A DNA stretch of 64,000 nucleotides, taken from positions 576,001 through 640,000 of the forward strand of contig JASGHG010000001.1 of NCBI GenBank assembly GCA_047602425.1, given 5' to 3'. Below the pieces are notes generated by a model that saw nothing but the letters and a program-made list of their open reading frames with translations, had not been told where the DNA came from and did no database searches. A program made the position numbers and the translations under genes. Source of the stretch: Nibricoccus sp. Its GTDB lineage: Bacteria; Verrucomicrobiota; Verrucomicrobiia; Opitutales; Opitutaceae. Position 1 is the first letter of the stretch, and every line of letters starts with the position of its first letter. This document shows positions 1-64,000 of this stretch, piece after piece.

Positions 1-1
1 A

Positions 2-118
2 GACGCACGATCCAAACGGGCCGCGTAGTCGGCCGATCGTGCGTCCCGCCTTTTGAGTGATCGTCCGCCAGCCGCCTTTCAGCGAGCGTGGTGTTTTACT
101 CGTCCTGTTCGGTAAAAC
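2..118 (+). promoter_or_regulatory. Structured leader upstream of leuA (possible attenuator-like element, truncated by the window edge)
   Basis: GACGCACGATC (2-12) pairs with GATCGTGCGTC (35-45), with inner GGCCG/CGGCC; second stem GTTTTAC (93-99)/GTAAAAC (112-118). Confidence 0.4.
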
Positions 119-143
119 CTTTAATTCGTTAGTCCGTTTCGTC

Positions 144-1808
144 ATGCAAACTCCGCCCGTCACCAAATACCGGCCTTTTCCGCCGGTGAATCTGCCCAAC
201 CGCCAGTGGCCCAATCGCACGCTGACCCGCGCTCCCATCTGGTGCAGCGTCGATCTTCGCGATGGCAACCAAGCCCTCGCCCAGCCCATGAGCGTCGAGG
301 AAAAACTCGAGTACTTCGACCTGCTGGTGAAGATCGGCTTCAAGGAAATCGAAGTCGGTTTCCCCTCCGCCTCGCAGATCGAATTCGATTTTTGCCGCCG
401 CCTGATCGACGAAAAACGCATTCCCAATGACGTCGCCATCCAACTCCTCTGCCAATGCCGTGAGGAATTGATCGCGCGCTCCTGCGAAGCCGTCGCCGGC
501 GCGAAAAACGTCATCTTCCATCTCTACAACTCCACGTCGCCCGCGCAGCGCCAATACGTCTTCAACGCCGACAAGGCCGAGATCAAACGCATCGCCACGC
601 ACGCCACCAGCTTGGTGAAAGACTACGCGCGCAAGCTCACCGCCGCCGGGACCAAGCTGCGTTTCCAGTATTCGCCCGAAAGCTTCACCAGTACCGAACT
701 GGATTTCGCGTTGGAGATTTGCGAGGCCGTTACCGATGTCTGGCAACCGACCGCCACCGACAAAATCATCCTGAATCTGCCCGCCACCGTCGAATATGCC
801 ACGCCCAATGTCCACGCCGACCAGATCGAGTGGATGTGCACGCACCTGACCCGCCGGGACCGAACCATCGTCTCCCTGCACACGCACAACGACCGCGGCA
901 CCGGCGTGGCCGCGACCGAACTGGCCATGCTGGCCGGCGCCGATCGTGTCGAGGGCACGCTCTTCGGCAATGGCGAGCGCACCGGCAATCTCGACATCGT
1001 CACTGTCGCGCTGAACCTCTATACCCACGGCATTCACCCGGGATTGGACTTCAGCGACATCAACCTCATCCGCGAGGTTTACGAGCGCGTCACCAAGCTC
1101 GAAGTTCCCGTGCGCCAGCCCTACGCTGGCGAGTTGGTTTTCACCGCATTCTCTGGCTCGCACCAAGATGCGATCAAGAAATCGTGGGAAAAACAGCGTC
1201 CTGGGTCGCCGTGGGACGTGTTGTACATTCCGCTCGACCCGGCGGACATCGGCCGCAGCTACAAGGCGATCATCCGCATCAACTCGCAATCGGGAAAAGG
1301 CGGCGTCGCCTATATCCTGGAAAACGAGTATGGCCTGCAATTGCCCAAGCTCATGCACAAGGAAATCGGCAAGATCATCAACGATCTGGCCGACGCCAAG
1401 GGCACCGAGCTCTCGTCGCAGGAGATTCACGACACGTTCATTCGCGAATACATCGAACGCGCCACGCCGGTCGCACTCGAGCATTTCAAGAGCGTCGAAC
1501 GCGACGGCATTGTCACTTGCGAAGCGCTCATCCGCGTCAACGGCCGCTCGAACAAACTGCATGCTCAGGGCAACGGTCCGATCGATGCTTTCGTGCGCGC
1601 GCTGGCAGACGCCGGCCTGCCGAAGTTCGAAATATTGAACTACTCGGAACACTCGCTTGGCAAAGGCGCGCAAGCCCGAGCCATCTCCTACATCCAGATC
1701 AAAGCCGAACGAGGCAACACCTACTATGGTGCCGGCACCGACACCAACATCGAGTACGCCTCGATCAAGGCCGTCGTCAGCGCCCTCAACCGCTCGATGG
1801 CGAAGTGA
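144..1808 (+). CDS. leuA: 2-isopropylmalate synthase (yeast/actinobacterial-type LeuA)
   Basis: KYRPFPPV..WP, WCSVDLRDGNQ, SLHTHNDRG, GNGERTGN, IRINSQSGKGG and regulatory-domain GNGPIDAF; ATG 144 preferred over GTG 57. Confidence 0.97.
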   Translation: MQTPPVTKYRPFPPVNLPNRQWPNRTLTRAPIWCSVDLRDGNQALAQPMSVEEKLEYFDLLVKIGFKEIEVGFPSASQIEFDFCRRLIDEKRIPNDVAIQLLCQCREELIARSCEAVAGAKNVIFHLYNSTSPAQRQYVFNADKAEIKRIATHATSLVKDYARKLTAAGTKLRFQYSPESFTSTELDFALEICEAVTDVWQPTATDKIILNLPATVEYATPNVHADQIEWMCTHLTRRDRTIVSLHTHNDRGTGVAATELAMLAGADRVEGTLFGNGERTGNLDIVTVALNLYTHGIHPGLDFSDINLIREVYERVTKLEVPVRQPYAGELVFTAFSGSHQDAIKKSWEKQRPGSPWDVLYIPLDPADIGRSYKAIIRINSQSGKGGVAYILENEYGLQLPKLMHKEIGKIINDLADAKGTELSSQEIHDTFIREYIERATPVALEHFKSVERDGIVTCEALIRVNGRSNKLHAQGNGPIDAFVRALADAGLPKFEILNYSEHSLGKGAQARAISYIQIKAERGNTYYGAGTDTNIEYASIKAVVSALNRSMAK

Positions 1809-1857
1809 CAAGGCAAGGCACGTTACCCAACGCGCCGCTTCGACCAAAGTTCTCCCC

Positions 1858-1890
1858 AGGGCGGACCAATACGGTCCGCCCTTTTCTTTT
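1858..1890 (+). terminator. Rho-independent terminator of leuA
   Basis: AGGGCGGACC-AATAC-GGTCCGCCCT followed by TTTCTTTT. Confidence 0.85.
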
Positions 1891-1980
1891 GCAAAACCAC
1901 CCCTAGTACCAACCAGCCAGTCTTTCCGCAAAACCGCCAAAAAACATATCCTACCCCCATCTCACGCTCCAGAACCGTTC

Positions 1981-2061
1981 GTCATCCATTAGATGACAAA
2001 ACAGGGCTGCCAACAATGATCATGAGCTTCAATCAACTTGTCATCTATTGGATGACAAACA
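1981..2061. repeat. Pair of 17-21 bp imperfect palindromes (GTCATC-N5-GATGAC)
   Basis: GTCATCCATTAGATGAC at 1981-1997 and GTCATCTATTGGATGAC at 2040-2056; both recur inverted at 55574-55667. Confidence 0.85.
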
Positions 2062-2221
2062 GTTCGGGTGAGATCGACCCCGATGTGGAGTCATTTAGTT
2101 CGGGGTCGTGCGATCTTGAGGCCCCCAAAAGGATTGGACTGGAGATTACGGTGCATTTCCGATGCGTCCTTTTTCTTTTGCCAGTTTTGAAACCGGGGCG
2201 GATAAAAGACGTCCCTTTCCC

Positions 2222-4420
2222 ATGAGTTTCCCTCCCCGTTTTCTGCTGGCTGGAATTGGTCTGCTCGTCGGCTTCGCTTCCCAACTCGCCGCCGACGTCG
2301 CCATCGACCGTCACGCGCTTGTCACGCGCCACAATCCGGTGACTCGCAAAGTTGATCCCGACGCTACGCTCACTGTCGGCAACGGCAACTTTGCCTTCGG
2401 TTGCGACATCACCGGCATGCAGACCTTCGCCGAGTACCATCACCGCAACGGCATTCCAGTCGAAATCCTCTCACGCTGGTGCTGGATCACCGATCCTAAC
2501 CCCAACAACTACACGCTCGCCGACGCCTCAAAGGATTTCAAGATGGCCGACGGCAGCACACAGCCCTTCGCTACAAAGTCATCGTCTCCCGCTGGCGACT
2601 GGTTGCGGAAAAACCCGCGCAACCACCCGCTCGGCCAACTCGCCCTCGAATACGACAAAACCGACGGCACCCCGCTCACCACCGAGGACATTCAAGAGCC
2701 CGAGCAAACCCTCGACCTCTGGACCGGCATCGTCACGAGCCAGTTCAAACTCGACGGCGTGCCCGTCAAAGTCACCACCGCCTGTGCGCCGGAGGGTGTT
2801 GCAGACTTTGGGGTGGAAAACGACTTGGTTGCCCTGCGCGTTGAATCCGAACTTGTCGCCAAAGGTAAGCTCCGCCTACGACTCGCCTTCCCTCGCGGCC
2901 ATGATCTGGCGGTGAAGAACACCCCAGCACTGGACTGGTCCGAACCCAAGTCTCACAGCTCCAAACTATCCACACCTTACGTTATCGAACGCAAAGTACA
3001 GACAACACAATACAGTGTCTGGACAAGCCTGGCTGCCACCGAGCAATCGCCTCATCGTTTTGTGCTCACTCCTGCGCCCGGGGCAAAAGAGATCAACCTC
3101 GAAATCGCGTTCTTAAAATCGAGCTTTGCTATTTCAATGTCGCACATCGTTTCTCCGCAAAGCGTCTTCGCCGACTCCGCCGCCCACTGGCAGAAGTTCT
3201 GGCAATCCGGTGCCGCCATCGACTTCACCGGCAGCACCAACCCGCTCGCCAAGAAAGTCGAGGAACGCATCGTTCTCTCGCAGTACCTCATGGCCGTACA
3301 GATGGTCGGCGACGTTCCGCCGCAGGAGAGCGGACTCACCTGCAGCACGTGGTACGGCAAGCATCACACCGAGATGATTTGGTGGCACGCCGCGCACTTC
3401 CCGCTTTTCGGCCGCGACGCAATGCTCGCCAAAAATCTCGAATGGTACCAAGCCCAACTCCCCGCCGCCCGCGCCCTCGCGAAGAGCCGCGGTTACAAAG
3501 GCGCTCGCTGGGCCAAGATGACCGGTCCCGAAATGCGCGAAAGCCCCGGCGGCCCGCCGCTCATCATCTGGAACCAGCCGCACATGGTTTATCTCTGCGA
3601 ACTACTCTACCGCAACAACCCCACCCCCGCCACACTCGCCAAGTATCGCGAACTCGTCCTCGAAACCGCCGAGTGCTTGGCCTCAATGGCTTGGTTCGAC
3701 CCCGCGCGCAAACAATACGTCCTCGGCCCACCGCTCTGGATCGCGCAGGAGATCGGCGACCAAGCCACCAGCCAGAATCCCGGCTTCGAACTTTCCTACT
3801 GGCGCTGGGCCCTGACTGTCGCTCAACAATGGCGCGAACGCCTCGGCCTCCCGCGCGACGAAAAATGGGACCACGTCATCACACACCTTTCCCCGCTCCC
3901 GCAAAAGCACGGCATGTACGTCTCGCTCGAATCACAACCCGATAATTGGGACAACATCGCCAGCCGCCACGATCACCCGCAGATGCTCATGCCGCTCGGT
4001 TTTCTCCCTGGCGGCCCCGATGTCGATCGCCCCACGATGAATCGCACGCTCGATGGCGTGCTCCAGCAATGGGACTGGGAAACGAAAATCTGGGGCTGGG
4101 ACTACCCGATGGTCGCCATGACCGCCGCCCGCCTCGGCCGTTCCGCGGAGGCTGTCGAAGTCTTGATGCGTGAAGGCCCCAACAACCGTTATCTACCGAC
4201 AGGCCACGCCCCGGTGCGCAGCGACGAAGCCCTGCCCAAAAACGCCCCTCCCGGCGCGCGCAAACGCGAAATCGCCGTCTATCTTCCCGCCAATGGCGCC
4301 TTTCTTTCCGCCATCGCCCTCATGACCGCCGGTTGGGACGGTTGCGAAACGCCCTTCCCCGGTTTCCCCAAAGACGGCACTTGGAAAATCCGCGCCGAAG
4401 GACTGCACCGCTTACCGTGA
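2222..4420 (+). CDS. Secreted glycoside hydrolase, probably (alpha/alpha)6 type (GH65/GH95-like annotation); substrate unknown
   Basis: Signal peptide, IDRHALVTRHNP, LTVGNGNFAF, PPQESGLTCSTWYGKHHTEM, WGWDYPM, YLPANG motifs. Confidence 0.7.
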   Translation: MSFPPRFLLAGIGLLVGFASQLAADVAIDRHALVTRHNPVTRKVDPDATLTVGNGNFAFGCDITGMQTFAEYHHRNGIPVEILSRWCWITDPNPNNYTLADASKDFKMADGSTQPFATKSSSPAGDWLRKNPRNHPLGQLALEYDKTDGTPLTTEDIQEPEQTLDLWTGIVTSQFKLDGVPVKVTTACAPEGVADFGVENDLVALRVESELVAKGKLRLRLAFPRGHDLAVKNTPALDWSEPKSHSSKLSTPYVIERKVQTTQYSVWTSLAATEQSPHRFVLTPAPGAKEINLEIAFLKSSFAISMSHIVSPQSVFADSAAHWQKFWQSGAAIDFTGSTNPLAKKVEERIVLSQYLMAVQMVGDVPPQESGLTCSTWYGKHHTEMIWWHAAHFPLFGRDAMLAKNLEWYQAQLPAARALAKSRGYKGARWAKMTGPEMRESPGGPPLIIWNQPHMVYLCELLYRNNPTPATLAKYRELVLETAECLASMAWFDPARKQYVLGPPLWIAQEIGDQATSQNPGFELSYWRWALTVAQQWRERLGLPRDEKWDHVITHLSPLPQKHGMYVSLESQPDNWDNIASRHDHPQMLMPLGFLPGGPDVDRPTMNRTLDGVLQQWDWETKIWGWDYPMVAMTAARLGRSAEAVEVLMREGPNNRYLPTGHAPVRSDEALPKNAPPGARKREIAVYLPANGAFLSAIALMTAGWDGCETPFPGFPKDGTWKIRAEGLHRLP

Positions 4421-4457
4421 TTTTCCGCTAGCGCAATCGCCCACGGCTCGACCGCTC

Positions 4458-4877
4458 TTATTGCGCGTCGAGCAGCTTCGACTGTATGTTGTAAGCCACC
4501 AGTATTGGTTGATCTCCCTCCATCTCGACGGTGATTGTCTCAGTCGCACGATCTTTTTCGAACGCGGTCTGCTGCACTAAAAACACGAGCGTTTTCTGAT
4601 TTGCCGTGGAAAAGCGGCGCTGCGAATTCGCCGTGGAAACGGCCTTGCCCAGTTTCTCTTTCACCGTCTGCAAGTATTCCGAAAATTTAGTTTTTTCGGT
4701 CTCGGCCTGGAATCGCGGATGTGCACTTAGCCAGATCGCGTCAAAATTACCTGTATTAAAATGTTCGTGTATTTGAGAGATGATGGCGTTCTGATTGGCG
4801 ATGCTTTGATTGAGGCTTGTACAACCGGCCCACCAAAGTCCTGAACACACCAGGGCAAGCGCAACGAATGTTTTCAT
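4458..4877 (-). CDS. Small putative lipoprotein (DUF4019/DUF3887-like)
   Basis: MKTFVALALVCSGLWWAG-C lipobox-like start, followed by 'FNTGNFDAIW...KLGK' helix/strand pattern. Confidence 0.6.
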   Translation of the reverse strand: MKTFVALALVCSGLWWAGCTSLNQSIANQNAIISQIHEHFNTGNFDAIWLSAHPRFQAETEKTKFSEYLQTVKEKLGKAVSTANSQRRFSTANQKTLVFLVQQTAFEKDRATETITVEMEGDQPILVAYNIQSKLLDAQ

Positions 4878-5038
4878 ATCATGCTCGTTCTCAAAAAGGG
4901 TAAGCTTGTGTCGGAGAATATCTGCCACCGACACCGATTGTTCATAAACACAACACAGGCCCAAAGCCCCAGCAATCGGAAAACGTCGCCGCCATCCCGC
5001 GAGCAAACCGCTCCCTGCGTTCACGCACGCTCCGGCCG

Positions 5039-5061
5039 TTTGTAACGTAATACGTTACAAA
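5039..5061. repeat. Perfect 23-bp palindrome upstream of rlmN
   Basis: TTTGTAACGTA-A-TACGTTACAAA. Confidence 0.8.
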
Positions 5062-5125
5062 TGATGGTGGCACTTCCGTGGCCGTCGCTTGCACTGGCGG
5101 GTACGGCTGCTACTTTCATCGCTTC

Positions 5126-6253
5126 ATGAAGTTCACGCCCGCCAAGCCGCCACTCACCGGCGAAACCCTCGACTCGCTCACCGAACGGTTGCGCGAAAAA
5201 GGCGAACCCGCTTTCCGCGCCAAACAAATTCTCGAATGGGTGTATAAAAAACGTGCCCGCTCATGGGACGACATGAGCAATCTCTCGAAACCGCTCCGCG
5301 CGTGGTTGGCGGAAAGGTTCGAACTCATGCCGGCCTCGCTCGTGCTCAACAAACAGTCGTCCGACGTCACCGACAAATTGTTGCTTGAACTCGGCGACCG
5401 TTCGCTGATCGAAACGGTTATCATCCGAGCCCCGCAGGACGGGGTCGGCGTCGATCATTCGCGCAAAACCATCTGCATCTCCACCCAGGTCGGCTGCGCC
5501 ATGGGCTGCGTCTTTTGCGCCAGCGGACTCGATGGCCTGAAGCGCGACCTTCTGGCCGGCGAAATCGTCGCTCAACTTCTCCAGGTTTGCTATCGCGAGG
5601 ACGCACGCACGCCACGCGCCAAAGCCGAACTAGCTTCTTTCGACAATATCGTTGTCATGGGCATGGGCGAACCGCTGGCCAACTACGAGGCTTTGCTCCG
5701 CGCCCTCACCATCGTCAACGCCCCCTGGGGCCTCGGCTTCGGCGCGCGCCGCATCACCATTTCAACCAGCGGACTCGTCCCAAAAATCCTTCAGCTCGCC
5801 GACGAACCCGTCGGCTTCCGTCTCGCCATTTCGTTGCACGGCGCGACCGATGCAGTCCGCGAAAAAATCATGCCGGTCAACAAGGCCTACCCGCTCGCGA
5901 AGTTGCTGCCCGCGGTGAAGGAGTTTTCGGAAAAGCATGGCCGAATGATCACGCTCGAGTTCATTCTCATCGATGGCGTCAACGATTCCGTCGAGCAGGC
6001 GGAAGAACTCTGCTATATCGCCAAAGATCTTCACGCGCACGTGAATCTGATCCCTTACAACACCGTGGAAGGTCTGCCGTGGAAACGCCCGTCTGAAGCG
6101 CGCATCGAGGCATTTACGAACGTCCTTAATGCCGCCCGGATTTCGATGACTTTACGCCAGGAAAAAGGCCACGATATCGAGGCCGCTTGCGGTCAGCTGC
6201 GGCTTAGAACAGAGAAGGAACGCGCTGCCATTGAATCGGTAGCAAATAACTAA
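5126..6253 (+). CDS. rlmN: 23S rRNA/tRNA m2A methyltransferase RlmN (radical SAM)
   Basis: CISTQVGCAMGCVFCAS (CxxxCxxC), MGMGEP, ISLH, NLIPYN, DIEAACGQL. Confidence 0.96.
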   Translation: MKFTPAKPPLTGETLDSLTERLREKGEPAFRAKQILEWVYKKRARSWDDMSNLSKPLRAWLAERFELMPASLVLNKQSSDVTDKLLLELGDRSLIETVIIRAPQDGVGVDHSRKTICISTQVGCAMGCVFCASGLDGLKRDLLAGEIVAQLLQVCYREDARTPRAKAELASFDNIVVMGMGEPLANYEALLRALTIVNAPWGLGFGARRITISTSGLVPKILQLADEPVGFRLAISLHGATDAVREKIMPVNKAYPLAKLLPAVKEFSEKHGRMITLEFILIDGVNDSVEQAEELCYIAKDLHAHVNLIPYNTVEGLPWKRPSEARIEAFTNVLNAARISMTLRQEKGHDIEAACGQLRLRTEKERAAIESVANN

Positions 6254-6301
6254 ACTGGATACTTTACTTTACATCAACCTATCCGCATACGTTGATGCGT
6301 A

Positions 6302-7180
6302 ATGAATAGCGACCGTCCAATTTCCCAACTTTTCGCGCTCAATCGTCCTCTGCGTTCTTTGGAATTTTTTCCGCCGAAGGACGACGCTGGAATCCAGGCA
6401 TTGCGTGCAACCGCGGCCGCTTTGAAGAAACTGGAACCCGACTTCGTCTCCGTGACTTATGGGGCCGGTGGCAGCACGCGCGAACGCACGGCACAACTCA
6501 GCGCGATCCTCCGCAGCGAATTTGGCCTGACAGTAATGCCGCATTTGACGTGCGTCGGCCATTCCAAAGCCGAACTCAATGATATCGCCAGCCGGCATCA
6601 TGCCGCGGGCATTCGCAATATCATGGCCTTGCGAGGGGATCCGCCGAAAGGTGTGGCGGAATTCAAACCCGCGCCTGATGGCCTGAGCTATGCCAACGAA
6701 CTCGTGAGCCTGCTCAAGAACAGGCACAGCGATTTTTGCCTCGGGGTCGCAGGATACCCCGAAGTACACCCGCAAGCGGCCTCCGCCGAGGCCGATCTCT
6801 CAAATCTCAAGCGCAAGGTGGATGCGGGCGCGGCGTTCGTCACTACCCAGCTCTTTTTCGATAATGCCGTCTATCATCGCTTCGTCGAACGCTGTCGCAA
6901 GGCCGGCATCAACGTGCCGATCGTGCCCGGCATCATGCCGCCGCTCTCGCTCAGCCAGGTCAAACGCATGACCCAATTGAGTGGTTCGGCTGTGCCGGAA
7001 ACCCTCACCCGACGCCTCGAAGCCGCGGGCGACGATGCTGACACGGTGGAATTCGTCGGAATCGACTGGGCACTCGGCCAGATCCGTGACCTACTCGCCC
7101 ACGGCGCGCCGGGCTATCATTTGTACATCTTGAATCGCGCCAAAGCCGCTCTGGCGCTAGCCGCTGGTTTAGCAGCGTAG
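6302..7180 (+). CDS. metF: 5,10-methylenetetrahydrofolate reductase
   Basis: SLEFFPPK, SVTYGAGGS, HLTC, ALRGDPP, AGYPEVHP, TQLFFD. Confidence 0.96.
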   Translation: MNSDRPISQLFALNRPLRSLEFFPPKDDAGIQALRATAAALKKLEPDFVSVTYGAGGSTRERTAQLSAILRSEFGLTVMPHLTCVGHSKAELNDIASRHHAAGIRNIMALRGDPPKGVAEFKPAPDGLSYANELVSLLKNRHSDFCLGVAGYPEVHPQAASAEADLSNLKRKVDAGAAFVTTQLFFDNAVYHRFVERCRKAGINVPIVPGIMPPLSLSQVKRMTQLSGSAVPETLTRRLEAAGDDADTVEFVGIDWALGQIRDLLAHGAPGYHLYILNRAKAALALAAGLAA

Positions 7181-7217
7181 CACGGACAATCTGCCGGTAC
7201 TAAACGACGCGTTGACC

Positions 7218-9380
7218 TCAACGCGTCCCCGTTCTAACACGCACCGGCTGCAAACGCGGCGCGGCGATCAACAGTCGTGCGAAAGCCAGGAAACCAAGCG
7301 CAGCGAGCATCCAGATCGGCATTGCACCACCGCCACCGCCGCCACCCGAAGGTGCGGGCGCGGGAGCGGGTGCGGGGCTGCCAGACGAACTGGAGCTGCT
7401 CGAACTACTCGACGTACCAGTCAACATTACGTCCGCGTAAGCACTCGGAACCGATCCCGCCAAATTTGAAACCACAACCAAATAGGTGCCAGAGTTTGAG
7501 CCACTCAGGCTAGGGATTGTATACGATGCGCTGTTAGCGCCTAAGAGTGCTTGGCTGGCAAAATACCATTGGTAACGAAGATCCGTACCCGTGGCGACAA
7601 CGGATAGAGTAACGCTCACACCTGGAGTGGAACCAGAGAAAGATACGGGCTGCGTGGTTATCGCTGGGGCCACGACAGCGCCTCCCGAACTGCTACTCGA
7701 AGAAGACGAACCTGTCACCGTAGCCGTAACTGAGCTGCTAATCGACGCCGCAACCGGATTCATAATAATGACGTTGTAGTAATCTGCGTCGGCCGCGGTG
7801 GCACTTGAAACGCTATAGGTCTTCCCCGTTGCCCCTGAGATCGCTGTACCGCTCTTTTGCCACTGGTAACCGGTTATGGCTCCTTGTGAAACAACATTGA
7901 AGGAGAAGCTCGCACCAAGATTGACTATTGCCGATTGCGGTTGGGTCGTGATGACAGGAGGCAAGAGATCTCGACCAGAGTTACCTATCCCTGCACTTGT
8001 CATCCCAAGTGCTTTGTCGGCAAGAACCTTGGCGTTGTAAGCAGCTTTCGGCTGATCGACGGCAACACCCGTTGGTGCCCCGGCATAACTCACATTCGGA
8101 TTACTAAAGTAAGGAATGCGTGTACCGAGGTACGACATGATCGTGCCATTACCACCAAAACTGTGGCCGTACCAATACTTGCCATCACCATCGTAGGCTC
8201 CGTCTGGATTATCGGTGGTTTGTTTTTCGGTTTCTCGGTCGTGCTGACAGGAAAAATTGTGTGCTAGTTCGTGAGACATCGTGCCGTAACCACTCGAAAA
8301 ACCATCTGAAGTCCGTCGCCACATCACGACCGAACGGGCCGCGCCTCGGCTGAGGTTTCCGCTGACGCTTTGCGGGCTCCATGCCAATCCGACGGTATTG
8401 CCACTGGCTGATCGCGTGCCGGTGATGTAGAGCAACGCTTGGTCGGCACCATGCGCGGCCATTTTGTTCGTCACGAAGTCGCGCTGGGTGTTGTCAGGAA
8501 TCGCATCCCGTGACTGTTGAATATCGGAAATGCGATCCAAGTCGTCCTCAATATCGGTCGACGCGGCGTAACTTGGAATCTGATACGCTGCGACATACCG
8601 CCAGCGGAGATTGGTAATCGCGCTATTGATCAGCACGTCGTTGGCAGAAGCGATACGGGCAATCGCCGCTGTTTCAATGGCAGAAAAGGAACCTGCCGTC
8701 GAAAGCGTGGCTGCATCGTAGAAAAAGATCACATCGACGTGGGTGAATCCGTCGATCGCTGTCTTTGCCACTACACCGGAGTCGCTGGGCGTTGGTTCGG
8801 TCGAGAGATCCGGGGAGAGCGCGGCTTTTTGGCGAAGCTTCAACTGGTCCACGCCGCAACCACCTGCACCGGAGGTCTGCACGACCGTCATTTTCCCATC
8901 TGAAAGTTGTAGTTCGAAGTTATCAGACGCCGGAATTTCGAGTACGGCATGCCAGTCTTTTTCGGTGGCAACCAATACGAGAAAGGCCCCGGTCAATGCG
9001 TTGCGTCCATTCCAAACAGTGCGACCGTTTTCCATGCGAATAGACGTCCGCTCGAACTCCATTGGCGTGTCGGGATAGGGAGCGATGACAATTCTCTCGG
9101 GCTTGTACTCGCGCCAATCTTTGACGGGTTCAGCAAGTTTGGGCAACGCCTCGCGTAGGCTCACCGACAATGGACGAACTGCAGAATGCGTCTCCTGTGC
9201 GAGGTCCGCTGCAGGTGTAATCGGTGTAACTTCGAGAGCCCTTGTTAGAGCAGGCGTTACCTTAGTGGGAGCAACCTGTGCCAGCGAAGCAGGCCGTGTT
9301 ATGTGCTTCAATTTCACTACCGCCAGACCAGCAATCAGGCCGAGCGCAAGAATGAGCAGAAAACGCGTGTGCTTCTTCAT
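7218..9380 (-). CDS. Exported metzincin (M12B/reprolysin-like) metallopeptidase with two Ig-like domains and a GlyGly-CTERM-like tail
   Basis: N-terminal hydrophobic segment; HELAHNFSCQH zinc motif; Met-turn GTIMSY; two P.ITTQP..YQW..Y.V Ig repeats; poly-Ser linkers; GGGGGGGAMPIWMLAALGFLAFARLL. Confidence 0.85.
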   Translation of the reverse strand: MKKHTRFLLILALGLIAGLAVVKLKHITRPASLAQVAPTKVTPALTRALEVTPITPAADLAQETHSAVRPLSVSLREALPKLAEPVKDWREYKPERIVIAPYPDTPMEFERTSIRMENGRTVWNGRNALTGAFLVLVATEKDWHAVLEIPASDNFELQLSDGKMTVVQTSGAGGCGVDQLKLRQKAALSPDLSTEPTPSDSGVVAKTAIDGFTHVDVIFFYDAATLSTAGSFSAIETAAIARIASANDVLINSAITNLRWRYVAAYQIPSYAASTDIEDDLDRISDIQQSRDAIPDNTQRDFVTNKMAAHGADQALLYITGTRSASGNTVGLAWSPQSVSGNLSRGAARSVVMWRRTSDGFSSGYGTMSHELAHNFSCQHDRETEKQTTDNPDGAYDGDGKYWYGHSFGGNGTIMSYLGTRIPYFSNPNVSYAGAPTGVAVDQPKAAYNAKVLADKALGMTSAGIGNSGRDLLPPVITTQPQSAIVNLGASFSFNVVSQGAITGYQWQKSGTAISGATGKTYSVSSATAADADYYNVIIMNPVAASISSSVTATVTGSSSSSSSSGGAVVAPAITTQPVSFSGSTPGVSVTLSVVATGTDLRYQWYFASQALLGANSASYTIPSLSGSNSGTYLVVVSNLAGSVPSAYADVMLTGTSSSSSSSSSSGSPAPAPAPAPSGGGGGGGAMPIWMLAALGFLAFARLLIAAPRLQPVRVRTGTR

Positions 9381-9485
9381 GAAGGATGAGTACGGGGAAT
9401 GATATACAAAGTTCCCTTTGCGACCCACTAAGCTGGCGAAGACCAGTTTATAGAAGCCGAATGAGAGTTCTTATAACCAATAACT

Positions 9486-9512
9486 TAATCGGCCAAGTTC
9501 GCAACGGCGTGA
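9486..9512 (-). promoter_or_regulatory. Candidate sigma28-like promoter of the peptidase
   Basis: Minus strand TCAC-N15-GCCGATTA, about 105 nt before the ATG. Confidence 0.4.
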
Positions 9513-9601
9513 CCCCAGTCTGCAACAATATACAGACTTTTTAAAAAGAGCTGGCCTACACCGTTGCCACTGTGTTTTACCCTGCAAAACACCCAGAGTA
9601 G

Positions 9602-10132
9602 CTATTTTCCTTCGGCCGCTTTGTGCGCCGCGGAAACGAACGTGTATTTTTCAGCCCATTTTTTCAGGCCTTTTTGTTCTTCTTCCGTAAGCTGGCGAAC
9701 GACTTTGGCTGGTGCGCCCAACACCATAGAACCGGGCGGAATCACGGTGCGCGGTGTGACCACTGCGCCCGCGCCGATGATGCTGCGGGTGCCGACTTTC
9801 GCACCGTCGAGCACGGTTGCGCCCATGCCGATCAGGCATTCGTCCTCGATTGTGCAGGCGTGGATGATCGCGGCATGGCCGACGGTCACCCAGTCACCGA
9901 TGATCGCGTCCATATCGTCGGCAAGGTGCACGACGCAGTTGTCCTGAATGTTGCTGCCTTCGCCCACGATGATTCGGGCAATGTCACCGCGCAGCACCGC
10001 GCCGTAAAACACACTGCTCTTCGGACCCAAGGTAACGTCGCCAACGACAGTCGCGTTGGATGCGACCCAACTCGCTTGAGCGGTATCGGGTTTTTTGGCG
10101 AGATGGGCGGCAAGGCGTTCTTGAACGGTCAT
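9602..10132 (-). CDS. Gamma-carbonic anhydrase family (YrdA/PaaY-like) hexapeptide-repeat protein
   Basis: GAVLRGD, SNIQDNCVVH, VTVGHAAIIHAC, CLIGMGATVLDG. Confidence 0.92.
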   Translation of the reverse strand: MTVQERLAAHLAKKPDTAQASWVASNATVVGDVTLGPKSSVFYGAVLRGDIARIIVGEGSNIQDNCVVHLADDMDAIIGDWVTVGHAAIIHACTIEDECLIGMGATVLDGAKVGTRSIIGAGAVVTPRTVIPPGSMVLGAPAKVVRQLTEEEQKGLKKWAEKYTFVSAAHKAAEGK

Positions 10133-10207
10133 GAGTTGGTTCTCGCGCAGTGAATTTCTTTTCGCAAGCTCGGGCACAACTCCGGCATCCCTCCCCTCGC
10201 CTGTTAT

Positions 10208-11506
10208 ATGGAACAATTAACGCATGTATTCCGCGGACTTTTAGGTATCGCGGCGCTATTGGGCCTTTCTCTCCTCTTCTGCAACAACCGGCGCGCAATC
10301 AACTGGCGGCTGATTGGCGCCGGCCTGGCGCTTCAAATCGTTTTCGCGGCGCTCGTGTTGCATGTCGGTTGGTTCAAGAATAGCATGGAAGGGCTTGCGC
10401 GACTGTTCGTTTGGGTGGTGGATTTTTCGGCGGAGGGCGCAGGTTTCGTATTTGGCGGTCTGGCCACCAATCGTGCGGCATTCGGTTTTATTTTCGCGTT
10501 CAGCATCCTGCCTACGATCATCTTTTTTTCCGCACTTACCTCGGCGCTCTATTACCTGGGCGTGCTCCAAAAGGTCGTGTACGGCATCGCGTGGGTGTTG
10601 TCGCGCACGATGAAACTTTCCGGTGCGGAAAGCCTTTCGGCCGCAGCAAACATTTTCGTCGGCCAGACCGAAGCGCCGTTGATGGTGAAACCGTATTTGG
10701 AGCGCATGACAAAATCCGAGGTCCTCTGCGTGATGATCGGCGGCATGGCCAACACGGCAGGTGGCGTGCTCGCGGGCTACATCGGCCTCCTCGGCGGCGC
10801 GTCGGAGGAAGCGAAACAATTTTTCGCGCTTCACATGCTCATCCAATCGATCATCTCGGCGCCGGCGGCGATCATCGTGGCCAAACTGCTTTATCCGCAA
10901 ACCGAGGAAATCGACCGCGATCTCAATGTCTCACGCGAGAAAATCGGCGCCAATCTCATCGACGCCATTTGCGTCGGCACGACCGATGGACTCAAGCTCG
11001 CGCTCAATGTCGGCGCCATGCTTGTCGCGTTCACCGCCCTGATCGCGCTCTGCAACGGGGCAATCTCTTCTACCCTTGGTAACTGGTTCGGCTTAAATGG
11101 CTGGGCATCTTCGATCAGCGGCGGGCAATATCCCGTTTTCAATCTGCAATTTCTCCTGGGACTGATCGGTGCGCCCTTCGCTTGGTTGATCGGGGTCGAT
11201 TCGGGACAACTCTTCATCGCGGGCCAGCTCCTCGGCGAAAAGACGGTGCTCAACGAATTCGTCGCCTATAGCTCGATGTCCAAGCTCAAGGACTCCGGCG
11301 TGCTCCACGACCCACGCGCGATTCTTGTGCTGACGTATGCGTTGAGCGGATTCTCCAACATTGTCTCCATCGGCATCCAAGTCGGAGGCATCAGCGCCCT
11401 GGCTCCCAATCAGCGCGAAAACCTCGCACGACTCGGCTGGCGGGCGCTGCTCGGCGGAAGCATTGCGTGCTTCCTCACGGCCTGCGTCGCGGGAATGCTG
11501 ACCTGA
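10208..11506 (+). CDS. nupC: Concentrative nucleoside transporter (CNT/NupC family)
   Basis: FAFSILPTIIFFSAL, GAESLSAAANIFVGQTEAPL, NEFVAY, YALSGFSN. Confidence 0.93.
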   Translation: MEQLTHVFRGLLGIAALLGLSLLFCNNRRAINWRLIGAGLALQIVFAALVLHVGWFKNSMEGLARLFVWVVDFSAEGAGFVFGGLATNRAAFGFIFAFSILPTIIFFSALTSALYYLGVLQKVVYGIAWVLSRTMKLSGAESLSAAANIFVGQTEAPLMVKPYLERMTKSEVLCVMIGGMANTAGGVLAGYIGLLGGASEEAKQFFALHMLIQSIISAPAAIIVAKLLYPQTEEIDRDLNVSREKIGANLIDAICVGTTDGLKLALNVGAMLVAFTALIALCNGAISSTLGNWFGLNGWASSISGGQYPVFNLQFLLGLIGAPFAWLIGVDSGQLFIAGQLLGEKTVLNEFVAYSSMSKLKDSGVLHDPRAILVLTYALSGFSNIVSIGIQVGGISALAPNQRENLARLGWRALLGGSIACFLTACVAGMLT

Positions 11507-11532
11507 AAAAACGCGTTCGACGCGTGGCGTGG

Positions 11533-11898
11533 TTACTTCTGCTTCCAGTCGCCGCGCTCGTCTTGAATCCACTCTCCGGCATGGGCGCGTTGCGCGATCT
11601 GTTTAGCACGGGTGCGGCCAACGAGATCTGCCGAAGAACCCGTCTGCTTCGCCAGCGCGGCGTAAACAATTTCGCGATCCTTGTTCTCGGCCGCAACAAC
11701 TACATCGGCATCGCCAGCGCGCGCTTCGAGGAAGCCACGGTTGTTTTCACCGACCGAACCCTTGTTTTTCAAAGCGTCCACCTGGGCCAGGCGCTGCTCC
11801 ATCCGAGTTTTGACCGTGCCCAGATCCTCAGCCTGCAGCGGCATTGCAAACCCGAGGGTCAAAACAAGAAACAAAGTACCAAGAACGAACTTTTTCAT
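11533..11898 (-). CDS. ydbL: YdbL family (DUF1318) periplasmic protein
   Basis: Signal peptide; LKNKGSVGENNRGFL, ENKDREIVY, GEWIQDERGDW. Confidence 0.85.
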   Translation of the reverse strand: MKKFVLGTLFLVLTLGFAMPLQAEDLGTVKTRMEQRLAQVDALKNKGSVGENNRGFLEARAGDADVVVAAENKDREIVYAALAKQTGSSADLVGRTRAKQIAQRAHAGEWIQDERGDWKQK

Positions 11899-11911
11899 AG
11901 GGGCAAAGAAT

Positions 11912-12106
11912 TCAGGGTTTCGCGGAAGTCGCGGAGAGTGACGCCGATTTTTGATCGAGGTCACCGAAGAAATCGTTGAGCGCCTTGTCGACCTTCACAT
12001 TCACGTCGACCGTGATGTGAGCTTCAACCGGCTGGAGTTTGACGGTGATGCAGCCGCCCCAAAGGGCGACGCATAAAAGAAGCATGAAGCTGCGAAGCAT
12101 GTTCAT
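11912..12106 (-). CDS. ynbE: YnbE-like lipoprotein
   Basis: Lipobox LWGG-C, then HITVDVNVKVDKALNDFF; adjacent to ydbL. Confidence 0.8.
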   Translation of the reverse strand: MNMLRSFMLLLCVALWGGCITVKLQPVEAHITVDVNVKVDKALNDFFGDLDQKSASLSATSAKP

Positions 12107-12213
12107 AAAGTTTCCATATCTGACACGCGCTGGCAACAGAGTTTCCATCGTCGGCTCAAGGCGCGGACCACAAAGCACGTGCAGGTTCTGCAGATTTCGC
12201 TATGCTCCATGGC

Positions 12214-12714
12214 ATGAAGTCTCAAAGCGACCGACCCATTTCACCCGAGGTCAAGATAGGTCACGTTCATCTGCGCGTCTCCGATCTGGAGCGCTCGCTC
12301 AACTTTTACTGTGGCATACTGGGGTTCACTTTGATGCAACGCTATGGTTCGCAAGCCGCATTCATTTCTGCGGGCGGCTATCACCATCACATCGGCCTGA
12401 ATACTTGGGAAAGTCTAAACGGCCAGCCGCCGCCAGCGGGAAGCACGGGGCTTTTCCATCTGGCCATTTTGTATCCAAAAAGATCCGACCTCGCGGATGC
12501 CTACGCACGATTGCAAAACGCGGGGATCGAATTGGACGGCGCCGCCGATCATGGCGTGAGCGAAGCGCTTTATCTGCACGATCCCGACCATAACGGCGTA
12601 GAGCTCTACATCGATCGCCCGAGGGAAAAATGGCCGCTCAGTCCGGACGGAAAACTTGCGATGTACACTCATCCGCTCGATCTTGGGTCGCTGTTGCGTG
12701 AACTCGACCGGTAA
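12214..12714 (+). CDS. VOC/glyoxalase superfamily protein (CatE-like half)
   Basis: IGHVHLRVSDLERS, GGYHHHIGLNTW, GLFHLAILYP, DHGVSEALYLHDPD; alternative start at 12202. Confidence 0.9.
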   Translation: MKSQSDRPISPEVKIGHVHLRVSDLERSLNFYCGILGFTLMQRYGSQAAFISAGGYHHHIGLNTWESLNGQPPPAGSTGLFHLAILYPKRSDLADAYARLQNAGIELDGAADHGVSEALYLHDPDHNGVELYIDRPREKWPLSPDGKLAMYTHPLDLGSLLRELDR

Positions 12715-12773
12715 ATCGGCTCAGCTGTTCAACCGATAGCACACATACAAAAGCGCAGGCGGATGGACTGCGT

Positions 12774-14021
12774 TCAGTGCGCATCGATGGAAAAGTTTTG
12801 TTCCATTCCCACCTTCACCAAGGCGTCGAGCGGTCCTGCCACATTCACATCGAAGGTCACCTCTTTGACCGCGCCACCCGATTGATTTGGCCGGGCTGCG
12901 ATTTTCACGGTTGCGGAGCGGCCCCGGTCATCGCCTTCAGGTGTGAGCTGTACGCTGAGCGTAGTCACACGCAGGTCGGACTTGCCAAGTTCGATGCTGC
13001 TCAAGTTCCCGTAGGCGGGATTTTCCGGACGCACCCAACGCGCCAGCGGCCCCATCCACACTGGCAGAAGGTCGATATATTGCGGAACGCGCCCAGTGAG
13101 AAGGCCGAGATTCGGCGAAAGCCTTACTATTGCCGGTTCGTCGTTGCGCAACGCGAGATGGCCAAGTCCCAATTTCAAACCCGTCGCATCGCTCCATTTC
13201 AAACGGACCACACCGTCGATTCGACCGCGCGCATCCGACAAGCCGGCGGCCGGCACCAGCAACACGATATCCTGCAAACCCACGCGTTGAAAACGCAGGT
13301 TCAGATCCACCACCGGCGGAATCAATGCCACCTCGGCCGGGTCTACGAACAGTTCGCCACCGGCAATCTCCACCTGCGCCGAAAGAAGCTGGAGCGTGCG
13401 TTGCGGCGTCAGCAACGCTTTCAGTTCCAGGTTTCGCGCGCCGAAACGCGGATGCGCGATGGTCCCGATTTTGAGTTCAAACGGGGCCGTGCTGCTTCCG
13501 CGCAGACCGACCGCATCGATCGCAAATTCTCCGTTGAAAGAAATTCCTTCGAGTTTCCATCCCTGCTCTGCGTGAACGAGCACGCCATCGCGCCACGTGC
13601 AAACCAGCCGACCGGTGATTTCGCCGTTGTGCAACGTGCCGTCGCCAGAAACCGTCAAAAAGCCTTGGGCGGAAACACCCTTCAATCCTTCGCCTAGTCG
13701 TGGCGCCAGCAGGCCCAGCCAGACTGCCGCGTCGACCCGCGCCTGGTCGATATGCCACGAACCTTCGCCTGTCGCTAAATTTATCCGTCCGCTCACGCCC
13801 AACTGCGTGCCGGCTGCGTCGATTTTGTAGGAGAAGCTCTGTTCGCCCGCCGCACCGCGGCCAAACGACATTTTCCAGGGCAGGACAAACTCGGGATTGC
13901 GGGCGAAGAGTTTCAATTCGCCGCCAATTTCCCCGGTTACCGTCGCCTCCACGCCCAGCGCGGCCACACGGCCGGCGACCGCAAACAGCAGAAGGCAAAA
14001 AATGAAAGGAGACCGGCGCAC
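12774..14021 (-). CDS. ydbH: Short YdbH-like (AsmA-like) intermembrane protein
   Basis: N-terminal hydrophobic segment, beta-strand-rich repeats, 'SAQVEIAGGEL', 'ARGRIDGVV', C-terminal 'VTFDVNVAGPL'; same strand as and near ynbE-ydbL. Confidence 0.6.
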   Translation of the reverse strand: MRRSPFIFCLLLFAVAGRVAALGVEATVTGEIGGELKLFARNPEFVLPWKMSFGRGAAGEQSFSYKIDAAGTQLGVSGRINLATGEGSWHIDQARVDAAVWLGLLAPRLGEGLKGVSAQGFLTVSGDGTLHNGEITGRLVCTWRDGVLVHAEQGWKLEGISFNGEFAIDAVGLRGSSTAPFELKIGTIAHPRFGARNLELKALLTPQRTLQLLSAQVEIAGGELFVDPAEVALIPPVVDLNLRFQRVGLQDIVLLVPAAGLSDARGRIDGVVRLKWSDATGLKLGLGHLALRNDEPAIVRLSPNLGLLTGRVPQYIDLLPVWMGPLARWVRPENPAYGNLSSIELGKSDLRVTTLSVQLTPEGDDRGRSATVKIAARPNQSGGAVKEVTFDVNVAGPLDALVKVGMEQNFSIDAH

Positions 14022-14107
14022 GCCCCTATTTGACTCGCCTGCCTTCCGGCCGCAAGCGAAGGGTTGTAGTTAACAACACCGCTTCACCGACAGCGAAACC
14101 ACCCTGT

Positions 14108-14524
14108 TTACGAACCGGTTTTCACCGCCAAATCGTGAGCCCGCACCGCGTCCTGCACGATTTTCACCAGATCGGTCAGTTGCACCGGCTTCAGCAGATA
14201 GCGGAAGAGTGCGGCCTCGTTGACACTGCGCAGCAGCATCTCGGGTTTCATATAACCGGTCACAAGCACCCGCTGCATGTGGGGAAACTCTTCGCGGCAT
14301 CGCACGAGGAAACCCATGCCGTTGCCGCCGGGCATCAGGTGATCGGCCACAACCGCCTTGAAGTTTTTCTTGCGCAAAATGAATTCGGCTTCCCGCGCCG
14401 ACGTCGCCGTCGAAACATCGAATAGCGGCGAAAGCGTCTGCGCAAAAACATCGAGCAGACTTTTTTCGTCATCGACCAGCAGCACCGAATCGCGAGGGGC
14501 GGAGGGCGAGGCGTCTGTATTCAT
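14108..14524 (-). CDS. Single-domain response regulator
   Basis: VLLVDDE, VVADHLMPGGNG, VLVTGY, YLLKP. Confidence 0.9.
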   Translation of the reverse strand: MNTDASPSAPRDSVLLVDDEKSLLDVFAQTLSPLFDVSTATSAREAEFILRKKNFKAVVADHLMPGGNGMGFLVRCREEFPHMQRVLVTGYMKPEMLLRSVNEAALFRYLLKPVQLTDLVKIVQDAVRAHDLAVKTGS

Positions 14525-14652
14525 CAGAGCGATGGATGTAGTTTCGCCGCGGGACGTTGGCAAACCCATTTCTCTGAGGGCTCTCCCCTCCCGTCTCCTC
14601 CCGGTTTTTGGTTGCCCGCACCTGTGGCCCGCGTTGTGCTCATTTCACGGAT

Positions 14653-15663
14653 ATGACGGCGAACGACCTCCACGCCGCGCTGCGCAACAAACATCTCGAA
14701 CCTGCCGAAATTGCACAGCTCACGGCCGACCTCCTGACCGAGCGCAATGCCTCGGGCAACACCCCGCTGCACAGCGCCGCCAAGTACGGCGCGATCGCCC
14801 ACTTGCCCCCCGCGTTGCTGACGCTGGAAAATCTCCTACTCAAAAACGACTCCGGCTATACGCCGCTGCATCATGCGGCTTTGGGCGGCTGCCTTAACCA
14901 ACTGCCACCTTCCACACTCACGCTCGACGCTCTGCATACTCGCAGCAACCTCGGTTACACCGTGCTCCACGTCGCTGCCGCCCACGGCCACCTTGCTCAA
15001 ATTCCAAACGCGTTGCTGACCGACAACCTCGTGGAGATCAAAACCGACTTGGGCAACACGCTTCTCCATGAGGCGGCCGAAAACGGCACCCTCGATCATT
15101 TCCCCGTCGCCCTCATCACGGCGCGCGCTCTCGCCGTTCCCAATGCCAGCGGCGAAACGGTCTTCCACGTGGCCGCACTCAACGGCAACCTCGCGCAAAT
15201 TCCGCCGGAGTTTCTCACGGCAGAAAGCCTTCTCGCCAAAACTGGCTCGGGCGACACCGTCATTCACGCGGCGGCCATTGCCGGGCGCCTGGAGCAAATC
15301 CCGCCGTCTCTGCTCACGCACGCCAATCTCACCATTGCCAGCAAGTCCGGGTACACCGTGATCCATGCCGCCGCCGAAACCGGCCAACTCGACAAAATTC
15401 CGCGGACCGAACTCACCCGCGACCTTCTGCTGACTCGCAACGACCACGGCGACACCCCGCTTCACGCCGCCGCTTACGAAGGGCATCTCGACCAGATTCC
15501 GACCGAACTCCTGACGGGCGAAACGCTCAATATCCGCAATTACGATGGCGTAACCCCGCTGCATACGGCGAAGAGCCGCGGTTTCATCGCCCAAATTCCA
15601 GAAGCCCTCCGCCCCAAGCCCGCCGGACCGTTCAAACGTTTCGTTGCCAGGCTGGGCTTTTGA
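14653..15663 (+). CDS. Ankyrin-repeat protein (about nine 33-aa repeats)
   Basis: GxTPLHxAAxxG recurs every 33 aa. Confidence 0.9.
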   Translation: MTANDLHAALRNKHLEPAEIAQLTADLLTERNASGNTPLHSAAKYGAIAHLPPALLTLENLLLKNDSGYTPLHHAALGGCLNQLPPSTLTLDALHTRSNLGYTVLHVAAAHGHLAQIPNALLTDNLVEIKTDLGNTLLHEAAENGTLDHFPVALITARALAVPNASGETVFHVAALNGNLAQIPPEFLTAESLLAKTGSGDTVIHAAAIAGRLEQIPPSLLTHANLTIASKSGYTVIHAAAETGQLDKIPRTELTRDLLLTRNDHGDTPLHAAAYEGHLDQIPTELLTGETLNIRNYDGVTPLHTAKSRGFIAQIPEALRPKPAGPFKRFVARLGF

Positions 15664-15688
15664 AAAACAACTAAGGTTGTAGCGAAAG

Positions 15689-15714
15689 GTAGGGCGCGAC
15701 CGCCGGGGGCGCCG
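15689..15714 (+). repeat. GTAG-type REP-like element
   Basis: GTAGGGCGCGACCGCCGGGGGCGCCG; 25/26 identical to 53051-53076. Confidence 0.8.
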
Positions 15715-15834
15715 AAAACAACGCTGCAGGCCCTGCAGTCTCTCCCCTGCGCATATTTTGGCAAGTTGTTGCCTGCCCACTTTTGGCCTTTCCCTCGTGG
15801 CAAGGGTCATTTTCACTATCCGTTCTTTTCGTAA

Positions 15835-17142
<1,308 letters not shown>

Positions 17143-17150
17143 GCTCGGAA

Positions 17151-17177
17151 CGGACGGCCAGACTGGCCGTCCCTACC
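17151..17177 (-). repeat. GTAG-type REP-like element
   Basis: Reverse complement GGTAGGGACGGCCAGTCTGGCCGTCCG; related copy at 53084-53111. Confidence 0.75.
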
Positions 17178-17191
17178 AACGATAAATCTCC

Positions 17192-17221
17192 AAGGCCGGG
17201 CCTAAAAAGCCCGGCCTTTTT
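17192..17221 (+). terminator. Rho-independent terminator of eno
   Basis: AAGGCCGGGC-CTAAAAA-GCCCGGCCTT then TTT. Confidence 0.85.
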
Positions 17222-17236
17222 CGTATTCCCGCTTGG

Positions 17237-18388
17237 CTACTGCACGTAGATCGGCTCCTTGATCGTGTCGAAGGTCGAATAGTTGTTGAGCCGGTTGATC
17301 ATGATTTCCGTCAAACGATTCCCCGCCGCAACCAGAAGCACATCGCCAGTGGTCTTGACGTCTGAAACCAGGATTTGCCCAGGTTGCAGCTCGTGGGTTT
17401 GCAAGGACAGCACCGGCTTGTCTGCGGAAATTGAATTTTCCAGGAAGGCCTCAAAGCATTTGAAACAGTTGTCGAGCATGACGAGGTCGTACACGCCGGA
17501 CCGCGACTTCATCTCGTCGTAGGCCCGTTTCTTCACGATGCCCTCGGCTTCGAGCAGCACCCGGTCGTGAAGAATCTTCAGCATGCGCGCGCCAACCGGG
17601 ATGTTTTCCCGCGCGACATTGTCGGACGGATAGCCGCTGCCGTCGTAGTTCTTTGTCTGATACAATACGATTTTAGCCACCGGCTCGAGGCGCGGGATAT
17701 TGACGAGCAGATCGTGGCCGATGCGGGGCGATTTTTCGACCATCGCTTTTTCGCGCGCGGCGAGTTCCACCCCTTGCTCGAGTTTGCGCAGAATCAACGG
17801 CGGCACAGATACGAGCCCGACGTCCGCGAGGAGCGCGGCCATTTCGTAAGTCCAGGTGGCGGGCATGCCTAACCATTTGCCAAAGGTACGAACCGAATCC
17901 CTCAGCTTTTGGCCACGCCCAAAGGCGGCCGGATCGATCATCGAAAGCACGTCGGTCAGCACTTTCACAGAACCAGAGAGCGTGCCTTCCAGCAATTCGC
18001 GCTCCATCGTCACAAGAGCGTAATGCTTCAGCGCCGCTTCCAGCGTGAGTTTCAGCGCCTCCGGTTCGCAGGGTTTGTTGAGGAAACCGTAAATATGTCC
18101 CTGGTTGACGGCATCGGTTGCGGTTTTTTGGTCCGCATTACCGGTTAGCATCAACCGGACGGTATCGGGAGCAATCTCGCAAACCTTGGCCAGCAGTTCC
18201 ACCCCGTTCATGCCCGGCATCTGCATGTCAGCCACGATCACCGCATAGGGACCGGACGACTTTATCAAATCGAGGGCGTCCTGTCCGCCAGTCGCGGTGT
18301 CGAAGGAAAAAAGCTTGCGCAGATTGCGTTGAAACGCGGCGAGCAGATTGGGGTCGTCATCGACAAAGAGAATTTGCTTCGTGTTCAT
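17237..18388 (-). CDS. Response regulator with degenerate HD-GYP-like domain
   Basis: REC (ILFVDDD, ADMQMPG, LTG, KP); AALLADVG at the HD position; NYDGSGYP. Confidence 0.88.
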   Translation of the reverse strand: MNTKQILFVDDDPNLLAAFQRNLRKLFSFDTATGGQDALDLIKSSGPYAVIVADMQMPGMNGVELLAKVCEIAPDTVRLMLTGNADQKTATDAVNQGHIYGFLNKPCEPEALKLTLEAALKHYALVTMERELLEGTLSGSVKVLTDVLSMIDPAAFGRGQKLRDSVRTFGKWLGMPATWTYEMAALLADVGLVSVPPLILRKLEQGVELAAREKAMVEKSPRIGHDLLVNIPRLEPVAKIVLYQTKNYDGSGYPSDNVARENIPVGARMLKILHDRVLLEAEGIVKKRAYDEMKSRSGVYDLVMLDNCFKCFEAFLENSISADKPVLSLQTHELQPGQILVSDVKTTGDVLLVAAGNRLTEIMINRLNNYSTFDTIKEPIYVQ

Positions 18389-18409
18389 GGGAGGTAAAGC
18401 GCGTGGCTC

Positions 18410-19627
18410 TTATGGCAGCGAAATTTGATCGAGGGATTGGCGGCCCCCTTGCTGCGCGGTGAGAGGAAGATCCACGGGAATTGGTTCGACCACCGGATGC
18501 AGCGAGGCGAAATTGCGCAGGCGCTGGATTTGCGTGGCGTTCAACGACGTGCCGGCGGACAACACAACCGCGCCCTCGATCGTCGTGACATCTGACGATA
18601 AAACGTGACCCGGGATCAGATCGTTAAGCGAAACGTTGCGCTGATTGCTTCCAGACCCCTTGCGCGGATTTTGGAGCATGGGCCCGCAAGCAGCGACCTC
18701 CCGCACGACGGCCGGGTCGTAGCGTTCCGGTCCTGCCTTGAGCGCTCCCGAGACATCCGAAAGAGATAACCCTTTGTTATGCATCCTAACCACTTCATGC
18801 ACGACACGAAGAATGCGGGCACCCAGGGGAATTTCGGCGCGACCGATGTTGTCCACCGGGAAGCCGGAGCCGTCGAAATTTTTGTATTGGTAAAGCACCA
18901 TTTGCGCGACGCCCTCCAGACGCGGTATGGCCGCAAGCAAACGTGAGGAAAATTCAGGGATTCGATCGACCAGCTGCTTTTCACTGGGTGTCAGGGCTTG
19001 ATGAGTTCGCACTTTTTCGCGCACGCCCGTCGGCAACGTCACAATGCCGACTTCCGCTAGCAACGCAGCAACCTCCACATCCCACGTTGAGCCATGTCCA
19101 AGTTTTCCCGCCAGGTCGCGCGCCAATCTGCGTCGCAATTGGGCCTGTCCGAAAGCCTCCGGATCCAAAGTAGCCAGGATGTCGGTGAGCACCTGCAACG
19201 AACCCTTGAGGGTTTGGTTCAGCAACGCCTTTTCCGTGGTGACGAGTTCGTGTTGCTTGAGCGCGGTATCGAGCGCCGCAGTCAAGGCTTCGGGCGAACA
19301 CGGCTTGGAAAGAAAACGAAAAACATTGCTCCGATTGACCGCCTCGGCCGCCGTGCGCTGGTCGGCGTTTCCCGTCAGCATGATGCGGACAGTGTCCGGC
19401 CAGCCGGCATGGACCGCTTCGAGGAGTTCGACGCCGTTCATGACCGGCATGCTGAAATCGGCCACGATCACCGCATAGGGTCCGCGAGTCCTGACGATCT
19501 CAAGGGCTTCGTTGCCGCCGCCCGCAATATCGAAACTGAAACGCTTGCGGAGGTTGCGCTGCATCGCCGCGAGGACGTTGGGGTCGTCGTCGACAAAGAG
19601 TATCTTTTGATTGGTTTCGGTTGGCAT
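18410..19627 (-). CDS. Response regulator with degenerate HD-GYP-like domain (paralog of 17237-18388)
   Basis: REC (ILFVDDD, ADFSMP); AALLAEVG; NFDGSGFP; IPLGARIL. Confidence 0.88.
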   Translation of the reverse strand: MPTETNQKILFVDDDPNVLAAMQRNLRKRFSFDIAGGGNEALEIVRTRGPYAVIVADFSMPVMNGVELLEAVHAGWPDTVRIMLTGNADQRTAAEAVNRSNVFRFLSKPCSPEALTAALDTALKQHELVTTEKALLNQTLKGSLQVLTDILATLDPEAFGQAQLRRRLARDLAGKLGHGSTWDVEVAALLAEVGIVTLPTGVREKVRTHQALTPSEKQLVDRIPEFSSRLLAAIPRLEGVAQMVLYQYKNFDGSGFPVDNIGRAEIPLGARILRVVHEVVRMHNKGLSLSDVSGALKAGPERYDPAVVREVAACGPMLQNPRKGSGSNQRNVSLNDLIPGHVLSSDVTTIEGAVVLSAGTSLNATQIQRLRNFASLHPVVEPIPVDLPLTAQQGGRQSLDQISLP

Positions 19628-19629
19628 GG

Positions 19630-22047
19630 TTATTTGGTGCCCATCCAGTTTTGCCGGGTGGAACCGGGGGGTGGCGGAGTCAGCGGCAGGGTCAGGATGA
19701 AAGTCGTCCCCTTGCCCATTTCGGTGGTGAAACTTACATTTCCACGGTGTTTTTTCACAATCACGGCCTGAACAATGGCAAGCCCCTGCCCAGTGCCCTT
19801 GCCGACGGGTTTGGTGGTAAAGAATGGTTCAAATACCCGCTCGCGCACCGCTTCGGGAATGCCGGTGCCCGTGTCCGTGACTTCGATAATGACATTGCCC
19901 GCGTCCTGCCGGGTGCGGATGGTGATGAGCCCGCGCGTGGCGCCGGTTTTTTTGTTGGCCTCCTCGATGGCGTGAGTCGCGTTAATGATCAGGTTGAGCA
20001 CCGCCTGGTTGATTTCGTCGATCACGCAATTCACCTTGGGCAGGTTCGGATCGAGCTCAGTGACAACGTCGGCGACGTACTTCCATTCATGCCGGGAGAC
20101 TCCCACCGTTGTCTCTATCGCTCGGTTTATGTTGGCATGGCTTTTCTCCTCGCCGCCCGGATGGGAAAATTCTTTCAGGGAACCCACGATCTTGCCGATT
20201 CGCCGCAGCCCATCCAGGGACTGCTCAAGGCAGCGCGGGATCTCCTCGATCAAATACTCAAGTTCATTCTCGGTTTCGGTCGCCTTGATTTCCGCCAGCA
20301 CCGGACCGAAATCCGCATGAGCGGCGGCCTGCTCAACCAACTGACGGTGGCTGGCCAAAATCTTTTCCAGTTGGGCAAACGCGCCTGTGAGAAACCGCGC
20401 GTTATCGGAAATAAATTGTGTGGGTGTGTTGATTTCATGGGCCACCCCCGCGGCCAACGAGCCGACCGACTCCAGCTTGTTGGTGAGTTGCAGCCGCGCC
20501 TCCAATTCCCGGCGTTCCACTTCCGCTTTCTTTTTTTCAGAAACGTCGCGCACCGAACCGTGGATGATGGAGCGGCCGCGAAAAGCGAAGGACGACAAAA
20601 GTACTTCCGCGGGAAAACACGAGCCATCCTTGCGTTGATGCATCCACTCGAATTGGCAACTGCCGTTTTGCAGGGCCTGCTGGATATAATCCGCCGCCGT
20701 GACGGCTGAGTCACGCCCATCGGGCTGTTCGGATGGAGATACGTCCTTGGGTTGGAGTTTCATCAACTCGTCCTTGGAGTAGCCAAACATCTCAAGCGCC
20801 TTGGGATTGCAGTCGATCAATTTGTTATCGCACAGCAACAGGATGGCGTCGCTCGCTCCGGAAAATATCGCCTTCAAAAGCGCTTCGCTCTCACGCTGCG
20901 CCTCCTCCGCTTTTTTGCGCTCGGTGATGTCCTCTTTTACGGCGACGTAGTGCGTGATAATGCCCTGCTCGTTTCTGATTCCCGACATCGTCGCCCGCTC
21001 CCAAAAGAGTTCTCCGTTTTTTCGGCGATTTTGCAGATCCCCCAACCACTCGCGCCCGGCAGACAACGTGGACCACATTTCACGATAAAATTCATCGGAC
21101 TGAGTGCCGGACTTTAAAATCCTGGGATTCTTCCCGATCACTTCGTTCGCCGCGTAGCCGGTGACTTTTTCGAAGTAAGGATTAACGTATTCGATCCGCC
21201 CCTGCGTATCCGTGATGATGATCGACGACAAACTTTGCTCCACCGCACACGAAAGCATGCGCAGGCGCTCCTGAGCGATTTTCTGCACGGTGATGTCGCG
21301 TGAGATGCCATACGTGCCGACCAATTTTCCGGCGCGGTTATAAAACGGCAGCTTCGTCGTGCTTACCCAAACCATGCTACCATCACTAAACGTTTCCTTT
21401 TCCTCCAGATCGATCACGGGTTGGCCGGTGCGAATAACGCGTTGTTCGTCCTGAAAAGCCGGGGCGGCGTGTTCGACCGTGAAGTAATCGAAATCCGTTT
21501 TGCCGATGCAATCCCTCGGATCCGGCAGCCCAAACTTCGTGGCCTGCGCCCGGCTGACCCTGAGAAACCGGCTGGCAACGTCCTTGAAGTAGATGGAATT
21601 CTGGGTCGTCTCCAAAAGCGCATGCAGCATGTCCTCGTCGGTCACCGCATTGTCTCCGCCTTCCTCCATTGCCTGGGTTATACCCGCATAGAGATACACG
21701 TGTCGCGTCCCTTCGCCGGCGACAGACGGTCCTTCGAGAAATTGCACGCGAACCGGAAATTCGCTGCCCAGCATATCCCGCAGGCTGATAGTTCCCTTCC
21801 AGAAACCGCGTACGTGGAGTTGCAGATAAATTTCCCGCTGGAAACGATCGTAGTCGTGCACCCCGATAAAATCGGCGATGGTCAGTTTTGAGAAATCGAC
21901 GGCTCCGCCCGGGTCGAGCCGGTTCAGTCCCGCTGGGTTCAGATAGACCGGTCGCAGTTCGGGCAAAGTAAAGACGGCGAAAACTCCCGGCAGTAATTTA
22001 CCGATAGCATAGAGATCGGCTTGCAAGACTGGTGCGTCGCCGGTCAT
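19630..22047 (-). CDS. Cytoplasmic multi-PAS sensor histidine kinase
   Basis: About four PAS/PAC repeats; [13 protein letters not shown]-box; [26 protein letters not shown]; no TM segment seen. Confidence 0.93.
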
Positions 22048-22135
22048 GCGTCCATCCCCGCGCTTCGGTATGATTGTTGGTCCTCGTGCATGTTTTAGTC
22101 GTCGGTGACGTCAAACCTTTCAACAGCTCCCATGG

Positions 22136-22162
22136 GTATCGGCCCGATTCGCGCAAACTCAA
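22136..22162 (-). promoter_or_regulatory. Candidate sigma28-like promoter of the kinase operon
   Basis: Minus strand TTGA-GTTTGCGCGAATCGG(15)-GCCGATAC. Confidence 0.55.
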
Positions 22163-22220
22163 GCTGTCTCCCCTTTTTGCCCGGATGGGATCTTTAAGTA
22201 ACCGGCAACCGCTCCGCTGT

Positions 22221-23438
22221 CTACACGCTGAAATGCAAAGCCAGCTTGGTCGGTCGGCGAATGGCGGCGCACTCGCCATGGCGCGCAGCGACGTCGTGCG
22301 TGAGCATTTTCTCGATAAAACGCGGGGTTAGCACCACGCCTTCGTTGAACATCGGAATCATGCTGACCGATGACGGCGGAAACGGTCCCGCCAAAATATC
22401 GAGCGCATTGACCGACCCCGGCGCCAACAAACGTCTTTCGCACGGCGCCATCGCCGTGAGCAAACAAAAGGGCAGATTCTCGATCAACAAATCGTAGGAC
22501 CGGTTGGTCGTGGGGACAGGTAGTGGCGGGCTCGATACATCGAGTCGGATCGCACGGGACATCAGCGGCTGCGCCACCTCGCCCGCCCGCACACGCATCA
22601 TGCGCGTAAAACCAATTCCGATCATTCGCGCTTGTTCGGCCATGAAGCCGGTGATTTCCACATCGGTCAGAGGCCGGCGTCCGAGCGAGCGCTCGAATAA
22701 TGCCTGGGCCGAGGCCGAATCACCCACAAGCACCAAATCCAGCCAGGAATCCTGCTCGGGCATCATCAATCCGCTCCAGGCACAGAATTCGCCAAAATGA
22801 AACTCCGGCGGACGCGACCGCGGCGTCACGCCTTGCAAGGCGAGGCGCAATTCCAACAACGCGATCGAAAGCATATAGCGAACTTCGTGATCGCTGAAAT
22901 CCGTCGGCTTCAGCTCGGTTTTTTTGTGGGTAACCGATGGTTTTTCTTCGAGCGCCGGCTCCGGGCGCTCAGCAGCGCCTTGACGCTTGCTGATAAGTTC
23001 GCCCAGCAGGCTGTTGCGCTGGATCAGGGCTTCGTTGGCCTCGATCTGCTTCACCAATTCCTGTTGGTATTCCACCATGCGGCGAGCCACGCGCAGACGG
23101 GCCTGCATTTCGGCCACGTTGAATGGCTTCGAAACAAAATCGTCGGCGCCCGCATCGAGTCCGGCGGCGATCTCTTCCTTGCCGTGTTTGGCGCTCAGCA
23201 TGATGACGTACGGCCGCACCTTGGGCTTGGCCTCGCGAATTTTTCGCAGCACCGCAATGCCGTCCATCCCCGGCAGCATCCAATCCAACAGCACGATCGG
23301 CGGCGCATTCGGTGCAAGCGCTGCGAGCAGACCGTTCGGACCGTCGGTCAAAATTGTCGGCTTATAGCCGGATTTTTCCACGAACATCTTCATGATCCGC
23401 TGGGCAACAGGATCATCATCCACGACAAGGATATTCAT
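22221..23438 (-). CDS. Response regulator with coiled coil and uncharacterised (CheX-like?) C-terminal region
   Basis: ILVVDDD, LLDWMLPGMDG, GADDFVSKPF; the C-terminal region has no GGDEF, EAL or HTH motif. Confidence 0.8.
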   Translation of the reverse strand: MNILVVDDDPVAQRIMKMFVEKSGYKPTILTDGPNGLLAALAPNAPPIVLLDWMLPGMDGIAVLRKIREAKPKVRPYVIMLSAKHGKEEIAAGLDAGADDFVSKPFNVAEMQARLRVARRMVEYQQELVKQIEANEALIQRNSLLGELISKRQGAAERPEPALEEKPSVTHKKTELKPTDFSDHEVRYMLSIALLELRLALQGVTPRSRPPEFHFGEFCAWSGLMMPEQDSWLDLVLVGDSASAQALFERSLGRRPLTDVEITGFMAEQARMIGIGFTRMMRVRAGEVAQPLMSRAIRLDVSSPPLPVPTTNRSYDLLIENLPFCLLTAMAPCERRLLAPGSVNALDILAGPFPPSSVSMIPMFNEGVVLTPRFIEKMLTHDVAARHGECAAIRRPTKLALHFSV

Positions 23439-23724
23439 GGTTTTAAGTGCAAATAGGTCTTGGCCCGGAAGGGAACCGGGCGTTCTCCCCTATTCATCGG
23501 CCGGAAAACGAAAAGCATAAGGATTGATCTTCCAACATTTATCGCAAACCGGGATCGCGCGAGGTCATTACGGCAACTTTCGCTCCGACTTTATTCACCT
23601 AATAGAGAGCGTCTTCCCGGAATCTAAATTCTTCCGCTGGTTCTCGCCTCTCAGCAACCACCCGGTCCCTGCAAACCGGGCTGAATCAATGACAAATTCC
23701 GAGGGAATCTGCTCATTCCCGTAC

Positions 23725-23751
23725 TAAAGCAAACCCGATCCGAGCCGATAT
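23725..23751 (+). promoter_or_regulatory. Sigma28 (FliA/SigD)-type promoter of the pilin operon
   Basis: TAAA-GCAAACCCGATCCGA(15)-GCCGATAT, 30 nt before the pilin ATG. Confidence 0.7.
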
Positions 23752-23780
23752 AAGCCCTACTGAACAAGACCCTTACCTCC

Positions 23781-24464
23781 ATGAAAAACTCCTCGCGTTT
23801 CTCCCTGTCCTCCCGTCGTCAAACTGGATTTAGCCTTGTCGAAATGATCGGTGTGCTGGCGATCATCGCCGTGCTCGCCGTCATCATCGTTCCCAAGGTA
23901 TTCTCCACCATAGCCGCAGCCCGCATCACCAGCGCGGCCAGCTCGGTTGGAGCGGTAAAAACGGCCATCGCCGATTTCGCCGGCAAATATGGGACAATTC
24001 CTCTTACAACCAATAACTCTCGTATCGATGATCTGCTCTTCACCGATGGTCTGATGGAAGGTCGCTTCGTCGTGAAGATCGGCACCCAACCCGCCAATCC
24101 ACCAATCACAGGCGCGACTTGGACACGCGCCGGTGGCGCTTGGAATGAAAACGGTGGCGCCGCTCAGACGACGCAGTCGCGGGTCATTTGCGTAGCATCG
24201 AATCCCGGTGCCGCACCGTCTGCAGCTGCAGGAGCAAATTTTAGACTGACTGGTCTAGCTACGGCCAACCTCCCAGCAGGTGCCCGCGTCGTCTCCGCCG
24301 TGCTCGTGAACGTAACGAGCAACGAAGCCCGCGAAGTAAGTCTGCGCATTGATGGAGAAGCCCTCAGCGCAGGTCTGAATGCCGCGGATAACCTCGGCAA
24401 GGTAGCCTACGCCGCGCCCGTCGCTGGTTTAACCACTGTCTACATCTATATCGCCCACCAATAA
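23781..24464 (+). CDS. Type IV pilin / pseudopilin (probable major subunit)
   Basis: Class III signal RRQTG|FSLVEMIGVLAIIAVLAVIIVP (G-1, F+1, E+5). Confidence 0.9.
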   Translation: MKNSSRFSLSSRRQTGFSLVEMIGVLAIIAVLAVIIVPKVFSTIAAARITSAASSVGAVKTAIADFAGKYGTIPLTTNNSRIDDLLFTDGLMEGRFVVKIGTQPANPPITGATWTRAGGAWNENGGAAQTTQSRVICVASNPGAAPSAAAGANFRLTGLATANLPAGARVVSAVLVNVTSNEAREVSLRIDGEALSAGLNAADNLGKVAYAAPVAGLTTVYIYIAHQ

Positions 24465-24548
24465 TCGCCCAGTCGGCCGTCCTCCAAGGATTTTGCAGGT
24501 TTTGTGAACCGGGCCGGTGTGACAACGCCAGCTCGGTTCCGTGTATAA

Positions 24549-26288
24549 ATGTCCACCGCGAAAATCATCAACCCCGACGGAGAAAAGCCAGTCGATCTGG
24601 CGCGACTGCAATTTGGCCTTCTTTTCGAAAAGTCGCCCACCAAACGACTCGGCGATCGTCTCGTCGAGGCCGGTCTGATCACCCCGCAACAGCTGGAACT
24701 CGCCATACGCGAACAAAAGCGTTCGGGGCTTTTGATGGGCGCGGTGATTCAGAAGTTGGGTCTGGCGACGGAGGAGGATATTTCTCTTTTCCTCGCGCAG
24801 GATTCGCAAACCCCAACCATTGACGTCCTAAAAATCGAGACGGTACCCGAGACCATCGCGCTCGTGCCATACGAATTTTGCAAGGAGGCCGCCATCCTGC
24901 CCTACCGTCACACGCGGGATACGATCACGTTGATCATGGCCGACCCGTTCGATGTGGTGGCCATCGATCGCGTCGAGCAGATGACGCGTTTCAAAGTCGA
25001 CGTCCTCACCGCGCCAAAAGCCAACATTCTCGAAAAGCTCGCCTCCTGCCATGAGCGCGAAGGCTCGCTCGATCAGACAATCGACGAGCTGATGAAAATC
25101 AGCGAGCACAAGCGCGGCGACGACACCTCCGCTCCGATCATTCGCGCCATCGAGCAGATTATCGGCGCCGCGGTGCGAAAATCCGCCAGCGACATCCATT
25201 TCGAACCCGACGAAAAATCGCTGCGCATCCGCATGCGCACCGACGGCATCATGCAGTCCTCCATGCTCGTGCCCAAGGATCTGCAGGATCCTTTTATCGC
25301 GCGCATCAAGGTCATGGCCAACCTCGATGTTTCTGAAACCCGCCTTCCGCAGGACGGCCGTTTCAGTTTCGCACTCGGCCGTCGCGAATTGAATTTCCGC
25401 GTGTCGTGCCTGCCAACCAGCTATGGCGAAAGCGTCGTGCTCCGCATTCTCGATAGCGGCAATCTCCTGCGCAGCATCCGCTCGCTCGGCCTGCGCAAGA
25501 AGGAGGAGGAATGCCTGGGCAGCGCCGTCAACATGCCCCACGGCATTGTCCTCGTCACCGGTCCAACTGGTAGTGGGAAAACCACTACGCTCTACACCGC
25601 CCTTAATGGCGTGAATCGCACCGAGCGCTCCGTCTTCACCCTGGAGGATCCGATCGAATACCGCCTGCCCCAGATCCGCCAGACCCAGATCAACGAAAAA
25701 ATCGGCCTCACCTTCGGCAACGGTCTGCGCACGCTCCTCCGCCAGGACCCCGACGTCATTCTCGTGGGCGAAACGCGCGACACCGAGACCGCCCAGCTCA
25801 TGGTGCGCGCCGCCCTCACCGGCCATCTGGTTTTCAGTTCGCTCCACACGAATGACTCCATCAGCGCCGTTCCCCGTTTGATCGACCTTGGGGTCGAACC
25901 TTTTCTTTTGCCCGCAACGCTGCGGCTGATTATTGCGCAACGCTTGGTTCGTCGTCTTTGTCCGACCTGCCGCGAACCGCTGGTCAATCCGCGCGAACAT
26001 CTCCACACGTTCAACATCCCCGTTTCCGACAACGAAGAGCCGAAACTATGGCGTCCGCGCGGCTGTCCGGAGTGCCGCCAGCAGGGCTACAAGGGCCGCG
26101 TGGCTATCTTCGAAATTTTCGAAGTCGACGACGATTACCATCCCCTGCTCACCAGCGGAAACGTCGAAAAAATGCAGGCTCTCGCACGTGAAAAAGGCAT
26201 GGCCCGCCTCTTCGACGATGGCCTGCGTCGCGCCTACGCCGGCGACACATCGTTGGAGGAAGTCCTGCGCGTCGCCTTCTCTCACTGA
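24549..26288 (+). CDS. GspE/PilB/MshE family assembly ATPase
   Basis: N-terminal RLGDRLVEAGLITPQQLELAI (MshEN-like), ASDIHFEP, GPTGSGKTTTLY, TLEDPIE, LRQDPD, CxxC pairs. Confidence 0.95.
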   Translation: MSTAKIINPDGEKPVDLARLQFGLLFEKSPTKRLGDRLVEAGLITPQQLELAIREQKRSGLLMGAVIQKLGLATEEDISLFLAQDSQTPTIDVLKIETVPETIALVPYEFCKEAAILPYRHTRDTITLIMADPFDVVAIDRVEQMTRFKVDVLTAPKANILEKLASCHEREGSLDQTIDELMKISEHKRGDDTSAPIIRAIEQIIGAAVRKSASDIHFEPDEKSLRIRMRTDGIMQSSMLVPKDLQDPFIARIKVMANLDVSETRLPQDGRFSFALGRRELNFRVSCLPTSYGESVVLRILDSGNLLRSIRSLGLRKKEEECLGSAVNMPHGIVLVTGPTGSGKTTTLYTALNGVNRTERSVFTLEDPIEYRLPQIRQTQINEKIGLTFGNGLRTLLRQDPDVILVGETRDTETAQLMVRAALTGHLVFSSLHTNDSISAVPRLIDLGVEPFLLPATLRLIIAQRLVRRLCPTCREPLVNPREHLHTFNIPVSDNEEPKLWRPRGCPECRQQGYKGRVAIFEIFEVDDDYHPLLTSGNVEKMQALAREKGMARLFDDGLRRAYAGDTSLEEVLRVAFSH

Positions 26289-26293
26289 CGACC

Positions 26294-27493
26294 ATGAGCA
26301 TGTTTCGATATCGTGCCTATAATGCGACTGGGGAGATCGTCCACGGCGCCATCGAGGCCGAGAGTGTGATCGTGGCGGAAAACCGGTTGCGTGCGTCCGG
26401 CATTTGGTTGCTTGAAGCTCGCGAAGGCACGGCGGTTCAAGCCGGCGAAACGCACAACGTCGCCGTCAAGCGTGGCGACCTCATTAATTTCTTTGTGCAG
26501 ATGACGCTTCTGCTGCGCGCCGGCATTCCGATCCCCAATGCAATCGGGCGGCTCGCCGAAGACGCCGAAGGAACACGACTCGGCACGGTCCTCTCCACCG
26601 TCAGCGAACAACTCACACTCGGCGTGCAACTCCATCAGGCGCTCGCCATGTTTCCGCGCAGTTTTCCGCCGCAAGTCGTCGCCATTGTCCACGCCGGCGA
26701 AGTAAGCGGCCATCTCCCCGAATCTTTCGAAGGGTTAAGTAGTTATTACGAATGGTTAGACCGATTGGTCAGCGAAATCCGCCAGGCGCTTATTTATCCG
26801 CTTATGGTGACCGGCGCGGCGTTCGCCCTCGTTATCCTGTTGTTCACTTTTATCGTGCCGCGTTTTGTCAGCCTCCTGACGGAGCTTTCGCTCAGCGTGC
26901 CGACGGTCACCCGCATTACGATCGCGATCAGCAATCTTCTGATCCATGGCTGGCCCTTCATCATCGGTGGCGGCATCGCCTTGTGGGTCGGAATAAAAAT
27001 GGCGCTGCGCGTTCCCCGCTACGCCCAAAAATTCGACCGGGCGCTGATGAAGCTTCCGATTTTCGGCGAACTCATTGCGATGTTCGCACTGTCCCGCTTC
27101 ACGCAGAACCTCGCCATGCTCTACAAGAGCGGCATCACGCTGCTGCGCGGTTTGGAAATTTGCAAAAAACTCGTCGGTAATCACGCCATCGAACAAGCCA
27201 TCGACGAAGTGCGAACGGCCGTTTCTGAAGGCACGCCGTTCAGCAAGAGCCTCGCCAAACACGACGTTTTTCCCCCGACCGTCGTGACCATGATTTCGAC
27301 CGGCGAAACCTCCGGCACCCTCGATGTCGCGCTGCAAAGCGTGGCCGATTTCTACAACAAAATCATCCCACGCCGCATCAAGGTGGTCTTCGCCATCTTC
27401 GATCCAGTGATCATGCTTTCGCTGATCGGCATCGTCGGTTTCGTGGCCATGGCGGTGATTCTTCCCATCCTCCAATTGTGGAACGCGCGATGA
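26294..27493 (+). CDS. GspF/PilC/MshG family platform protein
   Basis: FRYRAYNATGE, GEVSGHL, ALIYP, GETSGTLD, three TM segments. Confidence 0.94.
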   Translation: MSMFRYRAYNATGEIVHGAIEAESVIVAENRLRASGIWLLEAREGTAVQAGETHNVAVKRGDLINFFVQMTLLLRAGIPIPNAIGRLAEDAEGTRLGTVLSTVSEQLTLGVQLHQALAMFPRSFPPQVVAIVHAGEVSGHLPESFEGLSSYYEWLDRLVSEIRQALIYPLMVTGAAFALVILLFTFIVPRFVSLLTELSLSVPTVTRITIAISNLLIHGWPFIIGGGIALWVGIKMALRVPRYAQKFDRALMKLPIFGELIAMFALSRFTQNLAMLYKSGITLLRGLEICKKLVGNHAIEQAIDEVRTAVSEGTPFSKSLAKHDVFPPTVVTMISTGETSGTLDVALQSVADFYNKIIPRRIKVVFAIFDPVIMLSLIGIVGFVAMAVILPILQLWNAR

Positions 27494-28353
27494 AAACAGG
27501 AATTCCACAACCACGCGCAAACCGGGAATCCGCTTTCACCCTGCTCGAAATGATCGGCGTGATCGCGGTCATGGCGATTCTCGCGGCTGCGGTCGCGCCC
27601 AACGCCCTGCGCACCCTCGACCGCAGCGCCGTACGCACCGAGGCCGCCACGCTTCGCAGCGTCGGTGAACAGGTGAAAATTTTCCTCAAAACAAATGGTT
27701 GGCCCCCGGGCTTGAATCCAAACCTCGGCGCCCGCCTCTCGTGGGATCAGGATCTTCGCACCTTTACCGATATCAGTCCGGCCGATCTGCTCACCAATAA
27801 ACGACAAATCAACCGTTCCTATATTTACGAACCCGGCGCGTCTCCTCGGCGAGTACTCATCCTCTCGAGCATGCGCGTGGGTCTCCCTCTCCCCACCGCT
27901 GCCAATCTGAACACAACGGCCCTTTTCGACAATGTCTGGAATACAGCGGATGGTTCGGTTCCTCCGGCCGGCCAGAGTTGGGCGGGCTGGGCCGCGTGGC
28001 GTGCGATCCTTAATGGCACAGCCGGTGAATATCTCGTAATCGAACGCGTCAACCTCGCGCCAATCTACAATACCGAGCTGCAAAATCTCACCTTCGTGCT
28101 TAACAACCGAGGGACCGCTCAGGTCAGTTATAGTTTCATCCTGGCCGATGGAACAACCCAAGGTCCGTTCAACCTCGCGGCGCCCATCGCTCCCGCGACT
28201 AATAATGGCATCAACGTCACCTGTCGGCCGCGAGACCGAATCAATCTCTTCCGTCCTGGCCCCATTCTCGATTATAGCTACGTCGTTCCAACCGGCTCAA
28301 GCGGCCGCACCTTCGATTTCAACAATGCCACCAACTGGGTGCCCCAACCATGA
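27490..28353 (+). CDS. Minor pilin / pseudopilin
   Basis: RESA|FTLLEMIGVIAVMAILAAAVAP; ATGA overlap with the upstream gene. Confidence 0.88.
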   Translation: MKTGIPQPRANRESAFTLLEMIGVIAVMAILAAAVAPNALRTLDRSAVRTEAATLRSVGEQVKIFLKTNGWPPGLNPNLGARLSWDQDLRTFTDISPADLLTNKRQINRSYIYEPGASPRRVLILSSMRVGLPLPTAANLNTTALFDNVWNTADGSVPPAGQSWAGWAAWRAILNGTAGEYLVIERVNLAPIYNTELQNLTFVLNNRGTAQVSYSFILADGTTQGPFNLAAPIAPATNNGINVTCRPRDRINLFRPGPILDYSYVVPTGSSGRTFDFNNATNWVPQP

Positions 28354-29939
28354 GCGACCAGGACGAAATTTCTCGCTTGCTAGCTGAGGCCGCTGCCCAA
28401 ACGGAAGCCGAGCCGCCGCGTACCCAGTCTCCGGATGTACCCACGGCTCTGCCACCCGAACCAGCCCAATTCGCCACACCGGCGTCTGCCCCGGCTCCGG
28501 TCCAGGAACCAGCCGTCATCCGCAAAAACCCATCCAAACTTGGTGCGCGCAACAGCGATCTCCTTGGCTTCGCCTGGCTCAATGGCTCCCTGGATGCCGC
28601 GGTGTTTCACCGTCAAAAAATGACCCGGAGCTGGTCCTGCCCCACGCCCGTGAAAACGGTCGCGGAATTTGAGGCGGTGCTCGACGACGCCCTGACCCAG
28701 CTGGAGTTCGCCGGCAGCGAGACATTTTTGCTGCTCGAAAACGAAGTCTTTCAACACCAGGCCGACGATATTCCCATCTTTGCCGAGAATGCGTTGAAGA
28801 ATTATTTGAAAAGCCGCATCCACCGTCACGAAGCCGAACAGGGCCGCGTGCTTTGGGTGATGCAGCCGCTGATCGCGATGAAACAGGAACAGTCGATCCT
28901 GCTGCATCTGCTGCCCAGGAGTTTTTATACCGAGCTGCACCGCGTGTTGCTCAAACGCCACTTGGACCTCACCCGCATTATTCCCCTGGTTGTTCCGCTT
29001 CAATACGAGCTGAACCGCATCCCTGCGGGAAAAAACACTACGGTTGTGATTGCGGCCGAAGTGGGCACCAGCACGGCCGTCGTAGCAGGGCGTGTCGGCG
29101 GTCCGCTCCTTTTCTCCAGAACCATTCTTGCTGATCTAAACAAGGAACCCGGCCGCGTTGGCGTGGAGGTCAACCGTTCGTTGCTTTACACTAAGCAACA
29201 CTTCGAATCGGTTGCCGCGTCGATCTGGCTCATGGCGCAAAAAGGCGTTTCCGCCGCTTCCGAGCTCCAGGCCAAATGCGGCCCCGGTAAAAAAGTCGTC
29301 GCTCTTCCCGCTACCCCAATCGACTGGTTGCAGACCACCGTGAAACTTTCGCCAAAACAACCGGTGAATCTGCTTTCCCGCTACCTGAAGACGAAGCAGC
29401 GCAACCAGTTTATCCGTGGCGGATTCCTGATCGTGGTCTGGCTCTGGCTGGCCCTGATGATTTCGAATCAGTTCCAATCCTCCGTCGCCTGGCACGCCGA
29501 GAGGGATCAACTCTTCGCCCTGCGGGAACGTGAACCGGCTTTGCACGCCGAGCGCGAGCGGCTTGCCCTCCGCAACCGTGAAACAGAACGCAATCTGAAC
29601 TTTGCGGATCGCGTGACCGCGGATCGCCTGCCCCCGGTTCCGGCCCGCCTTCTCGGCTTCGTCGCCGGACTGCTTCCGGAAAGCGCGCGCTTGGCCGAGT
29701 TCAATGTGCGCTGGGACACCGAGGCCAGCTCATGGATTTTTCAGTTCAGCGGATCGATCGAAGCCGACGACGAAACAGCCCGCACATTGATCGCAAGTTT
29801 GCAGGACCAACTCGCTCGAAGCCCGCTGCGAATTCGCTTCAACGAAACCGCGCGCGTCCTGATGCCGGCGCCAAGCGCTTCGCCCGGCGCCCCCGAAATA
29901 CAACGTTTCAATTTGGAGGGCACGCTCTTTGAAAAATAA
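28350..29939 (+). CDS. PilM-PilN / GspL-like alignment protein
   Basis: Large cytoplasmic region, PVNLL motif, one TM, coiled coil and a periplasmic domain; operon position. Confidence 0.6.
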   Translation: MSDQDEISRLLAEAAAQTEAEPPRTQSPDVPTALPPEPAQFATPASAPAPVQEPAVIRKNPSKLGARNSDLLGFAWLNGSLDAAVFHRQKMTRSWSCPTPVKTVAEFEAVLDDALTQLEFAGSETFLLLENEVFQHQADDIPIFAENALKNYLKSRIHRHEAEQGRVLWVMQPLIAMKQEQSILLHLLPRSFYTELHRVLLKRHLDLTRIIPLVVPLQYELNRIPAGKNTTVVIAAEVGTSTAVVAGRVGGPLLFSRTILADLNKEPGRVGVEVNRSLLYTKQHFESVAASIWLMAQKGVSAASELQAKCGPGKKVVALPATPIDWLQTTVKLSPKQPVNLLSRYLKTKQRNQFIRGGFLIVVWLWLALMISNQFQSSVAWHAERDQLFALREREPALHAERERLALRNRETERNLNFADRVTADRLPPVPARLLGFVAGLLPESARLAEFNVRWDTEASSWIFQFSGSIEADDETARTLIASLQDQLARSPLRIRFNETARVLMPAPSASPGAPEIQRFNLEGTLFEK

Positions 29940-30558
29940 ACTGCGCAGCTTCGCCGTCGATTGTTGGCACATCCTCACCGAAGTGCCGGGCTGGCCCGAT
30001 GCGCCCCGCCAACTCCGTCTTCGACGTCTACTTCCTGCCGTCGTTCCCGTGGCCGCCATCGTGCTCCTCTTCCTCTGGAATCTGGCATGGAATGGCCCGC
30101 GTATCCAAAATCAAAGGACAACGTTTCAACCTCTACTCGCGCTCCAGCAGGAGGTCGCTGATCTGCAGCTCGCCAGTAGCGACACGAAGGCGATAGAAGC
30201 CGCCACACGCGCTTCGGAAGCCGCCAACATGCTCCTCGCACAACCTAAACAGCTTGTGCCCGTACTCGACGAACTGGCGCGAACAGCGCGAGCCAAGGGT
30301 TGGGATGCCACTTTCCAAGCGTTGCCCACGCCAGCCACACCACAACCGGAGGCCCTCCTGCAGTACGTTACCGCCCGCGGCAAACTGGCTCCGACGCCGG
30401 GAAATGCGCAATCGTTTGCCTCACTGCTGGTTCTCCTCGAGCAGTTTTCGCCGCCCAACCGGTCGATTGACCTAACCCGCCTGTCCATTCGTGCCGATGA
30501 ACAGGGCAAGCTCACCGCCGAGGTCTTCCTCCGCGCGGGCTGCCGGATTCCCCAATGA
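29929..30558 (+). CDS. PilO/GspM/MshJ-like protein
   Basis: One TM, coiled coil, 'FASLLVLLEQF..IDLTRLSI'; TTG start overlapping the upstream gene. Confidence 0.55.
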   Translation: MKNKLRSFAVDCWHILTEVPGWPDAPRQLRLRRLLPAVVPVAAIVLLFLWNLAWNGPRIQNQRTTFQPLLALQQEVADLQLASSDTKAIEAATRASEAANMLLAQPKQLVPVLDELARTARAKGWDATFQALPTPATPQPEALLQYVTARGKLAPTPGNAQSFASLLVLLEQFSPPNRSIDLTRLSIRADEQGKLTAEVFLRAGCRIPQ

Positions 30559-31085
30559 GAAAGCTGCTCAATAAACCCTGGTTCGTCATCGCCATGTCCC
30601 TCCTCGCGGTCGGGCTTGCGTGGTCGTCGCTGCGGCCGGCGGATGGCAGTAGCTCGGGACAAACCGCGGCTCTTTCCACCGAACCAATCGACACACCAAT
30701 GGATCAACCGCTGCCCGGCGGTGCCGCGATCAGCACGACGCCGGCCGAGGCGTTGAAACAACTCATCATTTCCAAAACGCCGCGCGATCCCTTTGCCTCC
30801 CGCGAGGCCCAGGCGACCGCTTCGGCCGAGCCGGCCGAGCAGGTGCCCGACCTGCTGGACACCCTTCGACTAACCGGCGTTCTGACCCAAAACGGCGTCA
30901 CCTTTCTGCTGATCAACGACCGCGTCGCCCAGGTTGGCGAAACCATCGGCCGCCTCAAAATCGAATCCGCCAATCAGGACGGAGTCTGGTTAACCCACTG
31001 GAAAGGCCGCGATTTCCTTGAGGTCGGCAAAAGCTTTGTTCTGAAAACCCCGGCCCGCATGCAGCTCCCGGCATCCACTCCGTGA
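30555..31085 (+). CDS. PilP/MshK-like protein
   Basis: N-terminal TM, PRDPF, LRLTGVL..LLINDRVAQVGETIG. Confidence 0.65.
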   Translation: MRKLLNKPWFVIAMSLLAVGLAWSSLRPADGSSSGQTAALSTEPIDTPMDQPLPGGAAISTTPAEALKQLIISKTPRDPFASREAQATASAEPAEQVPDLLDTLRLTGVLTQNGVTFLLINDRVAQVGETIGRLKIESANQDGVWLTHWKGRDFLEVGKSFVLKTPARMQLPASTP

Positions 31086-32683
31086 ATACCATGAATGCTC
31101 GAATATCGCTCACGACAACTTTCCTGACTGCCTTCGCCCTGGCTGTTGCACCCCTTACGTGGGGACAGAACGCTGCCGAACCCTCTCCAACCGCCAGCAT
31201 CATCTCCAGCGCCGGCGCCACCGAACCCACGGCAAATTTCAGCTTCAATGCCAGCGGTGTCCCGATCAAGCAGGCGCTCGCACTCTTCGCCCGGGCCAAC
31301 AATCTGAACATCGTCCCCGACCTCGACATCGAAGGCGAAGTCACGGTGGATTTTCGCGACCTGCCGCTCGACCTTGCGATGGGCGCAATCCTTGAGGCCA
31401 ACGGTTATTATTTTACCCGCGAGGGACGTTTGCTGCGCGTGCGCAATCGTGAATCGCGACTTTTCCACATCGATTATATTCACACCACCCGCACCGGCCA
31501 GGGTTCGAGTGCGGTCCAGATCAGCTCCGGAGCAAACGGAGCCGGCGGCGGAAGCAGCGGAGGAGGCGGTTCGAGCGGCGGTGGTGGTGGCGCAAGCGGT
31601 GGTTTGGGTACCGAAGGCTCAATCATGACGGTCACCAACAACTCCACGATCGATTTTTGGAAGGACCTTTCCGAACAGCTCAAGTCCATGGTCTCGGCCA
31701 AGGGTACTTTCACGATCAACAGCCTGTCCGGCACCGTTCTCGTCAACGATTCTCATCGCAATATTGAAACGATTGCGGAGTACCTCGGCAGCGTGACCAA
31801 GAACATCGTTCGCCAGGTCGATCTGGAAGTTGAAATCTACGAAATCGCCCTCGGTAAATCCGCTCAACTCGGCATTAATTGGCAGCGCATTTCGGAAACG
31901 CTCGATACCACCTTCAATACTATTCCCGGGCAGCTTACTCTCGGCAATGGAGGTGGATTGATTGTGCAAACTCCGCTTTTTGGTCCCACGCCCGGCGACC
32001 CAGGCATTCGCATCCAACACCAGCGGGGTAATACCACGGCAGTCCTCGACGCCCTCGCGCAACAGGGCAGCCTCAAAGTCATTTCACGCCCGCGACTGCG
32101 CACTCTTAACAATCAGCCGTCCGTCGTCCGTGTCGGCCAGGATTTGCCGGTTTTCCTTCGCCAGTCGATCGCCTCCACCGGCGATAATCCCATCGTCACA
32201 ACCAACATCACCATCCAAACCATCACCGTCGGCACGGTGCTTTCCATCACGCCACAGGTTTCGGAGGATGGCCTCATCACTCTCGATATCACGCCCGCGG
32301 TCAGCCGACTTGTCCGCATGGAGACAACCGGCACGGCCGACAATTCCGCGTCCGCACCCGTCATCGATATCCGGCAGGCGTCTTCCATTGTCCGTGTGCG
32401 CGATGGCGCGACGATTGTCATGGGCGGTCTTGTGCAGGACAGCGCCACCACCTCGCGCCGCAAAATCCCCCTGCTCGGCGACATCCCTGTGCTCGGAAAA
32501 GCCTTTACCAGCAAATCCGATGCCTCTGAGCGCACTGAATTAATTTTCTTCGTCACGCCACGCGTCGTGCACGATCTCGCCACCGAACAATCCGTCGTAC
32601 CTAAAAACATGCAGTCCGACGGCAAAAAGGAAAACCTGCTCAGCAAGTTCGACGACTGGCCGAGCACGAAGATTTCGAAGTAA
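31082..32683 (+). CDS. Secretin (MshL/GspD-like)
   Basis: STN-like N domain, Gly/Ser-rich loop, QVDLEVEIYE, LGINW, PRLRTLNNQ, KIPLLGDIPVLG, ELIFFVTP. Confidence 0.93.
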   Translation: MNTMNARISLTTTFLTAFALAVAPLTWGQNAAEPSPTASIISSAGATEPTANFSFNASGVPIKQALALFARANNLNIVPDLDIEGEVTVDFRDLPLDLAMGAILEANGYYFTREGRLLRVRNRESRLFHIDYIHTTRTGQGSSAVQISSGANGAGGGSSGGGGSSGGGGGASGGLGTEGSIMTVTNNSTIDFWKDLSEQLKSMVSAKGTFTINSLSGTVLVNDSHRNIETIAEYLGSVTKNIVRQVDLEVEIYEIALGKSAQLGINWQRISETLDTTFNTIPGQLTLGNGGGLIVQTPLFGPTPGDPGIRIQHQRGNTTAVLDALAQQGSLKVISRPRLRTLNNQPSVVRVGQDLPVFLRQSIASTGDNPIVTTNITIQTITVGTVLSITPQVSEDGLITLDITPAVSRLVRMETTGTADNSASAPVIDIRQASSIVRVRDGATIVMGGLVQDSATTSRRKIPLLGDIPVLGKAFTSKSDASERTELIFFVTPRVVHDLATEQSVVPKNMQSDGKKENLLSKFDDWPSTKISK

Positions 32684-32724
32684 GGGCACGCGTCTGCCTG
32701 CCGTTTCACCGCTAACTGCTGATG

Positions 32725-32793
32725 ATGGAGGGCCGACTTCCACGTCGGCCGCTGGTTCGAGCAATTTGGCCGACGTGGAAGTCGGCCCTCCAT
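32725..32793. repeat. REPIN-like doublet of GGAG-type REPs
   Basis: Perfect 26-bp inverted repeat ATGGAGGGCCGACTTCCACGTCGGCC with a 17-bp spacer; each arm is internally palindromic. Confidence 0.88.
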
Positions 32794-32857
32794 TTCAGCC
32801 CATCTAAATTCGTGGTCGCTTGCCTCCGCCGCCTCGGTAGCCATGTTGTGTTTCACC

Positions 32858-33301
32858 ATGTCACGCCTCCTTCTTTTGGTCTTAACCCACGTCGCCCTGT
32901 TTTGGGTCGCTCCATGCTCTGCGGCGGAACCGTTCAAGTCAGACGATGCCGATGTGCAGACACTGGTTTACACCAAATTCTTCGGCTTTGGCCCGATCAA
33001 CGACAAAGGCCAGATCTCCGAAGGCGAAGCCGCCTTGAAGCGGATCGTCAAACAAGAGGGCGGCATCAACAATCTCTTCATCGTCTTCGACCGAGCGACC
33101 CTGGCTGGAAAGTGCTACGCCTTGACGGGAATTCGTCATCTCTCCCCTAATTCTTTCGAGGGTTTCTGCAAACAGCTCGAAACATATAAATCGATGAGAG
33201 TGAAAACCGTGGTGGAAACCAAAATAGTCCAAGAACCCCTCGCCGACGTCATCAGCATGATTCGCACGGGACTTTACAGCAACTATCTCGTCACGGAGTG
33301 A
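32858..33301 (+). CDS. Hypothetical exported protein
   Basis: Signal peptide (..VAPCSA-AE) and a globular-looking 147-aa sequence filling the intergenic gap. Confidence 0.65.
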   Translation: MSRLLLLVLTHVALFWVAPCSAAEPFKSDDADVQTLVYTKFFGFGPINDKGQISEGEAALKRIVKQEGGINNLFIVFDRATLAGKCYALTGIRHLSPNSFEGFCKQLETYKSMRVKTVVETKIVQEPLADVISMIRTGLYSNYLVTE

Positions 33302-33308
33302 GCGGACC

Positions 33309-33472
33309 GGACGACAGAAACCAGATGCCAGAAGCCAGCGGTCGGAGGTCGGAAGCAGAAGCTTCACGACACTTGAACGTTCAGCGTTAAACGTTAAGCG
33401 TTGAACATTTCCCAATTCCCCATTCCCCCATTCGACGTTGGAGGTTGAATGTCGGGCGTTGGATGTTCAGCG
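33309..33472. repeat. Mosaic of four short tandem arrays (7-mers and 8-mers) downstream of prfB
   Basis: AGAAACC AGATGCC AGAAGCC AGCGGTC GGAGGTC; TTGAACG TTCAGCG TTAAACG TTAAGCG TTGAACA; TTCCCCAT-like x3; TTCGACG TTGGAGG TTGAATG TCGGGCG TTGGATG TTCAGCG. Confidence 0.85.
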
Positions 33473-33484
33473 CACTTCGCCGGC

Positions 33485-34628
33485 TCAATCTTCCATTTTG
33501 ATGTCCTTGTTGCGATGCCGTGGGCAGCCCGCGCGCAACCAAGCGTAGATGAATCTATCCAGATCTCCGTCGAGCACGCCCTGCGTGTCGCTCGTATCCA
33601 CGCCGGTGCGCAGATCCTTAACCATTTGGTAGGGTTGTAACACGTAGCTGCGAATCTGGCTGCCCCAGCCAATTTCGCCTTTCTCGCCGTAGAATTTTTC
33701 CATCTCGCTGCGCTGTTCATCCTGCTTCTTTTCGTAGAGACGCGCTTTCAAGACGTTCATCGCGCTGGCGCGGTTCTTGAGCTGTGAGCGTTCGTTTTGG
33801 CAGACGACCACGATGCCGGTCGGAAGATGGGTCATGCGCACGGCCGAGTCGGTCGTGTTGACGCCCTGACCGCCCTTGCCCGACGAACGGTAAACGTCGA
33901 TGCGCAGTTCGCTCTCGGGGATTTCGATTTCGATTTCGTCGGTGATTTCCGCTACCACGTCGATGGCACAAAAGGAGGTGTGGCGGCGTTTGTTCGCGTC
34001 GAACGGGCTGATGCGCACCAAACGGTGCACACCGCGCTCGGCCTTGACGTAACCGTAAGCGTTTTCGCCTTTGATGAGAATCGTGGCCTTGCTGATGCCG
34101 GCTTGGTCGCCGACCTGCACGTCCTGCACTTCGATCTCGAAACCTTTGCGCTCGGCCCAGCGGTTGTACATGCGGAAGAGCATGTCGGCCCAGTCGTTGG
34201 ACTCGGTGCCGCCCGCGCCGGCCTGGATGGAGAGAATGGCGTTGTTCTTGTCGAACTGACCGCTGAGGAACGAAGCGATTTCCAACTTATCGAGTTCGCC
34301 GACCATGGCCTCGACATTGCTGTCGAGTTCTTTGGCGTATTCTTCCTGTTCGGCACCGGTCGCAGCCTCGACGAGTTCGATCATCACGGGAACGTCTTCG
34401 AGCTTTTTATTAAACGCGACCAGGCCGCCGATGGCGCGCTTCAGACCGTTGACCTTGGCAATGTGTTTCTGTGCCGCGATCTGGTTGTCCCAGAAGGTCG
34501 GCGCCCCCATCTGCGCTTCGAGGGCCTCTATTTCGCGCTGCTTTTGTTCGACGTCAAAGATACCTCCATAGGTATCCGGCTCGCTTCTTGATGTTCTCGA
34601 TGTGGGAAAATGTCTCGGGCGCGATCAT
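33485..34628 (-). CDS. prfB: Peptide chain release factor 2, translated via a programmed +1 frameshift (about 380 aa)
   Basis: SPF and GGQ motifs; 24-codon upstream frame from ATG 34628 ending TGG AGG TAT CTT TGA C (34568-34553). Confidence 0.97.
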
Positions 34629-34680
34629 GTTTGTAAGGGACAATGGCCGCGAATTCCGCCTTCAGGCGCAAGCGGAAATT

Positions 34681-35409
34681 TCAGCGAAGCCCGGCAAAGG
34701 TCACTTTTGGAAACGGATCATTCGTCTTCACCACGCCCAATCGGAACGCTTCGCGCGTGAGGTCCGCGCCGTTGTGCGCCCGAAGCTTACGCATCAAATG
34801 CGAGCGATGATTCTCGACCGTTTTGGCGCAAATGCCCAGCTGCGCTGCGATTTCCTTGTTGCTAAAACCCTCCGCGATCAGGCGCAAAACTTCATGTTCC
34901 CGGGCGGACAGTTCGCCATCCCTCTGCCGCGGACCGCCGCCCTGCAAGACCTCTCGCACCAAGTGGGTGATTTTCTCGCCAAAAAAAGCGCGCCCCTGCC
35001 CGACCACTTCGGCCGCCTGCATCAGAGTGGCCAGACTCGCCGTCGTTTCAACGACACCCAGCGCCCCTTTCTCGATGTAACGCATGATCGTGCGATCCTC
35101 GCAATCCGCAGCCATAACCAAAATGTTCACCCCAACGTTTGCCGCGGACAGGGTCCGGCAGACCTCCACGCCGCTCAAGCCCGCCAGATCCGTCGACAAC
35201 AGGACCACTCGCGGTTTGAGCTGAAAACAGGCGTCGAGCGTGCGACTTCCGTCACCCGAACCACCAACAACCTGTAATCCGGCGCGATTTTCGAAGCACT
35301 GTGCCAGGGCTTCGCGAAGCGCGAGTTGTCGCTCGGCGATAAAAACCGAAAGAATCCCTTTGTCGGCGCAGGTTCCGTTTTTTTTCAGGAAATCCGTCGA
35401 AGTACTCAT
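34681..35409 (-). CDS. NarL/LuxR-family regulator with atypical receiver
   Basis: LSAREHEVLRLIAEGFSNKEIA HTH; receiver has IAER and LLST in place of DD and D. Confidence 0.88.
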   Translation of the reverse strand: MSTSTDFLKKNGTCADKGILSVFIAERQLALREALAQCFENRAGLQVVGGSGDGSRTLDACFQLKPRVVLLSTDLAGLSGVEVCRTLSAANVGVNILVMAADCEDRTIMRYIEKGALGVVETTASLATLMQAAEVVGQGRAFFGEKITHLVREVLQGGGPRQRDGELSAREHEVLRLIAEGFSNKEIAAQLGICAKTVENHRSHLMRKLRAHNGADLTREAFRLGVVKTNDPFPKVTFAGLR

Positions 35410-36113
35410 GATTGCCAGTCCTCGCTCCTGCTGCCCGTCGTGGCAGCGACCGCCGTCATGCCATCGCCGAGATCGACGATGCCCGTCCGGATGCCACAGC
35501 GAATCAACTCCGGCACGGTGTGCACGTTGAGCCGTTCCATCATCTGGTATTTGTGCACTTCAGCCGTGCGTGAAGAAATGCCTAGCACCGCCGCCACTTC
35601 CTTCATGGTTTTGCCTTGGGCAATCAATCGCAGAACCTCGATCTGCCTGGGAGTGAACGGATGCTCGGTCTGCATGTGCTCCTGCAGCGTAGAACCACGA
35701 ACCCAATTGTTCACCATGCCCTTTGCGATGAAGGGAGAGATGTAGGTGCGCCCGGCCAGAACCTCCTCCAAAGCGGAAATCAACTCCGCCCCCGCATCGT
35801 TCTTGGTCACGTATCCCGACACGCCGATGCGAAACGCCCGCATGACCACGTCGGTCTCGGACTGCATCGAGAGAATGACGATCTTCGCCTGATTTTTCTC
35901 GCGCAATAGAAGTTCGGCCGCATCCAGCCCGCTCAGTCGCGGCATGCCGATGTCGGTAACAATAAGTTCGGCTTTGTGCCTGCGGGCCAGTTGCAACAGC
36001 TCTTCGCCCGACGAGGCCTGCCCGACGATATCGAATTTTTGCGTCAGCAGATGGCGAAGCGCGTCGAGGAAAAGCCGGTGATCGTCAGAAATGATTATAC
36101 GTGGAAGTTTCAT
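35406..36113 (-). CDS. NarL/LuxR-family response regulator
   Basis: ISDDH, VTDIGMP, FTPRQIEVLRLIAQG..KEVA. Confidence 0.92.
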   Translation of the reverse strand: MKLPRIIISDDHRLFLDALRHLLTQKFDIVGQASSGEELLQLARRHKAELIVTDIGMPRLSGLDAAELLLREKNQAKIVILSMQSETDVVMRAFRIGVSGYVTKNDAGAELISALEEVLAGRTYISPFIAKGMVNNWVRGSTLQEHMQTEHPFTPRQIEVLRLIAQGKTMKEVAAVLGISSRTAEVHKYQMMERLNVHTVPELIRCGIRTGIVDLGDGMTAVAATTGSRSEDWQS

Positions 36114-37176
36114 GATTGAGAGCGTTAAAATTGAGCGGGATTTCGACCTCGACGCGCGCCCCACGGCCAGGGCTCGTGTCGATTTTCAAGGTGCCGGAGA
36201 AACTGCGGGCGCGCTCCTTCATGCTGATCAGCCCAAGGTTGGCTGGCGCGTCGTCGACGGTGAAACCCACGCCGTTATCCTCGATGGACAGTGTCAGCCC
36301 GGCGTTGTCCTGACGCAGCGTCACTCTCACCCGCGAGGCTTTCGCGTGTTTGATCACGTTTGAGAGCGCTTCCTGAACTATTCGAAAGAGGGAAATCGCC
36401 AGCGCGGGCGCCACTTCGACCCGGTCGCTGCCCAGTTGAAGCTCCAATTCCAGCCCGCCTTGGTCAGCCACTTTTTTGCAAAAATCCCGGATTGAGGCGA
36501 CCAGCCCGAATTTGTGCAGCGCGACCGGATGCAATTGGTGCGAAAAGCTGCGCAGCGCATTGCCGATTTCCACCGCATCCTTCTCCAACTGGTCGAGCTT
36601 GCGCGCCAGCACCGTATGGTTCCGCGCTTGATTGCGACGCAGGTTGCTAATCTGAAGCGCCTGGACGGCGAGTCGCTGGCAAATGTCGTCGTGTAATTCA
36701 CGGGCGACCCGAAGCCGCTCTTCCTCCTGGGCGTTGATCAGGCGCCGCGCGAGGCTGCGGATCTCGTCGTGACTCCGCTGTAACTCCGCCTGCGCCTGAT
36801 GGCGTTCGCTGACGTCGATCTGCATCAACAAGGCGCCATCCTGCGCGCCTTCCAGCGGAAAGATCAGAATTTGGTGCCAAGCTGGCTGTTCGGGATCGCG
36901 CGAACCGCATTCCAGCGCAAAGGGCTTCCCGTCGGGCTGCAAAACGCCATCCAACGCCTGCACCACCATCGCCTCGGCCGAACCCGCCGCCGGTTTCTTG
37001 TTTTTGCACGCGACTAGGTAGTTTTCTCCCACCACCGCCTCGCCCTCGGGACACTGCATGCTCACCGGACTGAGCGTGTTGCGACCGGAGGAGCGCACCA
37101 CCCCCTCCCGGTCCAGTATCAATATACGAACCGGCGACGTTTTCGCCTCCCGTGAATATTCAGGCCATGACCACAT
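36085..37176 (-). CDS. HisKA_3 (NarX/UhpB-type) cytoplasmic sensor kinase
   Basis: QEEERLRVARELHDDICQ, FRIVQEALSNVIKHA, DNGVGF, LGLISMKERA. Confidence 0.92.
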   Translation of the reverse strand: MWSWPEYSREAKTSPVRILILDREGVVRSSGRNTLSPVSMQCPEGEAVVGENYLVACKNKKPAAGSAEAMVVQALDGVLQPDGKPFALECGSRDPEQPAWHQILIFPLEGAQDGALLMQIDVSERHQAQAELQRSHDEIRSLARRLINAQEEERLRVARELHDDICQRLAVQALQISNLRRNQARNHTVLARKLDQLEKDAVEIGNALRSFSHQLHPVALHKFGLVASIRDFCKKVADQGGLELELQLGSDRVEVAPALAISLFRIVQEALSNVIKHAKASRVRVTLRQDNAGLTLSIEDNGVGFTVDDAPANLGLISMKERARSFSGTLKIDTSPGRGARVEVEIPLNFNALNHETSTYNHF

Positions 37177-37479
37177 GACAATTATATACTTTTAGATGTG
37201 TTCTATACAAGCGTTCGTCATAATTTATTTACAAGCAACGCCGAAGGTTTTGGCCGCCCGCACTGCTGTTTTCTATGTGGGCAATTATATGTACCAAACA
37301 CAATAATTCGCAAGTACTTAACCCTGTAAAAAACGCAGGGATTATTACCTAGTTCCCATGGATATTTATACGGATGCGATCGGTCGAAATCCGTATGTAT
37401 ATACGTAATTTTACCTACCGGCATTATTACGTTTTTTTGCCATCTTATATAAAATACCTTCCGGCGCTATAGTGAATCC

Positions 37480-38238
37480 ATGCCGGGAATGGAATACATC
37501 ACATTCGAAATGCCGCTTGCCGTCGCGAGCCGGCGCCCGGATCCGATCCATCCAGCTTCCACCATGGTCACTGCATCAAACGTTCCAGCTATCCTGCGTC
37601 CCGGTTACGACCTTGAAGGGCGCTTTACCGAGGTGCTTTTTGCCCTTTCCACGATCCTAGTCTTCACCCTCGCAGTCGAGCGGTTGGTGAGCCCGGAGAA
37701 TGGCGGCGTGCATGCGCTGCTCGTCGCAACCACCGGCTACAGTCTCGCATGGGCCGTGTTTGTGGGCGTCATGTTTGCCGTGCATGCGATCAATCGCCGC
37801 GGAAAAATCGCCCGCTTCGCCAACAACTTCCGCCTGCGCCCCGACGAGGGCCGGGCCCTCGGTGAGATCCAGCAAGAGATGGATGCCACTCTCGCCGCAC
37901 TGACCAGCGAACCGATGCGCGAGCGGCTTCATTGGAACATTCTTTCCAATATTGCCCTGCTCGAACCGCCACCGGTGCGGCTGAAAGCGGCCGATTTGCT
38001 CGGAGCGTTGGCCACCACGCTACTTGTCTTCACCGCCACGGTTCCCGCGATCCTGCCCTTCCTGTGCTGCGAAATGCCGTGGATGGCCGTCCGCCTGTCG
38101 AATCTCGTCACCGTTTTGCTGCTTTTCGTCTGCGGCTATCACTGGGCTCGCTCCATGCGCATGCGGCCTTGGATCACCGCCACTTCCTTCGCCGGACTCG
38201 GGCTCATCGCGGTCTGGGTCAGCCTGAACATTCCTTAG
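37480..38238 (+). CDS. Membrane protein, VIT1/CCC1-like
   Basis: RFTEVLFAL, two plus three TM segments, 'PAILPF', 'RLSNLVTVLLLFVCGY'; start codon uncertain. Confidence 0.6.
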   Translation: MPGMEYITFEMPLAVASRRPDPIHPASTMVTASNVPAILRPGYDLEGRFTEVLFALSTILVFTLAVERLVSPENGGVHALLVATTGYSLAWAVFVGVMFAVHAINRRGKIARFANNFRLRPDEGRALGEIQQEMDATLAALTSEPMRERLHWNILSNIALLEPPPVRLKAADLLGALATTLLVFTATVPAILPFLCCEMPWMAVRLSNLVTVLLLFVCGYHWARSMRMRPWITATSFAGLGLIAVWVSLNIP

Positions 38239-38271
38239 AAACACCTTTAACCCTTTTAACCCATTCCGCCT

Positions 38272-38640
38272 ATGATCACCGTCGCTCAACTTATCGTCGT
38301 CGTGGAAACCAGTCCCCGCATGCGCCAGAGCCTGGAGCAAATTCTTCAAGTTTCAGGTTATGACACAGCCCTCTTTTCCTCCGCTGAAGACATGCTCGCC
38401 GATCCCGGCGCATTGGAAGCCGATTGCTTCGTGGTTGACGTGAATTTGCCGTGCATGTCGGGCGTGGCCTTGAGAAAGGAACTATCGGCCCGCGGCAAAC
38501 TCGCTCCCGTGATCTTCCTGACCGACGAACGCGTACCCGCCGCCTTCGAGCGACACTTTCAAGCGCGCTTCCTTCAAAAGCCCTTCCGCGGCTACCGCCT
38601 GATCAGAGCCATTCGCACGCTGCTGAATGTGGAGGAGTGA
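38272..38640 (+). CDS. Single-domain response regulator (FixJ-like receiver)
   Basis: FSSAED, VVDVNLPCMSG, PVIFLT, FLQKPF. Confidence 0.85.
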   Translation: MITVAQLIVVVETSPRMRQSLEQILQVSGYDTALFSSAEDMLADPGALEADCFVVDVNLPCMSGVALRKELSARGKLAPVIFLTDERVPAAFERHFQARFLQKPFRGYRLIRAIRTLLNVEE

Positions 38641-38672
38641 GCGCGGAAAAAACGCCCATTCTTCCGACTTGT

Positions 38673-39128
38673 TCAGGAATTCGGGGAATCTACCGCAACC
38701 GGCTGGTTCGTCAATGGTCTGCCGGCAGCGCGGCGCATCATTTCAGAACGTATAAAACCATACTTCTCATAAAGGCCGTGGGCGTCTCGCGTGCCGAGGA
38801 CACTTGTCGTAAACTTCACCACCGGGTGCTCGGTCACGCAGGCCATGAGCCATTTTCCCAGCCCCCTACCGCGCGATCCGTTTTCGATGAAGACATCGCA
38901 GATCCAAGAAAACGTTGCCTGATCTGTCACAACGCGGGCGAAGCCGATCTGCGCAAAGGGTTCTTTCCTGTACACCCCAAAGCAAATCGAATTCCGGATT
39001 GATGCCTCAACCGTGGCCCGCGTGCGACGCTCTGCCCAATAGGTTCGGTTCAGCTCGCGACAGATAAAATCGATATCGAGCCGTTGTGGATCGGTGCTAA
39101 CCAGATAGCCGTCGCGTTCGGTGTCCAT
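38673..39128 (-). CDS. GNAT-family N-acetyltransferase
   Basis: STDPQRLD, QIGFARVVTD, DVFI..RGRGLGK, DAHGLYEKYGF. Confidence 0.92.
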   Translation of the reverse strand: MDTERDGYLVSTDPQRLDIDFICRELNRTYWAERRTRATVEASIRNSICFGVYRKEPFAQIGFARVVTDQATFSWICDVFIENGSRGRGLGKWLMACVTEHPVVKFTTSVLGTRDAHGLYEKYGFIRSEMMRRAAGRPLTNQPVAVDSPNS

Positions 39129-39300
39129 ATTGGTCGACGGCGAAGGTGTGCGGTGAACGGAGCCGGCGCAAGCCCTGCGTCAGCAGTCGTGCTTGCGGGT
39201 TGGGTTGGAGAGTGCCCGAACCTTCGCCAATATTTGGTCGATGGCGGGTGTTTCCCGGAAGACGTGACCCACGTACTCCGGGAAAACTACTCAAATCAAC

Positions 39301-41781
39301 TTAGTTACTATCCGAGTCGTCGTCGTCATTTGGTCCGTCGTGATGGTCGTCATCGCAGCGGGCTTCTGGAATCCGTAGGACCGTGACGGAGTACGGTGCG
39401 GGCGTCAGAGTGAATGTGGATCCAGGCAACGTGAGCGTTGAGGTTTGCACGTCGGCCGAACCTGTGCCCGTGCGCGCGGCTTCGTCCTGCGGAATGCCGT
39501 AGGTGTAGGTTGTGGCCTGCGGGCCAACTTTGAAGCCGTCGACGGTGAGTGTGGTGTTCAGCGTCGCGGTCGGATGTTTGTTGATCACGAGGAGCCGCAA
39601 CGAACGGTCGCGATCGCGCACGGCATAGATGCCGAGCCGGTTGTAATCGCTATTCGCGGTCACCACGGTTTCGCCGCCGCGGGCGAAGTGTTGCAGGAGC
39701 TTGTAAACGTAGAACGTCGGATAGCGATCGGCCGGGCCGGCGGGATTCGCGGCGTTGACGATGCCGTAATCGCCGTATTTGCGCCAGCCATACAAGAACG
39801 GACTGTTGTTGTTGCCGCCTTCCTGGCCGTTGCGCAGGTCCCACCAGAAAAACGCATTGAACTCCGTCTTGAGGATATTGCCCATACTATCGGCCAGGAA
39901 CAAACCGTTGACCAGGCTCGTGGTCTGTTTTCCGGGATTGCTGTAGACCGAATTGTTTTCGGTGCAGGTAATTTCAACGCGACGCGCCTCGTGACCGAGG
40001 TAATCGTTCAACATCTGGCGGATTTTCGCCGCGTCGTTTGCCCAGCTCTTGGATGAATTTAAAAGGTAGAGATCGCTTTCGCCGCCGGGCGCCTGTTCGT
40101 AGCGATGGTAGACCACGAAGTCGGGCACGAAACCAAGTTTCTTAAAAGTCGCGAGCATGACTGCGCTCCAGCCGTTGTGAGTAAGACCGGTGCGAGGATT
40201 GGTCACAGTTTGATCGGTGTAATTCGCGTCGCTGTCCTCGTCGGCCACTATCACCGCGCCGATTTTAATACGATGATCGGCGGCCTTCATCTGGCGGGCG
40301 TATTCCTTGAATCGCGTGACGTAAGTCACGGGATCATGCGGGCGGTTGTTGTTGTCCGCCTCCCAAGTGCCGTAGTTCTCGTTACCAACTTCCCAGTATT
40401 TAAAATCATAGTGCTTGGTTCGGTTCGAATACCGAACCCACTCCGCCGCTTCTTCGGGCGTGCCGGTGCCATAGTTCACGGTGACGAAGACCTGCGCCTT
40501 GGTCGTCAGCGCGATGTTGGCAAAAGCGTCAAAGCTCGTCGCCCACTGAAAAGTCTGCCCTTCGCTCATGTTCGTTTTCCAATGGTAAACATCGGCTAGC
40601 GATCCGCCGGGGAAACGCAGCGCCTGATTGTCGACTTCGTTGAGCAGTTCGGCGGTGGTGGCGGTGTTGAAAACGCCGTCCCAAACCGCGGTATTCAGAC
40701 CGAACATACGCGGATCGACCTGACGGATGCGCGCGCGGGCATCGACCGAAACGCTGACCGCTGACGGCGGTGGCGCGAGGTCGAGTCGCACATCGTCGAC
40801 ATAGAATGTCGGCGCACTCACACCGGCGATTTCCTGAAACCAGATATCGGTGAGATCGGATTTATTGGCGACGCCGAGGTCGGCCAGCGGGATGGAAATC
40901 TTCTGCCAGGAATTTGGCTCCAACGGGCCAAGCGTCACAGGTGTCTGCGCAACGCCGGAAAGCAGCGCCGAGAGCCGCAGCAGCTGGCCGCCAGAACCGC
41001 CGCCGTTGATCCAAAAAGTGAGCGTGGTAAAATCGTTTGTTTCCAGCGCCGCGTGATGAAACGACAAGGCCGAATAAGGCGAGGCCGTGACCGCAATCGA
41101 ACTCGTACCGGAATTCACGGGTGTAGCGTTGCCAACATTAACCGTTGCCCAGCTCCAATTTTGCCAGCCGTTGACATAGGCATCCTGGTACAACGCCATG
41201 CCCACGAGCGGCGGCGGTGGCAGGGTCGGCACGCTGCCCGTGATGACAATGTCATCGACATAAAAAGTCGGCTGCGACGCCCCGCTGCCTTCCTGAATCC
41301 AAAAGCCGGTGAAGTTCGCCTGATTGTCGGCTCCGAAAGACGCGAGCGGGAGTGTGATTTGCTGCCACGTGTTGGCGGCGATCGGTCCGATGGTGGCGCC
41401 GGGTTGTCCGGCGTCGTTGAGTGTGGACGACACGATCAGGCGTGGAACGCCAGCCGTGCCGCCATTGATCCAAAAAGTCAGGTTGCCGTAACCGGTGGTG
41501 TTAAAAGGATCGTGACGCAGGCTCAACGCAGACCAAGGTCCCGCCGTGACGGCAATCGAGGTCGATCCTAAATGCACGGCGGCCGTGCTGGCGGTGTCCA
41601 CCGTTGCCCAGCTCCAATTCTGCCAGCCGCTTCCGAGAGTGTCGTCGTAGACCGTGAGGTCAGTCTGTGCACGCGCGGAAAATCCAGCGCCGAGCACAAG
41701 GAGAAACAAAACGAACCAGGCCATGGAAACTCCACGCCGCGAGGCCGCTGATGCAGCCGATCGATTGAACATATCTTTCAT
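39301..41781 (-). CDS. Secreted clan GH-A glycoside hydrolase (GH51/GH44-like) with two tandem N-terminal CBM-like modules
   Basis: Two repeats 'Y.D....GWQNWSWA...TFWINGG..FYVDD'; LRFPGGS, YWEVGNE (acid/base), ITCTENN (nucleophile). Confidence 0.8.
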   Translation of the reverse strand: MKDMFNRSAASAASRRGVSMAWFVLFLLVLGAGFSARAQTDLTVYDDTLGSGWQNWSWATVDTASTAAVHLGSTSIAVTAGPWSALSLRHDPFNTTGYGNLTFWINGGTAGVPRLIVSSTLNDAGQPGATIGPIAANTWQQITLPLASFGADNQANFTGFWIQEGSGASQPTFYVDDIVITGSVPTLPPPPLVGMALYQDAYVNGWQNWSWATVNVGNATPVNSGTSSIAVTASPYSALSFHHAALETNDFTTLTFWINGGGSGGQLLRLSALLSGVAQTPVTLGPLEPNSWQKISIPLADLGVANKSDLTDIWFQEIAGVSAPTFYVDDVRLDLAPPPSAVSVSVDARARIRQVDPRMFGLNTAVWDGVFNTATTAELLNEVDNQALRFPGGSLADVYHWKTNMSEGQTFQWATSFDAFANIALTTKAQVFVTVNYGTGTPEEAAEWVRYSNRTKHYDFKYWEVGNENYGTWEADNNNRPHDPVTYVTRFKEYARQMKAADHRIKIGAVIVADEDSDANYTDQTVTNPRTGLTHNGWSAVMLATFKKLGFVPDFVVYHRYEQAPGGESDLYLLNSSKSWANDAAKIRQMLNDYLGHEARRVEITCTENNSVYSNPGKQTTSLVNGLFLADSMGNILKTEFNAFFWWDLRNGQEGGNNNSPFLYGWRKYGDYGIVNAANPAGPADRYPTFYVYKLLQHFARGGETVVTANSDYNRLGIYAVRDRDRSLRLLVINKHPTATLNTTLTVDGFKVGPQATTYTYGIPQDEAARTGTGSADVQTSTLTLPGSTFTLTPAPYSVTVLRIPEARCDDDHHDGPNDDDDSDSN

Positions 41782-42035
41782 GGGGGTATTTGAGTTTGAT
41801 GTGGGTCTTGGACGACGCTGGAAGATCAAACCAAGGGGTATGGTTGCGGCTCGTGGCTGGGTCCCATGTCAGCACGAGATGCAAAGCGGCAAAAATGTGC
41901 CACAAGTCGCGGGTGAAGGATAGCTTCTCCGGTTGTTTGCCGATTGAGACGCTTTGCCTCACGAACGCCGACACAAACATGGAGCGTAACACAGTAACGC
42001 GACTCCTCTGCCGCCACTGCTTCCGCGCTTCAGAC

Positions 42036-42068
42036 AAAAGTACGCCCCGGCTTTTGAGGGCCGGGGCG
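42036..42068 (-). terminator. Probable terminator of the carboxyltransferase gene
   Basis: CGCCCCGGC/GCCGGGGCG stem, followed by TACTTTT on the minus strand. Confidence 0.65.
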
Positions 42069-42096
42069 ACGGAAGATCGGTTCGTTTTATGGAACG

Positions 42097-43629
42097 TTAT
42101 TCGGCGACTTCAACCGTGACGTTTTTGCGCAGGCCATCGACTGTGATCACCAGATCGAGGTGCTCGCCTTTGGCGAGGTCTTTCACGAGGCCGGTTTTAG
42201 CGGTTGGAGTCGGTTTTGGCGTGACAGGTGCCGGCACGGCCGCCGGGGTGGACTTGATTTCCACAGGCTTGGGCGCTTCGGCGGCGGGAGCGGGCTTCTT
42301 GTGCAGCGCGGCAAACTCGACCGGGAACATGGCGTGGAGCACGCAGGCTTCGTCGTCGGTCGGCAGGCCTTTGGCGGCAAGTTCGGCGCGGAGCGTGTCC
42401 ATGCGAGGCTTGAGGTTGTCGGCGGGGCGGCACTCCAGCGGCTTCTGGCCGGTCTTGTCCATCGCGAGCTTGAGCACCTCGGAATCGATCGGACCGGGCG
42501 TGCGGCCATATTTGCCGAGCGCAATGTCCATCGCGGGCTGGGAGAAATTTTTCCAACGGCCAAACTTCACGTTGAGCATGGCCTGCGTGCCGACGATTTG
42601 CGAAGTGGGCGTGACAAGCGGGATCCAGCCCAGACATTTGCGGATGTAGGGAATTTCGAGGAGAACCTGCTCAAACTTGTCGGACATGCCTTGTTCCTTG
42701 AGCTGGTTTCGGAAATTCGAAAGCATGCCGCCGGGCACTTGGTAACAAAGCGTGTCGCTATCGACAACCTCGTTGGCGTGCGAGGTGAACTTCGAAAGTT
42801 GGGCATAGACGTCGGTAAAGTAAACGCGCAGCTCCTGGAGTTTCCTCGCGTCGAACTGCGGGCAGCGGGTATGGCCTTCGAGCAGGGCAATCATGCGAAC
42901 GGTGTCCGGCTGCGAAGTGCCGTTGGCGAATGGCACGATGGAAGTTTCGACGGCATCGATGCCGGCTTCGATCGCGGCGTAGTAGGACGTGGCGGCCAGA
43001 CCGGCGGTGTCGTGGCTGTGCAGCGTGAGCGGCACGCCGACGCGGCGTTTGATTTCCTTAACCATCTGATAGGCGACCTGAGGGGCAATGACGCCGGACA
43101 TGTCCTTGATCGCGACGGAATCGCAGCCTTCTTTTTCAAGGGCAACGGCCATCTCGACAAAGGCTTCAACCGTATGGACGGGGCTGGTGGTGTAGCAGAG
43201 TTCGCCGCGGGCGTGCTTGCCGGATTTCTTCACGGCCTTGATCGCGGTCTTGAGGTTGCGGATGTCGTTGCAGGCGTCGAAAATTCGCATGACGTCCATA
43301 CCGGCCTTCGCCATGGCGGAGCAAAAAGCTTCAACGACGTCGTCGGGGAAGCTGGTGTATTGAACGATGTTTTGGCCGCGGAGGAGCATGATGTGCGGCG
43401 TTTGCGGTGCGGCTTTTTTGAGCGTGCGCAGGCGGTCGAACGGATTTTCACCGAGGAAGCGCAGGCAGGAGTCGATCGTGGCTCCGCCCCAAGTTTCGAG
43501 ACCGCCAAAGCCCATGCCGTCGAGGATCGGAGCGGCAGGAAGCATTTGGGCGGTAGTCATGCGGGTGGCAGCGAGGGACTGATGGCCGTCGCGCAGCACC
43601 GTATTGTTAAAAACGACAGGTTTAGACAT
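42097..43629 (-). CDS. Pyruvate/oxaloacetate carboxyltransferase subunit (OadA/PycB/5S-like) without a biotinyl domain
   Basis: LRDGHQSLAATRM, ETWGGAT, MLLRGQN, AIKDM, LHSHDT, QVPGGM, PLVTPTSQIVG; no AMKM motif. Confidence 0.9.
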   Translation of the reverse strand: MSKPVVFNNTVLRDGHQSLAATRMTTAQMLPAAPILDGMGFGGLETWGGATIDSCLRFLGENPFDRLRTLKKAAPQTPHIMLLRGQNIVQYTSFPDDVVEAFCSAMAKAGMDVMRIFDACNDIRNLKTAIKAVKKSGKHARGELCYTTSPVHTVEAFVEMAVALEKEGCDSVAIKDMSGVIAPQVAYQMVKEIKRRVGVPLTLHSHDTAGLAATSYYAAIEAGIDAVETSIVPFANGTSQPDTVRMIALLEGHTRCPQFDARKLQELRVYFTDVYAQLSKFTSHANEVVDSDTLCYQVPGGMLSNFRNQLKEQGMSDKFEQVLLEIPYIRKCLGWIPLVTPTSQIVGTQAMLNVKFGRWKNFSQPAMDIALGKYGRTPGPIDSEVLKLAMDKTGQKPLECRPADNLKPRMDTLRAELAAKGLPTDDEACVLHAMFPVEFAALHKKPAPAAEAPKPVEIKSTPAAVPAPVTPKPTPTAKTGLVKDLAKGEHLDLVITVDGLRKNVTVEVAE

Positions 43630-43644
43630 TGGGATGGTCAAAAA

Positions 43645-46551
43645 TCAGGGTGCCATTGTATCCAAGGCCTCGGAAAGAGGCTGAGCATTTGTTGCCTTTT
43701 GATCAGCAGGCATGGGCGTTTCTTGGTAAGCGCCCCGACGCACCTCGCGTTCGGGTAAGTCAGAGGTATCACGGGGTTTTTGAGGGTCAACCACGGGTTT
43801 GGGCGGAGGAGGCGGTACCGGCGGCGGCGGACCGGCGTAAAAAACCTTCAGCTTCTCAATTTCGAACCAGCTCTTCTCCGCGGGGCGTTCGCGAGGCAGC
43901 AGGACCTGACGTTCCAACACGCGCCGGTTGCGACCGTCGTAAAGCATGATCCCCGAACCATCCTTTCCGCCCACGGGCACGGCGATGAGCGCATCGACCG
44001 TGCTTTGCTGATAGGGCAACAGCAGGCGCTGGCCGTCAATCAACGCGCGGGCAACGTCGTCGGGCGTCGCCGGTTTCACATCCATCAACGGCACGGAGGG
44101 GGCCGCCGCCGGGCGCGCCACGCTCCAACGAGCGCGCGGGCTGACGGGACTGTCGTAGAAAACATCCTCAAGGGTGCGCTCTTCGCCGGGCGCGGCAGGC
44201 GTCAGGGATTTTTCAATGGCCCGCAAGACTGCGGTCTGCGGATCGACGGGCGCGATCTCGGATTTTGCCGTGAACGCTTGCTGAATCCGACCGCCCACCG
44301 GCACCAGCAGGACAAGCAGCCAGACAAACACCGCGCAAAACCAGGCCGGCAGCGCCAAGCCAGCCGCGGGCAGAGGTGCCGGAGCAGGCTTGAGCGCAAG
44401 GCCGGCGGCTTCGTGGTAGATGGCAGAAAGTTCGTTAATGAGATCTCGCTGAGAAACGGGTTTGCCCGCGCCGGCGAGCAACGTGGCCGCCTCATTTTGT
44501 CCGCGCAAAAGAGGCGTGTTGAAACGCCAGGGCGCGGCGGCGGGCGCGTGCCGGCGAACCAGGAGCGTGAGCCATTTCCCCGCGGTAAAACGCAGCGCGA
44601 CAAAAACCACCACGGCGCCTGCGAGCCAGAGCGGAAGCTGTGCCCATTGCCTGAGCGCGGCGGCCGCGAGGCCCAAAAGCAGCCAGCCGCCCAAAAGGTA
44701 TTTCCAAGGTCCAAAAAGCACATAACCACAACGCATCGCCTGAGCCAAACGCAGCCAGAAGAGCGCCTGCGAAAGTTTTTCCGCGCGCTGCCGCAACTCC
44801 TCGTAGCGTTCTTTTCGATAATTCTCGTGGGTGATGTAGCCGTAACGTTCCGGTTGGGCGGCGGTCGAAGCGAGCAGCACGAGTTCCGCATTGGTCAATC
44901 GCGGCTGGGTCAGCAGATGCTGGATGTGTTTTTCCCGACTGCAGGCAAAGCGCTCCTGCAAACTCTTGCGCACATCGAAGAGCTTGCGCTCCCCTTCCAT
45001 CGCGAGCAGCAGAAGCCGGGCGTAATCGGCCGGATTGGAAAGATCGAGCCAGCCCTGGCTGATCGCCACCGAAATAGCCTCCCCGCTGACCGTGGCGCCG
45101 AGCGTCGAAAGCAAACGCGCCGCATCCGGGTCGGCCTGCTCGATCAGCTTAATATAGGGCTTTGCCGTAAGTGCCTTGACCATGGCCACGCCGCTCGCGA
45201 CGCCACCGCGCGCAAAAAGGCCCTTCACACACGCCGCGTCGACGCGTTGGCCAAAAAGCGTGAGCTTCGCGTCCTCACCGCCGAGCAACAACCACGCCGC
45301 AGCGGCAATCACCGACTCGCGTGCATCCGTCGGCAGATCCTTCCAACTCGGGATCTGCATGAACTTGTGCAGTTCCTCGATCTTGTCCCGCACCTGCCGG
45401 TACTCGGGACGGTCACCGACGAAATAGACCAGTGTGGTGGCGTCGTCGGTCGCGAAAAGATTTTTCACGCCATCCGCCCATTCGGCGTCGTGCGTGAAAA
45501 ATTCCGCCGCCTCCGCGACGGTGAACATGCGATCCTTCCAGCCAAAAAGCTGTTCGTTGCGCGCCAATTGATAGCGATCCTTGACCGGCTGCTGCTTGAG
45601 CCAGCGCTGGATTTCATCCGTGCCCCACCGGCCGTCGCGCGAACTCGTAAGCAACCCGCGCAACAAATCCGTCAACCGCTGGCTCATCGGCGGCATCAAT
45701 TCCACCGCGCCCGCGCGTGGCGCCTTCGGATCGCGTTCCAACAACAGCGCCTCGGCCCGCGTCCGCACTTCAGGCGACTCCAGCGAGATGTCGCGGTTCA
45801 TGACCAAGCCCAGGACATGGCGGCCCAGGGTCACTTCCTGCAAAATGCGTCCGAGCGACCACCAATCCCACGCGCGCAAGCCTGCCCCTGGCGAATGTTT
45901 CGACAAACCCGCGGCCTCCGGCGGCGCGTAAAGGGGGTCGACAGGCATGGGAATCAGGCCCGGTTGATTGTACAGCGTGACAAACTCCAACCCTCCCACA
46001 ATGATCTGCGCCACGCTGCCCTCGGCCGGAAGATAAATTGTCTCTGGTCGAAGGTTCAGGTGAACCAGTCCGCGATCGTGCATCGCGATGAGGGCATCTC
46101 CCACCTGACGAACGATGTGCTCGATATCCTCGATCGTGGCTTTGCGGCAGGCCGCCCATTCATGCAAAGTCGTGGCCGGCAGCGGCGGCGTGATTTCAAA
46201 ACGAAAACCGTCTTCTTCGACCGCTTCGATTCCCCGCAACACACCGGCCCGGCTCATCGAATGCAGTTCCTGCCAAGCCTGCGTCCGGACCGCGCTGTCA
46301 TCGCCGCACGGCATGATGCGGATCTGCACGTCCTCCAACATGCCGACATTCACGGCGTGATATAACCAACCGATTTCCGTATCGATTTGATCGCCGATCT
46401 GGTAATTGCGCCAGCGCTGCCCCGCCGTCACTGGCGAACGCAAAGGCCTTATCGCCGCCGACGGCTCCGCCCCGGGAGACGTTACTTGTTCAGGCAACGC
46501 CTCTTGCGGCGGCAATGCAGCCGTTTCCGGCGAATCGGGCACGTCGGGCAT
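43645..46551 (-). CDS. Membrane protein with an N-terminal Ser/Thr kinase-like (probable pseudokinase) domain
   Basis: GLVHLNLRPETI, YAPPE, WDWWSLG, LLRGLL..RW; about three TM segments; Pro-rich tail. Confidence 0.75.
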   Translation of the reverse strand: MPDVPDSPETAALPPQEALPEQVTSPGAEPSAAIRPLRSPVTAGQRWRNYQIGDQIDTEIGWLYHAVNVGMLEDVQIRIMPCGDDSAVRTQAWQELHSMSRAGVLRGIEAVEEDGFRFEITPPLPATTLHEWAACRKATIEDIEHIVRQVGDALIAMHDRGLVHLNLRPETIYLPAEGSVAQIIVGGLEFVTLYNQPGLIPMPVDPLYAPPEAAGLSKHSPGAGLRAWDWWSLGRILQEVTLGRHVLGLVMNRDISLESPEVRTRAEALLLERDPKAPRAGAVELMPPMSQRLTDLLRGLLTSSRDGRWGTDEIQRWLKQQPVKDRYQLARNEQLFGWKDRMFTVAEAAEFFTHDAEWADGVKNLFATDDATTLVYFVGDRPEYRQVRDKIEELHKFMQIPSWKDLPTDARESVIAAAAWLLLGGEDAKLTLFGQRVDAACVKGLFARGGVASGVAMVKALTAKPYIKLIEQADPDAARLLSTLGATVSGEAISVAISQGWLDLSNPADYARLLLLAMEGERKLFDVRKSLQERFACSREKHIQHLLTQPRLTNAELVLLASTAAQPERYGYITHENYRKERYEELRQRAEKLSQALFWLRLAQAMRCGYVLFGPWKYLLGGWLLLGLAAAALRQWAQLPLWLAGAVVVFVALRFTAGKWLTLLVRRHAPAAAPWRFNTPLLRGQNEAATLLAGAGKPVSQRDLINELSAIYHEAAGLALKPAPAPLPAAGLALPAWFCAVFVWLLVLLVPVGGRIQQAFTAKSEIAPVDPQTAVLRAIEKSLTPAAPGEERTLEDVFYDSPVSPRARWSVARPAAAPSVPLMDVKPATPDDVARALIDGQRLLLPYQQSTVDALIAVPVGGKDGSGIMLYDGRNRRVLERQVLLPRERPAEKSWFEIEKLKVFYAGPPPPVPPPPPKPVVDPQKPRDTSDLPEREVRRGAYQETPMPADQKATNAQPLSEALDTMAP

Positions 46552-46642
46552 GTTGATGATGTTTCAACACTTATAACGGCTCCGTTCCGATGGGATTTAG
46601 CCGGAAGAATGGGCGGGCGACCCTTGGTCAATCGCCCAATAT

Positions 46643-46696
46643 CGCGGGTCGAAAGCCGAGTTGAAATAGCTCCCGGCACCCGACACTCGTGACTCG
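46643..46696 (-). repeat. Short degenerate heptamer inverted hairpin after thrC
   Basis: Minus strand CGAGTCA CGAGTGT CGGGTGC CGGG ... CTCGGCTTTCGACCCGCG. Confidence 0.45.
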
Positions 46697-46710
46697 TTTG
46701 AACCACCAGC

Positions 46711-48066
46711 TCAGCTCTGCGCTTCGATGAATCTGCGGACCGCTTCGACGGTTGCGGGGATGCGGTGTTTGTCGAGTCGCTTGGATTTCAACGCCTCCAA
46801 CGCCGGATGCGTGGCTTCGCGGCCGATGGCCAGTTTAATCACATCGGGAAATTTTGCGGGATGCGCGGTCGACAAAACGACGCTGGTGCGGCCAGGCGCG
46901 AGGTCCTTGAAACCGCAGGCAGTGTGCGGATCGACGACGTATCCATATTTCGAATGCACGTCGCGGATGATCTGCGCGATCTCGGCGTCAGTTGTGCGCG
47001 ACGCCGTGAAGCTGTCGCGGTTGAAATTCGGAAAAGTATAGCGGCCGGTTTTTTTGAACTCCGCCATGATGGCGCGAACGCGGGCGGGATCGCGGTTTTC
47101 GGCGAAATAAATAAACCGTTCGAAATTGGACGCGACCTGAATGTCCATCGACGGGGCGTGGCTGGGATGCACATCCGCCACGGAATAATCGCCAGTCGTG
47201 AAAAGACGGTAGAGAATGTCGTTCTGGTTCGTGGCGACGCGGAAGCTTCCGATCGGCAGGCCCATTTTTTGCACCAGCCAGCCGGCGAGGACGTTGCCGA
47301 AATTACCGGTAGGGACAACAAATTCCACTTTTTCCCGCGCTTCTGGCGGCAACCGCAACCAAGCGTAGAGATAGTACACGCATTGCGCGAGCACGCGGGC
47401 CAGGTTGATGGAGTTGACCGCGCTCAGCCGGTGGCGGGCGCGAAAATCCTGGTCCTCGAAAATAGTTTTGAGGGCGGCTTGCGCGTCATCGAACGTACCC
47501 TCGACCGCGAGGGCGAAAACGTTGTCGGCACCGGTGCAAGCCATCTGGCGTTCCTGCAGCGGCGAGACGCGGCCGTCGGGATAGAGGATGAAAATTTTCG
47601 CGCGTGCGCGGTCGAGCAGGCCGTGGATGGCGGCCGCGCCGGTGTCGCCCGAGGTGGCGCCGAGCACGGTGAGCGACTCGCTGCGGAGCTCGCACTGGTG
47701 CTCGTAGAGGTTGCCAAGGAGTTGGAGAGCGAAGTCCTTGAAGGCGAGCGTGGGACCGTGGAAGAGCTCGAGGACCCAAGTGTGTTTGTCGAGCTGCTTG
47801 AGCGGCGCGATATCGGGGTGATCGAAGCGGGTGTAGGATTTTGCAACGATGGCGCGTAGTTTTTCGGCCGGGATATCGGTCGCGAAAATTTTCAGAAATT
47901 CGAAGCAAAGTTCCGGGTAACTGAGCTTGGCCCAGGAAGTGAGCTTGCCCGAAATATCAGGCAGGCGCTCCGGCAAAAACAAACCACCGTCAGGAGCGAG
48001 CCCGGTGGCCACGGCATCGGAAAAACTGAGCGCTGGGGTTTGTCCGCGGGTGGAAATGAATTTCAT
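46711..48066 (-). CDS. thrC: Threonine synthase
   Basis: MKFISTRG, GLAPDGGL, ELFHGPTLAFKD, ATSGDTG, NSINLAR, VPTGNFGN, STAHPAKF. Confidence 0.97.
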   Translation of the reverse strand: MKFISTRGQTPALSFSDAVATGLAPDGGLFLPERLPDISGKLTSWAKLSYPELCFEFLKIFATDIPAEKLRAIVAKSYTRFDHPDIAPLKQLDKHTWVLELFHGPTLAFKDFALQLLGNLYEHQCELRSESLTVLGATSGDTGAAAIHGLLDRARAKIFILYPDGRVSPLQERQMACTGADNVFALAVEGTFDDAQAALKTIFEDQDFRARHRLSAVNSINLARVLAQCVYYLYAWLRLPPEAREKVEFVVPTGNFGNVLAGWLVQKMGLPIGSFRVATNQNDILYRLFTTGDYSVADVHPSHAPSMDIQVASNFERFIYFAENRDPARVRAIMAEFKKTGRYTFPNFNRDSFTASRTTDAEIAQIIRDVHSKYGYVVDPHTACGFKDLAPGRTSVVLSTAHPAKFPDVIKLAIGREATHPALEALKSKRLDKHRIPATVEAVRRFIEAQS

Positions 48067-48075
48067 GGTATGAAA

Positions 48076-48117
48076 AGATGCCAGAAGCCAGAGGCCGGGG
48101 GCCAGAAAGCGGAGGCA
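48076..48117. repeat. Heptamer array, downstream arm of the four-helix-bundle cassette
   Basis: AGATGCC AGAAGCC AGAGGCC GGGGGCC AGAAAGC GGAGGCA. Confidence 0.85.
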
Positions 48118-48140
48118 GTATCAAAATAAAGAGTCAGATA

Positions 48141-48602
48141 TCAATCCCGAGAACGGGCGTCACGCAGCAAGAAAGGTTCTGGTTTACTCATAATGCTGCC
48201 GAGCATACGCCCAACCTCGCGCATGTGCGCGTGAACAGCGTCGAAATCCGTTGACGCCAGATAGCCGTGATCTCTCGCGAACATCAGCCAGTTTTCGGTC
48301 TCCAGAAGCTCAGTGTCGCTATCGGAAAGTTTGCTGACAAAGTGCGCTTCGTACCGGCGCTTACCCCAAGCTTCCGCAATGTTAGCGCTTATAGAGCGTG
48401 AAGAGCGCCGGACTTGATCGGTCAGCGCATATTTTTCTTCACGCGGCCAATCCTTGGAAAGCGTGAAGACATGGCGGCCAAGATCAAAGGCCTTCTTCCA
48501 AACGTGAAGGTCGGTAAAATGTCGGATCGGCGCCGAAGTTTTATTTCCGGCATCCGATTTCTGACTTCCGACCTCCGGAATCTGGCCTCTGACTTCCGGC
48601 AT
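48141..48602 (-). CDS. Four-helix-bundle protein (23S rRNA IVS protein family)
   Basis: FTDLHVWKKA, PREEKYALTDQVRRSSRSISANIAEAW, ETENWL..A...GY; N-terminus encoded by the heptamer array. Confidence 0.92.
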   Translation of the reverse strand: MPEVRGQIPEVGSQKSDAGNKTSAPIRHFTDLHVWKKAFDLGRHVFTLSKDWPREEKYALTDQVRRSSRSISANIAEAWGKRRYEAHFVSKLSDSDTELLETENWLMFARDHGYLASTDFDAVHAHMREVGRMLGSIMSKPEPFLLRDARSRD

Positions 48603-48611
48603 CTGGCCTCT
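48543..48611. repeat. Heptamer array, upstream arm of the four-helix-bundle cassette
   Basis: Minus strand AGAGGCC AGATGCC GGAAGTC AGAGGCC AGATTCC GGAGGTC GGAAGTC AGAAATC GGATGCC GGAAAT. Confidence 0.9.
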
Positions 48612-48615
48612 TGTT

Positions 48616-49830
48616 TTAGCTGCGATCCAGCCCGAACGCCGTATGCACCGCACGAGCGGCTTCATCGGCCTTCGCTTGGGCGATGGAGACGGTGATCTTG
48701 ATTTCGGACGTGCTAATGAGGTCGATGTTCACGCCGGCTTCGGCGAGCGCTTGGAAGAGCGTGGCAGCGACACCGCTGTGCGTCTTCATGCCGACGCCGA
48801 CGACGGAAAGTTTGGCGATTTGGTCTTGGGAAGAGATGGAGCCGCCAAGTTCCTTCAACACGGGTTCGAGCGCGCGGGTGGCTTTGTTAACCTCGTTGGC
48901 GGGCACCGTGAAAGTGAGATTCGCCACGCCGTTGTGGCCGACGTTCTGCACGATCATGTCGACCACGATGTTGGCGCCGGCCAGGGCCTTGAAAACCTTG
49001 GCGGCGGAGCCGGGTTTGTCAGCGACGTTGCCAAGGACGACCTTGGATTGGTTTTTGTCGATGGCGACACCGCGCACGACGACTTTTTCCATGGAGGCGA
49101 CTTCTTCTTTCACGATGGTTCCTGGGTTGTAATTAAAGGAGGAGCGAACTTCAAAAACGACGTCGTACTTCTTGGCGAACTCGACGGAGCGGTTTTGCAT
49201 GACCTTGGAGCCGGCAGAGGCGAGTTCGAGCATTTCGTCATACGAAATCTCTTCGATCTTGCGGGCGTTTTTCACGATGCGCGGATCGGCAGTGTAAACG
49301 CCGTCGACGTCGGTGTAGATTTCACATTTGTCCGCCGCGATCGCGCTGGCGATGGCAATGGCGCTGAGATCCGAGCCGCCGCGGCCCAGCGTCGTGGTCT
49401 GGCCTTCGGCGGTGATGCCTTGGAAGCCGGCGAGAATGATGACGTTGCCAGCGTTCAGGTCGGCTTTGAGTTTCGTGGCATCGATCGAATGGATGCGGGC
49501 CTTCGTATGGGCCTTGTCGGTCAGAATACCGGCCTGCGCGCCCGTGTAGCTAATCGCCGGAACGCCGATGGCTTGGAGCGCGATGGCGGTGAGGGCAATG
49601 GTTTCCTGTTCGCCGACTGCGAGGAGCTGATCCATTTCCCGCTCGCTGGGCAGCGGGGTAATCGCTTCGGCGCGGGCAATAAGTTCGTTGGTCACGCCTG
49701 AGCGAGCCGAGACGACGACCACCATTTGGTGACCTTCGTCGCGATAGGACTTGATGCGCTCAGCGACTTTTTTGATGCGTTCGACGTCACCTACGGAGGT
49801 GCCGCCATATTTTTGGACGATGATGGCCAT
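48616..49830 (-). CDS. lysC: Aspartate kinase
   Basis: VQKYGGTSV, TTLGRGGSD, YTDVDGVYTADP, two ACT domains, STSEIK. Confidence 0.97.
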   Translation of the reverse strand: MAIIVQKYGGTSVGDVERIKKVAERIKSYRDEGHQMVVVVSARSGVTNELIARAEAITPLPSEREMDQLLAVGEQETIALTAIALQAIGVPAISYTGAQAGILTDKAHTKARIHSIDATKLKADLNAGNVIILAGFQGITAEGQTTTLGRGGSDLSAIAIASAIAADKCEIYTDVDGVYTADPRIVKNARKIEEISYDEMLELASAGSKVMQNRSVEFAKKYDVVFEVRSSFNYNPGTIVKEEVASMEKVVVRGVAIDKNQSKVVLGNVADKPGSAAKVFKALAGANIVVDMIVQNVGHNGVANLTFTVPANEVNKATRALEPVLKELGGSISSQDQIAKLSVVGVGMKTHSGVAATLFQALAEAGVNIDLISTSEIKITVSIAQAKADEAARAVHTAFGLDRS

Positions 49831-50069
49831 GGACGGAGTCGCACAGTGGAAAGCGATTATTGGGCGGACCGCCAGCGGAAATTTCAGATTCTGCATTGAC
49901 TGGGATAGTTATAACCATCGCAAAAGCCCACGTAGGCGGACTGTAAGGCGGCGTTTTACCTTTCTCCCAGCCCCACCCTCGGGCAGATAACCAGTTTCCC
50001 GCAGATTCGTTCAATTTCCCTGTCGACGCGCCAAAATCCCGGCCTTTCCCAACCCAACCATTTTCTTTC

Positions 50070-53036
50070 ATGAAACTCCTGCCTTTCGCCATTCAAACCA
50101 TCGCTCTACTGGCTGCCATCGCCTCCGCCACTTTTGGCGAATCGCAATTCAAACGCGCCACCTACGATTTTAATCCCGGTTGGAAGCTGCTGGTTGGCGA
50201 CCCCGCCAACGCGAGCGCGCAGGCCTTCGACGATTCCCAGTGGAAACCAGTCACGCTGCCCCGCGCGTGGAACGAGGACGATGCGTTCTGCAAAGACATT
50301 CCCGACCTCTCCACCGGCATCGCCTGGTACCGGAAAAACTTCACGCTACCGCCCGATGCGAAAGGCAAAAAAGTCTTCCTCGAATTCGAAGGTGTGCGCC
50401 AGGCCGCCGAGGTTTTCGTGAACGGCAAATCCGTTGGCTACTCTGAAAACGGCATCAACGCCTTCGGCCTCGATCTCACCGACGCTGTCGTCGCCGGCAC
50501 CAACGTCGTCGCCGTACGCACCGACAATTCCTGGGACTACCGTGAGCGCGCGACCAACCAGAAATACCAATGGTCCGACAAAAACTTTAACGCCAACTAC
50601 GGCGGCATCCCAAAAAACGTCCGCCTTCACATAACCGATCGCCTGCACCAAACGCTCCCGCTCTATGCCTCGCTTGGAACGACGGGTGTGTACGTCTACG
50701 CAACCGATTTCGACATCGCAGCCCGCGCCGCGACGATCACCGCCGAATCGCAAATCCGCAACGAGCACAAGGAACCGCGCACCTTCACCTACGAAGTTGC
50801 CGTCATCGATCTCGATGGCAAAACCGTCGCCACCTTCGCCGCGCCCGCCGCGACACTCACTCCCGGTCAAACCACCACCGCCAAAGCCTCCGTCCGCGTC
50901 AACGGCCTGAACTTCTGGAGCTGGGGCTACGGCTATCTCTACAACGTCGCCACCACACTGAAGGTTGATGGCCGCGCCGTCGACGTCGTCAACACGCGCA
51001 CCGGTTTCCGCAAAACCGAATTCGCCCACGGCCTGATCAAGCTCAACGACCGCGTGCTCCAAATGCATGGTTATGCCCAGCGCACCTCCAACGAATGGCC
51101 CGCCATCGGCATGTCCGTGCCGCCCTGGCTCAGCGACTACAGCAACCGCCTCATGGTCGAGAGCAATGGCAACCTCGTTCGCTGGATGCATATCACGCCT
51201 TGGAAACAGGACGTCGAGTCCTGCGATCGTGTCGGCCTCATTCAAGCCATGCCCGCCGGCGATTCCGAAGCCGACGTCACCGGACGCCGCTGGGAACAAC
51301 GCATCGAAGTCATGCGCGACTCGATTGTCTATAACCGAAACAATCCCAGTATCCTATTCTACGAGTCTGGCAATCGCGGCGTCAGCGAGGAGCATCAACG
51401 GCAGATGAAGGCGCTCCGCGACGAGTTCGACCCGCATGGCGGACGCGCTTCCGGCAGCCGCGAAATGCTCAACAAAAACACCATCGCCGAGTACGGTGGC
51501 GAAATGCTCTATATCAACAAGAGCGCCCGCATTCCCTTCTGGGCCATGGAATATTCCCGCGACGAAGGCCTGAGAAAATATTGGGACGAATTCACCCCGC
51601 CGTATCATAAAAATGGCGACGGCCCCCTGCACAAGGGCCAGAATGCCAGCGCCTACAACCATAACCAAGACTCCCACGCCATCGAAAATGTCGTCCGCTG
51701 GTATGACTACTGGCGCGAACGACCCGGCACCGGCAAACGCGTCAGCTCCGGCGGCGTGAACATCGTTTTCTCCGACACCAACACCCATCACCGCGGCGCC
51801 GAAAACTATCGCCGCTCCGGCGAAGTCGACGCCATGCGCATCCCTAAGGACGGCTTCTACGCCCACCAAGTCATGTGGGACGGCTGGGTCGATGTCGAAA
51901 AACCGCGCATCCATATCATCGGCCACTGGAACTACACACCAGAAACAAAAAAGCCGGTCACCGTCGTCTCCAGCGCCGATCAAGTCGAACTCTTCCTCAA
52001 CGGCAAATCGCTCGGCCTCGGCGAGCAAAGCGCACGCTTCCTCTTCACTTTCAAAGATGTCGCCTGGCAACCCGGCGAACTGCGCGCCATCGGCAGTTCC
52101 GTCGACGGCAAAAAGTTCTGCGAAGCCCGCCTCAGCACCGCCGGTGAACCCGCCGCGTTGCGTTTGACGGCCCGCACTGCACCCACCGGTCTACGCGCCG
52201 ACGGCGCCGATCTCGCCTTGCTTGAAATCGAAGTCATCGACGCCCAAGGCCAGCGCTGTCCGACCGCGCTCAACCTCGTCGACTTCAAACTCGACGGCCC
52301 CGCTGAATGGCGCGGTGGCATCGCCCAAGGCCCGAACAACTACATCCTCGCCCAAAGTCTGCCCGTCGAGTGCGGCGTCAATCGCGTTCTCATCCGCTCC
52401 ACCACCAACGCCGGCAAAATCACCGTCAGTGCCAGCTCCGCCGGCCTGAAATCCACCTCCATCGAACTGCTTTCGAAGCCCCTCGCAGTCCAAGGCGGCC
52501 TTAGCCAACAGTTCGCCAGCGACAAACTGCCCGTCAACCTCGACCGTGGTCCCACACCGGCCGGCCCCTCTTTCAAGGTTTCGCGCCTGCCCGTCGAAAT
52601 CGCCTCCGTCGTTTCCGGCAGCAACAGCGAAGCCGCCGCAAATACGTATGACGACGACGAACTCACCAACTGGGTCAGCGGCAAAGGCGAAGGAGAAGCG
52701 TGGATTTCCTACGAATTTTCCCGCCCTGCCACGATCGCGGAAGCCGTCATCAAACTCCAGGGCTGGCGCCAGCGCACCTACCCAATCCGTATCACGGTCG
52801 ATGGCCAGGAGGTTTTCAAAGGCGACACCCCCAAGAGTCTCGGCTACGTCACATTGCCCTTCAAACCCGTGACCGGCAAAACCGTTAAAATCGAACTTAC
52901 CGGTACCACCAAGGACAAGGACGAGTACAAGATCGTGGAAGTCGCCAACCAAGCCATCGCCGATACCGGCGCCAACCGCCTCCCCAACGGCGTCCTCGCC
53001 ATCGTCGAAGCAGAATTCTACGAGACTGCGAAATAG
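50070..53036 (+). CDS. Secreted GH2-family glycosidase
   Basis: Signal peptide; WYRKNF, FLEFEGVRQ, NYGGI, RNNPSILFYESGN, IGHWNY, VELFLNGKSLG; C-terminal CBM-like domain. Confidence 0.88.
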   Translation: MKLLPFAIQTIALLAAIASATFGESQFKRATYDFNPGWKLLVGDPANASAQAFDDSQWKPVTLPRAWNEDDAFCKDIPDLSTGIAWYRKNFTLPPDAKGKKVFLEFEGVRQAAEVFVNGKSVGYSENGINAFGLDLTDAVVAGTNVVAVRTDNSWDYRERATNQKYQWSDKNFNANYGGIPKNVRLHITDRLHQTLPLYASLGTTGVYVYATDFDIAARAATITAESQIRNEHKEPRTFTYEVAVIDLDGKTVATFAAPAATLTPGQTTTAKASVRVNGLNFWSWGYGYLYNVATTLKVDGRAVDVVNTRTGFRKTEFAHGLIKLNDRVLQMHGYAQRTSNEWPAIGMSVPPWLSDYSNRLMVESNGNLVRWMHITPWKQDVESCDRVGLIQAMPAGDSEADVTGRRWEQRIEVMRDSIVYNRNNPSILFYESGNRGVSEEHQRQMKALRDEFDPHGGRASGSREMLNKNTIAEYGGEMLYINKSARIPFWAMEYSRDEGLRKYWDEFTPPYHKNGDGPLHKGQNASAYNHNQDSHAIENVVRWYDYWRERPGTGKRVSSGGVNIVFSDTNTHHRGAENYRRSGEVDAMRIPKDGFYAHQVMWDGWVDVEKPRIHIIGHWNYTPETKKPVTVVSSADQVELFLNGKSLGLGEQSARFLFTFKDVAWQPGELRAIGSSVDGKKFCEARLSTAGEPAALRLTARTAPTGLRADGADLALLEIEVIDAQGQRCPTALNLVDFKLDGPAEWRGGIAQGPNNYILAQSLPVECGVNRVLIRSTTNAGKITVSASSAGLKSTSIELLSKPLAVQGGLSQQFASDKLPVNLDRGPTPAGPSFKVSRLPVEIASVVSGSNSEAAANTYDDDELTNWVSGKGEGEAWISYEFSRPATIAEAVIKLQGWRQRTYPIRITVDGQEVFKGDTPKSLGYVTLPFKPVTGKTVKIELTGTTKDKDEYKIVEVANQAIADTGANRLPNGVLAIVEAEFYETAK

Positions 53037-53050
53037 TTTCCCGCAAAAAG

Positions 53051-53111
53051 GTAGGGCGCGACCGCCGGGCGCGCCGTGGATAACGGACGGCCAAGACTGA
53101 CCGTCCGTATC
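53051..53111. repeat. Hybrid REP doublet between convergent genes
   Basis: GTAGGGCGCGACCGCCGGGCGCGCCG, then CGGACGGCCAAGACTGACCGTCCGTATC (like 17151-17177). Confidence 0.75.
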
Positions 53112-53122
53112 TCAAATACACC

Positions 53123-54391
53123 TCAGCTTAAATCCCGGATCGATCCGAATTCCGGGTCGAACAGCCGACGGTAGGTCCGCACGATCATGCCGTCTGTGAG
53201 GCCAGCGAGCCAATCGCTGATTCGCCGCGCCTTACCGTCCAGCGTTGTTTCGCCTTCGACCAATTTGCCCACGGACGACGGCAGAATGTGGATCACGCGC
53301 TCGCTCTTCGTCACATAGTTGGCCCAAGCCGCCTCCCACAGGCGAAACATCACACGCCGCGCCTTATGTTCGATTTGCTGCAGTTGGGGACTCTCAAAAA
53401 TCACATCGTTCGCCATTTTCTTATAGAATTCCGACTCGCTGAGTGCCGCTTCATCCACGACCAGTTCGTAGCGGTAACGATTGGTTTTGTCGGACATGAA
53501 GTTTTTTCTCTCACGCAAGCGGCACGCCCGGATGAAAGCTCCGATTTTCTGGGAAAACACGTACTCGATCCGATCGCTGCGAATCGCTCCAAAGAGATCG
53601 TCGAGGTGCCGCTGTTTCGCCGCGTCGACCGGCTGTTCCGCCGCCCAAGCCTCGACCTGCTCGATTGTCAGAAACCCGGCCTTTACGCCATCGACGATAT
53701 CGTTGAGCGAATAGGCCGCATCGTCCGCCCAGTCCATGATCTGGCACTCGACGGATTTAAACCCATTCAGATTTTCACCCGCGTGCAGGTCGGCCGGGAT
53801 CACTGTTCCGTCGAAGACGAAATCGCGATATTGCACTTGTGGGTCGTAAAGGAAATGCCGAACCGGATGCTTGGGGAACTCCCGATATAGCTTCTTGTAC
53901 TTCAAAACACCATCGAGCAATGCCCGCGTCGGCTGCATGCCGCGTACCGAGGTTTCGTTTTGGTACATTGTCTCGGTTAGCAGGTGCAGCGTCTGGGCGT
54001 TTCCCTCGAAACCACCATATTCCCTCATCAATTCCTGCAGTGTCCGCTCGCCCGAATGTCCAAACGGCGGATGTCCGAGATCGTGAGCCAAACACACCGC
54101 TTCAACCAATTCGCCATCGACATAAAAATCCTCCGCGAGCGGCGCGCCACGCTTTTGAAGATAGTTACAAATCGAACGCCCGACCTGCGCGACTTCCATC
54201 GAGTGGGTCAGTCGCGTGCGGTAAAAATCATACTCGCCCGACAAAAACACCTGCGTCTTCGACTGCAGCTTGCGGAATGCGTGCGAATGAATCACGCGGT
54301 CGCGGTCGATCTGAAACGCGTTGCGATAGTCGGTCTTGTGCGGGCCGCCGAGGGTTTGCGAATCGAAGTCCGTGTAAAAACGGTTGGGCAT
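53123..54391 (-). CDS. dgt: Deoxyguanosinetriphosphate triphosphohydrolase (HD family)
   Basis: FQIDRDRVIHS, KTQVF, RTRLTHSMEV, LAHDLGHPPFGH.GE, FEGNAQ, WADDAAY. Confidence 0.93.
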   Translation of the reverse strand: MPNRFYTDFDSQTLGGPHKTDYRNAFQIDRDRVIHSHAFRKLQSKTQVFLSGEYDFYRTRLTHSMEVAQVGRSICNYLQKRGAPLAEDFYVDGELVEAVCLAHDLGHPPFGHSGERTLQELMREYGGFEGNAQTLHLLTETMYQNETSVRGMQPTRALLDGVLKYKKLYREFPKHPVRHFLYDPQVQYRDFVFDGTVIPADLHAGENLNGFKSVECQIMDWADDAAYSLNDIVDGVKAGFLTIEQVEAWAAEQPVDAAKQRHLDDLFGAIRSDRIEYVFSQKIGAFIRACRLRERKNFMSDKTNRYRYELVVDEAALSESEFYKKMANDVIFESPQLQQIEHKARRVMFRLWEAAWANYVTKSERVIHILPSSVGKLVEGETTLDGKARRISDWLAGLTDGMIVRTYRRLFDPEFGSIRDLS

Positions 54392-54511
54392 GCCGTGAAG
54401 TTGCCTCAGCAATGCCAATGGTACGAGTCGAAATCGCCACAACTCACGACAAACATCCTAAAACTCGTCGATGAATTTGAACCTGACCGCGAGTTCGCTT
54501 TATTTCCCACC

Positions 54512-55009
54512 ATGTTTGCAGCGTCCTTCCCTACCTCGTTCGGCCGTTGCGCTCTTTCATGGAATGACAAGGGCCTCACGCGCTTCTTCCTGCCGGGCGA
54601 TTCAGCCGACACCAACACGGAAACCACTCCACCGCCGTGGGTCGCCGCAATCATCGGCCGCGTTCAGCGTCACTTCGATGGCGACTTCCAGGATTTTTCT
54701 GAAGTGCGTCTCGACCTCTCTCAATTGACCCCGTTTCAAAAACGCGTCTACACGGCCGCGTTGAAAATCAGAGCCGGTGAAACCCGCACCTATGGCTGGC
54801 TCGCAAGCGAAATCGGCAGTCCAGGCTCCAGCCGCGCCGTGGGCGCCGCGCTTGGGCGTAATCCTTGGTTGTTGCTTGTGCCGTGTCACCGTTTTGTAGG
54901 AGCCGACGGGAAACTCACGGGATTCTCCGCGCCCGGCGGGCTCGCCACCAAGCGCCGCATGCTCAATCACGAGGCCGCCGCCACCCTCGTGCTCTGCGCT
55001 CCATTGTAA
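54512..55009 (+). CDS. ogt: Methylated-DNA-protein-cysteine methyltransferase
   Basis: TPFQKRVY, GETRTYG, RAVGAALGRNP, VPCHR. Confidence 0.92.
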   Translation: MFAASFPTSFGRCALSWNDKGLTRFFLPGDSADTNTETTPPPWVAAIIGRVQRHFDGDFQDFSEVRLDLSQLTPFQKRVYTAALKIRAGETRTYGWLASEIGSPGSSRAVGAALGRNPWLLLVPCHRFVGADGKLTGFSAPGGLATKRRMLNHEAAATLVLCAPL

Positions 55010-55055
55010 TTTTTCGCAGCTGCATTTCTCGCAACAGGCTGCTTTGGTTGCGGGT

Positions 55056-55466
55056 ATGAAGCCCCTCACACCGGTCCAGCAACGCAAACTCGAAAAGGCC
55101 GCGCGCGCTGCGGCGAAAGCCTCTTACTCGCCGTATTCAAAATTTCGCGTCGGCGCCGCCGTGCTTACCGAGTCGGGGAAAATTTTTGCCGGTACCAACG
55201 TCGAAAATGCTTCGTACGGTCTTTGCAACTGCGCAGAGCGCACGGCCATCTTCTCCGCCGTCGCCACGGGCGATCGGAAAATTCGCTGCGTCGTCGTCTA
55301 CACGCCAACCCAAACAGCCATCACACCCTGCGGCGCTTGCCGACAGGTCATCAACGAATTCGGCCCCGAAGCTCGAGTCATCTCGGTTTGCGATTCCGCC
55401 GACCGCATCGACACCGTGCTCTCCGCCCTGCTCCCCGGCGCTTTCGGACCGGATAATCTCGCATAG
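55056..55466 (+). CDS. cdd: Cytidine deaminase (homotetrameric type)
   Basis: YSPYSKFRVGAA, NVENASYG, CAERTA, PCGACRQ. Confidence 0.95.
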   Translation: MKPLTPVQQRKLEKAARAAAKASYSPYSKFRVGAAVLTESGKIFAGTNVENASYGLCNCAERTAIFSAVATGDRKIRCVVVYTPTQTAITPCGACRQVINEFGPEARVISVCDSADRIDTVLSALLPGAFGPDNLA

Positions 55467-55568
55467 ATTAAAATCGGGGTCGTTCCCACAAATCGCCAGC
55501 GCCCCCGCTCCCAGCAAGGCGAAGGATTCCGGCATCTCTTCGCAAAATTACCCCTGCGTCCCCCGGAT

Positions 55569-55667
55569 TGTTTGTCATCCAATAGATGACAATGGACCGA
55601 ACGTTCGCCAATTTCCCTCGTATGCAACCAATCGTTTCCCCATATCTCACGTCATCTAATGGATGAC
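55569..55667. repeat. Second GTCATC-N5-GATGAC palindrome pair
   Basis: 55569-55592 is the exact reverse complement of 2038-2061; 55651-55667 is the exact reverse complement of 1981-1997. Confidence 0.85.
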
Positions 55668-55765
55668 ATAACTATTAATGAGATCTAATTTTGAATATGG
55701 GTGGCCCATCCGCTCGATGGTTGCGGGTTTGACCAAAACACCAGATCAGCCTCAAAGTCTGCATC

Positions 55766-56296
55766 ATGTCCAAGGCCCTCTTCATCGACCGTGACGATAC
55801 ATTGATTGTCGACAAAGTTTATCTTTCAGATCCAGCCGGGGTGGAACTTTTGCCCGGCGTGCCCGAAGCGTTAAAGCGTGCGCGCGATCTCGGATATCAG
55901 CTTTTTCTCTTCACCAACCAGTCCGGTATCGGCCGCGGCTACTACGCCATCGAAGATGCCCACCGCGTAAACGCGCGCATGGAGGAACTCATCGGCTTGC
56001 CGCGTCCCCTCTTCGTCGAAATTGGCATCGCACCCGAGGCGCCCGACCAGCCGTCGCTTTATCGCAAGCCGTCCCCGCGCTTCATTACCGAGATGATCGC
56101 CAAGTACAAACTCGACCCCGCGCAGTGCATCATGGTCGGTGATCGCGAGTCCGATATTGAAGCCGGCCTTAACGCCAAAATTCGCTGCGCCGCGCTCTGC
56201 ACCGCTAAAGTCACCGCGGAAAAATGGCGCGCGTTAGCCTACCCCGGTGTCCCGGTATATCCCACCTTCGCCGACTTCGCGAAAACTTTGGGATAG
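55766..56296 (+). CDS. gmhB: HAD-IIIA phosphatase (GmhB/HisB-like)
   Basis: ALFIDRDDTL, TNQSGIGRG, RKPSP, MVGDRESD. Confidence 0.8.
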   Translation: MSKALFIDRDDTLIVDKVYLSDPAGVELLPGVPEALKRARDLGYQLFLFTNQSGIGRGYYAIEDAHRVNARMEELIGLPRPLFVEIGIAPEAPDQPSLYRKPSPRFITEMIAKYKLDPAQCIMVGDRESDIEAGLNAKIRCAALCTAKVTAEKWRALAYPGVPVYPTFADFAKTLG

Positions 56297-56311
56297 TGAG
56301 AAAACCTTTTT

Positions 56312-56438
56312 GCCACAGAGAACACAGAGCGCCGACACGGAGGGCACAGAGTTCTGAACAAAAACACAGAAATTCCAAAAAGCGTCTCCTGTCTTTCTCT
56401 GTGATCTCTCTGTGTCCGAGCTCTGTGTATTCTGTGGC
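56312..56438 (+). repeat. Inverted CACAGAG-repeat hairpin (empty element)
   Basis: GCCACAGAGAACACAGAGC..GACACGGAG..CACAGAG pairs with CTCTGTG..CTCTGTGTC..GCTCTGTGTATTCTGTGGC. Confidence 0.88.
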
Positions 56439-56462
56439 CCAATTTCTTAATTTTCCTTCCCC

Positions 56463-57277
56463 ATGCCCGAACTCGCCGAAGTCGAATATTACCGCAAGCG
56501 TTGGGATCTCGGATTGAATCAGAAAATCACCGAGGTGGAACTGCATCCCAAAGCCAAAATTTTTCGCGGTTGCGATGTCGCTTCTCTCGAAAAGCAGCTC
56601 ACCGGTGCCACATTGGTCTCCTCCGAAGCCGCCGCTAAGCAAATGCTCTTTCGCTTCAGTGGCGATGCCTGGCTCGGTCTGCACCTCGGTATGACTGGTG
56701 AACTCACCGCCCAATCCGCCGATTTTACGCCACGCAAACACGATCATCTCGTACTCCGGCAGCGCGAGCGGTCCCTCGTATTTAGCGATCATCGTATGTT
56801 CGGTCGCGTGCAGTTCTCTGTCGGACCATCCGCACCGACTTGGTGGACTTCGATCGCGCCTGCGATTTTGTCCGGCGCCTTCACCGTCGATGCCGTGGCG
56901 GTATTTCTTCGCCGCCGTGCCCGCGCGCCGATCAAAGCCGCGCTGCTCATGCAGGAACGTTTCCCCGGCATTGGCAACTGGATGGCCGACGAAATCCTCT
57001 GGCGCTCGGCCATTCACCCGAAACAACCCGCAGGTACACTCACGTCTGCTCAAATCAAAACGCTCCACCGGGAGTGTCGCTGGGTTTGCCGAGAGGCCCT
57101 AAAAATCATCGGCGACGCACCCGACACGTTGCCCGACCCGCCCAAATCCTGGCTTTTTCCCCACCGATGGGAAAATGGCGGACTTTGTCCCAAAACCGGC
57201 GCGGAACTCCTCCGCGAAGAAATCGGCGACGGCGCACGACCTGCTGGTCGCCAGCCCGGCAGAAGCTCCTGCACTAA
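56463..57277 (+). CDS. mutM: Fpg/Nei DNA glycosylase, with a frameshift near the C-terminus (as read, the ORF runs to 57305)
   Basis: MPELAEVE, LHLGMTG, D.RMFG, GIGNWMADE; expected RTTCWSPARQ lies in another frame ending 57277. Confidence 0.85.
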
Positions 57278-57312
57278 AATATTTCTGCAAACCAGATCTC
57301 TGTAGGATACGG

Positions 57313-58302
57313 CTATTTCTTCTTCGCATCCTGCCCGCTGGTTAAATCCTTCACCACGGCTTCCAATCCCTGTATGGCGGCGGAGAGCTTGGTATAGTCA
57401 AGTGTGTCCGGCGTGTCGGTCGGCTTGTGATAATTTTTATTCCGAAATGGTGCAGTGTCGGTGATCATCACCGCGGGCCATCCTTCCTGCCAGAATGACC
57501 AGTGATCCGACCAGCCAACGCCCTGCAAGCCGCCAGGTAACGAAGCGCTCTCCACCGCCAAAACCTTCGTTTCTTCGAAAACTTTCTTCACTCGTTTCAC
57601 GAGAGCGCTCGACTCGCGATTACCCACTATGGCCAGGAAATTTCCAGTCGACGGATAGAACAGGCTCAACGGAAAGGGATAGTGCTGCGTTTTCTTCGCG
57701 TCGGTGAAATAGCCCATTGTTTCCAGCGCCAGCATCGCCACGACTTTATCGCCGCGCTCCTTGCAATGCCGGGCATACACGCGGCTGCCCATCGCGTCGG
57801 TTTGAAAATAAATCGGCTCCTCATTCGTGAATGCGACAAAGCGCAAAGTTCGTTCCGGCGACGCCGAGGCGAACCTTTCTGCCAGAGCCAACATAGCTGC
57901 GACGCCGCTCGCGTTATCGTCCGCACCCGGCGTGAACGAGACGGTGTCGTAGTGGGCTCCAACGACTACGATTTCTTCAGGAAATTTCGTGCCGCGTTTT
58001 TCCACTTCGAGATTTTCGCAACGTTTCAGCCCGACGTGGTATTCCAACCGCTTCACCGTCCACCCAGCGCTTTCAAAACGTTGCGCCACAAAATCCGCCG
58101 CCTTTTGCAAAACCTCAGGCCTATACAACGATCGCGGCCCGATCGTCTCCGCCAACATCGTGACATCTGAGCGGAGCCCCATTTCCAGTTGGGTTGGCTC
58201 AACTTTCCGAACCGGTTCTGCGCCGAACAATATGGTCCAACTGCCTGCCAGGAAAAAAAGGATTCCGGCTTTTGAAAAACGGCCTGATCCAATGATCTTC
58301 AT
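57313..58302 (-). CDS. M28 family metallopeptidase, exported
   Basis: VVGAHYD, PGADDNASG, FTNEEP, LETMG, WSDH, YHKPTDT. Confidence 0.92.
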   Translation of the reverse strand: MKIIGSGRFSKAGILFFLAGSWTILFGAEPVRKVEPTQLEMGLRSDVTMLAETIGPRSLYRPEVLQKAADFVAQRFESAGWTVKRLEYHVGLKRCENLEVEKRGTKFPEEIVVVGAHYDTVSFTPGADDNASGVAAMLALAERFASASPERTLRFVAFTNEEPIYFQTDAMGSRVYARHCKERGDKVVAMLALETMGYFTDAKKTQHYPFPLSLFYPSTGNFLAIVGNRESSALVKRVKKVFEETKVLAVESASLPGGLQGVGWSDHWSFWQEGWPAVMITDTAPFRNKNYHKPTDTPDTLDYTKLSAAIQGLEAVVKDLTSGQDAKKK

Positions 58303-58340
58303 GGGTTCCTATTGAACGGTTAGGATTCAACTTCGCCAAC

Positions 58341-58370
58341 AAAAAAGCCCGCGGCGTGCCGCGGGCTTTT
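58341..58370 (-). terminator. Rho-independent terminator of secA (possibly bidirectional)
   Basis: AAAAAAGCCCGCGG-CGTG-CCGCGGGCTTTT. Confidence 0.88.
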
Positions 58371-58391
58371 GAAAGTTATATCGTAATCGGC

Positions 58392-61300
58392 TTACTTGCC
58401 GTGGCAGTTTTTGTACTTTTTGCCGCTGCCGCAGGGGCAGGGATCGTTGCGGCCGACTTTGGGTGTTTCGCGACGGATCGTGACGGTCGGTAATACAATT
58501 TCCTCCTCAGGCGTTCCCGATGGAGCTTCGGCCGCGCCACCTTGCGTGATGGTCGTCGACACTTGGGTTTGCGGCGGGCGCGAAGCGGCGGCGGGAGGAT
58601 TTTCGGGACCTTGGAGGCGGGCCCCGCGACTGAGGAGCGAGAGCATGTTTTCGAACGACTGTAGGTTGCTCGCGCTGCGGAAGAGGCTCGTGCAGATTTG
58701 CAACCGCACGTTGTTCATCAGTTCCTCAAAGTACGTGTAGGCTTCGTTTTTGTATTCAACGAGTGGATCTTTCTGGCCGTAACTGCGCAGAGCCGACGGA
58801 CTGCCGCAGGCTTTCCATTTCGGTCAGATGTTCCTGCCAGTGATGGTCGATTGCGCTGATGATGTTGTAGCGTTCCAACGCACCAATCGCCTCGGGAACC
58901 TCGACGGATTCTTTGACCGCATAGGATTCCTTGATGCGGCCGACAATGAGTTCTTCGAGTTTTTCGACATCGTTGCCGGTGAGATCCTCTTTCTTGAGCG
59001 TGATCGGGAAATGCGAGTTGACCCAACCGAGCAGACTATCGAGGGCGGCGGGAGTGGGACCGCCTTTCTCGCCGATGCCGGCACTTTCGAGGCGCACAGC
59101 GATCTCTTCGCTGACTTGTTCGAAAATAATATCCTTCGGGCGTTCGGCGTGGATGGCGGCATTGCGAATGCCGTAGACGACTTCGCGTTGCTTGTTCAGC
59201 ACGTCGTCGTACTGGAGCAGGCGTTTGCGAGCGGAGAAGTTTTGCTGTTCGACTTTTTTCTGCGCGCTTTCGATCGAGCGGTTGAGCATCCAGTGCTCAA
59301 GCTCTTCGCCTTCCTTCATCGTGCCTTCCATCATCTTCGAGGCGAGGTTGCCCTGAAGGAAGAGGCGCATGAGTTCGTCTTCGAGCGAGAGGAAAAACTT
59401 CGTGAGACCCGGATCGCCCTGGCGTGAGCAACGGCCGCGAAGCTGGCGGTCGATGCGGCGCGACTGGTGACGTTCGGTGCCGATCACATACAAACCGCCA
59501 AGTTCACGCACGCCTTCGCCGAGTTTGATGTCGGTGCCGCGGCCGGCCATGTTGGTGGCGATGGTGACGGCGCCGCGTTGTCCGGCACGAGCAACGATGT
59601 CGGCTTCCTGTTGGTGATATTTGGCGTTTAGGACGGTGTGAATGATGCCAGCGCGCTTGAGCATGCGCGAAAGCACTTCCGAGGACTCGACGCTCACGGT
59701 GCCCACGAGCACGGGCTGACCGCGCTTGTTGGCCTCCTCGATTTCCTTCATGACCGCGTTGAACTTGTCGCGGCGGGTTTTAAAGATCGAATCGTTCTTG
59801 TCGATGCGGATGCAAGGCTTGTTGGTCGGGATGACCTGCACGGCGAGGCGGTAGATTTCGTTGAACTCGGACGCCTCGGTCTCGGCTGTACCGGTCATGC
59901 CGGCCAGCTTTTCGTACATGCGGAAATAATTCTGAATCGTAATCGTCGCGTAGGTGCGGGTCTCTCGTTCGATGTCGACGCCTTCCTTGGCTTCGACCGC
60001 CTGGTGCAAGCCGTCGGACCAGCGACGGCCCGGCATGACACGTCCGGTGTTTTCGTCGACGATCATGACCTTGCCGTCCTGCACAACGTATTCGACATCC
60101 TTTTCGTAGAGCGAATAGGCGCGGAGGAGCTGGCTGATCGAGTGAATTTCCTCGGAAATTTCGGAGTAGCGCTGCTGCGAGGCCAGTTTGGTGGCTTCGC
60201 GTTGTTCGGGTGTGACGTTGGGATCTTTTTCGAGGAGCGAAAATTCCGTGGCGAGATCGGGCAGCGTGAAGGCGTCGGGATTGTCGGGACGGAGTTTGTT
60301 GCGACCGGGTTCGGTGAGATCGGCCTGATGCTGACGCTCGTCGATCACGTAGAAGAGCTCTTCCTTAAGTTTGTAGAGCTCGTCCTTGTTGAAATCGCCG
60401 TTCATTTCCGTGTCGATTTTGTCGAGGAGTTTGCGCCACTCGGGATTTTCCTGAAGACGCATCAGCTGCTTGTTCTTCGGATTGCCCATCTTGACCTGAA
60501 GCATCTTGAACGCGGCTTCGCGTTTCTGCTCGGGCGTGGCGTCGGCTTTTTCGAGGATCTCCTTGGCTTCGCCAACGAGGCGGTTGCAAAGGCGGGTCTG
60601 TTCAGCGACGAGGCGATCGACGGACGGCTTGAGGCGGGTAAAAGGCTGCTCGCGCTCGATCGGTGCGGGACCGGAGATAATCAGCGGCGTGCGGGCTTCG
60701 TCGACGAGGATGGAGTCGATTTCGTCGACGATGCAGTACCAGTGGTCGCGTTGGACCTGGTCTTCCTTGCGCGTGGCCATGCCGTTGTCGCGAAGGTAGT
60801 CGAAGCCGAATTCGCTCGCCGTGCCATAAGTGATGTCGCGGTTGTACATTTCGCGACGAAGGTCGGAAGCCATCTGCTGTTGGATACAGCCAACGGTTAG
60901 ACCAAGGAAATTGTAGAGGTGCCCCATCCATTCGGAGTCGCGGCGGGCGAGGTAGTCGTTGACCGTGACGAGCTGGGAATTACGACCGTTGAGGGCGTTG
61001 AGGTAAAGCGGGAGCGTGGCGACGAGGGTTTTGCCTTCACCCGTGGCCATTTCCGCAATGCGTCCTTCGTGAAGCGTAATGCCACCGATGAGCTGCACGT
61101 CGAAATGGATCATGTTCCACTCCAGCTCGTGCTCGCAGACGATGACCTTGCGTCCGCAAAGACGGCGGGCGGCATTTTTTACGGTCGCAAAAGCTTCGGG
61201 CAGAATCTGGTCGAGCGTCTCGCCGCCAGTGACGCGGGCGCGAAACTCGTCCGTTTTGGCCCGCAGTTCGTCGTCGCTGAGCGACTGGTAAGACTGCTCC

Positions 61301-61392
61301 AGCTCATTGATGCGCGCGACGATAGGACGGCATTTCTCAAGGAACTTCTTGTAGTGGCGACCCGAAAACCGTTTGAGCAGGAAGGAGATCAT
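58392..61392 (-). CDS. secA: Preprotein translocase SecA, with an apparent +1 frameshift at about 58791
   Basis: [56 protein letters not shown] and the SEC-C motif [13 protein letters not shown] continue in a shifted frame to 58392. Confidence 0.95.
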
Positions 61393-61694
61393 GAAAAAGG
61401 GTTTCATGCTGTAACTGCCGCGCGCCGCATGGCAAACGACAAATTCCACCAACCTCACAGGCAGGCTGTCCGTGGACAATCGTCCAAATCGGCAGGTTGA
61501 TCAACAAAGGTGCTCCTACCGGCAGGCTCCTCTGCGCACCTATTCCCCGTCCTGCCGGACCGCGTGGCAAGTGATCAACTCCGCGTGTGCGCTGGACTTT
61601 GACGCTGTGATTTTACGCAAGCGTCGGTGTTTTCCCGATAATCAGGCACGGGATCTGCATTATATCCGTTCATAACAAACCCTTTTCTATCTCC

Positions 61695-63185
61695 ATGGTC
61701 GCCGCTCCTGTTTCCTCCCCCGCAGCCAAATCCGAGGCCAAACATGGCATCTTCAAGCCCTATGAAACTAAGGCCTACTTCGACGAAATGCTAACCACCG
61801 AGGGTGACGTCCGGCAGCACTACGCACGGTTCATCGAGCATTTTAGTTCACTAAGTCCCGAAGAATTTAACGCCAAACGCCACGCCATCGACCTCGCGTT
61901 CCTCAAACAGGGCATCACCTTCAATGTCTACGGCGACGCCCAAGGCACGGAGCGCGTTTTTCCGTTCGATCTCATGCCACGCATCATTCCCTCTGCGGAA
62001 TGGGAGCATCTGGAAAAAGGCCTTATTCAGCGCATCACCGCGCTGAACATGTTCCTGCACGATATCTATCACGAGCAGCACATCATCAAGGACGGCACGA
62101 TCCCCGCGCACTACGTTCTCTCGGCCCGGCATTTTCGCCGCGAGTTCGTTAACTTCGAGGTGCCGAAAAACGTCTACATTCACATCTGCGGGTCCGACAT
62201 CATTCGTGATGGAAAGGGCCAGTACCTCGTTCTCGAAGACAATGGCCGCTGTCCATCGGGCGTCAGTTACGTGTTGGAAAATCGCCGCGCACTCAAACGC
62301 ACCTTCTCCGACAATTTCGAGTCGATAGGCGTTCGTTCGGTTGAACATTATCCGACCGAGTTGCTCAATCTGCTCCAGCATGTTTCACCTACCGGCGTCT
62401 CCGAGCCCAATGTCGTCTTGCTCACGCCCGGCTCCTACAATTCCGCGTATTTCGAGCATACCTACCTCGCGCGCCAGATGGGCATCGAGATCGTCGAGGG
62501 GCGCGACCTCCTCGTGCGCGACCAGCGCGTCTACATGCGCACAACCAAAGGACTGCGCCAGGTCCACGTCATTTATCGCCGCATCGACGACGATTTTCTC
62601 GACCCCACCGTCTTCCGCAAGGATTCCGCGCTTGGTGTGCCCGGATTGGTTGGCGCCTATCGCGCTGGCAACGTCTCGCTGGCCAATTCCATTGGCACCG
62701 GCGTGGCCGACGACAAGGTCATGTACTATTTCGTGCCGAAGATGATTAAATATTATCTCGGCGAAGATCCGATTCTGCCAAACGTGCCAACCTACCTCGC
62801 GAACGAGGAGTCCGACCGGAAATATATCGTCGAACATATTGAAGAACTTGTCGTCAAAGCTGCCAACGAAGCCGGCGGTTACGGCATGCTCATGGGGCCG
62901 CAGGCTTCAAAAAAAGAATGTGATGACTTCCGCGCCAAAGTTCTCGCCGAACCGCGAAACTACATTGCCCAGCCGGTCGTCAGCCTCTCGCGCCATCCAA
63001 CCTACTGCGAGAACCAATTCGACGGCCGCCACATCGATCTCCGTCCGTTCGTCCTTTTTGGGGAAAAGCCCGTGATTATTCCGGGCGGTCTCACCCGCGT
63101 AGCCCTTCGCGCCGGCTCGCTCGTGGTCAACTCTTCGCAGGGCGGCGGCTCCAAGGATTCCTGGGTGCTGTACGGGGACAAATGA
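61695..63185 (+). CDS. Circularly permuted type 2 ATP-grasp protein
   Basis: [60 protein letters not shown]. Confidence 0.93.
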
Positions 63186-63190
63186 TGAGC

Positions 63191-63316
63191 AGTAGTTAGT
63201 ATATGGCAGTTGGTGGTTAGCATAAAAAGCCAACATCAGACAACCGACCTACCAGCTATTTCATACTCACGACCAACTACTACCTACTAGATACTAGCTA
63301 CTAAATACTAACTACT
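63191..63316 (+). repeat. Inverted heptamer-array hairpin (empty element)
   Basis: AGTAGTT AGTATAT GGCAGTT GGTGGTT AGCAT ... ACCAACT ACTACCT ACTAGAT ACTAGCT ACTAAAT ACTAACT ACT; outer 12 bp perfectly complementary. Confidence 0.88.
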
Positions 63317-63326
63317 TCCCTCCCCC

Positions 63327-64000
63327 ATGCTCAGCCGTGTTGCCAACTGTCTGTATTGGATGAGTCGATACGTCGAACGCGCCGAAAACACTGCGCGCCT
63401 CGTCGACGTCAATCTTCAGCTCATGCTCGATGCGAGCAAGCTCGACGACAAAGCCATCGCCGGCTTCTGGGATCCCATCCTGCAAAGCACCGGCGACGAT
63501 GAACTCTTCGCCAAACTCTATCCGAAGATCAGCGGACGTAATGTTACTGAGTTCCTCGTCTTTAATCCCGACAATGCCAACTCGATCCTCTGCTCGATCA
63601 CCCAAGCGCGTGAGAATGCCCGCACTGTGCGCGACCAGCTCACCGTAGAGCTTTGGGAGGAATTGAATCGGCTCTACCTTTTTCTGAATTCGCCCAAGGC
63701 CAAAACCATGTGGCGCCAGAGCCCGTTCGAGTTTTTCCAGGAAATCCGAACCAGTTCCCTGCTCCTACAAGGCCTCAACGACGCCACCGTCGTTCGTAAT
63801 GAAGGTTGGTACTTCTCGCAGGCCGGCCGCTACATCGAGCGCGCCGACAAAACTTCGCGCCTGCTCGACGTGCAGCACGCCACGCTCACACCCGGCTACG
63901 TCGCCACCCAATCCGATGCGCTCGGCTGGTCCGCGGTGCTGCGCTCGTGCAGCGCATGGGACGGGTATAAGGCGCTCCATGGCGGCCAGGTCGAGCCCAA
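63327..64000 (+). CDS. Alpha-E domain protein (DUF403), truncated by the window end
   Basis: MLSRVANCLYWMSRYVERAENTARL, ARENAR.VR, GRYIERADKTSRLLDV; usual partner of the upstream ATP-grasp gene. Confidence 0.92.
   Translation, partial: MLSRVANCLYWMSRYVERAENTARLVDVNLQLMLDASKLDDKAIAGFWDPILQSTGDDELFAKLYPKISGRNVTEFLVFNPDNANSILCSITQARENARTVRDQLTVELWEELNRLYLFLNSPKAKTMWRQSPFEFFQEIRTSSLLLQGLNDATVVRNEGWYFSQAGRYIERADKTSRLLDVQHATLTPGYVATQSDALGWSAVLRSCSAWDGYKALHGGQVEP

Follow-up and report, generated by a model that had tools for sequence, protein, structure and literature searches.

A four-helix-bundle gene framed by inverted heptamer arrays between lysC and thrC: a candidate selfish mini-element with its own repeat word

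What is a small four-helix-bundle (FHB) gene doing in the gap between lysC and thrC, and why is it enclosed by two complementary arrays of a seven-base word? The question arises in a Nibricoccus genome, in a window of 64,000 nucleotides (by which we mean the whole stretch of DNA that was analysed). According to the original prediction the gene is an intervening-sequence-like cassette, looped out of the lysC-thrC messenger RNA by its arms. Below, this genome is called G000 and its relatives carry other G numbers.

An FHB gene between complementary heptamer arms

The predicted order of parts (lysC stop, heptamer arm with the FHB start inside it, complementary arm, thrC) was borne out, coordinates included (Table 1). 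A spacer of 4 nt separates the end of the lysC stop (48616) from the 5′ arm, and 9 nt separate the end of the 3′ arm from the thrC ATG (48066). Nine of the ten RGANNYC-type heptamers claimed in the 5′ arm are exact and the tenth has one mismatch; the complementary array at 48117-48076 is present, with only three exact units and three degenerate ones. The FHB ATG (48602) falls within unit 2 of the 5′ arm and is the sole canonical start codon in frame close to the conserved core, another ATG (48665) overlapping the end of lysC. Units 2-10 encode the N-terminus of the protein, of which residues 1-22 are predicted to be disordered (pLDDT < 50). The cassette lies outside any rRNA gene and encodes no nuclease, recombinase or polymerase. 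Within 47800-48900 there were no long repeat pairs besides the arms, an Rfam scan returned nothing at E ≤ 1, and a promoter and terminator scan stayed at chance level.

Table 1. Features of the locus and related loci (window positions unless contig C1 of G000 is given)
Feature	Location	Strand	Basis
lysC, aspartate kinase, upstream host gene	48616..49830	-	NCBIfam PRK06635 577 bits + gene call
5′ arm, purine-rich RGANNYC-type heptamers	48542..48611	-	
FHB gene, Avd fold, 153 aa	48141..48602	-	TIGR02436 / PF05635
3′ arm, pyrimidine-rich complement	48076..48117	-	
thrC, threonine synthase, downstream host gene	46711..48066	-	TIGR00260 254 bits
One array of this heptamer family without a gene, then arrays of two other heptamer words (to 33433)	33316..33350	+	
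Inverted hairpin of a different heptamer word (AGTTGGT type) without a gene, in a stop-to-start gap	63185..63316	+	
Non-coding repeat of ~120 nt	G000:C1 323079-323299, 840353-840747, 1332852-1333132, 1589131-1589294, 4219009-4219318, 5047357-5047556		
GxxExxY genes L262-L266	G000:C1 1210100, 1214802, 1622126, 3800207, 4331872		

Two further observations concern the rest of the window. Three different heptamer words are stacked as arrays in a single intergenic region (33316-33470), and directly 3′ of thrC (43645-46551, minus strand) lies a gene whose product, of 968 aa, has a Ser/Thr kinase-like domain at its N-terminus; matches of this protein to MAD6 and LanL are weak and far under cut-off.

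The FHB protein scored 103 bits against TIGR02436 (cut-off 24), 110 bits against PF05635 (cut-off 33.8) and 41 bits against bAvd; its score of 40 against NF033474 (Avd) is under the cut-off of 80. The modelled helices span residues 33-49, 54-80, 85-111 and 117-139. The model's best structure matches are 2GSC (XCC0516) and 2RLD (BT_0352), and it also matches DGR Avd (4DWL; rmsd 1.6 Å over 109 columns), as expected of a family said to share that fold. No catalytic fold was found among these structure matches, and neither a family nor a fold match to the Y1 (HUH) tyrosine transposases was obtained. FHB homologues have been solved as pentamers. GC3 is 57% in the FHB gene compared with 73-75% in lysC and thrC. 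Against the closest orthologue, dN is 0.042 and dS 0.68 (dN/dS about 0.06); by this measure the protein is maintained under strong purifying selection, and the gene is therefore not simply silenced.

Junctions were compared in relatives by searching 41 genomes, in 36 of which thrC was found, and 30 loci were examined. Six carried an FHB gene with arms, frameshifted in one case; another six had no lysC upstream, two held other genes and 16 held no gene, so that gene-free junctions make up 16 of the 24 loci having lysC upstream. Among these 16 are seven short plain spacers, three hairpins of other heptamer words, two remnants of the RGANNYC word, three sites with 9-mer-like arms (by eye) and one junction, in G007, that retains just 13 N-terminal FHB codons. 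A protein search of species genomes, confined to the best 80 of 255 relatives, placed 13 analysed copies at lysC-thrC, one of them (L159) with the gene inverted, and more distant FHBs (about 45-60% identity) between dozens of unrelated gene pairs across several phyla. In the thrC tree, filled and empty junctions are sister tips. The thrC of G004 is 94% identical to that of this genome, yet its FHB groups with that of G020 (support 0.97); the identity of the G004 FHB is understated owing to how its frameshift was handled.

Operon junctions gain and lose cassettes, carry them inverted or exchange one for another. For this junction the simplest history, judged from the tree and the occupants, would be an old insertion followed by repeated loss, some replacement and one inversion. 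The suggestion of a mobile cassette, for which empty sites or different cargo in relatives had been proposed as a check, is upheld: both occur, the unit is discrete, polymorphic and exchangeable, and most family members have arms.

Arms, words and repeat load across genomes

FHB genes were drawn from an HMM survey of the 41 genomes (115 copies: the best-scoring 110 of 162 matches, plus this genome's own and the junction loci) and from the protein search (78 copies), which is skewed to the clade of this FHB and used a query containing arm-encoded residues. The 214 hits included 200 distinct ones, and 193 were used after duplicates, broken genes and contig-end copies were removed. Arrays of period 7 above the 99th percentile of shuffles occur on both sides of 115 of the 193; other copies have 6-, 8- or 9-base periods. 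In 105 cassettes the arms form inverted pairs, the purine-rich arm coming first in 98. These arms abut host codons, with median gaps of 2 nt to the upstream stop and 6 nt to the downstream start; an arm lies within 15 nt of the stop in 60 of the 105 and of the start in 64. The modal number of units per arm is five, in a distribution truncated by the detection threshold.

Every FHB lineage is accompanied by a repeat word of its own. Arm 4-mer similarity is 0.07-0.13 below 40% protein identity and 0.6-0.8 above 60%. The correlation of arm word with protein has a Mantel rho of 0.57 (n = 105), or 0.23 in the HMM-picked subset (n = 53), against null maxima of 0.14-0.15. One and the same word recurs across several phyla where the flanking genes are unrelated (42 of 71 protein-picked loci versus 7 of 115 others). 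Within this genome four of the five FHB genes proved to be armed, each with a word of its own, when all family members were surveyed as the original prediction had proposed; the fifth has no arms. Copies armed with AGTTGGT and with GGTGATG are among them.

One of the armed genes (L003, G000:C1 4405390-4405710) is antisense to both neighbours, a second orientation-free case. In another cassette (L001) translation of the dTDP-glucose synthase-like gene downstream begins within the 3′ arm (G000:C1 4322387-4322414), which encodes both its start codon and its initial residues. Fold-back of arms seeded from upstream host sequence showed no excess over foreign flanks (104 and 105 arms), and an outer-to-inner gradient of unit degeneracy was not significant. 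A tblastn search of 50,697 phage records gave zero FHB matches. Plasmid records gave 32, mostly cyanobacterial, and four of the five inspected had G-rich/C-rich arms (by eye).

The layout extends to a second protein family. In this genome each of the five GxxExxY (PD-(D/E)XK) genes sits between inverted 9-mer arms, again reaching from a stop to a start codon, and pheS-pheT holds a GxxExxY cassette here and an FHB cassette in G004 and G020 (by eye). GxxExxY genes with their 9-mers are probably a parallel cassette class, having pheS-pheT and probably lysC-thrC as junctions in common with FHB.

Heptamer arrays are also dispersed through the genome, where gene calls came from a hexamer model built for it. 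There are 72 clusters of period 7; periods 5, 8, 10 and 11 have 0-9 each, and the codon-multiple periods 6 and 9 have 38 and 41. The RGANNYC word occupies 33 sites, of which nine are inverted pairs (purine arm first in 9/9) and 24 are single arrays. In-frame arrays of this word lie in ispG, uvrA, smc, hrpA, scpB and the genes for a topoisomerase A subunit and a WD40 protein, and gene-less hairpins of the cassette's heptamer sit in frame within uvrA, hrpA and the WD40 gene. When four insert-bearing genes were compared with five relatives, the inserts were found in this genome and, for three of the four, in G002, which has an intact cognate FHB; the orthologues recovered from G001, G003 and G004 have no insert. 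Inspection by eye of four filled and empty in-gene sites revealed no target duplication. Ten gene-less hairpins were searched for a common loop sequence and had none, nine loops being single-copy and one matching a separate repeat.

Other words also form in-frame inserts (G000:C1 1080628, in prfC, and 4309148, 120093, 3146263 and 4909386); some have no obvious cognate FHB in the genome, and five relatives lack the one in prfC. A non-coding repeat of ~120 nt, sometimes tandem and largely restricted to this genome among five searched, abuts pyrimidine-form heptamer arms and is possibly REP-like cargo.

With the origin placed by GC skew, parS, mnmE/gidA and the orientation of 16S/rRNA and tRNA genes, the purine form lies on the leading strand in 20 of the 22 single arrays that have no weak partner, in 8 of 9 in-gene arrays whatever the gene strand, in the longer arm of 8 of 9 inverted pairs and in 18 of 21 clusters of other words. 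The genes themselves are near 50:50 between the replication strands. For relatives, with parS as origin, the counts are 9/9 in G007, 5/6 in G004 and 9/16 in G008, G269 and G118 having been excluded as too fragmented. Single arms follow replication direction in two of the three genomes with enough sites, this one included.

Repeat load was counted as triple-heptamer matches in 251 family genomes and set against close FHB homologues (E ≤ 1e-30); 83 genomes had a match and 59 a close homologue. At least 40 matches, which exceeds what one cassette supplies, occurred in 10 of the 59 genomes with a close FHB versus 1 of the 192 without, and at least 80 in 7 versus 0; these genomes are kin, so p-values overstate the difference. 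All ten of the heaviest loads are accompanied by an FHB homologue. Heavy heptamer loads thus occur almost only alongside a close FHB. Loads are extreme (244-557 triple matches) in G011, G140, G106 and G020.

How the arrays may arise and spread

We favour, at a probability of about 0.55, a selfish unit similar to REP/RAYT systems, in which the FHB pentamer reads its own heptamer array in single-stranded DNA at the replication fork and host errors spread the arrays. Both the binding and every enzymatic step that follow are ones we infer. The pentamer would recognise about five units of its cognate array when the nucleic acid is single-stranded, the likeliest such substrate being DNA laid open at the fork, and the bound FHB would seed, stabilise or expand arrays by slippage or template switching of the host polymerase. 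Whole cassettes, having no nuclease, recombinase or polymerase gene of their own, would depend for most of their movement on host recombination via the arms and the conserved genes on either side. The RNA stem would be a by-product of the inverted arms rather than a selected feature, and it could make insertions tolerable by closing the gap between stop and start codons and, in rRNA, by being trimmed by RNase III. In-frame hairpins in conserved genes, an inverted copy and the replication-strand bias point to DNA-level behaviour. The available text of a preprint on Avd (bioRxiv 2023.10.23.563531) describes five protomers that hold flipped-out bases via the same residues, and by analogy the modal five units per arm fit a pentameric reader. 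These data suggest a selfish or semi-domesticated mini-element.

Several observations do not sit easily with the REP/RAYT-like reading. Arrays are scarce or missing in many genomes that possess a close FHB: zero matches were counted in 22 of the 59 carriers, and 5 of the 23 closest have no arrays at all. Conversely, G007 has arrays and no TIGR02436 match, and strand bias may therefore reflect host decay of hairpins after loss of the FHB. The bias is absent in G008, weak in G004 and unreported in Xanthomonas in the available source. Tracking of word and protein is also expected from plain co-inheritance, and no catalytic fold was found in the FHB. Finally, the sole structural precedent, Avd, binds RNA, and for this reason an alternative based on copying from RNA was kept.

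In this alternative, which we regard as unlikely, the FHB binds its arms in RNA in the manner of TRAP or Avd, and a stem-closed RNA released by RNase III is recopied by a reverse transcriptase (RT) acting in trans; copying would proceed from host 3′ ends, single arms being truncated copies primed at the fork. It draws on Avd being an RT cofactor whose RNA stem-loop is bound by all five protomers, in the available account, and on the RNase III cut in Coxiella described below; an RNase III gene is present here, and the fixed polarity (98 of 105 cassettes, and all nine hairpins in this genome) is what 3′-end priming predicts. The three heaviest loads among the 41 genomes (this genome, G011 and G020) each coincide with a strong RT match, which here is the genome's single RT, a group II intron-type reverse transcriptase/maturase (L260, G000:C1 924805-926679) about 300 kb from the cassette. 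However, an RT was found in only 17 of the 41 and in none of the FHB-rich G022, G024, G025, G009 and G015 (91-98% complete) and G002 (88%). This count does not support a resident RT as a requirement. Furthermore, the stems have no sense-strand G-U bias, and the loops of gene-less hairpins resemble neither the cassette nor each other.

The idea behind the original prediction was that the stem is selected within the mRNA, for RNase III cutting or tuning of thrC together with silencing of the FHB start. The claimed 21-nt pairing is indeed predicted in its register: on the sense strand the stem has pair probabilities of 0.84-0.97, takes in the FHB ATG and ends 9 nt short of the thrC ATG. Folding both strands, the proposed check, gave a stable sense strand (z = -4.0, 100 shuffles) and an antisense strand that folds equally well (z = -4.4; arm duplex -69.1 versus -67.7 kcal/mol) with the register shifted by one heptamer. 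The two G-U pairs, offered as confined to the sense strand, are therefore no evidence of strand selection; a strand-neutral alignment of these arms has two G-U, three A-C and two transversions. Nor did strand-biased pairing emerge from all 105 stems, where G-U pairs on the FHB sense strand number 193 versus 225 A-C (p = 0.13) and the sense duplex is superior in only 40.

Covariation between arms was likewise slight. In the 52 cassettes with same-word comparators, the cassette's own partner beats same-family foreign ones in 57% of comparisons, with a gain of 2 points in Watson-Crick fraction (p = 0.014), and both arms of the uvrA insert carry one word variant in G000 and another in G002. Whole-flank duplex z-scores are weak (median about -2) because flanks of 200 nt dilute the arms, and they carry no weight here. 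Sequestration of the start codon is predicted in this copy, but only 25 of 103 cassettes have their start within an arm, and the gene is under purifying selection. Since there is no G-U bias, the partner advantage is 57% and few starts lie in arms, the arms act like a single word arrayed twice in opposite orientations, and not like a finely co-evolved RNA helix. In addition, hairpins are kept in frame in uvrA, hrpA, prfC and the WD40 gene, whose messages a cut would destroy, and the cassette has been repeatedly lost and once inverted. We therefore consider selection for an mRNA intervening sequence improbable, even though its arms abut stop and start codons.

About as improbable is passive hitch-hiking, in which slippage-prone arms are inherited with a gene of unrelated function and host errors and gene conversion spread an imported seed: co-inheritance by itself predicts that word tracks protein, the G007 arrays persist, strand-biased, without an FHB match, and pure runs such as the 21 consecutive heptamer matches in G269 resemble slippage, but this leaves unexplained the near-universal inverted, fixed-polarity arms around the FHB family, the single word at unrelated junctions across phyla, and the same layout, in 9-mers, around an unrelated PD-(D/E)XK family.

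The REP/RAYT-like reading can be widened, tentatively and with doubt, to FHBs as drivers of bacterial heptamer repeats, in which the pentamer and a host or borrowed polymerase write or expand the FHB's own word at DNA 3′ ends near the fork. If true, one process yields the cassette's arms, gene-less hairpins and in-frame protein loops; the ORFs of rRNA intervening sequences (IVSs), the Xanthomonas GGGAATC family and the cyanobacterial heptamers would be products of one undescribed element class, with GxxExxY nucleases and 9-mers a parallel one.

Comparison with known systems

The heptamer array is a concrete candidate ligand for a very widespread FHB family that has solved structures and no function, and the gene-plus-repeat system suggests a testable origin for bacterial seven-base repeats, whose over-representation was noticed and left uncharacterised by Rehm et al. 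according to the available text (PMC4692102). ORF-bearing rRNA IVSs would become one site among others at which a general cassette lands, and the arrays would supply conserved proteins, UvrA, HrpA and RF3 among them, with new in-frame loops. A literature search, with subscription journals mostly outside it, found no description of the cassette or of a link between FHBs and heptamers.

DGR Avd (4DWL, 8UB7/8UBB) has the same fold and, in the available parts of PMC6182149 and bioRxiv 2023.10.23.563531, is a pentamer gripping nucleic acid with equivalent residues of different protomers. In contrast to a DGR, the cassette has no adjacent RT, template repeat or variable repeat; its neighbours are lysC and thrC. 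Like Rickettsia palindromic elements and MITEs, as far as the accessible part of PMC10969869 describes them, it is associated with hairpin DNA in frame within unrelated conserved genes; unlike them, its copies are built of tandem heptamers and have no common internal sequence or visible target duplication.

The nearest repeat families are GGGAATC of Xanthomonas and GGGGAYT of Nostoc (PMC4692102). The available text on Xanthomonas campestris (Rehm 2015) lists 186 GGGAATC arrays and 70 convergent inverted pairs. As with our word, arrays there are dispersed and some are intragenic, and the G-rich form follows stops while its complement precedes starts. The differences are that they were read as G-quadruplex repeats, whereas RGANNYC has no G-tracts, and that Rehm et al. 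report, in that text, no leading/lagging bias. From the load pattern we predicted that GGGAATC would flank an FHB gene in Xanthomonas. This held for XCC0516, the crystallised FHB: in the consulted portion of the supplement an array lies 6 nt after bccP and overlaps the XCC0516 start, an inverted partner being unrecorded there, and the main text, in its available form, does not mention "helix bundle".

In Coxiella burnetii, the accessible text of PMC4990558 describes a 23S rRNA IVS with an S23p ORF that is cut by RNase III at the first heptamer. The likeness is close: the same protein family, a terminal complementary stem enclosing the ORF, and purine-rich tandem heptamers (GACAGAT) of variable unit number just 5′ of the start codon. 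The rRNA IVS seems to be one of the places where this cassette lands. On the other hand, the cassette lies between protein genes, its excision is only putative, its protein is under purifying selection and its word is a genome-wide repeat family.

REP/RAYT systems provide the other close parallel, in that the cognate repeat is abundant where the gene is present (Nunvar 2010, PMC2817692, as available). Both consist of a small gene flanked by inverted repeats with which it co-evolves, both have gene-less repeat pairs scattered between genes, and in both the load tracks the gene (kinship being uncorrected in our counts). They differ in that the cassette protein is an Avd-fold four-helix bundle with no known catalytic activity and RAYT is an IS200/IS605-type tyrosine transposase, and in that the cassette's repeats are tandem heptamer arrays and REPs are single palindromes. 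The cassette is therefore neither an rRNA IVS, by its location, nor a REP/RAYT system, by its enzyme, nor a DGR or a MITE; it works like the first two.
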